64,000 nucleotides of DNA from Mantamonas sphyraenae STR306 (taxonomy: Eukaryota; Protista; CRuMs), in assembly GCA_026936335.1 (NCBI GenBank), contig JAPMXV010000032.1, positions 338,226-402,225 of the forward strand, written 5' to 3'. This document shows, piece by piece, positions 1 through 64,000 of the stretch. The stretch's first letter is position 1; each line of letters begins with the position of its first letter. The notes beneath the pieces are model-generated. The model worked only from the letters and a program-made list of their open reading frames with translations. It had not been told where the DNA came from and made no database searches. A program made the position numbers and the translations under genes.

Positions 1-3000
1 CAGCCTCGCCGTGCTCAACCGTGCCGTGCTTCCCGACGCCGCCGATCCAGTCGATGCACGACTCGACTGACGACGCAACGACGCCGTGGCTGCCGCCGAC
101 CCCGACCCCGACCCCGACCCCGATCCTGTCAGTGTGCTCTTGCGTGCCATCTTTGGCACCAATGCCTCTCCGTCCTCGTCGCTCGTGTCTGAATCGTCCG
201 CCACATGCACCGGGGCGGGTTCATCCTCATCCACAGTGGTGGTGTTGGTGGTGGTAGTCCCAATGGTGCTGCCCTGGTAGCTGTTGCTTGTGGGCATGGG
301 CAATCCCACACCGTCGTCGTCACTCGAGTCATCGTCAGCGGGATGGTTGGGCAACGTTGCACGTGTCTTTGTCCTTGTGCCTGACGGTCCCTTGCGTCCT
401 CGCAAACTGCCTGCCGTCATCCCCGTCCCTGTGGCTGCCACCACAGCCACCACAGCCTCTTCCTCCCCCTCTGATGATGATGAGACACCCCCACCACGTC
501 CACGTCCTCCTCTGTCGCTTCCAGACGTGTCCTCTCCACTCAGATCGCTGTCGTCCAGATCCAACGCTGCCATCAACTCCTCCCGTGAACTCTGCGGTTG
601 CATGAAATCCGTCGTGCCTCCCTCCACTGCACCTGTCGACGCCTCTAGCTTGTGTGTGGCCACCGCCTGTGCACCTGCACCTGCACCTGCCCCTGCCCCG
701 GGTGCCACACGCCTGCTGCCACGTGTGTTCTTGCGTCGTGGCCCTGCGTTGTTGCCCTTCCTCCTTCCGTCACCACCACCACTCAAATCCTGCATGGCCA
801 CCGCCTCCGACCCGTCGTCCATTATCTGCGTCGTGTTGGCCATCGGCGCCGCAAACGACACATCCTCGTCCTCGTCCGAGTACTGCTCTCCATGCTGCTG
901 CTCCTGCTTGTGATCCTCCTGACCATCACTTCCATCATCATCATCATCATCCTCATCCGCACTGCTAATCACCCCTCCATCATCATCCGACTCGTCGTCG
1001 TCGTCGTCGTCATCCGACGAAGCATGCCTGCTGCCCTTCTTGCTCTTGGACTTCTTGCCATCCTTCTTCTTGTTCTTCTTCTTGTTCTTCTTCTTCTTGC
1101 TCTTTGTGTCCTCATCGCTGTCGCTGCCATCGCTGTAATCCATCTCTTCGTCACTGTGGTCGTCGCCGCGATCCTTGGCCCCGCGTTCGCCCGTGGATGT
1201 TTTCACAATGTGCAGAAACACGTCCTCCAGACTCGTCATGCTCACCGTGAAATCGCTCAGCCCCAGTTTCTTCTGGTTCTTGCGCAGGTACGCAAACAGC
1301 TTGGGCATGTCGCCCACCCGCTTGCGTGGCACCGTCATCGACACCGTCTCCTTGGTTTTGCTCACCTCGCTCGTGAACAGCGAGCCAAACTTGCGTCGCA
1401 GCGTGCGTTCCAGCTTCTTGGCCGACGTCCCCGCCCCGTCCTTGATCAGAATCAAACGGTAGCCGCTGCCAAACTTGTTCTTCAGATGCAACGACGACCC
1501 GATGCACTTCATCTCGCCACGTGCCATGATGCCAATCTTGTCCGACAACACGTCCGCCTCCTCCATGCTGTGCGTGGTCAGGATGATCGCCCGCCCCTGC
1601 TTTGCATTCTCAATGATGTCCCACACCTGGCGACGTGCCACGGGATCCATCCCGGTGGTGGGTTCGTCCATAAACACCACCGGCGGGTCGCCACACATGC
1701 TGATGGCCACACTCAGACGCCGTTGCATGCCTCCACTGTACGCCGAGGACACCACATCCTTCTTGTCCATCAGATGGACCTCTTCCAACCGTTCCTGGAT
1801 GTGTGCTTCCACCTGCGAGCTGGCCACGCCTCGCATCCACGAAAAGATGCGCAGGTGTTGTGCCCCGGTGAGTTCAGGCCACAGGTGGTCAAACTGGGGA
1901 CACACACCCACCCGGTTGCGAATCTGGTCCACTTCGTCCCGCACCGAGTATCCGTCCACCCGAGCGTCGCCGGACGAGGGCGGAAACAGCCCCGTCATGA
2001 TGCTCAGCGTGGTGGTTTTGCCCGCGCCGTTGGGGCCCAGCAGACAGAACAGCGTGTTGCGTTTGATGTAGTAGCAGATGTCCTTGACCGCCTCAAAGTC
2101 ACTGGCCGACGACACAATCGGGTAGCGCTTGTACACCTTGCGCAGGTTGCGCACCACAATCTGTGCATCGTCCGGCTCGTTCCCACCCATAATCACCTCC
2201 CGCTCCTCCTCCACGTCGTCGTCCATCTCCTTGAACTTCTTCACGTACGCACGACGCCGTCCGCGCAGCAGCGAGCGGCCCGTCCAATACGAAGGGGTGA
2301 GGAAGAACCAGGGCGAACGGCTGGCGGCAAACGAGTTGGGCAGCACGTTGTCCAGGTACCACGCAAGCACAAAGTAAATGGCCCAGTCGTACAGCAGCTG
2401 CATGTACACCGCCTGCAATGGGTAGATGTCGTCCGTGGCATGTGTGGCAATGTCCGCCCACCGGATCCCCTCGGGTGCCTTGCCGGGCTCCGTGCTGATC
2501 GACTTGGCCAGCAAGTCGTCCAGGCCCTTCTGGAACACCACGGGGGCGGCAAAGGACACGTAGAAGCGCACGTCCTCCGCAATATTGTTTGTGTAGATGA
2601 TGGTGGAGGTGATGCCGTTGCCCACCATAAAGATGAGAAAGAGCAGAAAGGCCACAATGTTCGCCACGCGCACCTTGCTGATGAACGACGACAGAAGGAA
2701 CGCAAGCGCGTTCATGCATGCGCTAAACTCCACAAACAGCACCGTGTAGGTTTGCCAGTCGTTGTACACAAACAGGCCAAAGTCCAGGAAGTACCCTGCC
2801 ACTCCCATGCCTGCAATGCTGGCCACAATGATGGGCACGTCGTTGATGAACCACGTGAGCCAAAACACAGAGTCCTTCAGACCCGCCTGTTTCAGTGCCA
2901 ACCGCAGCCGGTTCTCCTTTTCGCCCACATACACGTTGACCATGAAGATCAGGTGGATGAAGAAGGATGCCAGGATAAACAAGCCCATCGTCGCCGTGTC

Positions 3001-4278
3001 CTCAAACGGAGGCACCACCAGTGGCTTCACAAAGTCCCGTCCGTCAAACTTGAGCGTCGTGTTGGTGTTCTCCGTCTCAAAGTCCACTGTGTGTGATGAT
3101 GATGATGACGATGATCGCCGCACCCCGTGAGTCAGTGTGTCCCCCCCCCCTTCCCTCCCTCTCTGTCTCTGTCTCTCTACGTATGTCACTGCTCGCCACT
3201 GCAACTCACACTCTGCCGCCATGATGCGCGTGTGGTACGCCGCAAAGATGGTGTTGTAGTAATCGCGCTGCCACTGGTTTGCACCTGGCCACATGGTCGT
3301 GTTGAGCTGCACCGCCACACGAAACTCGTGGATGGGAATGGTGAGGTTGTTGAACTGGGTGTCCAGTCGCCAGAACACATAGCCTCCTTGGCTTTGGTTC
3401 TGGTTGGCCTTGAGCCAGTCGTCCAGTGCGTACGGCGTGTCGAATCCACGCACTTCCGACTCTGGAATCACAGGATTGTTATGCCTACGCACGTGGTCGA
3501 TCAAGTAGCGCACCTGCACGTTGTCCTGCGGTGCATATGTGATTGTGTAGCACGGTTTGGCCCCCTTTGTGCATCGAGGAATGTCCGTCCACAGAGGCAC
3601 CGCTGTACGTGTGTGTTTTCCGTCATGCCCATGCACCATCCACCGTGTATCCCACACCACCCGTCCGTTTCCACCACCGCGTCCGTTTCTCGTGTCAGTA
3701 ACTCCTCTCTGAGGCGTCCGTTGAGGGAAAAAGCAAAAAACGCCCCTTCAACGCGCGTTTTTTTGTCCACGAAACGGACGCGCAGTCTGCAAAGGGGCCC
3801 GTGTCACACACACACACACACACTCCTTTGTTCTCAACCAAACACATACACACACACTGGACTCTCTCTCTCAGGAACCAGAGGCGTTTGGAGGATAAGG
3901 TCACTTACACACGCGTTCGGGCGTCTCGGAGCCGTAGGTGCTGATGACCCAGAGGGCGACCACAAAGATGGCGGGCATCAGCAGACGCAGCAGAGTGGTG
4001 GGCCAATTGTTCAAAGAGAGCAGAGCATTCTTATACGTGATGGCTCGAATCTGGCGCAGGCGAACGGAAATAGGGTCGTCACTGCCTTTCTCAATGACAA
4101 CTCGTTTCTTGGCCGGCACGTCTTGCAGCACCACCTGCTCCTCCCTCGTCTCTTCATCGTCCTTCTCAACCACTTCTTGTTCCTTGTCCCCGCTTTCCAC
4201 ATGCACCACTGCCGTTCCCGTGTCCTCCTCGTCGCTGCTCCCGTCGTTCTTGCCCTTCTTTCGACTAAACCGACCCAT
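1..4278 (-). CDS. ABCA-subfamily half transporter (TMD-NBD) with long low-complexity C-terminal tail; 3' end runs off the window. Exons 4278-3909, 3602-3210, 3086-<1
   Basis: Manual translation gives Walker A GPNGAGKTT, signature YSGGMQRRLSVAI, Walker B VVFMDEPTTGMD and H-loop LTTHSMEEAD. N-terminal TM helix LLRLLMPAIFVVALWVIS. Phase-compatible introns GTAAGT..CAG and GTGAGT..CAG. Spot checks keep the frame open to position 1, which explains its absence from the ORF track. Confidence 0.92.
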
Positions 4279-4378
4279 GGCGTGCCTTGCTCCGTGCTTC
4301 TTGTCTCCCCCTGCGCGTCCATCCGCAACCAAACTCAACTTTCTCTGCACCCCACCGGCCCACGAATCACACATCACC
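4279..4378. promoter_or_regulatory. Putative bidirectional promoter between the two ABCA genes (100 bp ATG to ATG)
   Basis: Divergent ATGs at 4278 (-) and 4379 (+); promoter function inferred from position only. Confidence 0.6.
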
Positions 4379-7300
4379 ATGGCCAAGGACGGATACGAGC
4401 CCGTATACTCGTTCTCCGACCAGTTTGTGGCCCTCTTTCTCAAATCCGTCGCCTTTCAACGCTCCCAGAAAAAGACTACGGTTTTCATGATTCTGGCTCC
4501 CCTGGCTCTGGTGAGTCCTCTGCCACGCCCCGTTCTGCGCACCTGCTCGCTTCACGCTCTTGGAGCGTACGCCAATGCGTGTGTGCTCGTGTGTACATGC
4601 TGTGACGCCTGCAGAGACGAAAACCCGTCCTTGTTGTGCGTTTCCCGCCCTGCGAAACGGCCCTTGCTTTTGCTGACACTTGCTGCTCGCCTTCTCCTTG
4701 TCAGCTGGGCGGCCTCATTGGACTCAACATCTGGCTGCAGCAGGAGCTGGCCAACATTGACAGTGCCAAGCAGCCCGAACTGCTGCACCCGCGCATTGAG
4801 AACTTGGGAGGCCCGCTGTACGTTGTCTGCCGAGGACAAGAGGAAGAGCCACCACCCACAAGCACAGCCACTCACATCCACTCAAAACCATCCCCCCCCC
4901 ACCCCCATCATGCAACACACACACACACAGTCAAACCATCTATTGGAGCGAACGCCGTGGGTACCAGGAGTACTACGAGGTGCCGTACACTGAGAAGCTG
5001 CCGGAAGGGTCTGTGTCAGTGGGAACACCGCCTCAGAACCTGTCGTTTCTTGGCACAGGCATGCTATCGAATGCACCTTATGTGCCAGTGGGCAAGTTTC
5101 CCAACGGATCGGTGTATCCCATCTACGACTTGCAAAACAATGCCAACAACATCACCAACGCGGCCCCGTTGATGCTCAAGTATGACACCGAAGCAGCCAT
5201 GAATGCGTTTGTACGTGAGCGATACGGCGTCAAGGCGCTTCAGGTGGCTATGGAGTTCAACCGCACGTTGTATGACCCTCCCACGGTGGAGGCCGCCATC
5301 TCCGTCAACGTCAGCGCCGATTACTACAGCTACAAGCAGCAGTTGACGCAGGCCACGGTGTGGATCCTTCAGGGCATGTGGAAGACAGTGCCCTGGCCCA
5401 AACGCAACCAGACAGGGTGTGGCATCCCGTCGTGGAGCCACTGCTACTGTTGCGACCCAAGCACGCAGGGTGGAAGCAAAGGAGGAGGAGGAGGAGGCGG
5501 TGGCAGCGACAGCAACGGCCAAATCATCTCCACGGAGAACTGTTGCAACTTTCAGGGCTGCACGGTGGGCACGTACAGCGTGGATACCAACATGGGCGTG
5601 GGAGGCATCGACAACAAGCAGTGTGTGACGGCATCACGCCGGGACATTGGATACTACAACACAGGCATCAAGGACTTTCCCAAGGACGCCAGCACGGTGA
5701 CGTTTGACGTGATCAGTTTCGTGCAAGGGGTGTTCCTCTCCATGTTGGGTCTGCTGTACCTGCCCATCTTTGTCGGGTACATTGTGGCCGAGAAGGAGGA
5801 CCGAGTGTTGTACGTGATGAAGATGATGGGCCTGCGCACCAACATCTACTGGCTGGTCCACTACATCTTTGACCTGTGCATCTTTCTGGCTGCCACCGTG
5901 GTCACCATGCTCACCGGGTACCTGGGGGGCATCCGCTTCTTCACTCAAAACGGCCTCGTGGTCCTCATTGTGTACTACGTGGTGTGGGCCCATGCGCTCA
6001 TTGGCATGTGCTTCTTCATTGCCGTGTTTTTCAACAAGAAGCGCCGCGCCTCCATCCTCAGCTTCATGCTGGTCATTGGCTCCGCCGCCGTGTCCAACAT
6101 CCTTGTGCCCACCATCAACAGTGCCCAACACACCGACCTGGAGCTGTTCTACTACTCCCTCTTCCCGCCTCTGGCCTGGTCCCGTGGCATCTTTCTCTTC
6201 TCCACTGCCAGCGTCCTGGGCAACGTGCCCATCACCCTGGCCAACCTCACCACCCAGGGCAAGCTCATCCTGGACATTATGATCTACATGGCGGGCGAGG
6301 CCGTGGTGTTCTTCCTGCTCACCTTTTACCTGGAGGCTGTGGTGCCCCGTGGCTACGGCGTCAAACTCAGCCCCTGGTTCTTCCTCACCCCGGGCTACTG
6401 GGCCGACGTGTGCAACCTGGAGAGCGACGTGGAACCGCAGCGAGTGACGCGTGCGGATCTGGAGGGCAACGTGTTTGGCAAGATGCTGCGTGGCAAGAAT
6501 CAGGAGGAGTACAACTACGACTTGGAGCCGTTTGACGTGCGTGCCGAACGACAACGCGTCTACAATGGCCAATCCGAGTCGGTGAGCTATGCCGAGGCCA
6601 TGCGCATGAGTGGCGCAGCCTCGGCGGGCGAGGATGCCACCCAGGAGGACAAGAAGAAGGGCAAGACGAAGGGCAAGAAGAAGGGCAAGGAGGACAAGAA
6701 GAAGAAGAAGAAGAAGGACAAGGGCAACAGCAAAAAGGCAAAGAAGGCCAAGCATGAAGATGACGACGATGACAACAACAGCAGCGACGATGAGGCGGAG
6801 GATGAGGCGGAGGCTGAGGAGGAGGAGGAGGAGGAGGACCGTGCAACGAAGCAGAAGCGAAGCAACAAGAACGAACGGATGATGGTGCGTGTGTTGAACC
6901 TGCGCAAGGTGTACAGTGGACGGCCACCCAAGGTGGCGTGTGCCAACCTGACCATTGGCATCAACAAGGGCGAGTGCTTTGGCATGCTGGGGCCCAACGG
7001 GGCGGGCAAGACAACAGCCATCAGCATGCTGTCGGGACTGTTTGGACCTACGTCGGGTACGGCGTACGTGCATGGGTATAGCATCCGCACACAGATGGAT
7101 AGGGTGCACATGGTGATGGGTGTGTGTCCGCAACACGATGTGCTGTGGGGCGACCAGACACCCAAAGACCATCTGCGATTCTACGGACGCCTGAAGAACA
7201 TGAAGGGACCCGAGTTGGAGGAGGAGGTGCACGAACGCCTGAAGGACGTCAACCTGGTGGATGTGGCGGACAACCCAGTGCACACCTTCTCTGGTGGCAT

Positions 7301-7842
7301 GAAGAGGCGTCTGAGCGTGGCCATTGCACTGGTGGGCCATCCGCAAGTGGTGTTTCTGGACGAACCCACCACGGGTCTGGACCCACGCTCCCGCCACGAG
7401 CTGTGGGAGGCCATCAAGAAGGCCAAGAAGGACAAGGCGTTGATTCTGACCACGCACTCCATGGAGGAGGCCGACTACCTGTGCGACCGCATCGGCATCA
7501 TGGCCAAAGGGAGTGCTGCGTTGCATTGGAGAGAGCTCCGAACTCAAGCAGCGCTACGGCGCAGGCTACAAGTTTTCGCTGACTGTGGACGAATCAAAGC
7601 CACAGGAGGACGTGGATGCCTTTCTCGATCCTTTGCTGCCGGGACGAGTGGAACTCAACAACCTGGGTGGCACGCGTAACTTTGAGGTGCCGCGTGCCGG
7701 CGTCGATCTGGCCACCGTGTTTGACACCATCGAGGCCAAGAAGAGCGAAATCGGCATTCTGGACTGGGGCATTTCCCAGACCACACTGGAGGAGGTGTTT
7801 CTCAAGATCAGCCAGGAGAGTGAGTTGGAAGGCGAGCAGTAG
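4379..7842 (+). CDS. ABCA-subfamily half transporter. Exons 4379-4510, 4705-4817, 4931-7842, with one apparent extra base near 7506-7511
   Basis: Motifs IVAEKEDRVLYVMKMMGL, GPNGAGKTT, FSGGMKRRLSVAIAL, VFLDEPTTGLD and LTTHSMEEAD. The ABCA C-terminus (LRCIGESSELKQRYGAGY...WGISQTTLEEVFLKI) continues in ORF 7513-7842. GT-AG introns are phase-compatible. Confidence 0.93.
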
Positions 7843-7918
7843 CTGGCGTGGCAGCACAATGCAATCATTCTCTGCAACCGATTGTTTGTTTTCAAGATGT
7901 CAAATGAAGTCTCTGTGG

Positions 7919-8567
7919 TCACTTTGTGTCGTCCAGCTCCTTCAGAGCCTGCTTGGCCTGCGACAAGATGCTTCCCTGAGCGTCGGTGGAGAGCACCCAT
8001 TCCAAGTATCGCTTGGCCTGGGGTTCTTTGAGGAACTGACCCCACGTCATCCCCTGGAACTTCTTGAACATGGGCGGCACAGGGTCCGACTTTTTGAATG
8101 TGGCAGACGACGCAGAGGCGGAGGAGGAAGGTGCGGTTGCCGAGGAAGAGGAAGAGGAAGAGGAAGGAGATGCAGAGGCGGAGCTTCCTCCGCCACTGGT
8201 GGAGGAAGAGCCAGAGCCAGAGACAGGTGAGGATGAGGCAGAAGGGGCACCAGCACCGCCGAGCTCACGCCACGGGTAGCCAAAGGGCTTGGAGGTCTTG
8301 AGCCGCCACAGCTTGCGCTTGTCCTTGGTGCGTGTGTTTTCAGCCAGCACGGTGATGGCATGCTTGTCCTTAAACTCGGTGATAAACGAGGGGTCCCACA
8401 ACTCCGAGGCAATGCCCAGATCCTTGCAGCAACGCATCAGTGCGTTGGATTTCGTCGACTCGCACGCAGACGCAAACGACATGAACGAACTCTGCGAATA
8501 GTCCTGTTCCCCGCGGGCCTGAGCCACAAATCGGCCCAGACAGAACAGGGCATACTCGCGAGACAGC

Positions 8568-8603
<36 letters not shown>

Positions 8604-9301
8604 CGTATGTGTGTGCGAAAGGGAGTCTGCGTCAGTGCCAGGAATCTCGGGTCTCGGGAACCGGAAAAAGGTGTGGAACTCACCGATTTGCCATGGATCT
8701 GGGGCTCACCGATGGGCACCATGCCCCAGCCACCAGGACCAAACGCACGGTTGAGGTAGCGACGGTACTTGATCTCGGGCAGGTAGATGAGGCCGTCGGG
8801 TTTGATTTCGACGTCGTTGGGGTCCACGGGGTCGCCCAGGACGGCGGCCACTTCCTTGGGGAAGGGCTCTGCAGAGATTCCCGTGTACAGGTTCATGAGG
8901 TTAACCCCTGGCGAGTTGTTGTCCCACTGGCCTTGCAGCGACTCGGCGCCTTCCTGCTCATCCGCCTGGGCCACGAAAGCGTGGGTGGAAAAGCGATGGA
9001 CCATTAATGCCGGAGAACCATTTGTGTGGCGCCCGTACGCCCCATGCAGCGATGCAAGTCCACTGGGTTGACGCCCAGATGTGCGCAAACATGCTTTGTG
9101 ACCCCAAGAGGGTTGTGTCTGCTTCAGAGCACCCGTGTGCACGGTTGAACGAGACGTTGAGGCAAAGGAACGGGAACCGACCAGTGTAGGCTGTCCGTGT
9201 GCAGTCGTGTGACGTGCCACGTGGACCAAAGTGCCACGCACTCCCCGCGTGGCTTGGTGGATGCTGGGGGACAACTTGGATGTGACTCTACGTGCAAACA
9301 T
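7919..9301 (-). CDS. MGM101: Mitochondrial genome maintenance protein Mgm101 (Rad52-like annealing protein). Exons 9301-8684, 8566-7919
   Basis: Core VEIKPDGLIYLPEIKYRRYLNRAFGPGGWG...REYALFCLGRFVAQARGEQDY...SNALMRCCKDLGIASELWDP. Arg/Ser-rich, acid-free ~110-aa N-terminus typical of a mitochondrial presequence. 117-nt intron GTGAGT..CACAG. Confidence 0.92.
8568..8614. repeat. (GT)n/(CA)n microsatellite at the 3' end of the MGM101 intron
   Basis: Seen directly. Confidence 0.95.
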
Positions 9302-9388
9302 GAGGAGAGTGGGAGGGTCAATGTTGTTAGTTGGAAATGGGCAGCATGCCGCAATGGAGGCAAATTGCATTGCATCATGGCCTCTGGC

Positions 9389-10645
9389 TCACACGACGAA
9401 AATGTTTGAAAAGTACAGATTGCTGAGTTGCTGGACCTCGTCGTGGATGTCGATGATGTTTGCGTTCTTGTTGTCAAAGAGGACGTAGAACTCACGTGCT
9501 TGGGAGCGGATGGCCACCACCCACTTGCCTGAGCTTGTCTTTACACTGACCTCGCTCAAGTCTTCCTCGCCGTCCACAAACTGCTGGTGGATGTCTGTGA
9601 GGATGCTCATCAGCTCGGTGGCGTTCTGCTCCCGCATGGACGACTTGAGAGCAAGGTTCATGTGGTTGAAGTAGAGGAATTCGTAGGTGTCGTCGTCAGC
9701 TGGCTTGGGCTGTTCGTCGATCATTTGGGTCAGAAAGTCGACTTCGGGTTGGATGAGCTCGTTGAGCGATTGGTAAAACTCCAAATCGGTGGACGACGAG
9801 TCGTCTGTGAGGAAGAGCACGGTTAGGGGACCCTGTTGGAACACCAGCAGGTGGTACTCCTGTTCTCCATGGTTCACAAACACCTGCTGCACATTAAAGG
9901 CGGTTTCAGGGTCATCCAGGTCCGCCGGCCCCGTCAGGAATCCCGAGCGTCCGTCGCCCCCGAAGAGTGTCTCCACCTGTGTGCCCATCAACAATTGGCT
10001 GCGATTGCCCAACTCTGCCTCTGCCAGTTCCGCCAACGATTCGTTCAATTGCTTGCGCGACACACGCGTGGACAGCCGCTGAGTCAACGACTTGCGGTTT
10101 GCCTGGCTCTTGGGGCTGCCCAGGTGCGACGATGACGATGAGGACGATGAACCCGACGACGTTAATGTGTTGGATGATCCTTGCGACGAGTTGCCGTCCT
10201 CTCCCTGTTGCTCCCGTGCGCTGAGATGCCGCACCACAAAACGGTACAGGATGCGCATGTCTTCGAGCTCCAGCCCACTCCACACCAGGTGGTCGTTGTA
10301 CAAGAAACACGTGTGTTTGATTTGCGGGAAGGCATTCTCGCAGATGTTGACCTGGTTTTCGTAGGGTGGGGAGGGAGTGCTTGGTCGTCAGCGATGCACA
10401 GCCCTCACCGCAACACGCTCCACCACCACCAGCAGTGGCACCCGAGGCCCCACAGGAGCACCCTTGGAGGCCACGAGGACCAGGGACACCAGGGAAAACT
10501 TACAAATGATTGCACACGCAGGTAGAGGCCCTTGTCGAGGGGCATAAAGATGATGCCTGCGGGCGGATTGGAGAGGGTTAGCGAAGCCTGTTGTCTTTGG
10601 CACCACAACACCCATGGAGGGCGTGAAAGAAAGGAATACAACCAC

Positions 10646-10691
<46 letters not shown>

Positions 10692-11244
10692 ATAGTGGAC
10701 AAAGACACGCACCATTGAGAGATGTGACGAGGTCGAGTTGACGGAAGGGCACTGAGGCGAGCTGGCTGAGCATGTGCTGGTCGAGTTTGTCGACAAGGGT
10801 CTTGAGGGAGAAGCTGTCGATGAGGTGCTCAAACGTCCCATTGAAGAATACAAAGGTGTGGTACAGCTGTTCGATGAGTTGCTTGAGCACCTGGTCGTTG
10901 AGCTCCTCCTCAAGATAGGTGATCTTTGTCTCCCCCTCCTTGGTGACAGTGATGCGCTGCGGATTGCTCATCACCATCACCATCCACATGTTGGGCTCAC
11001 ACTCTCGGTACACGTAACGGTGTTTCTGTGTGTGCAACGACTCGCACGCCACGGGCGAGAACGTGCCCGTGAAGTTGATCAACGCCTCACTGAGGCCGAC
11101 ATTGGACATCTTTGTGTCCAGATTTGTGTCCTTGGGGAAGTAGAACAGAATCTTCTCATGCTCATTCTCTTCCCGTTGCCCAAACGTCGGGTTGAAGAGG
11201 AACAGGTGCGCGAGGTCCGCACGCTTGATGGTCTCGCTGCTCAT
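9389..11244 (-). CDS. CCZ1: Vacuolar fusion protein Ccz1 (Mon1-Ccz1 Rab7 GEF subunit). Exons 11244-10713, 10556-10504, 10351-9389
   Basis: FLFNPTFGQREENEHEKILFYFP...VGLSEALINFT; FMPLDKGLYLRVQSFVN; FLYNDHLVWSGLE; FLYFNHMNLALKS; WVVAIRSQAREFYV. Phase-compatible GT-AG introns. Confidence 0.92.
10650..10686. repeat. (AC)n microsatellite in CCZ1 intron 1
   Basis: Seen directly. Confidence 0.95.
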
Positions 11245-11403
11245 CTTGGTCGTGCCTGCGCAGTGGGTGCAACCTGTCTCAACATCACTGCATGTGTATG
11301 TATGCGTGCGTGCGTGCGTGCGACGGTGTCTGTGTGTGCGGATGTCCCTGTCGAATTCCACCGCACGCGCGCTCCTCCAGCACACAAACGAAAAAAAACA
11401 ACG
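11245..11403. promoter_or_regulatory. Putative bidirectional promoter CCZ1 / secreted copy A (159 bp)
   Basis: Divergent ATGs; contains a (GCGT)n tract; function inferred from position. Confidence 0.5.
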
Positions 11404-13624
11404 ATGAACAAGGCGCTCCTTGCTGCGTTCTTGGCTCTGCTGTGTCTGATGGCTGGCGTGTGCGCGTCGCCTGCAGCTGTAAGTAGACACTCGTGTGGAT
11501 GGCGAGTGTGATAGAGACCCGTGGGACGCTGTGGAGCCCGGTTTGTGGAACAAAAGGGCCGGAGGTGGAAAAACGGCGCCGCAATCAGACTCGGGTCCGT
11601 CCCTCTCTGGGGCCGCCAGCACGTGCCACAGAGCCCAACGACACGCACTGACACATCATACGCATGGACACACACAGCAGCAAGCCGTGGATATCAACCA
11701 AGAGACGGCAGACTTTGAGTCTGATGACATGGCGTCTGCCGCAGAGGAGGAGAACGAGAACGACGAGGCGTCGGCTTCCGAGTCTGAGGAGGAGGCAGAG
11801 GCAGAGGAAGTGACGGACGAGGCACCTGCCACCGATGGGTGGGCGCAGGTGGTTGTTCCCATGCACGAGTTTGAGGAGCACGATCTGCGTGAGCTGCTGA
11901 TGGACGACGACGAGAACATGTTCTTCCGTCGTGTGTTCCGCGCTGTGGGTCGCTTTGTGGGCCGTGTGGCACGTGGCATTGGCAAGGGCATCAGCCGTGT
12001 TGCTCGTGCTGTGGGCAAGGGCATCAGCCGCGTGGCACGTGGTGTCGGCAAGGTGTTCAAGGGTGTTGCTCGCTTCGTGGGCAAGGCCATCTCTGCTGTG
12101 GGATCGTTCATCCAGAAGGTCGGTGCTGGCATTGGTTCGTTCATTGCCAAGATCGCCCCTGTGGTGATGAAGGTGCTGAACAGCCCGTTCTTCAAGATCG
12201 CTTCGATGGCCATCTCGTTCATTCCGGGTATCGGAACGGCGTTTGGCATGGTGAGCGGTGTGCTTGGCAAGCTGGGTGGCGTGGGTGGTCTGATTGGCAA
12301 CGTTGCGTCCAAGGGTCTGTCGTTCCTGAGCGGCATCACCAACGGCGGCGGTCTGCTCGGCAACCTCGCATCTGGTCTGAGCAAGGGACTGTCGTTCCTG
12401 AAGGGCACTGCTCTGAGCGGACTGACCAAGGTGTCTGGCTTCATTGGCAAGATCCAAGGATTTGCCAGCAAGTTTACGACGGGCAACCTGTTCAGCACGA
12501 TCAAGGGCTTCGTTTCGGAGCTGCCCATTGCGAAGCAGATCATGAACGGCCCTGTGGGTCAGCTGATTGCCAAGGGCAAGGCTCTGTTTGACAAGTTTGG
12601 CAACAACCCGATTGGTGCCGCTCTGAAGGACAAGTTCAACTCGATCAAGGATCAGCTTGTTGGCAAGCTCCAGGATAAGCTGCGTGGCATCAACCCGTTC
12701 GACAAGGTGGCCAACACCCTTGGTGGTATCCAGGACAAGCTGACGCGTATCATCGGTGGTGAGCGTGTCGGTCTCAACGACCTGCTTGGTTCTCTGCAGA
12801 ACAACGCTCAGGTCGAGGGCCAGATCCAGCGTGAGCTGGGTACTCAGGTGCTGACCCAGCGCCAGATTGACCAGCAGTTCATGGCTCTGCGTGACCAGTT
12901 TGAGCTGGAGGCATCGCAGATGCCTGGGTTCAAGTACTCGTGGCAGAAGGTTGTGGGTGCACCTGTGGCGATGGTTGAGAAGGCCCGCAAGGAGGTTGGT
13001 GACTTTGCCGCCGATGTGCTTGCGTTCAAGGGTCTGCGCACCAAGGCTCTGACCATCCTGAACCGCTACGGTAGCAAGACCACCGTGGCTGTGCTGGGCA
13101 ACGTGGGCCGCTACAGCCTGTCTGAGACGCTTGTGAACGCCATGCGCCGCTACACGGAGTATGGCAAGACGCTGTTTGGCAAGAGCTTTAACGCTGGCCT
13201 GAAGCTGAACCCGAGCGTTCGCAAGATTGTGACGGACGGCAAGGGTGCCATTGGCACGCTCAAGACTCTGATGGACGGCGGTGTGCAGAACTACAACGCC
13301 ATCAAGGGCATGTTTGACATGCAAAAGTCGGAGGACAACCTGCTGGCTCGTGCCAAGAAGCTGATCGGCGAGGAGGTGACCCTGAAGAACATGCCTGAGG
13401 TCGAGCGTCTGCTGCAGAAGAAGACCGAGCTGCTCAAGATGGACACCGCCGGCGATGTTGTCATCACTCTCGAAGAGATGAAGCAGCTGTACGCACGCCT
13501 GCAGCAGGCCGAGGACCAGGCCGCTGCCGCTGACGCAGCCAAGGCCAAGCCCAAGCCTACGCCCAAGCCGCGTCCCCCCACGCGCCGTCGTCGTCGTCGC
13601 CGTCGTCGCCGTCGCCGCTGGTGA
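11404..13624 (+). CDS. Unknown secreted prepro-protein, copy A (~673 aa): signal peptide, acidic pro-region, cationic amphipathic region, helical domain, Pro/Lys linker, Arg12-Trp tail. Exons 11404-11478, 11678-13624
   Basis: Exon 1 MNKALLAAFLALLCLMAGVCASPAA; 199-nt intron GTAAGT...CTGAC...CACACAG joins in frame to the long ORF; coding-like codon bias; a paralogue lies on the opposite strand. Confidence 0.88.
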
Positions 13625-13798
13625 TCAATTTGTTCATTCCCCGTGAGGTGAATGATTGTTGCCGTGGACGGCCTGCCAAGACCGTCTGTGACGCGTTGTT
13701 TGCCGCGCACAAGACAATGAAGAAATGGAAATCACTCGCAGACAACCAACCAACAAAATTGCTTGTAATTGAAACAGTCTTGGTGCAAACAGAACAGT

Positions 13799-16179
13799 TT
13801 ACTCAGACTCCTCGGAGCTGTCGTTGTCGCTCATGTCGCTCTCGCTGTCCTCGCTGTCCTCGACGCGTCCGTGCTGCATACCCATGAATCGAGCACGCGG
13901 GTGGACGTAGCCACCACGGCCCGTGTAGGGAGCACTCGGGTTGGTGTACCCACCACGACCCTGGAATTGGTAAGGAGCACGCGGGTTGACATAGCCGCCA
14001 CGACCCTGGTAAGGAGCACGCGGGGCAGGGGTGGGGCGAGCAGGAGCCTGCTCGGCAGCAGCAGCCTCTGCTTCTGCCTGGGTCAGGCGAGCATACAGCT
14101 CCTTGACCTCCTCCAGAGTGATCACAACGTCACCCTCGGTCTCCATCTCCAGCAGCTCGGTCTTCTGCTTGAGAAGGTTGATCACCTCGGGCATCGACGC
14201 CAGCTCGGCCTCCTCACCCAGCAGCGTCTTGGCACGGCTCAGCAGGTTGTCTTCGGTCTTCTGGACGTCAAACATACCCTTGATGGCGTTGTAGTTGTCC
14301 ACACCGCCGTCCATCAGAGTCTTGAGCGTGTCAATGGCACCCTTGCCGTCCGTCACAATGGAACGCACCTGCGGGTTCAGGGTCAGACCTGCGTTGAAGT
14401 TGCGACCAAACAGCTTCTTGCCATACTCCGTGTAACGGCGCATGGCGTTCACAAGCGTCTCGGACAGGCTGTAGCGGCCCACGTTGCCCAGCACGGCAAC
14501 CGTCGACCTGCTACCGTAGCGGTTCAGGATGGTCAAAGCCTTGGTACGCAGACCCTTGAACGCAAGCACATCGGCGGCAAAGTCACCAACCTCCTTGCGG
14601 GCCTTCTCGACCATCGCCACAGGCGCACCCACGACCTTCTGCCACGAGTACTTGAATCCAGGCATCTGCGATGCCTCCAGCTCAAACTGGTCACGCAGAG
14701 CCATGAACTGCTGGTCAATCTGGCGCTGGGTCAGCACTCAGTACCCAGCTCGCGCTGGATCTGGCCCTCGACCTCGGCGTTGTTCTGCAGAGAACTGAGG
14801 AGATCATCCAGACCGACACGCTCACCACCGATGATACGCGTCAGCTTGTCCTGGATACCACCAAGGGTGTTGGCCACGTCATCAAACGGGTTGATGCCAC
14901 GCAGCTTATCCTGGAGCTTGCAACAAGCTGATCCTTGATCGAGTTGAACTGATCCTTCAGAGCGGCACCAATCGGGTTGTTGCCAAACTTGTCAAACAGA
15001 GCCTTGCCCTTGGCAATCAGCTGACCCACAGGGCCGTTCATGATCTGCTTCGCAATGGGCAGCTCCGAAACGAAGCCCTTGATCGTGCTGAACAGGTTGC
15101 CCGTCGTAAACTTGCTGGCAAATCCTTGGATCTTGCCAATGAAGCCAGACACCTTGGTCAGTCCGCTCAGAGCAGTGCCCTTCAGGAACGACAGACCCTT
15201 GCTCAGACCAGATGCGAGGTTGCCGAGCAGACCGCCGCCGTTGGTGATGCCGCTCAGGAACGACAGACCCTTGGACGCAACGTTGCCAATCAGACCACCC
15301 ACGCCACCCAGCTTGCCAAGCACACCGCTCACCATGCCAAACGCCGTTCCGATACCCGGAATGAACGAAATGGCCATCGAGGCGATCTTGAAGAACGGGC
15401 TGTTCAGCACCTTCATCACCACAGGGGCGATCTTGGCAATGAACGAACCAATGCCAGCACCGACCTTCTGGATGAACGATCCCACAGCAGAGATGGCCTT
15501 GCCCACGAAGCGAGCAACACCCTTGAACACCTTGCCGACACCACGTGCCACGCGGCTGATGCCCTTGCCCACAGCACGAGCAACACTGCTGATGCCCTTG
15601 CCAATGCCACGTGCCACACGGCCCACGAAGCGACCCACAGCGCGGAACACACGACGGAAGAACATGTTCTCGTCGTCGTCCATCAGCAGCTCACGCAGAT
15701 CGTGCTCCTCAAACTCGTGCATGGGAACAACCACCTGCGCCCACCCATCGGTGGCAGGTGCCTCGTCCGTCACTTCCTCTGCCTCTGCCTCCTCCTCAGA
15801 CTCGGAAGCCGACGCCTCGTCGTTCTCGTTCTCCTCCTCTGCGGCAGACGCCATGTCATCAGACTCAAAGTCTGCCGTCTCTTGGTTGATATCCACGGCT
15901 TGCTGCTGTGTGTGTCCGTGCGTATGATGTGTCAGCGCGTGTCGTTGGGCTCTGTGGCACGTGCTGGCGGCCCCAGAGAGGGACGGACCCGAGTCTGATT
16001 GCGGCGCCGTTTTTCCACCTCCGGCCCTTTTGTTCCACAAACCGGGCTCCACAGCGTCCCACGGGTCTCTATCACATTCGCCATCCACACGAGTGTCTAC
16101 TTACAGCTGCAGGCGACGCGCACACGCCAGCCATCAGACACAGCAGAGCCAAGAACGCAGCAAGGAGAGCCTTGTTCAT
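13799..16179 (-). CDS. Unknown secreted prepro-protein, copy B: paralogue of copy A with PRAPYxGRGGY repeats and an acidic tail. Exons 16179-16105, 15905-13799; two single-base deletions near 14921 and 14738 (error or pseudogenisation)
   Basis: Near-identical to copy A from the ATG, including the 199-nt intron. ORFs 14841-16088 and 13799-14737 join if the two missing bases are restored. Confidence 0.8.
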
Positions 16180-16419
16180 GGTGGTGCGAAAGTTGCTTTT
16201 CTTTGGTTTGTGTGGTTCCGGAATCGCATGGTGTTGAGGTCCAGTCCACTGCATCCGTTTCTGCGATGTGTTCCTGCAGTCACGTAAATATTCTTCATTG
16301 CCCATTGCCAAAGTGAACCACACAAGCGATGCAGGTGCCGGCAAAAGGCGTGGTGTGGATGCGGATGGACGGAGCTGTGTCCGTGGCCCTGCAACCCGTT
16401 TGCACTGCCCTTTGTTGTC

Positions 16420-17739
16420 TTAGTTGGAGGAGGAGGAGGAGCAGTCATTGAGAGCCACACTGACGACAGCCTTCTGGTGGCCGGAGTAGGTGCGGATGCT
16501 CTGACCGGAGTTGACGTCCCAGAGCTTTGCCGTGGTGTCTGAGGAGGCAGTGACGAGATACGCGGAATCAGCGCTAAAGACACAGTCCCACACCCACTTC
16601 TTGTGTCCTGTAAGGGTCTTTTTCAGGGAGAAATCAGAGGTGTCCCAGATCTTTGTGGTGTGGTCGGCACTGGTGGTGGCCATGAGCTGTGTGTTGGGTG
16701 AGAGCACACACTTGGTAATGTATGTGTCATGTGCATCCACACTGGCACTGGCCTCCAGCAGAGAGTTGCTATCCTTGTCCGAGTTCATCTCCCACACGTA
16801 GCAGTCCCCCTTGTTGTTGGCAGCCACTGTCATCGAAGCATCCGACGCCACAGACACCGATCGGATGGGGGTGTCCTCATCGGGGGTCATTTGCATGGTG
16901 CACTCATTGCCAGCCAAGTCCCACACTCGCACTGCCCCTGTCTGGTCCCCAGAGATCAGTTCCCCCTGGTTTGGATGCAACACCACAGAGTTGACTGGTC
17001 CGTCGCAGTGCAAGTCCCTCTGGCAGCCGGGTGAACGAAGGTCCCAGATTTTGATGGTTCCATCCTCGCTGCCTGTGTACAGCCAGCGTCCGTCCTTCTG
17101 GAAACCCATGGCCACCACGTTGCCCGTGTGTCCGTCAATGCTGGTCATCTGCGTGTCCCGTATGTACGGTGGAGATGCGTGTGACGGGGTGAGTGAGTGT
17201 GTGCCCCAGTGTGTGTGCCCCTCTCTGTGTTGTGACACCACGTAGCCGCATAGGTTGGCGTGCAAATCCCCTCCCGCCCCACGGCAAAACCTACCGGCGA
17301 TGGATTGTTTGAGTTGATTTCAAACAGGCGCACCTGTGGATTGCCTGCAGCTGCCAAAAGACTCTTGTCTGGCGAAATCTCAAGCTTGTTGACTTGCTGT
17401 GGGCACACACACAGACACAAGCAGGGGTCAGAATCCCGTGTGCTTGCTTTCACTCACCTCTTCTCGCTCTCTCTCTCTCTTTTCTCTTGTGATGCCATCC
17501 CTCACATGGTTCTCCCCCTTCCCCTGTTCATCTGATTGGATGACCCATCGCCTCCCTCCCAACTGTGTGTGTACATCGATTTGCCCCCCCCCCCCTCGTC
17601 CACGTACCGAGTCAGAGTGCTGCAGTGTGCGGTAGGTAATCCCACCCGGTGCTTCCCAGAAGCGGATGGTGTGATCATACCCCGCTGTGGTGAGAATCAC
17701 CGACGGTGTCTTTACGTTGCCACTTGATGACTGACTCAT
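16420..17739 (-). CDS. LST8: Target of rapamycin complex subunit LST8 (WD40). Exons 17739-17608, 17396-17295, 17148-16420
   Basis: [17 protein letters not shown]...[28 protein letters not shown]; [17 protein letters not shown]; [15 protein letters not shown]; [20 protein letters not shown]; [15 protein letters not shown]. Confidence 0.96.
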
Positions 17740-17826
17740 GTGTTGATTCCCCCCGAAAAGAACCTTTTGTTTCGGGCAGCGGCGCGCAGGCGAGACAAAG
17801 CCAAACCTCAAACGAAACCGCCCCCC
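17740..17826. promoter_or_regulatory. Putative bidirectional promoter LST8 / NEMP-like gene (87 bp)
   Basis: Divergent ATGs; CCCGAAA...TTTCGGG inverted repeat. Confidence 0.5.
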
Positions 17827-19647
17827 ATGCTGCATCTTCGCACGCGTGTGCTGTCCCTTGCCGCTGTGTGCATCCTCCCCCTTCTTCTCCTTGTGTTTGT
17901 GCCCCTTTGTGTCCATGGGGCAACCGATGGGACGCGTGAGGAGCAGGCAGATGGCGCCGTTCCTGTCGACGACCCTCTGCAAGACATGAGAAGCAGCGGC
18001 ACCAGCCAGCCGGTAGCCACACCTGAACCCAGTGCTGCCTCTCCGGAGCACCCATGGACAGACATGTCCTTTGCACCAAAGACACAGTCCATTTGGTGCG
18101 TCCCCCACGCCCAAGCAGGCTCCTTTCTTCATCTCTACCGCGCGCGCGTTCAGATCCGTGCCGCAGACAACACCGCCGGCCTTTCCGTCGCCCTCGAGCC
18201 CAACCCCTTTGTACAAAGCGCATCCAGGTGAGTGTGTTCTGTTGGCCCTGTCCATGGCCCTCTGCATGCCTGTCTGTGTGCATCGCATTCATTCGTGGCC
18301 ATTGCCACTTGCTGCTCAAGTGTTTTCTCGTCCCTTCCCGCCCTGCACTTCCCCTTGCCCGCCCCCGTCCAGTTTGCGCCTGACTGACTGTTGGCCTTGT
18401 GTCTCCCGCCCTTCCCCGTACTCCTTGTCTCTACCCCTCTGTGACGAATGACCATGACGACAGTGTGCTGGACGAGAGTGGCAAGAACAGCGTGATCAAC
18501 GTCTCGCTGCCCCTGTTGCAGACACAACCCGACCCTACTTTGTGTCTGAGCATCTTCAACCATGCCCCCACGCGTACCTACGCCAGGGTTCGTGTGTGGT
18601 TGGAACCCTTGTACCGTATGTTGTGTGCACACTCCCCCCCTCCCCCTCTCACCGCTCTGGTGGCACCCCTATCGTGTTCATTCCAAGCTGACGATCATTG
18701 ACGTCACCCAATCCACCCCTCCCCCCCTTCACTGCCACTGGTCACACAGACAAGGAAATGGCCACGGTTATGTTGGCTGCTGCTGCTTTGGGTCTTGTCC
18801 AGCTCTCCATTTCCCTCATCCAAGTGTTGTTTGGTTCCTCTGCAAAGACGACGGTCAACGCAGCCGCTGCGGCCCAGGTGAGTCTCCTTTGCCTCTCCAA
18901 TCCAATCCAATCCACCCACCCATCATCATCATCATCGTGTCTTTTCACCCTACTCATCCTCCCATTGAACCATTGCAGAACGACGCACCTCGATTTGCGC
19001 GCAGGGTGTCCAACGACGAATATCGCATCCGTTCTCGCCACGTGACACAGCGTGAGCTGACCAAACTGCGTCAGACGGACGAATACCAGGCCATGGTAGC
19101 CCAGCGTGGCTCCGATCTGTCAAAGTGGAACTGGCAGATCCGCCAGCGTTTGTTTGGCCCAAACATCCAAACCGCAGGCCGACTCGTGCGCACAGTAGCC
19201 ACCCTCATCGATTGGATTAATATCTATGGCGCCGCCATGCTCATCAATGGTCTCTATTACGACCGGAATGAGGCTCTGAAACACTCTGTGCTCCAGCTGC
19301 TGCGCCAGCATCTGGCCGACGTTTGGGCAGACATGGAGCTGGCCATCCACTATGGCCTGCTTCTAGGCAGCATCATCCAGCTGTCCATCATTGCGTCTGG
19401 CCTGTGGAGTGGCCACACAATGGGGCGATCCCTCACCGGTCTGCAGCTCATGCTGCACGACCGTACGGATGACACACACAGCCATGTTGGACCCTTGCGC
19501 AACATCGTGCGCGAGGTCCTCAAACTGCTTCTGCTGCCGCTGGAGCTCATGTGGGCCATTGTGTCTGTCTGCATGACCAATGACGGCTCCACGCTCGTCG
19601 ACATGCTTTTGGGCACCCGCGTGGCATTTGTGACACGCCGGAGGTGA
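17827..19647 (+). CDS. Membrane protein with signal peptide, NEMP/TMEM194-like segments and a C-terminal RDD-like domain. Exons 17827-18227, 18464-18615, 18750-18877, 18979-19647
   Basis: Signal peptide [31 protein letters not shown]; three phase-compatible GT-AG introns; TM helix [22 protein letters not shown]; RDD-like [12 protein letters not shown]...[11 protein letters not shown]...IVRE...[10 protein letters not shown]. Confidence 0.65.
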
Positions 19648-19733
19648 AAACGAATGTACGATTTTTGATCCAAACACAAATCACAGCATACGCGATTTTA
19701 TACACATTTCGGTCTGAATCAAAATTACAACAC

Positions 19734-20462
19734 TCAAACAGTCTTGATCATGTTCTCGTTGCGCACCTCGTCCTCGATGGGCGCCTTGCCGTACCAAAAG
19801 TTGAGAGCTAGCTGGGCAGCCCCAGAGGCGATCGCTGCCAGCTGTGGAAGGAGCGTGTACAAGTCATCGGTGAGTACAGCATACGCGCCCCACAGCAACC
19901 CGGCCACCACGGACGCCATGGCAGGCAGGACTGGGATGGAGCGCGCAGAGCCCGTGCGCACAACCTCACGCATCTTGGTGAGGGGTGCAGCCAGTTGGGC
20001 AATGTTGACGAGGACACACAGCCTGCCCAGGGTCTGCAGGCGAGTGCGGGAGTCGGCCAGGAAGTGGAACCAAAAGTAGACGAGTTCAACAAAGGCCAGC
20101 ATGAGGGCGAGGCTGTTTGTGACGTGGCGACGGCGAGACAGCTCCTGCTGAACGTAGCGGAAGCAGTAGGCAAAGTAGATGGCCAGGATGGACTGGAAGG
20201 CGGTGACGAGAAAGGGCATGCTGGACACGCCCGAGAGGACAAAGTAGTACAGGAGGAGAAGGAGGTAGTTGAGGAGCATGGTAAACACAGAGGCAAAGGC
20301 AAGTTCACGCGTGTCCTTCTTCAGCTCCACCATGCGTTGGATAATGGGCCACGGCGCAAGAATCATAAACACGGAGCTGGCGGTGCAAGCCAGCGCCAAA
20401 CTCGACCTGACCACCTCCAACGACATGGAGTCTGGCTGGCCGTTGAAGAGGGTGTTGGACAT
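19734..20462 (-). CDS. SWEET / MtN3-saliva family sugar transporter (intronless, ~242 aa)
   Basis: Two MtN3-like repeats: FMILAPWPIIQRMV..KDT and QLAAPLTKMREVVRTGSARSIPVLPA...LWGAYAVLTDDLYTLLPQ...QLALNFWY; about 7 hydrophobic helices. Confidence 0.88.
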   Translation of the reverse strand: MSNTLFNGQPDSMSLEVVRSSLALACTASSVFMILAPWPIIQRMVELKKDTRELAFASVFTMLLNYLLLLLYYFVLSGVSSMPFLVTAFQSILAIYFAYCFRYVQQELSRRRHVTNSLALMLAFVELVYFWFHFLADSRTRLQTLGRLCVLVNIAQLAAPLTKMREVVRTGSARSIPVLPAMASVVAGLLWGAYAVLTDDLYTLLPQLAAIASGAAQLALNFWYGKAPIEDEVRNENMIKTV

Positions 20463-20621
20463 GGAGACAGTGTGTGTGTGTGTGTGTGTGTATGTGTGTG
20501 TGCGGTGTGTGCGGTGTGTGTGGACACTGGGCCAGTGTGTCGCAAATTTGGGTTGTCGTTTGCGGAGACGCCACCCCACACAACCACACACCCACACACC
20601 CACCCACGCACAAGAACAAGG
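20463..20621. promoter_or_regulatory. Putative bidirectional promoter SWEET / coiled-coil gene (159 bp)
   Basis: Divergent ATGs; GT-rich left half, CA-rich right half, with central dyads ACACTGG-G-CCAGTGT and CGCAAA...TTTGCG. Confidence 0.5.
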
Positions 20622-23600
20622 ATGTCCTGGAGTGGATCACCCAAGTCGACGGGATCCCAATCTCCAATGGGTACCCCTTCGTCGTCTGGGTACACCCCGC
20701 GGTACGGGGGCGGCTCACCGTCGCATTTCACGTTTGAAACCACCACCAGCAGCAGCACGAGTTTCCTTGCAGCCAGTTCACCCAGTAGCACCCTGCATGG
20801 CTCAGGCAGACCCTACGCATCATCATTGCCATCGTCTCCATCCTCACCGGCATACACCCCTCGTCGGTCGAGCACCTCCTCCTTTGACGGCACTCTGGCC
20901 CTGGACGAGCAGGTCAGCACATGTCTCCCCTTTTTGACACCGCGTGGTCACTGCTGACACCGTACCTGTGCCACCCCCCCCCACACACACCCCTCCCCTC
21001 CCATGTCCCTCTCCATCACCACAGGATAACACGCGTCTGCTGTCTGCTCTGCGTGAGACAGAGTCGCGCAAGGCGACCTTGAAGAAGCGTCAACGGAAGG
21101 CGCTGGCGGCGACACGGGCGCGTTTGAACGCAAGCAACGCGTTCCTGGACAGCTACTCACAAATCAAGAAGGAGAGTGCAAGTGCAAGCCAGTATCTGAG
21201 CGTAGCCACACGGACGGCAGCATTGAATGCCAGTGTGAGCTCAAGCGACGGCCAAGGGGGAAGCAAACTGAGGGCAGCAACGGCCGGGGGCGCAGGGTCG
21301 TTGAAAGACGAGCTGAAAGCAAGCATTGCACACGCAGCCGAGGTGGAAGCGATGCTGGAACGGAGTGAGGCGGAACGGATGCGATTGGAAGAGAGTGTGA
21401 AGGGGAGTGAAGCCATGAGCAACGAGCTGGCGGGGGAGGCAAGCAGTTTGAGTGACGCGTTGACGCAGTCGGAGAGCAAACGGGAGGCATTGGTGCATGA
21501 GAACGCAGAGTTGGCACGGCAATTGCATCATGTGCAGGAGATGAATGGGATGCACGTGAGGGATTTGGAGGGGAAACTCAGTGAGGCAAACACACGCAAC
21601 TTTGAGCTGGGACAAAAGTTGGAGGAGGCCACGGCGAATGTGGAGAGGGAACGGGCGGCACGGAGGGAGGAGCAGGACGCATTGAGCAGAAGCATTGCGG
21701 CGGAACAACAGTGCAAACACACAGTGGAACGATTGCAGCGTCAATTGGATGCAGCGGCCATGCATGCCTCGCAGGAGAACGCACGTGTCGTGGCTCTGGA
21801 AGATGCCCAGGCCAGCCAGAGCAGCCACTTGGCCAGCGTTTCCGAGCGACTCACCGCCCTCAAGTACGAACACGAGAGTGTGCTGCGTGCCAAGAACACC
21901 CTTGATGACCAATTGGTCTCTCTGTACACTCTGGTCGACAGCATGGCCGCCAGTCTCGTGCAAGCGTCCCGTGAAAGCGCCGCCGCCGCTGCTTCCTCAT
22001 CTGGCGGCTCGCCCTCCTCCAGCAAAGAGGCCTCGGTGCTGCCCCTGGCAGTTACACGTGGCACCACCACCAAGGATCCAGCCAGTGCCCAGGAAAAGAT
22101 AGATGCCATGCTCACGCATTACAGCAGTCTCACCAGCAAGCTGCAGATGCAAACAGGAGCCCTGGAAACCCAGCTGGCTCGTGTCACTCAGGCTCAGGTA
22201 ACGGCACCTTTTTTCCTCCCCGTTGCCAGCACTCCCCCAGCCACCCACGTGACACCCACACTCACACCCACACACACCCACACACCCACACACCCACACC
22301 ACATGTGCACCCCCTCCCCCGTTCCCCATTGGGTACCACAGATGACGTTGCAGGATTCGTACGAGTCTGCGCAGGGGCGTCTGGAGAAGAGCGTGCAAAA
22401 GAGCCAGGAACTGCAGCTGCGTATGCAAGAGGCACTGCAGGAGTGTGCAATGGCACAGGAGGGCCAACAGCGTGCAGAGGAACACAGCAGTCTGTTGCAG
22501 AGGGATCTGGACGAGTGTGAATCGGAACGCAAGAGTCTGGCGTCGCAGGTGGAGTTGCTGACGGCGAGGCTGGAGAACCTGGGGAGCAAGCACCAGGGGG
22601 TGGTGACACTGTTGGAGGAGAGTCGACACGAAGTGGACATGTTGAAGGAACAGGCCAGTCACATGGCCAGTCTGCACAGTGCGGCAGCCAAGCAGAAGGG
22701 CCAGGAGTTGAACAAGCTGGATCGGGCGCTGCTCAAGGTGCAGGCGGAGTTGGACAACGCAGCCATGGTGGCACGGAAGAACGAAAAGGACATGGATGAG
22801 TTGCAGAGTCGAAACAGCAGTCTGAGTGGCCAGTTGAACGAAACCACGACACGGTTGGACAACGTGAGTGCGGAGTTGGGCATGTTGGAACGCAGCAGTG
22901 CCGACGAACGCACCCAATTGCAACACAAGTTGCAGGAGAGCCAACGCAAGCACACAAAGGCCAAGAGGGCATTGGAACGGTGTGAGGCGTTGGTGGAGAA
23001 GAAGGATGCCAAGGTGGCCGAGTTGCAGGCCGTCATCGAGGGTCTCCAGCGCGATCTCAAGGATTCGTCGGACATCATCAAGAACCAGGTGGCAGACTTG
23101 GGCAGCAAGGAGCGCACAGTGGCCTCCCAACTCGTGGCTGCCAATGCCAGTCTGAAAAAGGTGACGGCGGAGTTGGAACGGGAGCAGGGCATCACACGCA
23201 AGCTGCAGGAACGCCTGGAGGCAGAAACAGCCAGGGCTCAGGCCAACAAGCAGGAAATGCATGCGGTGCAAAAGACACTCACCAAGGTGCAAGCCGAACT
23301 CAAGTCCAAGACCAGGCAGGTGGAGTCGTCCAAGCGGCGTCTGGAGAGCGAGGTCAAGAACAGGTCGCGCTCAGAAGTGGCCGCCAGCGAGAATGGGAAC
23401 CGTTACAAGGAGGTGCAACGGCAGAAGGAACAGCTGGCCAAGGATGTGAGCAGGCTCGGCGCTCAACTGGAGCAGCTGAGTGGCAAGCATGCAGCCGTGC
23501 TGGAGGACAGGACGGGTTTGGAGGAGGCGTTGAACAAACTGCGTGCACAGTACCAACAGGACAAGCAGACGGCGATGAATGCGGCCACGGCCCAGCAGGA

Positions 23601-26600
23601 TCTGATCTCGCAGCTGCGGGAGGAAAAGACGGTGTTGCAGGAAAAGCTACGTGACGGCGTGGGCACCATTGAGGAGCAAGAGCGCATGATTGACGACATG
23701 GAAACGCGGACGGCACGTGCAGAGGGCGAACTCAAGCAGCTGCGTGTGCGGTACGAAGCAGACATGGAGGCAGCGCACGAGAGCAACGTCAAGTTGGAGG
23801 GCGAGTTGCATCGCACACGCAAGCAGCTGGAAGGCACACAGGGCACGCTGGAACAGGTGCAACGCACTCTGGCACAGACGCAGGAGGAGATGAAGATGCA
23901 GGTGGGCAAGAGCACAGCCGCGTTGGAGGAGACGAAGGAGGCATTGGCAGACACGCAGGGCAAGTTGCAGGAGAGCGAAGCAGCACGTGCGGCGACGCAA
24001 GAGGCATTGGAGGCAACGAGGCAACGGATGAAGGAGGACGTGGGTGCGTTGGAAGCGGAAGTGGAGCGTGTGGAGGCGGAAGCAAAGGCAGCCAAAGAAC
24101 GGGCGGAAGACAAGATCAAGAGCAACGCAATGCTGCGCATGCAGTTGCAGAGTGTGAGCAACGACGTACAAACACAAAAGAGCAAACTGGTGGCGGAGAA
24201 ACGACGTGCGATGGAGACGGAGGAGCAGCTGAGTGGACAGGTGCGCATGCTGAACGAACAGAAGGACGACCTGCACAGCGAGCTGGCCACACTGACCAGC
24301 AGGTACAACCATTTGGAGACGGTGCACCAGCAATTGGTGGCCAAGCACGACGAAGCCACAAGCAACAACACGGTGCTGGGTAGCTCGGCTGTGAAGCTGA
24401 AGGACAGGGTGGAGTCTGTGGTGCGCGAGCGACAGGACATGGAGAAACAGCTGGGTGAGAGCAGGGCTCGGGACGCGGGACAGATTGCAGCGTTGCGTCG
24501 GGAGCTGGCAGACAAGAGTGAACGGTTGGAACGACTGCAGGCGGAACACGAGGAGAGGGTGGCGGAACACGAGGCACTCAAGGTGGACACGCGATTGCAG
24601 TCGCAGGCGCTGGAGGAGGCGGAAAAGAGTGTGGAGAGGGAACGGGCGGCACGGGAGAGTGCGGAACGCAAGGGGGTGAGCCAGATGCAGTTGTTGGGTG
24701 GGGAAAAGACACGATTGGCACAGGAAAAGACGGATCTGAACGAACGACTCAAGGTGCTGCGGCACGAACACGACACGTTGGCACGGGAACACGCACAATT
24801 GTTTGACGAACACCAGGCCACACTGGTGCGACTGCGTGAAACGACGGTGTTGCTGGAGAAGGAACGCAGCGGGCGTGTGGCCAGCACCGAGAAGCTGGAA
24901 GCGGAGGTGGCACGTGCGCAGGCCGAGGCTCACGAGTTGAACGAAACGCTGAACAAGGCACACGAGCGATTGGATAACACGGAACGGGCACTGGCCAGGG
25001 CCAAGGCGGATCTGGTGCAATGGGAAATCACAAGCGAGTCCCAAGCTGCGCAGCTGCAGGAGTGGCAGACTCGCTGGACGTCGGACCACACCAAGATTGC
25101 ACGCGAGCGTGAGGAGATGAAGGCGGCGGAAGAGACGCTGAACGAACGCATGCAGAGTGTGACCCAGGAAGTGACGCTGTTGCGTGGGGACAAGGAGCGA
25201 CTGGAAACGGCACACGGGGAACTGAGCACAGCGCACCGAGAGCTGCAAACAGAGGCAGAGAGGATGCGCACCAAGCTGAGTGAACTGAAGGAAAAGCATG
25301 CAGCGGTGGTGGAGGAGAAGCAACGGATGGAGGAGACCCTGAGCGGACAGGTGATCGCCCTGAGTGGAGAGGCAGTGAGCATCCGACAGGACAAGGAGGA
25401 GTACACGGACAGGACGGCACGGATGGAACGGCAGCTGGAGTCTGTAAACAGGGAACTGCGCAGTGTGCGGCAGGAGCTGAAGAACACCAAGGGCAAGGTG
25501 GCCAAGGCGGAGGAACAGTTTGCGGAGGAGAGTGGCTACTGGGCAAGCGAACGCAGTCTGCTGAAGGAGCAGGTGAGTCAATTGAGCAACGAGAACATGC
25601 GCTTGACGACGCACCGTGAGGAGTTGCAGGCCCATCTGCGGGAGGTCAGCGAACGGGAAAAGGGGTTGATTGTGAAGAGCCGGCTGGTGGACATGGTGAA
25701 GAAGACCAAGAGCAAAGAGGTGAACCAGTGGAAGAGCAAGTACGAAACGGAAGTGTACGAGGCCGGACAGCGTGCAGAGAAGCTGCAGGCGCGGCTGGAG
25801 GAGGCGTTCAGCAAGTACCAGGAGTTGCAACACACACACGAACACTTCCTGACCAAGACCCAGGAGATGCGCGACGCCTACGAAAGCCAAAGCAAGGAAC
25901 TGAGCGAACTGAACATGACGTTTGATGCGGAACACGCGCTGCGTCTGGACAGCGAGCGTGGCTTGCGCGAACGCATCGACAGCCTGATCACGGAGAAGAG
26001 CAAGCTGCAGATGGACAGTGTGCGTCAGATGAAGGAGCTGACAGACAGGGCAAGCGAGTACATGGAGGCCAACGAGGCGTTGGTGGAGGAGAACCGTGTG
26101 CTGGGCAAGAAGCTGACGGAGCTGCGTGTCAAGGTGGACAACGAAAAGTCGACGCGACGCAACAGCGAGGCGCACCTGACGGAGGAGATCCGCAAGCGTG
26201 TGGTGGAGCATGTGACGCTGAAGGAGAAGCATGCCAAGCTGGAGGAAGAGCATGGAGAACGCATGCAGGATCTGGAGGAGGCACGCATCCGCATTGCCGA
26301 CTTTGAGGTGGAGGTGATGCGACTGAACAAGAAGGTGAACGATCAGGCGGGTGCGTTGGAAGAGGGAGGAGCCAAGAGCAAGACACTGGGTCAGGAGCTG
26401 GAGGAGGAGAGGGAGGAGGTGAAACGACTCAAGGGGGAGCTGAGCGAGGAGAAGCACGCACACGAGTTGACCAACAGGGAGCGTGAGATGCTGAGCAAGG
26501 ACCTGGAGGAACGCAACAAGGCACTGGCAGAGGAGACGCAGAAGAATGGCCAACTGAACGGGGAGCGGGATGGATTGGCACGGGAGCTGGAGGAGTGGAA

Positions 26601-29472
26601 GGAAAAGTATGCGCAGCTGACAGTGGCCAAGGACGAGGTGGCCAAGATGCTGGCAACGACGCGATGGAAGCACACGATTGCCGTGCACCAGGGCGAACAG
26701 CTGAAGGAACGCGTGGCCGAGGTGGAAAAGGAAGCCGAGGTGGAACGGCTCAAGGTGGACGGGACCACAAAGGCAAACGAAAAGCTGAAGGAGACGGTCA
26801 GCGGACTGGAAACAGACGTGCGCGAGTGGCAACTGAAGTTGGAAGGACAAGTGCGCTCGACGGAAAAGGTGCAGGAGAAGCTGGATGCGATGCGTGAGGA
26901 GAACGCATCGCTTCAGGGCCGACTGAGCGACAGCCACGAAGAGAGCGGATCACGAGGGGTGCAGATCAAACAGTTGGAAGCCAAGGTGCGTGAGCTGGAA
27001 GACAAGCTGACCAACACGCGACGGGAACTGGACGACAAGGAGAACGCACTGGCTGTGGCGCATCGGGACCTGGAACAGACACGAGGTGAGCTCGTGAGCA
27101 GTGGCAAGAGTGGAGCAGAGCTGCAGGGGGAGGTGAACGGACTGTTGCGAGACATCGAAGGTTGGAAGGGTCAGGTGAATGAGCACAAAAAGACGGAGGA
27201 ACACTTGCAGACGATGCTGGACGAGGCCAAGGAACGTGTGCGCAAGGAGCAGGGCAACGTGACTGTGTTGGAGGAGCGTGTGCATGGCCTGGAGAAGGAT
27301 GTGCGAGAGTGGAAGAACAAGCATGCCAGCGAGGTGGAGGCAGTGCAGAGGGAGCAGGCGACGGTGGAAAAGATACGTGTGGAGCTGCAATCGACAAGCA
27401 GCGCACTGGAGGCGATGGAGCGTGCACGCAAGGAGGTGGAGGGCGAGTTGAAGAGCACACGCAGTGCCCTTCGCCAGGCAGAGAGCGAACACAAGATGGT
27501 GAGCAAGGATCTGGCGGAAGAGAGCAAGAAACTGGCGGCAGAGATGGAAGCACGTGCACACGCAGAGACAAAGCTGGAGGAGACGCGACAGGAGCTGAGT
27601 GACAAGGTGAAGGAGCTGGCCAAGGTGGACACAGAACGCAAGTTTGCAGAGGGCCAAGTGGAGAAGCTGGAGCAGGAGAAGGCCGTGCGGGAAGAGGAGC
27701 TGCGGGGTGTCAAGAGTGCCCTGGAACGTAGCAAGGAGGAGGCAACGAGTGTGAAGAAGAAGCTGATGAGCGTGGAGCAGGAAAAGGCAACGGTGAGCAA
27801 GCAGGAGAGCGAGCTGGCCGACCGCGTGGCACAAATGCGTCTGGACGCACAGAGGATGGACCAGAATCACATGCAACTGTCGCGCGAACACAAACAGCTG
27901 ATTGTGGCGCATGGAACGCTGCAGGAGGAGATGGAGACGACGGTGAAGAAGCACGAGGCACTGCGAGGAGCCTACGAACGGTTGACGGCGGAGCACAAGG
28001 AGCTGAGCGGACGCACGGCAAGCATGAATGCAGAGAACGAAGAGCTGCGCGGAGCCATGGGCACACTGAAGGAGGAGTACGGCCTGTTGAGCAAACAGCT
28101 GCAGGAGCTGACGCAGAGCGACGAAGGGGTGCAGGAACAGGCACGTGCGATGCACACCGAGTTGGACAGGGTGCGTGGCACGCTGGAGGCACTGACTGAA
28201 TCGGACGCAGCGTTGCAGGAGGCAAGCAGGGCGTTGGGAGTGTCGCACGAAGCACTCAAGGTGGAGTTGCTGGAGACGCAGAATGCACTGAAAAAGAGCA
28301 GCGGGAGCAACGAGGGACTGGTGGCAAGTGTGGCAGAGCTGCGCAGCACGCAAGAGACGCTGGAGAAGGCCAACACGGAATTGCGGCAAACCGTGCACCG
28401 ACTGGAGGAGGAGCGAGACAGGATGGGACGGGACAAGGCGGCGGCGGAGGAGGAGATGGGTGTGTTGACGAGGAACCAAAAGGCGCTGGTGAAGGAACAC
28501 ACGCAACTGGGCATGGAGTATCGCGAGGTGCAGGGGGCGCTGAAGGAGAGCAGGGCAGAACTGGAAAGGGGTAGGAAGGCACTGGAGGAGGCGAGCAAGA
28601 CGGTGGAGGCGCTGGAGAAGCAGAATGGAGAGCTTGCGGAGGAGTTGAGGATGCGAGACGAAGAGGTGGGACGATTGACACAGGAGGCCAAGGTGGGGGC
28701 AGCCGTGTCGGAGGAGTTGGGCAGGAAGGTGAGGACACTGAGCGAGCAGGTGGGCACACTGGCAGGGGACAACGAACGTCTGGCACGGGAGTTGAGCGAA
28801 CTGAATGTGGCACACCGCAGGGTGGTGGAGGAGCACAGGGAGCAAACGGAAGGACGTGCAGAGGCAAGCGCACAAGCGCGGGAGCTGGGCACGACAGTGA
28901 CAGAGCTGCGTGATACGATGGAACAGCTGGAGAGGGAGAACGAACGCAACACAGATGCACTGGCCAAGGTGCAGAAGGAACGCGGCGTGTTGGCAGCGCA
29001 GGCGAGGGAAAGCAACGCACAGTTGCGGGAGCTGACGGGAGAGCTGCGTGTGGTGCGTCAGGAGTTGGAAGCGTCGCAGGAGAGGGAACGCAAGGCAGGA
29101 GAACAGGTGGGCAAGCTGGGCAAACAGATGCACAAGCTGACAGAGCAGATGGACAAGCTCAGCGAAACGGACAAGAAGTTGGTGCACGACATGGGCGCCC
29201 TGGAGCAAGAGAAGCAGGCGGTGGAGGAGCAGAAGGACACGTTGCAACGCAAGGTGACTGCACTGCAGACGCAGTGCCAGAAGCTTGGCAGGGAGTTGGA
29301 GTCGCTCACCAACGAACACACCAAGCTGTATGGCGAACACGGAGCCCTGCGTGGCGAGTACGAGGTGGCCTTGCAGCAGCTCAGGGACCTACGCTCAGAG
29401 TTTGACTCGTTGCGCAAGGAGATGGATGCCGAGCGCCTCAAGATGGAAGAGGTTGCGCGTGGTGCAGTGTGA
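20622..29472 (+). CDS. Very long coiled-coil protein (~2,860 aa) with Ser/Thr-Pro-rich head. Exons 20622-20912, 21025-22197, 22342-29472
   Basis: E/K/L/Q/R-rich heptad sequence nearly devoid of Pro over more than 2,300 aa; GT-AG introns 20913-21024 and 22198-22341; no motor or globular domain recognised. Confidence 0.85.
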
Positions 29473-32400
29473 TGGAGACCGGGAGGAAAGACAATGGAGA
29501 TAGCGCGTTGCATTGTAGTACAGGGCTAAATGAGAATCATAGTCGTCCATGTCAGGGGTTGCCTTGGGCCGATCGTCGTTTGCGTCCTCCTCATCGTCAT
29601 CATCATCGTCATCGTCTTCTTCATCATCGTCATCGTCTTCATCCGTGACCAGATGACGTGTCTGCGCCTCTCGGTTGCTCCAATACTCTCGCAAGTACGA
29701 TTCTGTGACGCCATCCGACTCATCAGACTCTTCTTCCTCCTCCTCCTCTTCATCGTCGTCAGTGTCGTTTGTCGTCCTTCTGACCCTCTTTGTGTGTGCC
29801 CCTGTCCTTGTCCTCTTTCTCCTCTTTGCCTGTGGGAGTGCCTGATGCATTCTCTTCCTCGTCAGTGTCCGAGTCGGTGTCGTCGTCGTCGTCGTTGCGG
29901 TCGTCGTCGTCCGAGTCGCCGTCTCCTCTCTCCTTCTTCCACTGGTCGTGGTACTCGTCGTAGTCGACGCCTTCGACACGTTCCATCTGTTTGTTGCGAA
30001 TGTAGGCAGTGATGCTGCCATGGTGGCCTTCGTCTTCACTGCCCTCGTCCTCGTCGTTGATGGGCGTCAAGAAATCAACCAAGCGCTGCAGCAGCTCCTC
30101 GGCCTGGCCCATGAGACGGGACGTGGACACCAGATGGTTGTTCTTCCAGACCAAGCCCTCATTGGTCAGCGACACAAAGGCCATGCCTGTCCTGTGGATG
30201 AGGGTGGCGTGTGTGTCCATGCGACCTCGTTGCCCGGCAAAGGTGTCCTCCACAAAGCCGAATTTGGCCAACAGTGCCTCCTGCAGTTGTTGATTGTCCA
30301 TGACACTGCGAGGCAGGGGGATGATGAAGGGCAGGTGCATGGGGTGCCTGTCCAGGGTCAACTGAGTTTGAGGAATCTGCACCAGGATGAAGCCGCAGCT
30401 CTTGGCACGCCGTTGACACATCTGTACAAAGTCTTCCACGACGCAACCTGTGCACATGAGCCAACGCAGCTCCAGGTGGTAGCACTTGTTGGGATTGAAC
30501 ACAGAGTCGTAGTGTAGAAACAGCCACTCGTAGCGCTGCGCCTTGCTCGATTGCATCTCGATTTTGAGCTGGTGAGGTTTGTTGGCACGAGGAGGTGGAG
30601 GCGCTGGCACCATCCCTCGCGACTGGGACGATCCCGTTGATTTGTTGGTGCCGGACGACCCTGCCGAGTTGCTCTCTCTGCGAATGGCACGCGACAAGAG
30701 TGAGGCATCCCCGGTCTCATCCCTGTCCTCTTGCACATCCTGTTGCTCCTCTGCGTCTTCGCTGGCCTCGCTTTGGCTCTCTCCCGACTCGCTATGACCC
30801 TCGTCCCTGCTGCTGTTGCTGCTGCTGCTGTTGGAGTGTTCGCTGTCGCTAGATGCGCTCGATCGGTCAATGGTCACATTGAGGGTCAGTGGCGGTCGCT
30901 TGGTTCCCTTGGTCAGTCGACTGAGCAGGGAGTCTTTGAATTTGATGAAGCGCTGGATCAGCTCTTCGTTCTCTTCGATCTGTTGAGCGTGCGACGATGC
31001 CCCACCCTCCTCCTCCAGATCCTCTGTATCGTCGCCGTCACCTGCAGACGTACCCACGCCTGAGTTGCTGCCTCGTTTGCTGTCACCCGTGCGGCTGCTG
31101 CCAGCCCTGCGTTCCCGTACGGGGATGAGGGCAAAGCGAATGCGCCAGTACTTGAGGTTGTCTGTCAGCACCATCTCCATGTCATCACAGATGAGGTTGT
31201 CCAAGTAATTCCAGTGGTATTCGTTGGTCTGGTCCTGGCTGTGGATGTCAATGGCCATGGGGCGGAAGCGGTGCATGTGCGAGTCGTACAGATTGTACGG
31301 GTAGCGAAGGGACGGCAACGGTTCGCTGCTCACGCGACGGTACCGCTCCACTTCGATGTTCTGTGCCTGCGGGTCACACACAAGCTTGTGGAAGCGGATG
31401 CCCTTGCTGAACAGAAAGTACTGCTTGCCCGTGTCCTTGCTGCTCTGCTGTGCAGAGGGTCCCACCACAAGCTGGTAGCCCTGGGCAAGGCGTTGCGACA
31501 CCACCTCGTGCAGCAGCGTCTCTGTTTGGTTGCCGTACGCATTGTCGTCCGGAATGAGCGAAATGATGTAATTGTTGGCCGAATAGTGCTGCAGCAGCTC
31601 GTGTGCCGACGGAAAGTAGTCGGTGGTCAGAGGCAGACACGCAGGCGTGCGGATGGCATTCCACGTCACAGGGTGTGGGTTGTAGTTGATGTTCAGCGCA
31701 AAGATGTGCGACCAGCGTCGGATATTGCTCGTGCCCTTTTGCGAGCTCTGGAACGCCTCGTTTGTCTGGAACGGATTGACACTGTGCAGCCGCGACGCCA
31801 TCACAGACGCAAAGTAGGCGGCCGACGACACCGACGCTGCGCGCACACTGCCACTCATCTCACTCAACGAGGTGGCTGCAGGGCCACTCGAACCGCCTGC
31901 CAGCAATCCACCACCACCTCCTCCCGTACTTGATAGCGACCCTGTCACGCCGCCCTTGCCGCTACCGCTTGACGCTCCACCACGCCCACCAGTTGCAACA
32001 CCACCCTCGGAATCTGCTACAGCTTCTCCGCCTGCAATTGCTCGGCTGCGTGCCATGTTCCACTCAAACGACGACCGTTGCTCGAACGACGAGCTGAGGA
32101 TGCCCACGTCTGCACGCACTGCCCCTGCACTTGTGCTTGCGTTGATCCGCGTGTTCTGCTTCGTCATCCTTCGTCGCATACGCGTGTCCACATCATCATC
32201 ATCATCGTCATCGTCGTCTTCGTCTTCGTCATCATCATCATCGTTGCCGTCACCTCCCTCGTCCTCTCCATTCCCCTCCTCTCCACCTCCATGGTTGCGT
32301 GTCCCTGCACCCTTGGTGCGTCTCTCCTTGTCCTCTGGCCCCACACGACGTGCCAGGCGGTTGCTCATCCTGCCCATCTCCTTGCGGAAGCTGGCCTTGC

Positions 32401-35400
32401 CCTTGCTCTCGTACTCATCCACAGACACTGTGCGTTTGCCAGGCGAAACAAACACGGGTTTCGATCGTCGCACCTGTGCATGCGACCGTGCGGGTTTCCA
32501 TGGCGAGTCCTCGCCTTTGTCGTCCCCATCGTGTGGAACTGCCCCGTCCCCTTCCTCATCCTCATCATCGCTCCCGTCGTCCCCCAATCCCAACGCCTCC
32601 ACATCCACCAAATCCGTACTGTACACGCTGTCCGAGTCCCTGTGCGTCGACATGGGCGATCCCACGTCCGACAGCTCGTCCCCGTCCGCATTCGATCCTG
32701 TATCCCCTCGTCTTCCGTCGTCGCCTCCATGTCATCATCATCATCATCATCATCATCCCCCCTTCCTCAAGGGTCCTTCTGCGTGCATTGTGTGCTGTTT
32801 CTCTCTCTGATAACGTGCCACGCGCCGCAGATGATTGCAATCCACCGCTGCGGCCTCCTTGCTGAGGCGCCTGTTTGATCCTCCCAGCTGTGCTCGATCC
32901 ACGTTCCCTGCGTCCACCTCCTCGTGTACGCGATGCCAATAGGGCACTTCCACGTCCCACGCTGCCTTCGCGACTCCCATGCCGTACCCTGTTGTGCTCT
33001 CGCAGCGCTCGTTCGTCCAACTGACTTTGCCACCTTCCGGATCCATCACGTCCCTGGTACGCCCATGGCCGCTGTTGTTGTTGTTGTTGTTGTTGTTGCT
33101 TCCACTGCTGCTGGGATTGCTGTGATTGACTGCTGTCATCTCGTCCACCACCACCACCACCACCTCTCTGTCGTCCACCCACCATAGATCGGCTGCGTGA
33201 AGGCCCATGCGAATGTTGGTCTTCGCTCACAAACCTCTTTGGCCGCGCGTGTAGTTTGTATGACGACGACGATGTCGACGACTCGGAATCCGTCGTGTGC
33301 TGGCGTGGCGGACGCGTACGCATGGCACTCGACCGCTTGGGGAATCCTTCGGTGGTGGCAAACAAGTTGCGGTCGTAGCTGGCTGCACTGTGGCTGCTCA
33401 ATGTCTTGGGCACCGTCACAGTGCTTGGGATGTGACTGGCCGAGTTGAAGTTTGCGTGTGGCACCCTGCGTTCCATCCGCCCCAGTCCACTGTTTTTGCG
33501 TTTGGGCTTCAATCCAGCCTGCAACGATTCACCCATACCGCTGCCACTGCTGCTGCCACCGTTGCCCTGTTGTTGTTTCACGCGGAAGCGATCCAAACCC
33601 AACTGCGCCATCATGGCATAGTCCACTGGAATGAGGGTGGACGGGAACGGGGCACCTGCGTGCATGCTCATCTCAAACTCCACATCGTAGTACTGGTTGT
33701 TGATCCAATGCGGAATGTCAAAGGAGGGCGCCGTGTCCGAAATGTGATGCGTGCGGAACGCAGGCACCAGGTGCAACGGCACAGGTCCCAGATTCACCAG
33801 ATCCAAGCCGATGCCCTCGTCGATCATACGCTGCGTCGTCAGTTGATGCAGGTCTTTGTACACATCAAACACACCCGATCCTGCAGAAACCGTCAGCACC
33901 ATCTGTCCCGTGCGCATCAGGTCACGGTCAATGTAGTGCTTGTCAAAGATGTTCAGCGCAAGATTGATCATCTCCAAGAAATTCCCGTGCGCCGCGGTCG
34001 AATTGACTCCAATCGGATGGTCATCTTGCACCAACGACGACGAACGCACCATCATGGACGCTGAGGACTCCGACGAGGTTGAACCGGCACTGCTTGCTCG
34101 GCTGCGTGACCCGGTGCGAGTGGGGCTGTCGTACGGCTCCACCTGCGTCACCGAGGGAGACGCATCGCTGTTGGAAGCGTCTTGGATGACATCGTTGTAG
34201 GAACGCCAGCATGCAAGGTGCGGGAAGGAGGCAATCTCTCGCTTGAGCCTGTCCTTGAGGGAAAGAAAGTCAGGGCTCAGGTCGTTGTCAATCACCATCT
34301 TGTAGTAATCCTTGTAGTAGCGTTGGGTAATGGGGTCGAACAAAAGGCCCTCTGTGGAGTTTTCCTGCTTCAACGGATCCCAGGCGTCGAAGAAGGTGCG
34401 TGAAAACAGGACGACGGTGACGCAGTGGGAACAGCCAAGCGTCTGCCACTCCGTCCACAGCCGGCTCATGAATCGGTTGAGACATATTTCGTAGTAGAGC
34501 TCGCCCGTGTGGTGGTACTGCCACATCTCCTGCGACAACTGGATGCACAACAGGTACTTTGCGCTTCGAGAGCGGAAAATGAACTTGGTGTTTTCGGTGA
34601 TCAGGCCACAGCTCACCGGCGTGGTGTGGTTGATGAGCATCTCGCTCACCTGTGCATTGATGCCCGTAAACGTCAGACTCTTGCGCAGGTAAACACACGA
34701 ACCGTTGAGCTGCTGCTTCAGACGCCACATGTCCGATCGTGCGATGTACTGGTCCTTGAACATCAACGTCACAAACTCAAGTGCCACACTCTCAGGGTGG
34801 ATGCGACGCACATACACCTCTGAGCGAGCGTGCAGGCCAAACAGCTCCGCCACGTGTCGCAGCAGCGACAAATGGAAGTTTCCTGCCCGATTTCCTGACA
34901 CCAAGCCGCCTTCCGTCACCTGCGATGTGTTTCATGCACGCCCCACCTCATCGTGTGAGCACCTTGGACAAACACTCACCCTCCCGTTCCACCCCCCACA
35001 CACCCACACACACGCCACGTGTGGTGGAGGCAACACATAGGCACTGCGGCGCCGTGTACACACGTACATTGAGCAGCACTTTCTGGTAGGTTGCGTTGGG
35101 TTTTGCGATTTCCAAAATGTCCCCCACGCGGATCCAGGGAAAGTGGTCTGCGTTGATGGTCAGCTCGGCTGTGTTGAAGTCTCGGTTGTGTGTGTTGAGT
35201 CGGTGTGCTTTCCCGTCACCGTTGAGCATGCGGTTGTTGTTGGCCGTTCGTGTTGTTGTTGAGGAGGAGCTGCTGCTGCCTGCCCCGCTCCCTCCGCTCG
35301 TGCTGGCACTGCTGCTCCCACTGCTGCTCCCTCCACTCTGCAACGCTGCAGAACCATCCTCAGACAACACCTCTCCCTGTCCGTTGCTTGACGGGGACAG

Positions 35401-35571
35401 GGTGGCTGGGCCGTCCTTGCTCACCGTCGTCGCTGCTGACCCACGTCGGCCGCCTCGTGTTCGTCGCTGCCGGTTCTTCTGGTTCCCTCGTGAGCGCGAC
35501 GACCGACCTCGCAACCCCGCAATGGCAATTTTCTTGTTGGGGCTGCTCAGCGGGTGCAGTCGATTCGTCAT
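29395..35571 (-). CDS. DEPDC5: GATOR1 subunit DEPDC5/Iml1. Exon 35571-35068, then 34919 onward. Frame breaks near 32730-32765 and ~29768; stop at 29759 as read, or 29395 if corrected
   Basis: FKDQYIARSDMWRL; FIFRSRSAKYLLCIQLSQEMW; GNFLEMINLALNIFDKHYIDRDLMRTGQ; RRWSHIF; PACLPLTTDYFP; EVVSQRLAQGYQLV; YHWNYLDNLIC; EWLFLHYDSVFNPNKCYHLELRWLMCTG. Confidence 0.93.
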
Positions 35572-35675
35572 CGTCCACACTGGGTTCCTGCATGGGCAGT
35601 TTGGTTTTGTTGGAGCTGAGCGCGGGTCGTGATGGAGCACGGTCTGCTCGGTTTGCACGTGCACACCGCAAGACG

Positions 35676-35697
35676 CACACACACACACACACACACA
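35676..35697. repeat. (CA)n microsatellite between the adhesin gene and DEPDC5
   Basis: Seen directly. Confidence 0.9.
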
Positions 35698-35836
35698 TTG
35701 ACTAGAAATGGGTGGGGCACTCCTTCCATTGTCCATCACTTTCCCACCTGTTTCAGCCCCGACCCAGCACTCGTCTCTCTCTCTCACCATCCTCCTTCAC
35801 TTCCTCACTTCTTGGCGGGTGGTGGAGGCGGAAGCT

Positions 35837-36608
35837 TCATGCCTGGGTTGGCAGAGCCGGCAGTTTGCCCTTGGACTGCTTGCCAGGTGCCGAGGGAAGG
35901 GAAGGCAGGTTGCCTCCCGAAGGCATGGGTGGCAACGAGGGCAGACGACCAGCAGGTGGCACCAATGGCATCACACGATGATGCTCCACCTGGTCATGAG
36001 TCTTCTCCTCGTCTTCGTCCTCGTCCTCCACGTTCCCTGCTTCTTCTTCCTCCTCTTCCTCTCGCTCCTCCACACGTTGCTGCTGTCCCTTTCGCTGCTG
36101 TTCGTCCTCGCTGACGTCGCTCAGCAACTCTTCCTCCTCCTCATCATGCCCATCGTCCTCTTCCCTTTCCTCCTTCACACTGGGCATCTTTCCGGGCAGC
36201 GGCAGAGTGTTCAACAACACCTGCTTCTGCCTCAGCTTCTTTGGCGTCTCTCGGCTGCTCCCCGTGCTACCTACGCTGCTCGTGCTGCCACTGCGTCGCC
36301 TTTCAGACGACAAAGGCTTCTTCAACGGCGGTGGCAACGTCGTCATCGTTCGCGGACTCTGATCGCCATGTTTCACCTTGCGCGGCGGCGGCGGCAGCGT
36401 GCCCATACTGCTGTGGCTGCTCTCCATGCTTCCTCCAATGTCTGTCATCTCACTGCCTGTGCTGGCCATGCTGTTGGCACTTTCAGATCGCAACGCCAGC
36501 CCCGGACTCTTGCCCAGTGCACCCAGTGCATTCACACCCGCTATCACACGCGGAGGCGGACGCAACGGCTTCAACGGGCTCATGCCATGTCTGCTGTTGC
36601 TGCTGTCA

Positions 36609-36646
<38 letters not shown>

Positions 36647-39600
36647 TCGTCCACGAGGTGGCACCACCATCATCGGCGGCGGCAGCTTGTTCTCGCTGAT
36701 GCCTTCCAGGGGAGGCAGTTTGCTGCGTCGTGCTCCCTGCCCAGGCAGACTCGTCAGACGGGGCAACCCATCCGACACACGTCGCGCACTCTTGACATTG
36801 CCATGGCCACCTTGCTCCTGCGACGTGCGACGAGGCATTGGCAACCCACCCGATTGCATCATTCCGGCCAAATCCGAACGGGAACGTGTCTTGGTCTTGC
36901 CACCACCCGAGCCATGGCGGCGGTGGTTGTCAGCCTCAAACATGTCACCCGCACGCGCATTGCGATTTCTTCGCTGGGACTGCAATCGCATGGCACCGGC
37001 ATGTGTGTTCACCACGCCACGCAGCATCGGGAGCGAAGGCACAGCTCCACTTGCGCCCACATCCTTGTCCGACGCCGCAAGGTTCTGTTGATAGCGCATG
37101 GCAGCTTCGTCCTCGTCATCGTCATCGTAGCCTCCCAATGCAGGCAACACCGGGATGCGTGGCAGACCATCCCTGTGTTGTTGTTGCTGTTGCTGCTGAC
37201 CACGGCGTCCTCCCAGTCGTCCGCCGTTCATCATGCCCATCAGATTGGGCAGGCTTGTGTCTTCGTCTTCCTTCTCTTCATCCGTCTTCACCACTTCCTC
37301 TTCCAACTCGGACTCCGAATGGCTCTCGCCACTCTCCACGTCCTCTCCGTCATCAACGCCCTTGGTTGGTTCATCCCACGCTGCCTTGGGCTTGGTCAAA
37401 AGGTCTTCCGGCGCGACCTTGTTCTTGCCCACGTGCTGCTGTGCCGCCGATCGCTTGAACAGCCACCAGTACACCAGCCAGTACACAAGCACCTCGCAGA
37501 TCACCAACACAGCCACCCACCACAGCACACACATGAAACACAGCACGCACACGCCTGTGGCAAGTGCCAGTTCCAGCAACCAGCCCAGGCGTTCGTTGCG
37601 ACGCATCTTGGCAGGCGTCCAACCGCCCGTGAGCATCGTCACCGCACCCGACTCGTCGCCCTTCAGCTTGCCACTGATCACATTGCCCGCAGGATCCACC
37701 GCAAGCGGTTCCACCCTGCTCAATTGTTCCATATGGCGCTTGAAGTTGCGAGCCCAGTTGAAGCCCACAATCTCCATCACAAGCAGAAGCAACGACAGCA
37801 CAATGGCCAGTGCCCACAGTTCCGTCGCACAATCACCAGGCACAATCGGTGCATTGGTGCCAAAGTTGCCCTGCAGCGGTGTCGAAGTGCACTGCGAGAA
37901 CAGCGACGTCTCCAACGCGTTGCGGATGCCCGTCGTCGTGCTCACCGTCCATGCACCCACCGTGGGAGGAGTGGCCACACCGGCCACATCCTTCAACGTA
38001 ATCTCCAGCGTCTTGGCGTCCTTCCACACACCGGCATAGTCCGATGCCAGCGGCGAGGTGAAGCTCAAGATGGCGTCGATTTCCGCCTTGGTGCTCACTG
38101 GAGGTTGGTTCGTCGATGCCATAAACACCACCGTCAACACATCGCCCACGCTGTACGTGTTGTCTCCGTTGTCCGGATCGCTCATGGTCACACTGGCGAA
38201 GCATGGGCCCGCCAGCTCGCCGAATGAGCCTCCCACCAGGTACTGTCCGCGTGTGGGCCTCGATGTGCCCGCCGAGTTGCGAATGTCGCCCACAATCTCC
38301 ACCATGAGCTGCGCGGCTGTGTTGCGTGCAGACACGGAGCGGCTGCGTTGGCTGACCAACGAACCGGGGTTGCTGCCGGCGATGTTCGGCACAGCCACAC
38401 CCGTAATGTCCAACAGAGTCACCTGCAGGCGCTTGTTGCCGTCCAACCACTCGCCAGCATAGTCGACACCAATGGGTGCGTTGAAGGACAACAGTGCATC
38501 CACCTGGGCTTTGGTGTTGGCCGGCGGCGCGTTGGTTGCCGTCAGGAAGATGACCTCAAAGACGTCGCCTACGCTGTACACTGCATCGGCATCGTCTGGA
38601 TCACGGAAGCGCACTGTCTGCACAATCGGACCCTGCAGAGTGCCCCAGTCGCCCACCGACGACGGCGACACGGCACCCGTCGCAGATCCAGACGTGCCGT
38701 CCGCCGTCTTGATCGGACCAATGATCGTAATTGTCACGTTGGCATCGATGTCCAATCCCAGCACGGGGTCCACGCTCACAATCGTAATCACCAGCACCGA
38801 GTTGTTCCTCCACACACCCGTGTAATCCGTGCCCAATGGCACAGAGCTGCTGATCAGCGCGTCAATGTCCGTCTTTGTCGCAGCCGGTGGCATATTCGTT
38901 GGTCTGTCAAAGAAGAGTGTCACCGTATCGCCCGCACTGTGAACTCCGTCGCTGTTGTCCGGATCCTCTACCAGCACAGAGTACACACGTGGTGCCTCTG
39001 GCGGCGTCCAACCCACAATGTTCCCCACGTCCGGCAATCCACTGCCGATGTCCGCAGGAATCACCTCTGGGAACGACAGCTTCAGAGCTGTGCCATTGAT
39101 CCACGTGGCATTGTACGTCAGGTTGCCCAGCCAGGGCATCGGGTAGAACGCATCAATCTGTGCCTGGGTAGCCACCGGTGGCTGGCGTGTGTCCTGGGTC
39201 CAGTGCACCAGCACTGTGTACGCATCCACCGTCTCGATCAGACGGATGTGCGGGTCGTATGTGCCGTACGTGCCTGTAGCGCCTGTGCGGGAAGCCACAG
39301 ACACCAGCGAAAAGAGCCCAGCGTTCTTCAGACCCGCTGCCTGGCGCACGCTCACCGTCAGATTGCTCAACACAGGCACGGTCACCCCGGTGCCATTGGT
39401 GATGGTGATGCGCACTGTCGACGCGTTCACCCAAGTGCCGCTGTACTCGAGGCCAATGGGTGCGCTGAATGCAAACACCGCATCGACGCCGGCCTTGCCT
39501 GTGCCCAGAGATGGCTGGTTGGTGGCCTCTGCAAAACGGATCCACACTTGGTCGCCAGAGTCCACCACAATGTCATCGTCCAGGGGATCGACCACCAACA

Positions 39601-42600
39601 CCTGCTGGATGGCCGGACCTGCAAGCAGACCGTAGTTGCCCACCACCGTCTTGGTGGCACGCGACACGAGCGTGGTCGAGGCCGCGTTGCGCAGGTTGCC
39701 CACCACGGTCACGTTGAACGCACCCAGGGTGGGACCCGTGGCAGCCGGTGTCACCACGCGGATCTCTGCACACGAGGCGTTGTACCACACGCCAGCGTAA
39801 TCCAGGGCAAACACAGCATCAAAGGCAAACACCTGATCCACCTGTGTCTTGTTGCTGCCCAGCGTCGGCTGGTTCGTGGTTTCGTTGAAGCACACTCGCA
39901 ACACATCGCCGGCATCGTACAGAGCGTCGTCGTCTGTTGGATCACGCACCACAGCACTTACAATGTGCGGGCCCTTGGGCAAGTGGCGCACAAACACACT
40001 CGCCTGTCCCATGCCCACGTCTGTGCCATCGTCCAGCGAGTACAGCCATGTGTCCACACGGTTGTCCAACTCGCCACCCAACGGCTCGTAGATGACCTGG
40101 AACGCCGCGTTGGCCACTGTCACGTTGGTGCTCACAATCGCTGCGCCCTTGGTCACCCCATCCGCCGTTTGGTACAGCGTACCCACTGTGGGCAAGCTCA
40201 CAATGCGCGACACAAGCGCACTGCCTTCCACGTCGCTGCCACCCAGGCTCACTGTGATGGCTGTGTCCTCGCTGGTGCTCACGCTTGTGTTGCTGGCCAG
40301 CGGAACGTCGTTCACAGACACCACCGTGATGGCCACCACACGCGCGGCCGTGGTTGCTGTACCACTGCCTGTGTTGCCCTGGTCGTTGACACTCACAGTC
40401 AGTGTGTCGCCACCAAAGTAGTGTGCGTTGGGCGTGTACGTCAGACTCGCCAGCGCAGCGTTCACCTGCGTCAGCGTGCCCGTAAACGCCACTCCCGTCG
40501 CAGGCGTCGAGCCAGACCCAATCACAAAGGTCAAACCCGTGGTTGTGGCCATCAACATGCGACCATTGTTCACAGCCAGACCCACGCGCAGATCGCCCGT
40601 CAGCGAATCCACATCGCTCACACTCAGACCAGCCACATTCAACGTCACATCCTCCGACGTGGTCTGTGTGCTCGGCGCCTGCAGCACCACCTGGTCATTG
40701 ACTGCGTTCACCGTGATGGGTGTGCTTGCCGAAGCCGTCTGTGCACCACCCACGCCAGTCCAACCCAGGTCGCTCACACGCACCTCCAGCGTGTCAGCGC
40801 CGTTCGTGTGCAGGTCGCCATGGTACACAATGTTGGCCACAGCCGCACTCAACACACCCAGGGTGCCTCGCATCTGCATGTGTGCCGATGCGTTGTGTGC
40901 GCCGCTCACAAACGCCACTCCGGCGTGTGCAGGCAGCGTCAACACGCCACGCGACACGGTCAGGTTGACTTCCATCACGTTGGTGCCACCCACGTCCACG
41001 TCGCTCAGGCTCAGGCCGGAAATGGTCAGATCGGTGTCTTCGTTCACACTCTGGGCACCCGGGGCACTGACAGTCGGTGCATCATTCACAGCCTGCACCG
41101 TCACATTGACGACGCCAGTTGTCTGCAGCGCACCACCCACGCCTGTGTTGCCCAAATCGTTCACACGCACCATCACCGCATCCACGCCGTTGTAGTGCTG
41201 TGTGCCACGGTAAACCACCGCATTCAATGCAGCATTCGCGTCGGTCAGCGTGGAACGGAAGCGAATCGTCGGATCGGCCACGCCATCGCCCACCAGAGCA
41301 GACAGGCCAGAGACGGATGACAACCACAGGTTACCCTGGGTCACACTGAGTTCCACCTCCACCATGGCCGCAGCCACATCCACATCGCTCACAGAAATCG
41401 AAGCCAGGGTCACGTCCGTGTCTTCCGACACGGCCACCGCAGAGCCCAACTGCAGCACAGGTGCATCGTTGACAGCCTCCACGACGATGGCCAAGGAATC
41501 AAAGGCCACGCCCTCACCCCCAGAGCCCACGTGGCCCTGGTCACTCAGGCGCACCTCCAAGGCATCGTTTCCAGCAAAGTGCAACGCACCCTGGTACACA
41601 ATCGTGTCCACCGCACCTTGCAAACTCGTGAGCGTGCCCGTCATCACCACCGAGCCCACATTGCTGGCCCCACCCGCGCTCACAAGCGTCACCCCTGTCG
41701 TGGTCGGCAGGCTGATCACACCCTGTGACACACTCAGGTTCAGGTGCAGCGCATTCGCTGCCACATCCACATCGGAAATGTTGATGGCATGGCTCAGCGT
41801 CAGCAATGTGTCCTCACTCACCGCAAACGTGGCATTGGCCACCCTCAACGTCGGCGCGTCGTTGATGGCCGCCACGGTGATTGTACTGGACACACTTGCT
41901 CCCTTGGCACCACCTGCGCCCGTGTGACCGTTGTCGCTCACACTCAGACTCAGCGTATCCGTGCCAACAAAATGCAGCGCACCGCGGTAGCGCATGCCAT
42001 TCAAGGCCACGTTCAGGGCCGTGCGCGTGCCGCTCATGCGCAGCACCGCCTCGTTGCCCAGTCCCGTGCCCGTGGTGAAGGTCAACCCGGCCACACTGTT
42101 CAGCGACAGCGTGCCTGCCGTCACACTCATGTTCAGCGACATGGTGTTCGCACCCACGTCCACATCCGTGACGTACACACCCGTCACCACCAGATCCGTG
42201 TCCTCGTCCACAGTCAGAGTAGGCGCAAGGCTGGCAATGACTGGTGCATCGTTGACCGCAAACACTGTCAGTGCCACCGTCACTTGCGTCTGCAACGACG
42301 TGCCAACACCTGTGTGGCCGTTGTCGGACACCCACACCTTCAGGCTGTCACTTCCCGAAAATCCGTTGGGACCCTGGTACACCAACCCGGGCGTCGTCAG
42401 CGCCGCATTCACACTCGTCAGTGTACCCGAGAACACCATCTGCGTGTTGTTGATACCGTTGCCCACGTTGAAACTGAGACCAGCGGTCGAACCCAGCCAC
42501 AGACTGCCCTCCGTCACACTCACGTTGACGGTCAGCGCACCTGCAGCCACATCCACGTCGCTCACACTCACTGACGTCACCGTCAGCTGTGCGTCCTCGC

Positions 42601-45600
42601 CCACTGCCAGAGCACTGGGTGCGGCAATGACCGGCGCGTCGTTCACAGCCTCCACGGACACTGTTACTTGGGCGCTGTGCGTCCGTTCACCACCTGCCCC
42701 GATGCCGCCGTTGTCCGAAACCCACAGCGAGATGCTATCGGCGCCAAACACGTGCTGATTGCCGCGATACACAAAGTTGTTCAGCGCCGCATTCAGCGCT
42801 GTCAATGTACCCGTCACCTCCGTGCGCGCGTTGAACATGCCCGACACACCCGTGTGCACTGTCAGACCAGCATAGCTGGCAAACTGCACGACACCGATGG
42901 AGCATGACACGTTCAGGGACATTGCAACACTGTCAACATCCACGTCCGTCACAGTCACACCGCCCACAGTCAGCTGCGTGTCCTCACTCACCGCAAACGA
43001 CGTAGTGGCAACCACAAAGAAGGGCGCGTCGTTCACAGCACCGACCAGCAGACCCACCGAAGCGGCATGTGTTTGCACACCGCCAACTCCAGACGCACCG
43101 TTGTCGCTCACATTCAACGACAACACGTCCAAGCCCACAAAGTCGGCGTCTCCACGGTACACCAACCCACCCAGGGCGTTGTTCAGGGCAGTCAATGTGC
43201 CCTGCATCGCCATCGATGTGTCCGCCGTGCCGTTTCCTGACGAGAACGTCAGGCCACTCGTCGACACCAACCACAGTCGGCCACGGGTCACACCCAGGTC
43301 CAAACGCATGGTGGCCGAACCAACGTCCACATCGCTCACACTCAGGCCAACCACAGTGTACTGCGTCTCCTCAGCCACGCTCGCGTTGCCTGCAGGCACA
43401 GTCAACACAGGCGCGTCGTTCACAGCTTCCACCGCGATACTCACCGTCTTGTTCACAGCCAGAGCTCCACCCGACCCAAAGTTGCCCAGATCAGACACCC
43501 ACACAAGCAGGGCATCTGTACCCTCAAAGTGCAGGTTTCCTCGGTACGACACCGAGCTCAGAGCTGCGTTCACCCGCGTCAGGTCCGCTGTGAACACCAT
43601 GGCTGGATCGGCAGAACCATCGCCCAGGGCAAACGTAAGCCCTGTCGTGGTCCCCAGGGACAACGTGCCGAATTGAACACTGACATTGGCCATCATGGTC
43701 TGATTGGCCACATCCACGTCCGCCACCGTCATCGCAGGCACGGTCAGGATCATGTCCTCGCTCACAGCCTGTGGGCCAGGCACACTCAGTTGCAACACGT
43801 CGTTCACGGCATTGACGACAATGTCCACGCCCTGTTGGTCCGTGCGCACACCACCTGCACCCACATTGCCCTCGTCGCTGATGCTAAGCACCAGACGGTC
43901 GTTGCCAAAGTAGTTGCTGTCAGGGCGGTACAGCATTGTGTTCACCGCACTGTTCACCGAGGTCAGGTTTCCACGGACAACCACGTAGCTGCTGCCCTGT
44001 ACACCGTCGCTCACGACCACTCCCGCAGTCGAACCGAACCAAATCACACCGCGGCTCACGTTAGCAGCAAGTGTCATCAGTCCAGAGGCTGCGTCGACGT
44101 CCAACACGCCGAAGCCGGTCATAGTCAACGTCGTGTCTTCGTCCACATTCTGGGCGGCAATCACACTCAGCACAGGACCGTCGTTCACTGCCGTCACAGT
44201 GATGACCGTCTGCCTGCTATCGCGCAACACAGGACCGACACCCACGTTGCCATTGTCGCTCACATTTGCCACCAGCGTATCCACACCAAAGAAGTCCTGG
44301 TTGCCCCGATACACCACTGCGGCCAATGCAGCGTTCGCCGCCGTCACAGTGCCGTTGAACTCCATAACGGCATCCTGGGCACCGTCGCCCACACCAAACA
44401 CCAGCGAAGTGGTAATGGGGAGCGTCAGGCGACCCTGACTCACGGCAAGACGCACCGTAAGCGGCTGCGTGTTGGAATCCACATCCGACACAGACACACC
44501 GCTCACCGTCAGATCCACATCCTCGGCCACCGTCGCCTGACTAGGAGCAGCCATCGACGGCCCATCATTGATGGCAACCACCGTCACACCCACCGTGTGG
44601 TTCACAGACAGCGGTCCACCGATGCCGGCGGAGCCTAGATCTGACACAGACACAGAAACAGTAGCCGCTCCGTTGAAGTGCGTCGACCCAAGGAACACCA
44701 CCTGCGCCATTGCTGCATTCACACTGGTCAGAGTGCCACGTGCACGCAGACCGGCATCCGATGTTCCATCACCGACAGTGAAGGTCAAACCCGCGGTGCT
44801 TACCAGGCTTACCACACCGTTCGTAGCCGTCACCTCCATCTCCAGCTGTGCAGCTGCCACGTCTACATCACTCACAGCAAGCCCACTCAGAGTCAGCTCC
44901 GTGTCTTCGGACACAGAAGCATCGGAAGGCACCGTGACAAACACCGGTCCATCGTTCACGGCAGACACCGTGATGGGCACGCTCTTCGAGTCACTCAGCA
45001 CACCACCGGCACCAACACCTCCCAGATCGCTAACCGACACCACCAAGGCGTCTCCGCCATTGTAGTGCAAAGCGCCACGGTACACAAGCGCGCTCAGAGC
45101 TGCGTTCACTGCGGTCAAATTACCGCGCACACGCATCGAGGCATCCGCAACACCGTCGCCGACCAGGAATGCAAGCTGCGACACGGGAGGCGCCACACTC
45201 AGTACGCCCTGGCTCACACTGACGTTGACCTCAAGCTGATTCGCGGCAACGTCGACATCCGAAATGCTCAACGAACCGATAGTCAAGTCAGTGTCTTCCA
45301 GAACCGCAAGGCTGCTCGGCACACTCCACACTGGTGCGTCGTTCACAGCATCCACTGTCAGCGCAATCGATCCCAAAGTCTGCCTGATGCCTCCAGAGCC
45401 CGTGTTGCCCTGGTCATCCACAACGATGGACACCGTGTCTGCCCCGTTGAAGTGCAGCACACCTTGGTACACAAGACCCGGCGAACTGAGGGCTGCGTTC
45501 ACAGCAGTCCTCGTGCCTGAGAACACCATGCGCTGCTCCGATGTCGAACTGCCCAGAGTAAACGACAAACCGGTCGACGAGCCGAGAGACATCACGCCGC

Positions 45601-48600
45601 TCGTCACGGTGAGGTTCACTCGCACATTGCCAGCTGCCACATCGACGTCGCTCACGCTCAATCCTGTGATTGTGACCGCCGTGTCCTCACTCACGCTCGC
45701 TGCACTGGGCGCAGTCAGCACAGGTGCATCGTTCACGGCAAGCACGTTCACAATCTGGATCTTGAACGTCTCCGTCACCGTGCCGTTCGCACTGCCGAAG
45801 CCCTGATCAGACGCCCACACACGCAGCAGCTCAGCACCATTCCAGTGCTGCGCACCGCGATACACAAGGCCGTTCAGCGCCGCGTTGATTGCCGTCAGGT
45901 TGCCCGAGAAGCGCACATCCGCGTCCGCCGCACCGTCACCCTGCGTAAACGTCAACCCTGCAGTGTTGCCAAGGCTCACAAGGCCCTCTGTCACCGTCAC
46001 GTTCACAAGCATCGTGTCGCTTCCGATGTCCTCATCAGAGATGCTGATGCCATACATGGTCAGGTCCGTGTCCTCGTTCACGCTCTGCGTGTCCAGCACC
46101 GTGATGTTCACCTTGTCGTTCACCGGGTTGACAAAGATGGTTGTGGACGCAATAGCCTGAAGTGCACCACCGACGCCAACATGTCCTTGGTCATCGATGC
46201 CAACTGACACATAGTCAAACCCGTTGAAGTTGAGGTTGCCCTGGTACTGCAACGTCGCCAACGCACTGTTCACACTCGTCAGCGTGCCTGTAAACGCGAG
46301 GTACGCCGACCCTGTGGTGGCATTCCCTGCAACAAAGGTAAGACCACTGGTAACAGACATCGAAACAGCACCATTTCCAGCAGATGCGTTGACCAACACA
46401 CTGTTTGCAACCGCGTCAACATCCGATACAGAGAAACCAGGAACAAAGGTGCTCACGTCCTCATCCGTGTTAACAGCAATACCGGCAACGACCACAGGTG
46501 CGTCGTTCACAGCATTCACAGTCACAGACACATTGGCCGCATCGCTCAGAGCACCACCAATGCCCACGGCTCCCTGGTCGTTCACAGTAACCAGCACCGT
46601 GTCCGCTCCGTTGTAGTGCGTGTTACCACGGTACACCACACTGCTCATCGCCGTGTTGATGTTCGTCAGGCTGCCTCGGAAGCGCATCACGGCGTTCAGC
46701 GACGGACCGCCCGTCACAAACGTCAGGCCCGTCGTCGTGCCGCCAAGCGTCAGAACACCGCTGCTCACCTGCAGATCAACCACAAGTTCGTTCGCAGCCA
46801 CGTCCACATCGCTCACGCTGATGCCACCGAGCGCAATGTCTGTGTCCTCCATGCCGCTCTGCGCACTCGGCACACTCAGAACAGGCGCGTCGTTCACACC
46901 TGCCACAGTCACCGCAATGCTCTGTGCATCGCCCAAAGCACCACCCGACCCGGTGTTGCCCAGATCGTTCACTGCAATCGCCAAGCTGTCGGCACCCACA
47001 AAGTGCAGGTTGCCCTGGTACACCATCTCGGACAGCGCCGCATTCACAGACGTCAGGTTGCCGACCACACGCAGGCTGGCATCACCGCTGCCACTGCCTG
47101 CTTCCACTCCAAGGCCGGCCAGGGACTTCAACCACACACGACCCGAAGCCACACTCACGTTGACTTGCAGCAGCCCTGCACCCACGTCGACGTCGGTCAC
47201 CGAAACACCCGTGATCGTCAACTGAACGTCCTCGTTCACGTTCTGTCCACCGGGCACAGTCAGCACAGGCGCGTCGTTCACCGCACTCACACTCACACCA
47301 ATCGTGCGCGTGTCGCCCAGTGCTCCACCCGTGCCACTTGCTCCCTGGTCGTTCACTGTCACCGTGATCGTGTCTCCTCCATTGTACTGCGCGTCTCCAC
47401 GGTACACAATGTTGTTCAGCGCCGCGTTTGCGTTTGTCAGCGTCGCCACAAAGCGCACATCCTTCGTGCCCGATGCTGCTCCGTCCACAATCGTCACGCC
47501 GCTCATGCTGCCCAGTGTCACCACACCCTGGCTTGCGCTCACGTTCACCAGCAGCAGACTGCCCGCAATGTCCACATCGCTCACGCTGATGCCACCAATC
47601 GTCAGATCCGTGTCCTCAACGCCGCTCTGTCCACTCGGCACACTCAGCACAGGCGCGTCGTTCACGCTCAGCACAGTCACAACAATGCTGCCACTGTCTC
47701 CAAGCACTCCGCCACTACCCGTGTTGCCACCGTCGTTCACGCTCACCACAATGCTGTCCACTCCGTTGAACGCACTGTCCGGCATGTACACAACAGTCGC
47801 CAGCGCGTTGTTCACATCCGTCACGCTGCCGCTGAACTCCACCCGTCCGTCGCTGCTGCCGTTGCCTGCACTGAACACAAGGCCGTTCGTGCTCGCCAGC
47901 CACACTCGGCCAGCACTCACACTCACGTTCACGTTCATCGCTCCACCGGCAACGTCCACGTCCGCCACACTCACGCCGCTCACTGTCAGCGCAGTGTCCT
48001 CGGCCGTGCTCTGTGCCCCAGGCACACTCAGCACAGGTGCGTCGTTCACAGCCACCACGTTGATCACAAGCGTCTTGTTCGACACCTGCTCACCACCGCT
48101 GCCGACTGCTCCCTGGTCAGACACCCACACAACAAGCCCGTCTGCTCCGTTGTACTGTGTCACTCCACGGTACACCATGTTCGACAGTGCTGCGTTCACA
48201 GCCGTGATCGACCCGTCAAACACAATCCACGTGTCGTTCACTCCGTCGCCACTGCCAAACGTCAGACCCGTCGTGCTGCCCAGCCACAGGCTGCCTGCGC
48301 TCACACTCACGTTCACTCGGAACGCAAATCCGGCCACGTCCACATCGCTCACGCTGATGCCACCAATCGTCAGATCCGTGTCCTCAGCCACACTCTGTGC
48401 ACTCGGCAGAGTGATCACCAGCGCGTCGTTCACACCATTCACAGTGATCGCCACACTCTGGCTGTCTGTCTGCTCACCGCCGGCTCCCGTGTTGCCCTTG
48501 TCGCGCACGCTCAGTTCGAGCGAGTCGCTGCCAAAGAAGTGCAGGTCGCCGTGGTACACCACCTGCCCGATGGCCGCGTTCAGCGCCGTCACCGTGCCGT

Positions 48601-51600
48601 TCAGCACCAGACTGCGTCCTCCGTTGCTTGTGCCAGACACAAACGTCACGCCGCCTGCGTTCACGCTCGTCAGCACACCATGCGTCACCGTCAAGTTCAT
48701 CTCCATGGACTCTCCGCCCACGTCAATGTCCGTCACAGTGATGCCTGCAATCGTCAGATCCGTGTCCTCGTCCACGTTCACTCCACCCACAGGTGTGATG
48801 GCAGGGCGGTCGTTCACCTGCGTCACCGTGATGCCCACGCTGCCGCTGTCTGTCAACTCTCCGCCCACACCCACGTTGCCCAGGTCACTCACGCGCACCA
48901 CAAGCGTGTCTGCGCCGTTGTAATCCTGTGCCCCGCGGTACACCAGCACACCCAGTGCCGTCTGCACCTGGGTCAGCGTGCCCGTGAAGCTCATCGTCGC
49001 GTCCGACGCACCGTCGCCCACACTGAATGTCAGGCCCGTCGTCGTCACTGCGGTCACCACACCCTGGCTCACGCTCACGTTCGCCTGGAATGCGTTGCCT
49101 GCAACGTCCACGTCCGTCACGCTGATGCCGTTGATCGTCAGATCCACGTCCTCAGCCACACTCTGTGCAGACACAACACTCAGCACAGGGCCGTCGTTCA
49201 CAGCCACAACCGTGATCGCCACGTTTCGCCGACGTCCGACTGCACACCTCCCAGACCACTGTTACCGAGGTCGTCCACCCGAACAACCAGCGTGTCCGCT
49301 CCGTTGTAGTGCGTGTTTGGCGCGATACACCACAGCTCAACACCGCCGCATTCACAGCGCAGTCACCGTGCCTTGCATATTCGTGCAGACCCATCAGCAC
49401 ATACCCGTCGCCAGAGCTGAAATACAGTCCGACAGATGCACCCGGCTCAAAGCACGCCCTGAGACACACTCAAGTTGAGTCGCATGCACGCAGCACCGAC
49501 GTCGCCATCGACCAGCGACAGACCAGTCATGCGTCAGATCAGCGTCTTCGTTCACAAGTGCACTCGACACCACGGTGCCGTCAACACAGGCGCATCGTTC
49601 ACCTCGGCCACAGTCACCACAATCACGGCACTGTCACCCAGCGCTCCACCCGCGCCCGTGTTGCCCAGATCGTTCACACTCAACACCACGCTGTCCGTGC
49701 CCTGGAAGTTCGCGTTGCCACGATACACCAGGTTCGTCAGCGCTGCGTTCACGTTGGTCAACGTGCCCGTGAAACGCACCGTTGCGTCGCTGCTGCCGTT
49801 GCCAGCACCAAACACAAGGCCGCTCGTGCTGCCCAGCCACATCTGACCAGACGTCACACTCACGTTCACGGCAACCACACCGGCTGCTGCGTCCACATCT
49901 GCCACGCTGATACCGCCGATCGTCAGGTCGGTCTCCTCGTTCACGTTCTGTCCACCAGGCACAGTCAGCACAGGCGCGTCGTTCACCGCACTCACACTCA
50001 CACCAATCGTGCGCGTGTCGCCCAGTGCTCCACCCGTGCCACTTGCTCCCTGGTCGTTCACTGTCACCGTGATCGTGTCTCCTCCATTGTACTGCGCGTC
50101 TCCACGGTACACAATGTTGTTCAGCGCCGCGTTTGCGTTTGTCAGCGTCGCCACAAAGCGCACATCCTTCGTGCCCGATGCTGCTCCGTCCACAATCGTC
50201 ACGCCGCTCATGCTGCCCAGTGTCACCACACCCTGGCTTGCGCTCACGTTCACCAGCAGCAGACTGCCCGCAATGTCCACATCGCTCACGCTGATGCCAC
50301 CAATCGTCAGATCCGTGTCCTCAACGCCGCTCTGTCCACTCGGCACACTCAGCACAGGCGCGTCGTTCACGCTCAGCACAGTCACAACAATGCTGCCACT
50401 GTCTCCAAGCACTCCGCCACTGCCCGTGTTGCCACCGTCGTTCACGCTCACCACAATGCTGTCCACTCCGTTGAACGCACTGTCCGGCATGTACACAACT
50501 GTCGCCAGCGCGTTGTTCACATCCGTCACGCTGCCGCTGAACTCCACCCGTCCGTCGCTGCTGCCGTTGCCTGCACTGAACACAAGGCCGTTCGTGCTCG
50601 CCAGCCACACTCGGCCAGCACTCACACTCACGTTCACGTTCATCGCTCCGCCCGCGACGTCCACGTCCGCCACACTCACGCCGCTCACTGTCAGTGCAGT
50701 GTCCTCGGCCGTGCTCTGTGCCCCAGGCACACTCAGCACAGGTGCGTCGTTCACAGCCACCACGTTGATCACAAGCGTCTTGTTCGACACCTGCTCACCA
50801 CCGCTGCCGACTGCTCCCTGGTCAGACACCCACACAACAAGCCCGTCTGCTCCGTTGTACTGTGTCACTCCACGGTACACCATGTTCGACAGTGCTGCGT
50901 TCACAGCCGTGATCGACCCGTCAAACACAATCCACGTGTCGTTCACTCCGTCGCCACTGCCAAACGTCAGACCCGTCGTGCTGCCCAGCCACAGGCTGCC
51001 TGCGCTCACACTCACGTTCACTCGGAACGCAAATCCGGCCACGTCCACATCGCTCACGCTGATGCCACCAATCGTCAGATCCGTGTCCTCAGCCACACTC
51101 TGTGCACTCGGCAGAGTGATCACCAGCGCGTCGTTCACACCATTCACAGTGATCGCCACACTCTGGCTGTCTGTCTGCTCACCGCCGGCTCCCGTGTTGC
51201 CCTTGTCGCGCACGCTCAGTTCGAGCGAGTCGCTGCCAAAGAAGTGCAGGTCGCCGTGGTACACCACCTGCCCGATGGCCGCGTTCAGCGCCGTCACCGT
51301 GCCGTTCAGCACAAGACTGCGTCCTCCGTTGCTCGTGCCAGACACAAACGTCACGCCGCCTGCGTTCACGCTCGTCAGCACACCATGCGTCACCGTCAAG
51401 TTCATCTCCATCGACTCTCCGCCCACGTCAATGTCCGTCACACTGATGCCTGCGATCGTCAGATCCGTGTCCTCGTCCACGTTCACTCCACCCACAGGTG
51501 TGATGGCAGGGCGGTCGTTCACAGGCGTCACCGTGATGCCCACGCTGCCGCTGTCTGTCAACTCTCCACCCACACCCACGTTGCCCAGGTCACTCACGCG

Positions 51601-54600
51601 CACCACAAGCGTGTCTGCGCCATTGTAATCCTGTGCCCCGCGGTACACCAGCACACCCAGTGCCGTCTGCACCTGGGTCAGCGTGCCCGTGAAGCTCATC
51701 GTCGCGTCCGACGCACCGTCGCCCACACTGAATGTCAGGCCCGTCGTCGTCACTGCGGTCACCACACCCTGGCTCACGCTCACGTTCGCCTGCAATGCGT
51801 TGCCTGCAACGTCCACGTCCGTCACGCTGATGCCGTTGATCGTCAGATCCACGTCCTCAGCAACACTCTGTGCAGACACAACACTCAGCACAGGGCCGTC
51901 GTTCACAGCCACAACTGTGATCGCCACGTTCGCCGTGTCGTTCAGTGCTCCTCCCAGACCACTGTTGCCGAGGTCGTCCACAAACACAGCCAGCGTATCC
52001 GCTCCGTTGTAGTTGCTGTTTGCCACGTACGTCACGCTGCCCAAAGCCGCGTTCACATCCGTCACCGTGCCGTTGCACTCAATCGTGCTGTCAGACACGC
52101 CGTCACCAACAGCAAACAACAGTCCGCTTGTGCTACCCAGGCTCAACACACCTTGTGACACACTCAGACGCAAATGCATGCGCGCGCTGCCAACGTCGCC
52201 ATCGACCACGCTCAGACCGCCAATGGCACTGCTCGTGTCTTCGTTCACACTCACACTGGCCGGTGCCGTCAGCACAGGCGCATCGTTCACTTCGGCCACA
52301 GTCACCACAATCACGGCACTGTCTCCCAGCGCTCCACCCGCGCCCGTGTTGCCCAGATCGTTCACACTCAACACCACGCTGTCCGTGCCCTGGAAGTTCA
52401 CGTTGCCACGATACACCAGGTTCGTCAGCGCCGCGTTCACGTTGGTCAACGTGCCCGTGAAACGCACCGTTGCGTCGCTGCTGCCGTTGCCAGCACCAAA
52501 CACAAAGCCACTCGTGCTGCCCAGCCACATCTGACCAGACGTCACACTCACGTTCACGGCAACCACACCGGCTGCTGCGTCCACATCTGCCACGCTGATA
52601 CCGCCGATCGTCAGGTCGGTCTCCTCGTTCACGTTCTGTCCACCAGGCACAGTCAGCACAGGCGCATCGTTCACCGCACTCACACTCACACCAATCGTGC
52701 GCGTGTCGCCCAGTGCTCCGCCCGTGCCACTAGCGCCCTGGTCGTTCACTGTCACCGTGATCGTGTCTCCTCCATTGTACTCCGCGTCTCCACGGTACAC
52801 AATGTTGTTCAGCGCCGCGTTTGCGTTTGTCAGCGTCGCCACAAAGCGCACATCCTTCGTGCCCGATGCTGCTCCGTCCACAATCGTCACGCCGCTCATG
52901 CTGCCCAGTGTCACCACACCCTGGCTTGCGCTCACGTTCACCAGCAGCAGACTGCCCGCAATGTCCACATCGCTCACGCTGATCCCACCAATCGTCAGAT
53001 CCGTGTCCTCAACGCCGCTCTGTCCACTCGGCACACTCAGCACAGGCGCGTCGTTCACGCTCAGCACAGTCACAACAATGCTGCCACTGTCTCCAAGCAC
53101 TCCGCCACTGCCCGTGTTGCCACCGTCGTTCACGCTCACCACAATGCTGTCCACTCCGTTGAACGCACTGTCCGGCATGTACACAACTGTCGCCAGCGCG
53201 TTGTTCACATCCGTCACGCTGCCGCTGAACTCCACCCGTCCGTCGCTGCTGCCGTTGCCTGCACTGAACACAAGGCCGTTCGTGCTCGCCAGCCACACTC
53301 GGCCAGCACTCACACTCACGTTCACGTTCATCGCTCCGCCCGCGACGTCCACGTCCGCCACACTTACGCCGCTCACTGTCAGCGCAGTGTCCTCGGCCGT
53401 GCTCTGTGCCCCAGGCACACTCAGCACAGGTGCGTCGTTCACAGCCACCACGTTGATCACAAGCGTCTTGTTCGACACCTGCTCACCACCGCTCCCGACT
53501 GCTCCCTGGTCAGACACCCACACAACAAGCCCGTCTGCTCCGTTGTACTGTGTCACTCCACGGTACACCATGTTCGACAGTGCTGCGTTCACAGCCGTGA
53601 TCGACCCGTCAAACACAATCCACGTGTCGTTCACTCCGTCGCCACTGCCAAACGTCAGACCCGTCGTGCTGCCCAGCCACAGGCTGCCTGCGCTCACACT
53701 CACGTTCACTCGGAACGCAAATCCGGCCACGTCCACATCGCTCACGCTGATCCCACCAATCGTCAGATCCGTGTCCTCAGCCACACTCTGTGCACTCGGC
53801 AGAGTGATCACCAGCGCGTCGTTCACACCATTCACAGTGATCGCCACACTCTGGCTGTCTGTCTGCTCACCGCCGGCTCCCGTGTTGCCCTTGTCGCGCA
53901 CGCTCAGTTCGAGCGAGTCGCTGCCAAAGAAGTGCAGGTCGCCGTGGTACACCACCTGCCCGATGGCCGCATTCAGCCCCGTCACCGTGCCGTTCAGCAC
54001 CAGACTGCGTCCTCCGTTGCTCGTGCCAGACACAAACGTCACGCCGCCTGCGTTCACGCTCGTCAGCACACCATGCGTCACCGTCAAGTTCATCTCCATC
54101 GACTCTCCGCCCACGTCAATGTCCGTCACACTGATGCCTGCGATCGTCAGATCCGTGTCCTCGTCCACGTTCACTCCACCCACAGGTGTGATGGCAGGGC
54201 GGTCGTTCACAGGCGTCACCGTGATGCCCACGCTGCCGCTGTCTGTCAACTCTCCACCCACACCCACGTTGCCCAGGTCACTCACGCGCACCACAAGCGT
54301 GTCTGCGCCATTGTAATCCTGTGCCCCGCGGTACACCAGCACACCCAGTGCCGTCTGCACCTGGGTCAGCGTGCCCGTGAAGCTCATCGTCGCGTCCGAC
54401 GCACCGTCGCCCACACTGAATGTCAGGCCCGTCGTCGTCACTGCGGTCACCACACCCTGGCTCACGCTCACGTTCGCCTGCAATGCGTTGCCTGCAACGT
54501 CCACGTCCGTCACGCTGATGCCGTTGATCGTCAGATCCACGTCCTCAGCAACACTCTGTGCAGACACAACACTCAGCACAGGGCCGTCGTTCACAGCCAC

Positions 54601-57600
54601 AACTGTGATCGCCACGTTCGCCGTGTCGTTCAGTGCTCCTCCCAGACCACTGTTGCCGAGGTCGTCCACAAACACAGCCAGCGTATCCGCTCCGTTGTAG
54701 TTGCTGTTTGCCACGTACGTCACGCTGCCCAAAGCCGCGTTCACATCCGTCACCGTGCCGTTGCACTCAATCGTGCTGTCAGACACGCCGTCACCAACAG
54801 CAAACAACAGTCCGCTTGTGCTACCCAGGCTCAACACACCTTGTGACACACTCAGACGCAGTTGCATGCGCGCGCTGCCAACGTCGCCATCGACCACGCT
54901 CAGACCGCCAATGGCACTGCTCGTGTCTTCGTTCACACTCACACTGGCCGGTGCCGTCAGCACAGGCGCATCGTTCACTTCGGCCACAGTCACCACAATC
55001 ACGGCACTGTCTCCCAGCGCTCCACCCGCGCCCGTGTTGCCCAGATCGTTCACACTCAACACCACGCTGTCCGTGCCCTGGAAGTTCACGTTGCCACGAT
55101 ACACCAGGTTCGTCAGCGCCGCGTTCACGTTGGTCAACGTGCCCGTGAAACGCACCGTTGCGTCGCTGCTGCCGTTGCCAGCACCAAACACAAGGCCACT
55201 CGTGCTGCCCAGCCACATCTGACCAGACGTCACACTCACGTTCACGGCAACCACACCGGCTGCTGCGTCCACATCTGCCACGCTGATACCGCCGATCGTC
55301 AGGTCGGTCTCCTCGTTCACGTTCTGTCCACCAGGCACAGTCAGCACAGGCGCATCGTTCACCGCACTCACACTCACACCAATCGTGCGCGTGTCGCCCA
55401 GTGCTCCGCCCGTGCCACTAGCGCCCTGGTCGTTCACTGTCACCGTGATCGTGTCTCCTCCATTGTACTCCGCGTCTCCACGGTACACAATGTTGTTCAG
55501 CGCCGCGTTTGCGTTTGTCAGCGTCGCCACAAAGCGCACATCCTTCGTGCCCGATGCTGCTCCGTCCACAATCGTCACGCCGCTCATGCTGCCCAGTGTC
55601 ACCACACCCTGGCTTGCGCTCACGTTCACCAGCAGCAGACTGCCCGCAATGTCCACATCGCTCACGCTGATCCCACCAATCGTCAGATCCGTGTCCTCAA
55701 CGCCGCTCTGTCCACTCGGCACACTCAGCACAGGCGCGTCGTTCACGCTCGACACAGTCACAACAATGCTGCCACTGTCTCCAAGCACTCCGCCACTGCC
55801 CGTGTTGCCACCGTCGTTCACGCTCACCACAATGCTGTCCACTCCGTTGAACGCACTGTCCGGCATGTACACAACTGTCGCCAGCGCGTTGTTCACATCC
55901 GTCACGCTGCCGCTGAACTCCACCCGTCCGTCGCTGCTGCCGTTGCCTGCACTGAACACAAGGCCGTTCGTGCTCGCCAGCCACACTCGGCCAGCACTCA
56001 CACTCACGTTCACGTTCATCGCTCCGCCCGCGACGTCCACGTCCGCCACACTCACGCCGCTCACTGTCAGCGCAGTGTCCTCGGCCGTGCTCTGTGCCCC
56101 AGGCACACTCAGCACAGGTGCGTCGTTCACAGCCACCACGTTGATCACAAGCGTCTTGTTCGACACCTGCTCACCACCGCTCCCGACTGCTCCCTGGTCA
56201 GACACCCACACAACAAGCCCGTCTGCTCCGTTGTACTGTGTCACTCCACGGTACACCATGTTCGACAGTGCTGCGTTCACAGCCGTGATCGACCCGTCAA
56301 ACACAATCCACGTGTCGTTCACTCCGTCGCCACTGCCAAACGTCAGACCCGTCGTGCTGCCCAGCCACAGGCTGCCTGCGCTCACACTCACGTTCACTCG
56401 GAACGCAAATCCGGCCACGTCCACATCGCTCACGCTGATGCCACCAATCGTCAGATCCGTGTCCTCAGCCACACTCTGTGCACTCGGCAGAGTGATCACC
56501 AGCGCGTCGTTCACACCATTCACAGTGATCGCCACACTCTGGCTGTCTGTCTGCTCACCGCCGGCTCCCGTGTTGCCCTTGTCGCGCACGCTCAGTTCGA
56601 GCGAGTCGCTGCCAAAGAAGTGCAGGTCGCCGTGGTACACCACCTGCCCCGATGGCCGCATTCAGCGCCGTCACCGTGCCGTTCAGCACCAGACTGCGTC
56701 CTCCGTTGCTCGTGCCAGACACAAACGTCACGCCGCCTGCGTTCACGCTCGTCAGCACACCATGCGTCACCGTCAAGTTCATCTCCATCGACTCTCCGCC
56801 CACGTCAATGTCCGTCACAGTGATGCCTGCGATCGTCAGATCCGTGTCCTCGTCCACGTTCACTCCACCCACAGGTGTGATGGCAGGGCGGTCGTTCACC
56901 TGCGTCACCGTGATGCCCACGCTGCCGCTGTCTGTCAACTCTCCACCCACACCCACGTTGCCCAGGTCACTCACGCGCACCACAAGCGTGTCTGCGCCAT
57001 TGTAATCCTGTGCCCCGCGGTACACCAGCACACCCAGTGCCGTCTGCACCTGGGTCAGCGTGCCCGTGAAGCTCATCGTCGCGTCCGACGCACCGTCGCC
57101 ACACTGAATGTCAGGCCCGTCGTCGTCACTGCGGTCACCACACCCTGGCTCACGCTCACGTTCGCCTGCAATGCGTTCCCTGCAACGTCCACGTCCGTCA
57201 CGCTGATGCCGTTGATCGTCAGATCCACGTCCTCAGCACACTCTGTGCAGACACAACACTCAGCACAGGGCCGTCGTTCACAGCCACAACTGTGATCGCC
57301 ACGTTCGCCGTGTCGTTCAGTGCTCCTCCCAGACCACTGTTGCCGAGGTCGTCCACAAACACAGCCAGCGTATCCGCTCCGTTGTAGTTGCTGTTTGCCA
57401 CGTACGTCACGCTGCCCAAAGCCGCGTTCACATCCGTCACCGTGCCGTTGCACTCAATCGTGCTGTCAGACACGCCGTCACCAACAGCAAACAACAGTCC
57501 GCTTGTGCTACCCAGGCTCAACACACCCTGTGACACACTCAGACGCAGTTGCATGCGCGCGCTGCCAACGTCGCCATCGACCACGCTCAGACCGCCAATG

Positions 57601-60600
57601 GCACTGCTCGTGTCTTCGTTCACACTCACAGTGGCCGGTGCCGTCAGCACAGGCGCGTCGTTCACTTCGGCCACAGTCACCACAATCACGGCACTGTCAC
57701 CCAGCGCTCCACCCGCGCCCGTGTTGCCCAGATCGTTCACACTCAACACCACGCTGTCCGTGCCCTGGAAGTTCGCGTTGCCACGATACACCAGGTTCGT
57801 CAGCGCTGCGTTCACGTTGGTCAACGTGCCCGTGAAACGCACCGTTGCGTCGCTGCTGCCGTTGCCAGCACCAAACACAAGGCCGCTCGTGCTGCCCAGC
57901 CACACATCTGACCAGACGTCACACTCACGTTCACGGCAACCACACCGGCTGCTGCGTCCACATCTGCCACGCTGATACCGCCGATCGTCAGGTCGGTCTC
58001 CTCGTTCACGTTCTGTCCACCGGGCACAGTCAGCACAGGCGCGTCGTTCACCGCACTCACACTCACACCAATCGTGCGCGTGTCGTTCAATGCCGATCCG
58101 CCCGTGTTGCCTTGATCATTCACTGTCAACGTGATCACATCTGCTCCTTCAAAGTGGGCGTTTGCCGCGATACGCCAGGCCACTCGCAATCATCGACGCG
58201 TTGAACGCCTGCTGCGATGCCGTGAACTCCACACGGCTGTCTGACACTCCGTCGCCAACCACAAACGTGAAACCCGTGGTTGTGCCAAAAGTCACAACAC
58301 CGTTCACGCTCGTCACATTGAAGTACATCTGTCCCGTTCCTGCGTCCGTGTCGCTCACACTGATCCCATTGATCACCAGCGTCGTGTCTTCCACAGCGCT
58401 CTGACCACCAGGCACGCTCAGCACAGGTCCATCGTTAACACTCGCGACCACGATGCTCACCACATTCGACGCAGACAAAACGCCACCGCTTCCGGTGTTG
58501 CCATTGTCATCCACAGAGACAAGCAGGCTATCCACACCGACAAAGTTGGCATCGCCGTGGTAGACAACGCTGGCAAGTGCCGCGTTCACCGCGGTCAGCG
58601 TGCCCTCTGCACGCACACGCACATCAGACACTCCGTCGCCCTCTGCGAACACAAGGCCCGTCGTGCTTGCCAACCAAACGCGACCGTTGCTAACGCTCAC
58701 GTTGAAACGCACGTTGCTGCCCGCCACATCCACGTCACTCACGCTAATGCCACCGATCGTCAGATCAGTGTCCTCCACCGCGTTCTGTGCACTGGGCACA
58801 CTCAATACAGGCCCGTCATTCACAGCGCTCACGCTCACAGCGATCGTCGCCGTTGCCGTCTGTTCTCCACCAGATCCACTTGCACCCTGGTCACTCACAG
58901 TCACCACAATGCTGTCGGCCCCGTTGAAATGCACATCTCCCCACATACGACACGCCAGATGCCAACGCAGCGTTCACTGCAGTCAAGGTGCCCGAGAACT
59001 GCATCTCCTTGTTCGAGTTGCCACTGCCAAGCGTGAAAAGCGAGCCCACTCGTCGATCCGAGCGTCATCACACCACTGGTCGCAGTCAGATTCACAGACA
59101 CTGCAGATGCCATCACGTCAACGTCACTCACACTCAGGCCAGTCACATTCACGCTCACATCCTCAGCCGTCGCCACGCTGCTGCTTGTCACACCGATCAC
59201 AGGCGCGTCGTTTACAGCAAGCACGTTGATCACCTGAAGCTTCTCCGTCTCCGTCACCGTGCCGTTCGCACTGCCGAAGCCCTGATCAGACGCCCACACA
59301 CGCAGCAGCTCAGCACCATTCCAGTGCTGCGCACCGCGATACACAAGGCCGTTCAGCGCCGCGTTGATTGCCGTCAGGTTGCCCGAGAAGCGCACATCCG
59401 CGTCCGCCGCACCGTCACCCTGCGTAAACGTCAACCCTGCAGTGCTGCCAAGGCTCACAAGGCCCTCCGTCACCGTCACGTTCACAAGCATCGTGTCGCC
59501 TCCAATGTCCACATCAGAGATGCTGATGCCATACATGCTCAGGTCCGTGTCCTCGTTCACGCTCTGCGTGTCCAGCACAGTAATGTTCACCTTGTCGTTC
59601 ACCGCGTTCACAACCACAAGCTTGCTGGCGGAAGCTGACAGCGCCCACCAGCTCCAGTACCTCCGTTGTCACTAACGCCAACGACCACGTTGTCCAATCC
59701 GTTGAAGTCCAGGTTGCCCTGGTACTGCAGCGTCGCCAACGCACTGTTCACACTCGTCAGCGTGCCTGAAAACACCATCGACGCATCAGCAGCTCCGTCG
59801 CCACTTGAAAACACAAGTCCCGTCGACGAACCCAGGGTCAACACACCACGGCTCACGCTTACGTTCACCGTCATGCTTGTTCCAGCGACATCCACATCCG
59901 CCACAGAGATCCCTGTGACACCGAGGAGTTCGTCTTCGTCCACATTCTGGGCTCCACCCACAGCGACCGAAGGTGCGTCGTTCACAGCATTCACAGTCAC
60001 AGACACATTGGCCGCATCGCTCAGAGCACCACCAATGCCCACGGCTCCCTGGTCGTTCACAGTAACCAGCACCGTGTCCGCTCCGTGTAGTGCGTGTTGC
60101 CACGGTACACCACACTGCTCATCGCCGTGTTGATGTTCGTCAGGCTGCCTCGGAAGCGCATCACGGCGTTCAGCGACGGACCGCCCGTCACAAACGTCAG
60201 GCCCGTCGTCGTGCCGCCAAGCGTCAGAACACCGCTGCTCACCTGCAGATCAACCACAAGTTCGTTCGCAGCCACGTCCACATCGCTCACGCTGATGCCA
60301 CCGAGCGCAATGTCCGTGTCCTCCATGCCGCTCTGCGCACTCGGCACACTCAGCACAGGCGCGTCGTTCACACCTGCCACAGTCACCGCAATGCTCTGTG
60401 CATCGCCCAAAGCACCACCCGACCCGGTGTTGCCCAGATCGTTCACTGCAATCGCAACGCTGTCGGCACCCACAAAGTGCAGGTTGCCCTGGTACACCAT
60501 CTCGACAGCGCCGCATTCACAGACGTCAGGTTGCCGACCACACGCAGGCTGCATCACCGCTGCCACTGCCTGCTTCCACTCCAAGGCCGGCCAGGGACTT

Positions 60601-63600
60601 CAACCACACACGACCGGAAGCCACACTCACGTTGACTTGCAGCAGCCCGCACCCACGTCGACGTCGGTCACCGAAACACCCGTGATCGTCAACTGAACGT
60701 CCTCGTTCACGTTCTGTCCACCAGGCACAGTCAGCACAGGCGCGTCGTTCACCGCACTCACACTCACACCAATCGTGCGCGTGTCGCCCAGTGCTCCACC
60801 CGTGCCACTAGCTCCCCTGGTCGTTCACTGTCACCGTGATCGTGTCTCCTCCATTTGTACTGCGCGTCTCCACGGTACACAATGTTGTTCAGCGCCGCGT
60901 TTGCGTTTGTCCAGCGTCGCCACAAAGCGCACATCCTTCGTGCCCGATGCTGCTCCCGTCCACAATCGTCACGCCGCTCATGCTGCCCAGTGTCACCACA
61001 CCCTGGCTTGCGCTCACGTTCACCAGCAGCAGACTGCCCGCAATGTCCACATCGCTCACGCTGATGCCACCAATCGTCAGATCCGTGTCCTCAACGCCGC
61101 TCTGTCACTCGGCACACTCAGCACAGGCGCGTCGTTCACGCTCGACACAGTCACAACAATGCTGCCACTGTCTCCAAGCACTCCGCCACTGCCCGTGTTG
61201 CCACCGTCGTTCACGCTCACCACAATGCTGTCCACTCCGTTGAACGCACTGTCCGGCATGTACACAACAGTCGCCAGCGCGTTGTTCACATCCGTCACGC
61301 TGCCGCTGAACTCCACCCGTCCGTCGCTGCTGCCGTTGCCTGCACTGAACACAAGGCCGTTCGTGCTCGCCAGCCACACTCGGCCAGCACTCACACTCAC
61401 GTTCACGTTCATCGCTCCGCCCGCAACGTCCACGTCCGCCCACACTCACGCCGCTCACTGTCAGCGCAGTGTCCTCGGCCGTGCTCTGTGCCCCAGGCAC
61501 ACTCAGCACAGGTGCGTCGTTCACAGCCACCACGTTGATCACAAGCGTCTTGTTCGACACCCTGCTCACCACCGCTGCCGACTGCTCCCTGGTCAGACAC
61601 CCACACAACAAGCCCGTCTGCTCCGTTGTACTGTGTCACTCCACGGTACACCATGTTCGACAGTGCTGCGTTCACAGCCGTGATCGACCCGTCAAAACAC
61701 AATCCACGTGTCGTTCACTCCGTCGCCACTGCCAAACGTCAGACCCGTCGTGCTGCCCAGCCACAGGCTGCCTGCGCTCACACTCACGTTCACTCGGAAA
61801 CGCAAATCCGGCCACGTCCACATCGCTCAACGCTGATGCCACCAATCGTCAGATCCGTGTCCTCAGCCACACTCTGTGCACTCGGCAGAGTGATCACCAG
61901 CGCGTCGTTCACACCATTCACAGTGATCGCACACTCTGGCTGTCTGTCTGCCTCACCGCCGGCTCCCGTGTTGCCCTTGTCGCGCACGCTCAGTTCGAGC
62001 GAGTCGCTGCCAAAGAAGTGCAGGTCGCCGTGGTACACCACCTGCCCGATGGCCGCGTTCAGCGCCGTCACCGTGCCGTTCAGCACCAGACTGCGTCCTC
62101 CGTTGCTGGTGTGCCAGACACAAACGTCACGCGCCTGCGTTCACGCTCGTCAGCACACCATGCGTCACCGTCAAGTTCATCTCCATCGACTCTCCGCCCA
62201 CGTCAATGTCCCGTCAACAGTGATGCCTGCAATCGGTCAGATCCGTGTCCTCGTCCACGTTCACTCCACCCACAGGTGTGATGGCAGGGCGGTCGTTCAC
62301 AGGCGTCACCGTGATGCCCACGCTGCCGCTGTCTGTCAACTCATCCCCACACCCACGTTGCCCAGGTCACTCACGCGCACCACAAGCGTGTCTGCGCCGT
62401 TGTAATCCTGTGCCCGCGGTACACCAGCACACCCAGTGCAGTCTGCACCTGGGTCAGCGTGCCCGTGAAAGCTCATCGTCGCGTCCGACGCACCGTCGCC
62501 CACACTGAATGTCAGGCCCGTCGTCGTCACTGCGGTCACCACACCCTGGCTCACGCTCACGTTCGCCTGCAATGCGTTGCCTGCAACGTCCACGTCCGTC
62601 ACGCTGATGCCGTTGATCGTCAGATCCACGTCCTCAGCCACACTCTGTGCAGACACAACACTCAGCACAGGGCCGTCGTTCACAGCCACAACTGTGATCG
62701 CCACGTCGCCGTGTCGTTCAGTGCTCCTCCCAGACCACTGTTGCCGAGGTCGTCCACAAACACAGCCAGCGTATCCGCTCCGTTGTAGTTGCTGTTTGCC
62801 ACGTACGTCACGCTGCCAAAGCCGCGTTCACATCCGTCACCGTGCCGTTGCACTCAATCGTGCTGTCAGCACGCCGTCACCAACAGCAAACAACAGTCCG
62901 CTTGTGCTACCCAGGCTCAACACACCCTGTGACACACTCAGACGCAGTTGCATGCGCGCGCTGCCAACGTCGCCATCGACCACGCTCAGACCCCAATGGC
63001 ACTGCTCGTGTCTTCGTTCACACTCACAGTGGCCGGTGCCGTCAGCACAGGCGCATCGTTCACTCGCCACAGTCACCACAATCACGGCACTGTCACCCAG
63101 CGGACCACCCGCGCCCGTGTTGCCCAGATCGTTCACACTCAACACCACGCTGTCCGTGCCCTGGAAGTTCACGTTGCCACGATACACCAGGTTCGTCAGC
63201 GCCGCGTTCACGTTGGTCAAACGTGCCCGTGAAACGCACCGTTGCGTCGCTGCTGCCGTTTGCCAGCACCAAACACAAGGCCGCTCGTGCTGCCCAGCCA
63301 CATCTGACCAGACGTCACACTCACGTTCACGGCAACCATACCGGTGCTGCGTCCACATCTGCCACGCTGATACCGCCGATCGTCAGGTCGGTCTCCTCGT
63401 TCACGTTCTGTCACCAGGCACAGTCAACACAGGCGCGTCGTTCACCGCACTCACACTCACACCAATCGTGCGCGTGTCGCCCAGTGCTCCACCCGTGCCA
63501 CTAGCGCCTGGTCGTTCACTGTCACCGTGATCGTGTCTCCTCCATTGTACTGCGCGTCCTCCACGGTACACAATGTTGTTCTGCCGCCGCGCTTGCGTTG

Positions 63601-64000
63601 TCAAGCGTCGCCACAAAGCGCACATCCTTTCGTGCCGATGCTGCTCCGTCCACAATCGTCCAAGCCCGCTCATGTGGCCCAGTGTCACCACACCCTGGCT
63701 TGCAGCTCCCGTTTCACAGCAGTCAGATGCCACCGCAATGTCCACAGTCGCTCACGTGATGCCACCAATCGTAGATCCGTGGTCCTCAACGGCCGCTCTG
63801 TCCACTCGCACACTCAGCAAGGCGCGTCGTTCACGCCTCAGCACAGTCACCACAATTTGTTTGCGACTTGTTCTCCAAGCACTCCGGCCACTGCCCGTTG
63901 TTCCACCGTCGTTTCACGCTCACCACAATGCTGTCCACTTCCTTGAACGCACTGTGGCAGTGTACACACTGTCGCCATAGCGCGTTGTTCAATCCGTCAC
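35837..64000 (-). CDS. Giant (>9,300 aa) membrane-anchored cell-surface protein of ~60 cadherin-like/Ig-like VNDAP repeats; 5' end beyond the window; broken by presumed sequencing indels at ~49220-49580 and after ~56640
   Basis: ORFs of 4461 aa and 2369 aa plus fragments share the ~128-aa unit VNDAPVLxVPxAQSVxEDTDLTIxGISVSDVD...VNAALxxxVYRG...NGxDxLxVxVxDxGNxGxGG. Three hydrophobic helices at ~37460-37820 are followed by a disordered tail. Confidence 0.88.
47290..58080. repeat. Higher-order tandem repeat, ~2,688-bp unit (7 domains, 896 aa), four near-identical copies; the unit resumes at ~60760-64000
   Basis: Near-identical shadow ORFs start at 47304, 50009, 52697 and 55385 (spacings 2705, 2688, 2688); the same marker recurs at ~58071, ~60771 and ~63466. 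Confidence 0.95.

Follow-up and report, generated by a model that had tools for sequence, protein, structure and literature searches.

The inverted gene pair described here, found in a window of 64,000 nucleotides (the whole stretch of DNA that was analysed) of the genome of Mantamonas sphyraenae, may be the means by which Mantamonas breaks open its prey. Judging from the sequence, it would encode a stored, protease-activated protein of a Mantamonas-specific secreted family, which binds and disrupts anionic prey membranes. We consider this proposal evenly poised between right and wrong, and a membrane-attack function is the best-supported reading, resting on physical chemistry and context. A new finding is that the pair's acidic-to-cationic junction is found again at more than 20 genomic loci. 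A first-pass annotation had regarded the pair as a system on its own; instead, copies A and B are members of a family that counts at least five genes in the M. sphyraenae genome, and their acidic/cationic module is present on those more than 20 loci. Bacterial killing by free-living flagellates is little studied, and the known effectors come mainly from amoebae; our search of the literature for killing effectors of such flagellate grazers returned nothing. The features of the pair are as follows.

11404-11478, plus strand: copy A exon 1, 25 aa, signal-peptide-like by eye
11479-11677, plus strand: copy A intron, GT..AG, phase 0, predicted
11678-13624, plus strand: copy A exon 2
11678-11920, plus strand: copy A acidic pro-piece, 81 aa, net charge -30
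11900-11935, plus strand: acidic-to-cationic junction, candidate processing site, of a form common to more than 20 loci in the genome
11921-12178, plus strand: cationic amphipathic helix with an 11-residue period, about 86 aa, low-confidence single-helix model
12179-12280, plus strand: hydrophobic hairpin-like segment, kept in five other genes
12281-12517, plus strand: Gly/Leu/Lys-rich region closing the acid-free run
12518-13540, plus strand: family-conserved helical region, with 12962-13372 modelled as a four-helix bundle (pLDDT about 60-74)
13541-13624, plus strand: copy A tail, a Pro/Lys linker followed by 12 Arg and the stop codon
13625-13798, no strand: spacer between the two stop codons, 174 nt, bridged by one DNA contig
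13799-14736, minus strand: copy B exon 2, last piece, with diverged helical region, Arg-Gly-Gly-Tyr repeats and acidic end
14737-14920, minus strand: copy B exon 2, middle piece, between two frame breaks and left unjoined
14921-15905, minus strand: copy B exon 2, first piece, with acidic pro-piece (15663-15905) and acid-free amphipathic region, ending at a frame break
15906-16104, minus strand: copy B intron, 98-99% identical to the copy A intron
16105-16179, minus strand: copy B exon 1, 25 aa, same as in copy A

The inverted arrangement noticed in the first-pass annotation, with the copies tail to tail, is backed by public reads. Both genes are expressed, with coverage present on the coding regions of both copies; reads of run X4 cover the coding parts, extend over the copy B tail and leave the spacers uncovered, which counts for membrane attack, and a single DNA contig across 13256-14329 joins the two 3' ends. 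No spliced read for the copy A intron was seen in the public reads, and the start of copy A exon 1 is shared by paralogues on C51, C5 and C74. The copies are 99% identical across 1265 nt, intron included, and their 3' halves diverge steadily (identity falling from 89 to 68%) into unlike tails. The first-pass annotation had left unmentioned this divergence, the unlike tails and the frame breaks of copy B. The two frame breaks in the assembled copy B, at about 14921 and 14736, are probably assembly errors; copy B was handled in separate pieces without joining across them, and database searches were run exon by exon. Comparison of the last piece of copy B (the diverged helical region) with copy A gave a dN/dS of about 0.26, and the pair is under purifying selection. 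The possibility that copy B is a pseudogene was rejected.

Two other origins were considered, a phage tail (tape-measure) gene since domesticated and an artefact of assembly; either is very improbable and largely refuted. Although mis-assembly could yield a perfect inverted repeat, the 3' halves and tails of the copies differ and the contig bridges both 3' ends, on which grounds an artefact was rejected. Weak tape-measure matches were obtained (PHROG 305, E 1.7e-5; P0001, E 1.4e-4), but they are compositional and confined to the low-complexity amphipathic part, whereas no match to the conserved core was obtained from viruses or prokaryotes and the neighbouring genes are ordinary eukaryotic ones; phage origin was therefore rejected.

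The annotation had recognised no family for these proteins, and our profile, protein, DNA and structure searches likewise returned no significant relative. Pfam, NCBIfam and PHROGs gave no significant family, only the compositional tape-measure matches, and searches of 5.8 billion protein clusters with the core, a paralogue alignment and the N-terminal part retrieved only one phage tape-measure protein. The core had 0 matches among 1.84 billion representatives, scans of viral, metagenome and prokaryote DNA found no relative, scores in the ESM Atlas were at most 0.80 (noise level), and nothing credible was found in the PDB by sequence. A PDB match to a spike HR1 mimic (E 0.01) was discarded as one of helical composition. 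Models of the whole mature chain (pLDDT 36) and of its hairpin-containing part (pLDDT under 35) were unusable; the core model reached pLDDT 48 overall and returned generic four-helix bundles only. The best fold match, at Z 7.6, falls short of the noise level that applies to helical bundles. Neither by sequence nor by fold could the proteins be linked to a pore-forming family in Pfam, PDB or Foldseek, which counts against membrane attack.

The prepro layout proposed earlier, namely a signal peptide on its own exon, an acidic segment of about 80 aa and then a cationic amphipathic helix, was recovered, as were its finer details. From FFRR at 11921, copy A runs for 199 aa without Asp or Glu (net +28), a length not attained in any case when the mature sequence was shuffled 10,000 times (maximum 165). 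The claimed 11-residue amphipathic periodicity is apparent both in the hydrophobic moment, which over the first 66 aa peaks at 98-99 degrees (0.79, against a mean of 0.27 and a maximum of 0.52 in 5,000 shuffles), and in the self-identity of the amphipathic region, which peaks at lags 11 and 22. The hairpin-like segment coincides with the most hydrophobic 19-mer, though at KD 1.68 it is borderline as a transmembrane helix, which counts against membrane attack. Past the signal peptide there is no Cys, as had been stated (0 in copy A exon 2 and in either copy B piece). The mature chain after the junction is 567 aa long and, with no acidic spacers inside it, shows no evident means of releasing short peptides, which counts against membrane attack; additional cutting of this chain is possible.

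As had been supposed, the host is a phagotrophic protist: Mantamonas is a bacterivorous marine flagellate (PMC10492846), which counts for the proposal that the pair attacks prey membranes. According to this proposal, the signal peptide would direct the protein into the secretory pathway, and the acidic piece (-30) would, as the charge match suggests, neutralise the amphipathic region (+28) in transit and storage. A protease acting in the food vacuole or upon release would then cut the conserved junction, either near Asp/Asn ahead of an aromatic residue or behind basic residues. The junction reads Glu-Asn-Met, then Phe-Phe-Arg-Arg; there are at least two candidate sites, and a cut behind basic residues is no less plausible than the proposed one just ahead of FFRR. 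Once freed, the 11-mer cationic helix would settle on the anionic membrane and the hairpin would insert, and the membrane would be permeabilised or split into particles, while the helical bundle and variable tails might, more speculatively, tune assembly or polyanion binding. Two kexin-type P domains are encoded in the genome, which favours such a scheme. Legumain as the processing enzyme was unsupported, with one C13 match only, which may be GPI transamidase. The poly-Arg of copy A also has a precedent that counts for membrane attack, as natural antimicrobial peptides are strengthened by poly-Arg adjoining an amphipathic helix (PMC12371492).

The junction carriers elsewhere in the genome include two lipases, three polyproteins, Cys-rich proteins and giant beta-rich proteins, and the junction is sometimes located mid-protein or present several times per protein. 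In the three polyproteins, amphipathic units of about 130 aa alternate with acidic spacers, and one of them bears the same helix-plus-hairpin as copies A and B (E 4e-11). Complex cytolytic-peptide precursors likewise place amphipathic units between acidic spacers (PMC8290080), a likeness that counts for membrane attack. Of about 21 true junctions, 16 have their first Phe or Trp 1-3 residues past the final acidic residue, which counts in the same direction, although the set was partly profile-selected and the count is not an unbiased test.

That the junction recurs at more than 20 loci speaks for its being a processing site and also leaves room for a general packaging or targeting device, which would be no sign of lysis. 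Charge segregation is very common in the secreted proteins of this genome, so it may be such a device. The junction may then be a mere sorting or condensation signal on unrelated cargoes, with function residing in a non-lytic C-terminal helical domain. The diversity and placement of the carriers agree with this explanation, which we rate as quite improbable. Against it, the amphipathic part spans 200-340 aa in the family, much longer than a signal, and makes up the entire cargo in the C57 polyproteins.

The module is inserted in two class-3 lipases, enzymes working on lipid surfaces, which counts for membrane attack; it also fits a lipid-handling, apolipoprotein- or perilipin-like protein that wraps and solubilises lipids of already-killed prey for lipases, with no killing of its own. 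This explanation, unlikely though worth weighing, draws on the plan of perilipins and apolipoproteins, in which 11-mer repeats lead into a four-helix bundle (PMC5889406), and on the TIP47 bundle among the fold matches, whose Z of 6.4 is tied with many unrelated bundles. However, the fold matches are generic, and each 33-mer of perilipin 4 mixes 3 basic with 2 acidic residues, large hydrophobic residues being scarce (PMC5889406), whereas here bulky Phe/Ile are many and the run is acid-free, a difference that counts for membrane attack. The perilipin-type mixed-charge polar face and Pfam match are absent. We also know of no usual need of lipid carriers for an 81-aa acidic pro-piece.

Alternatively, the proteins may form a polycationic material outside the cell, a secretion serving as adhesive, coat or prey trap during gliding or grazing on anionic surfaces, and the acidic piece would keep them soluble until release. 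Mantamonas glides along surfaces, paralogue tails are protamine-like (net +170 across 636 aa in C51), the giant proteins carry long Arg/Val repeats (as read in 3-kb sequence windows), and run X4 coverage is deep, as for structural proteins, though depth is a poor measure. The strict helical amphipathicity and conserved hairpin, however, favour lipid over mineral or glycan surfaces, and cross-linking residues are lacking (no Cys, few Tyr); we rate such a material as rather unlikely.

Two further observations count against membrane attack. Saposin-like proteins, the usual protist pore-formers, are already encoded in the same genome, separately from this family, and no description of extrusomes or secretory granules of Mantamonas was found in the literature. 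A broader proposal, possible yet doubtful, is that one protease-gated module (acidic mask, junction, cationic amphipathic helix and optional hairpin) is the shared membrane-targeting head of the more than 20 secreted proteins, forming a modular prey-killing arsenal that arose independently of animal antimicrobial precursors. The proteins so headed would comprise large lytic proteins, peptide polyproteins, lipases and giant beta-rich proteins. If true, this would be an undescribed modular prey-killing set in a deep-branching eukaryote. If membrane attack by the pair is true, a Cys-free lytic pro-protein family of several hundred residues exists in CRuMs, the acidic-pro-piece design extends far beyond animals, and natural membrane-active sequences become available as a set that can be tested directly; even without lysis, the presence of one junction on more than 20 secreted proteins suggests a route of processing or packaging that has not been described.

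Among known systems, phage tape-measure proteins likewise have long Gly/Ala-rich amphipathic helices with an 11-mer period and weak profile matches. The match is compositional, and the Mantamonas proteins differ in having a signal peptide, an intron, an acidic pro-piece, a eukaryotic setting and a core without viral relative; neither a TMP Pfam domain nor tail-gene context was found. Amoebapores, naegleriapores and MACPF proteins have the same proposed role, killing engulfed bacteria, but the Mantamonas proteins have no Cys, saposin fold or MACPF domain: the six conserved Cys and the SapB domain of saposins are absent from exon 2, which has no Pfam match, and MACPF had no match in the genome. 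As for the helical pore-forming toxins (colicin, ClyA and diphtheria T), which carry a hydrophobic hairpin within a helical bundle, a hairpin is present in a poorly modelled part of the Mantamonas chain, and the matches (Pfam E 0.26, Foldseek E 1.4) are not significant.

Perilipins, apolipoproteins and alpha-synuclein have 11-mer amphipathic repeats in common with the pair, together with a four-helix bundle toward the C-terminus, which in the pair is predicted (PMC5889406). In contrast to them, the Mantamonas proteins are strongly cationic and Phe/Ile-rich, with an acid-free region, an acidic pro-piece and a hairpin, and show no sequence match. Frog skin peptides, cathelicidins and piscidins combine an anionic pro-piece with a cationic helix and have Phe-Phe or Gly-Phe-Phe starts, the pro-piece of piscidins being C-terminal. 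The Mantamonas proteins are 10-25 times larger, without a cathelin domain or the conserved frog signal and spacer, and no Pfam or PDB sequence match to these families was found. In TP4, poly-Arg adjoins the helix as in copy A (PMC12371492).

Spider latarcins, cupiennins and oxyopinins likewise have a signal peptide, a charge-mirroring acidic propeptide and a Cys-free amphipathic mature part, and the complex precursors of spiders, with their anionic linkers, are similar to the C57 polyproteins (PMC8290080). The spider peptides are about 20-60 aa long and are freed at the PQM motif, with Glu near an Arg at -1 (PMC8290080), whereas the Mantamonas chain is many times longer, comes from a protist and has no sequence homology to them. 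The animal-type processing motifs (spider PQM, or Lys-Arg before the mature start in frogs) are absent from the junction, which has no Arg at -1, and the short mature peptide of animal precursors (about 15-70 aa) is not matched. The layout of a signal peptide and an acidic propeptide ahead of a cationic amphipathic helix is present, and homology to a described antimicrobial or cytolytic family was not found in Pfam, PDB or protein-cluster searches. While not members of such families, the Mantamonas proteins would, in their workings, be like an animal cytolytic-peptide precursor.

Copy A begins with a short first exon, which the first-pass annotation had taken for a signal peptide on its own exon:

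11404-11478, + strand: exon 1 of copy A, 25 codons, signal-peptide-like by appearance (from the sequence)

A GT..AG intron, predicted from the sequence (no spliced read contig covers it among the contigs listed), leads to exon 2 (648 codons), which contains no Cys, as had been stated. Exon 2 opens with an 81-residue piece that carries a net charge of -30. Next comes a 199-residue run without Asp or Glu (net +28) that was matched by none of 10,000 shuffles of the mature sequence; both segments agree with the earlier description in length and composition. Over the first 66 residues of the mature part, the hydrophobic moment reaches 0.79 at 98-99 degrees (shuffle maximum 0.52), and self-identity at the mature start peaks at lags 11 and 22, which bears out the proposed amphipathic 11-residue period. 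The amphipathic helix is followed by a hairpin, a Gly-rich stretch, and a helical region, and the chain closes in poly-Arg; the hairpin described earlier is present, although its hydrophobicity is borderline.

Copy B lies on the opposite strand, tail-to-tail with copy A. The two are 99% identical across the first 1265 nt, intron included, confirming an inverted pair of predicted prepro-proteins, and identity then drops to about 70%. This fall from 5' to 3' suggests that the inverted duplication is older and that gene conversion would have homogenised its 5' parts. In the diverged part, a dN of 0.106 versus a dS of 0.402 indicates purifying selection. A single DNA read contig covers 13256-14329 and links the 3' ends of both copies; the read contig on the shared 5' part has a depth of 112 versus 54 for the bridging contig (about twofold), which is consistent with two collapsed copies, depth not being equal to copy number. 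The frame of copy B breaks twice in the assembly, at ~14921 and ~14736; both are probably assembly errors, because reads contradict the assembly at each (run X4, one public read set, at the former and three DNA runs at the latter), and copy B was kept as separate pieces. Since run X4, labelled "DNA?", covers the coding parts of A and B, including the B-specific tail, and leaves the spacers uncovered, it was read as an RNA run. The gene pair is real, under selection, apparently expressed, and from an undescribed family.

The pair has ordinary eukaryotic neighbours (genes for MGM101, a CCZ1-like longin protein, and a WD40 protein). The window also holds:

1-7700: ABCA-type transporter genes, a second inverted paralogue pair close to A/B, 72% alike over 213 nt
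20944-29472, + strand: coiled-coil protein, 2,842 aa, strong purine skew, matched to no clear family
35837-64000, - strand: very large gene built from bacterial-type cadherin/Ig repeats of ~128 aa (Cadherin_4, Big_9), with near-identical higher-order blocks of 2688 nt and several frame breaks, probably assembly errors within repeats

Across the genome (25,061,354 bases, 78 contigs), three further genes share the plan of signal, acidic piece, amphipathic helix, hairpin, and helical core, on contigs C51 (48% identity), C5 (39%), and C74 (26%, with two additional 3' fragments). The cores of the family are alignable and the tails are not:

Copy A tail: poly-Arg
Copy B tail: Arg-Gly-Gly-Tyr repeats and an acidic end
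C51 tail: protamine-like repeats
C5 tail: long helical and Cys/Lys-rich extension
C74 tail: acidic end
G000:C74:156900-157250 and 162700-163050 (L069, L070): the two 3' fragments of the paralogue on C74, in tandem, no 5' part visible in the stretch of DNA covered

Family, protein, DNA, structure-atlas, and PDB-sequence searches, with the exons used separately, found no relatives outside this genome, in keeping with the earlier failure to recognise a family; the sole matches were phage tape-measure proteins, aligned to low-complexity helix. This shows absence from databases rather than restriction to one species, because the databases searched are poor in protists. Structure prediction of the N-terminal half yielded no usable model; for 12962-13372 it yielded a four-helix bundle of generic type.

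The A/B pair is the entry point to a genome-wide acidic-to-cationic module. A junction profile gave 36 matches; together with a further search, these come to upwards of 20 loci, a minimum figure. The typical junction is an acidic tract ending in Asp/Asn, one residue, Phe/Trp, often an Arg run, and then an amphipathic helix; of the roughly 21 true junctions, 16 have the aromatic residue 1-3 places past the last acidic one, a descriptive figure as the set is partly profile-selected. That this junction is purely a sorting signal is improbable. Its carriers include two class-3 lipases, with one copy at an equivalent place within the lipase domain (the C32 lipase has three more in its N-terminal part), three polyproteins with acidic spacers between units, a Cys-rich protein on C42, and giant proteins (open frames of 1,000-3,500 aa). 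The helix-plus-hairpin segment of the A/B family recurs in the C57 polyproteins and the C42 protein. In the giant proteins the module precedes a beta-rich domain with unnamed bacterial look-alikes (Atlas 0.93) and no Pfam or PDB matches, and some have long Arg/Val repeats with Cys pairs.

L028:1999-3252 (- strand) and L050/L055, contigs C57 and C32: class-3 lipases with the module after the catalytic region
G000:C57:290600-294100 and 307000-308000 (L024, L043, L044, L054): three genes for polyproteins whose amphipathic Arg/Gly/Phe units, ~130 aa each, are near-identical
L010-L014, L017, L018, L027, L048, L051, L053, L056, L059: giant-protein family
G000:C54:161000-164300 (L025): divergent pair of secreted acidic/cationic precursors, both ending Trp-rich after a short acidic stretch

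The C57 polyproteins have the cleanest antimicrobial-polyprotein layout of the genome and are a better test object than the A/B pair.

Antimicrobial helices prefer anionic membranes such as bacterial ones; the same preference is expected of a cationic helix that is long, free of acidic residues, and rich in Phe. Because the charges match, the junction is sharp and conserved, and polyproteins are present, a masked precursor is suggested, in which the acidic piece (-30) would cover the cationic part (+28) until opened by a protease. A role as a cationic adhesive or coat is rather unlikely. Cleavage of the putative precursor could occur near Asp/Asn ahead of the aromatic residue or after basic residues; the basic site appears slightly favoured, since two kexin-type P domains are encoded as against a single C13 peptidase, which may be the GPI transamidase, but poly-Arg adjoining a helix may belong to the active peptide (PMC12371492), which counts against this preference. 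Mantamonas sphyraenae is a marine gliding flagellate of CRuMs that feeds on bacteria (PMC10492846). For such a feeder the simplest use, to which we give about even chances, would be a secreted, cleaved protein that breaks the membranes of its prey, either inside the food vacuole or upon contact, aided by the lipases with the same head.

Saposin-like or MACPF identity was rejected, and the A/B proteins could be assigned to none of the tested families. Saposin-like genes are encoded separately, including:

G000:C70:256900-263750: tandem multi-domain saposin-like genes, candidate conventional pore-forming or lipid-activator precursors

The proteins share the 11-mer repeat with perilipins, and their predicted bundle may follow the perilipin plan, but they lack the mixed charges (PMC5889406); lipid solubilisation has a low but real probability. 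Although they are without the spider processing motif, about ten times longer, and not homologous, the putative membrane-breaking precursors would resemble spider linear cytolytic peptide precursors, complex forms included, in their working (PMC8290080).
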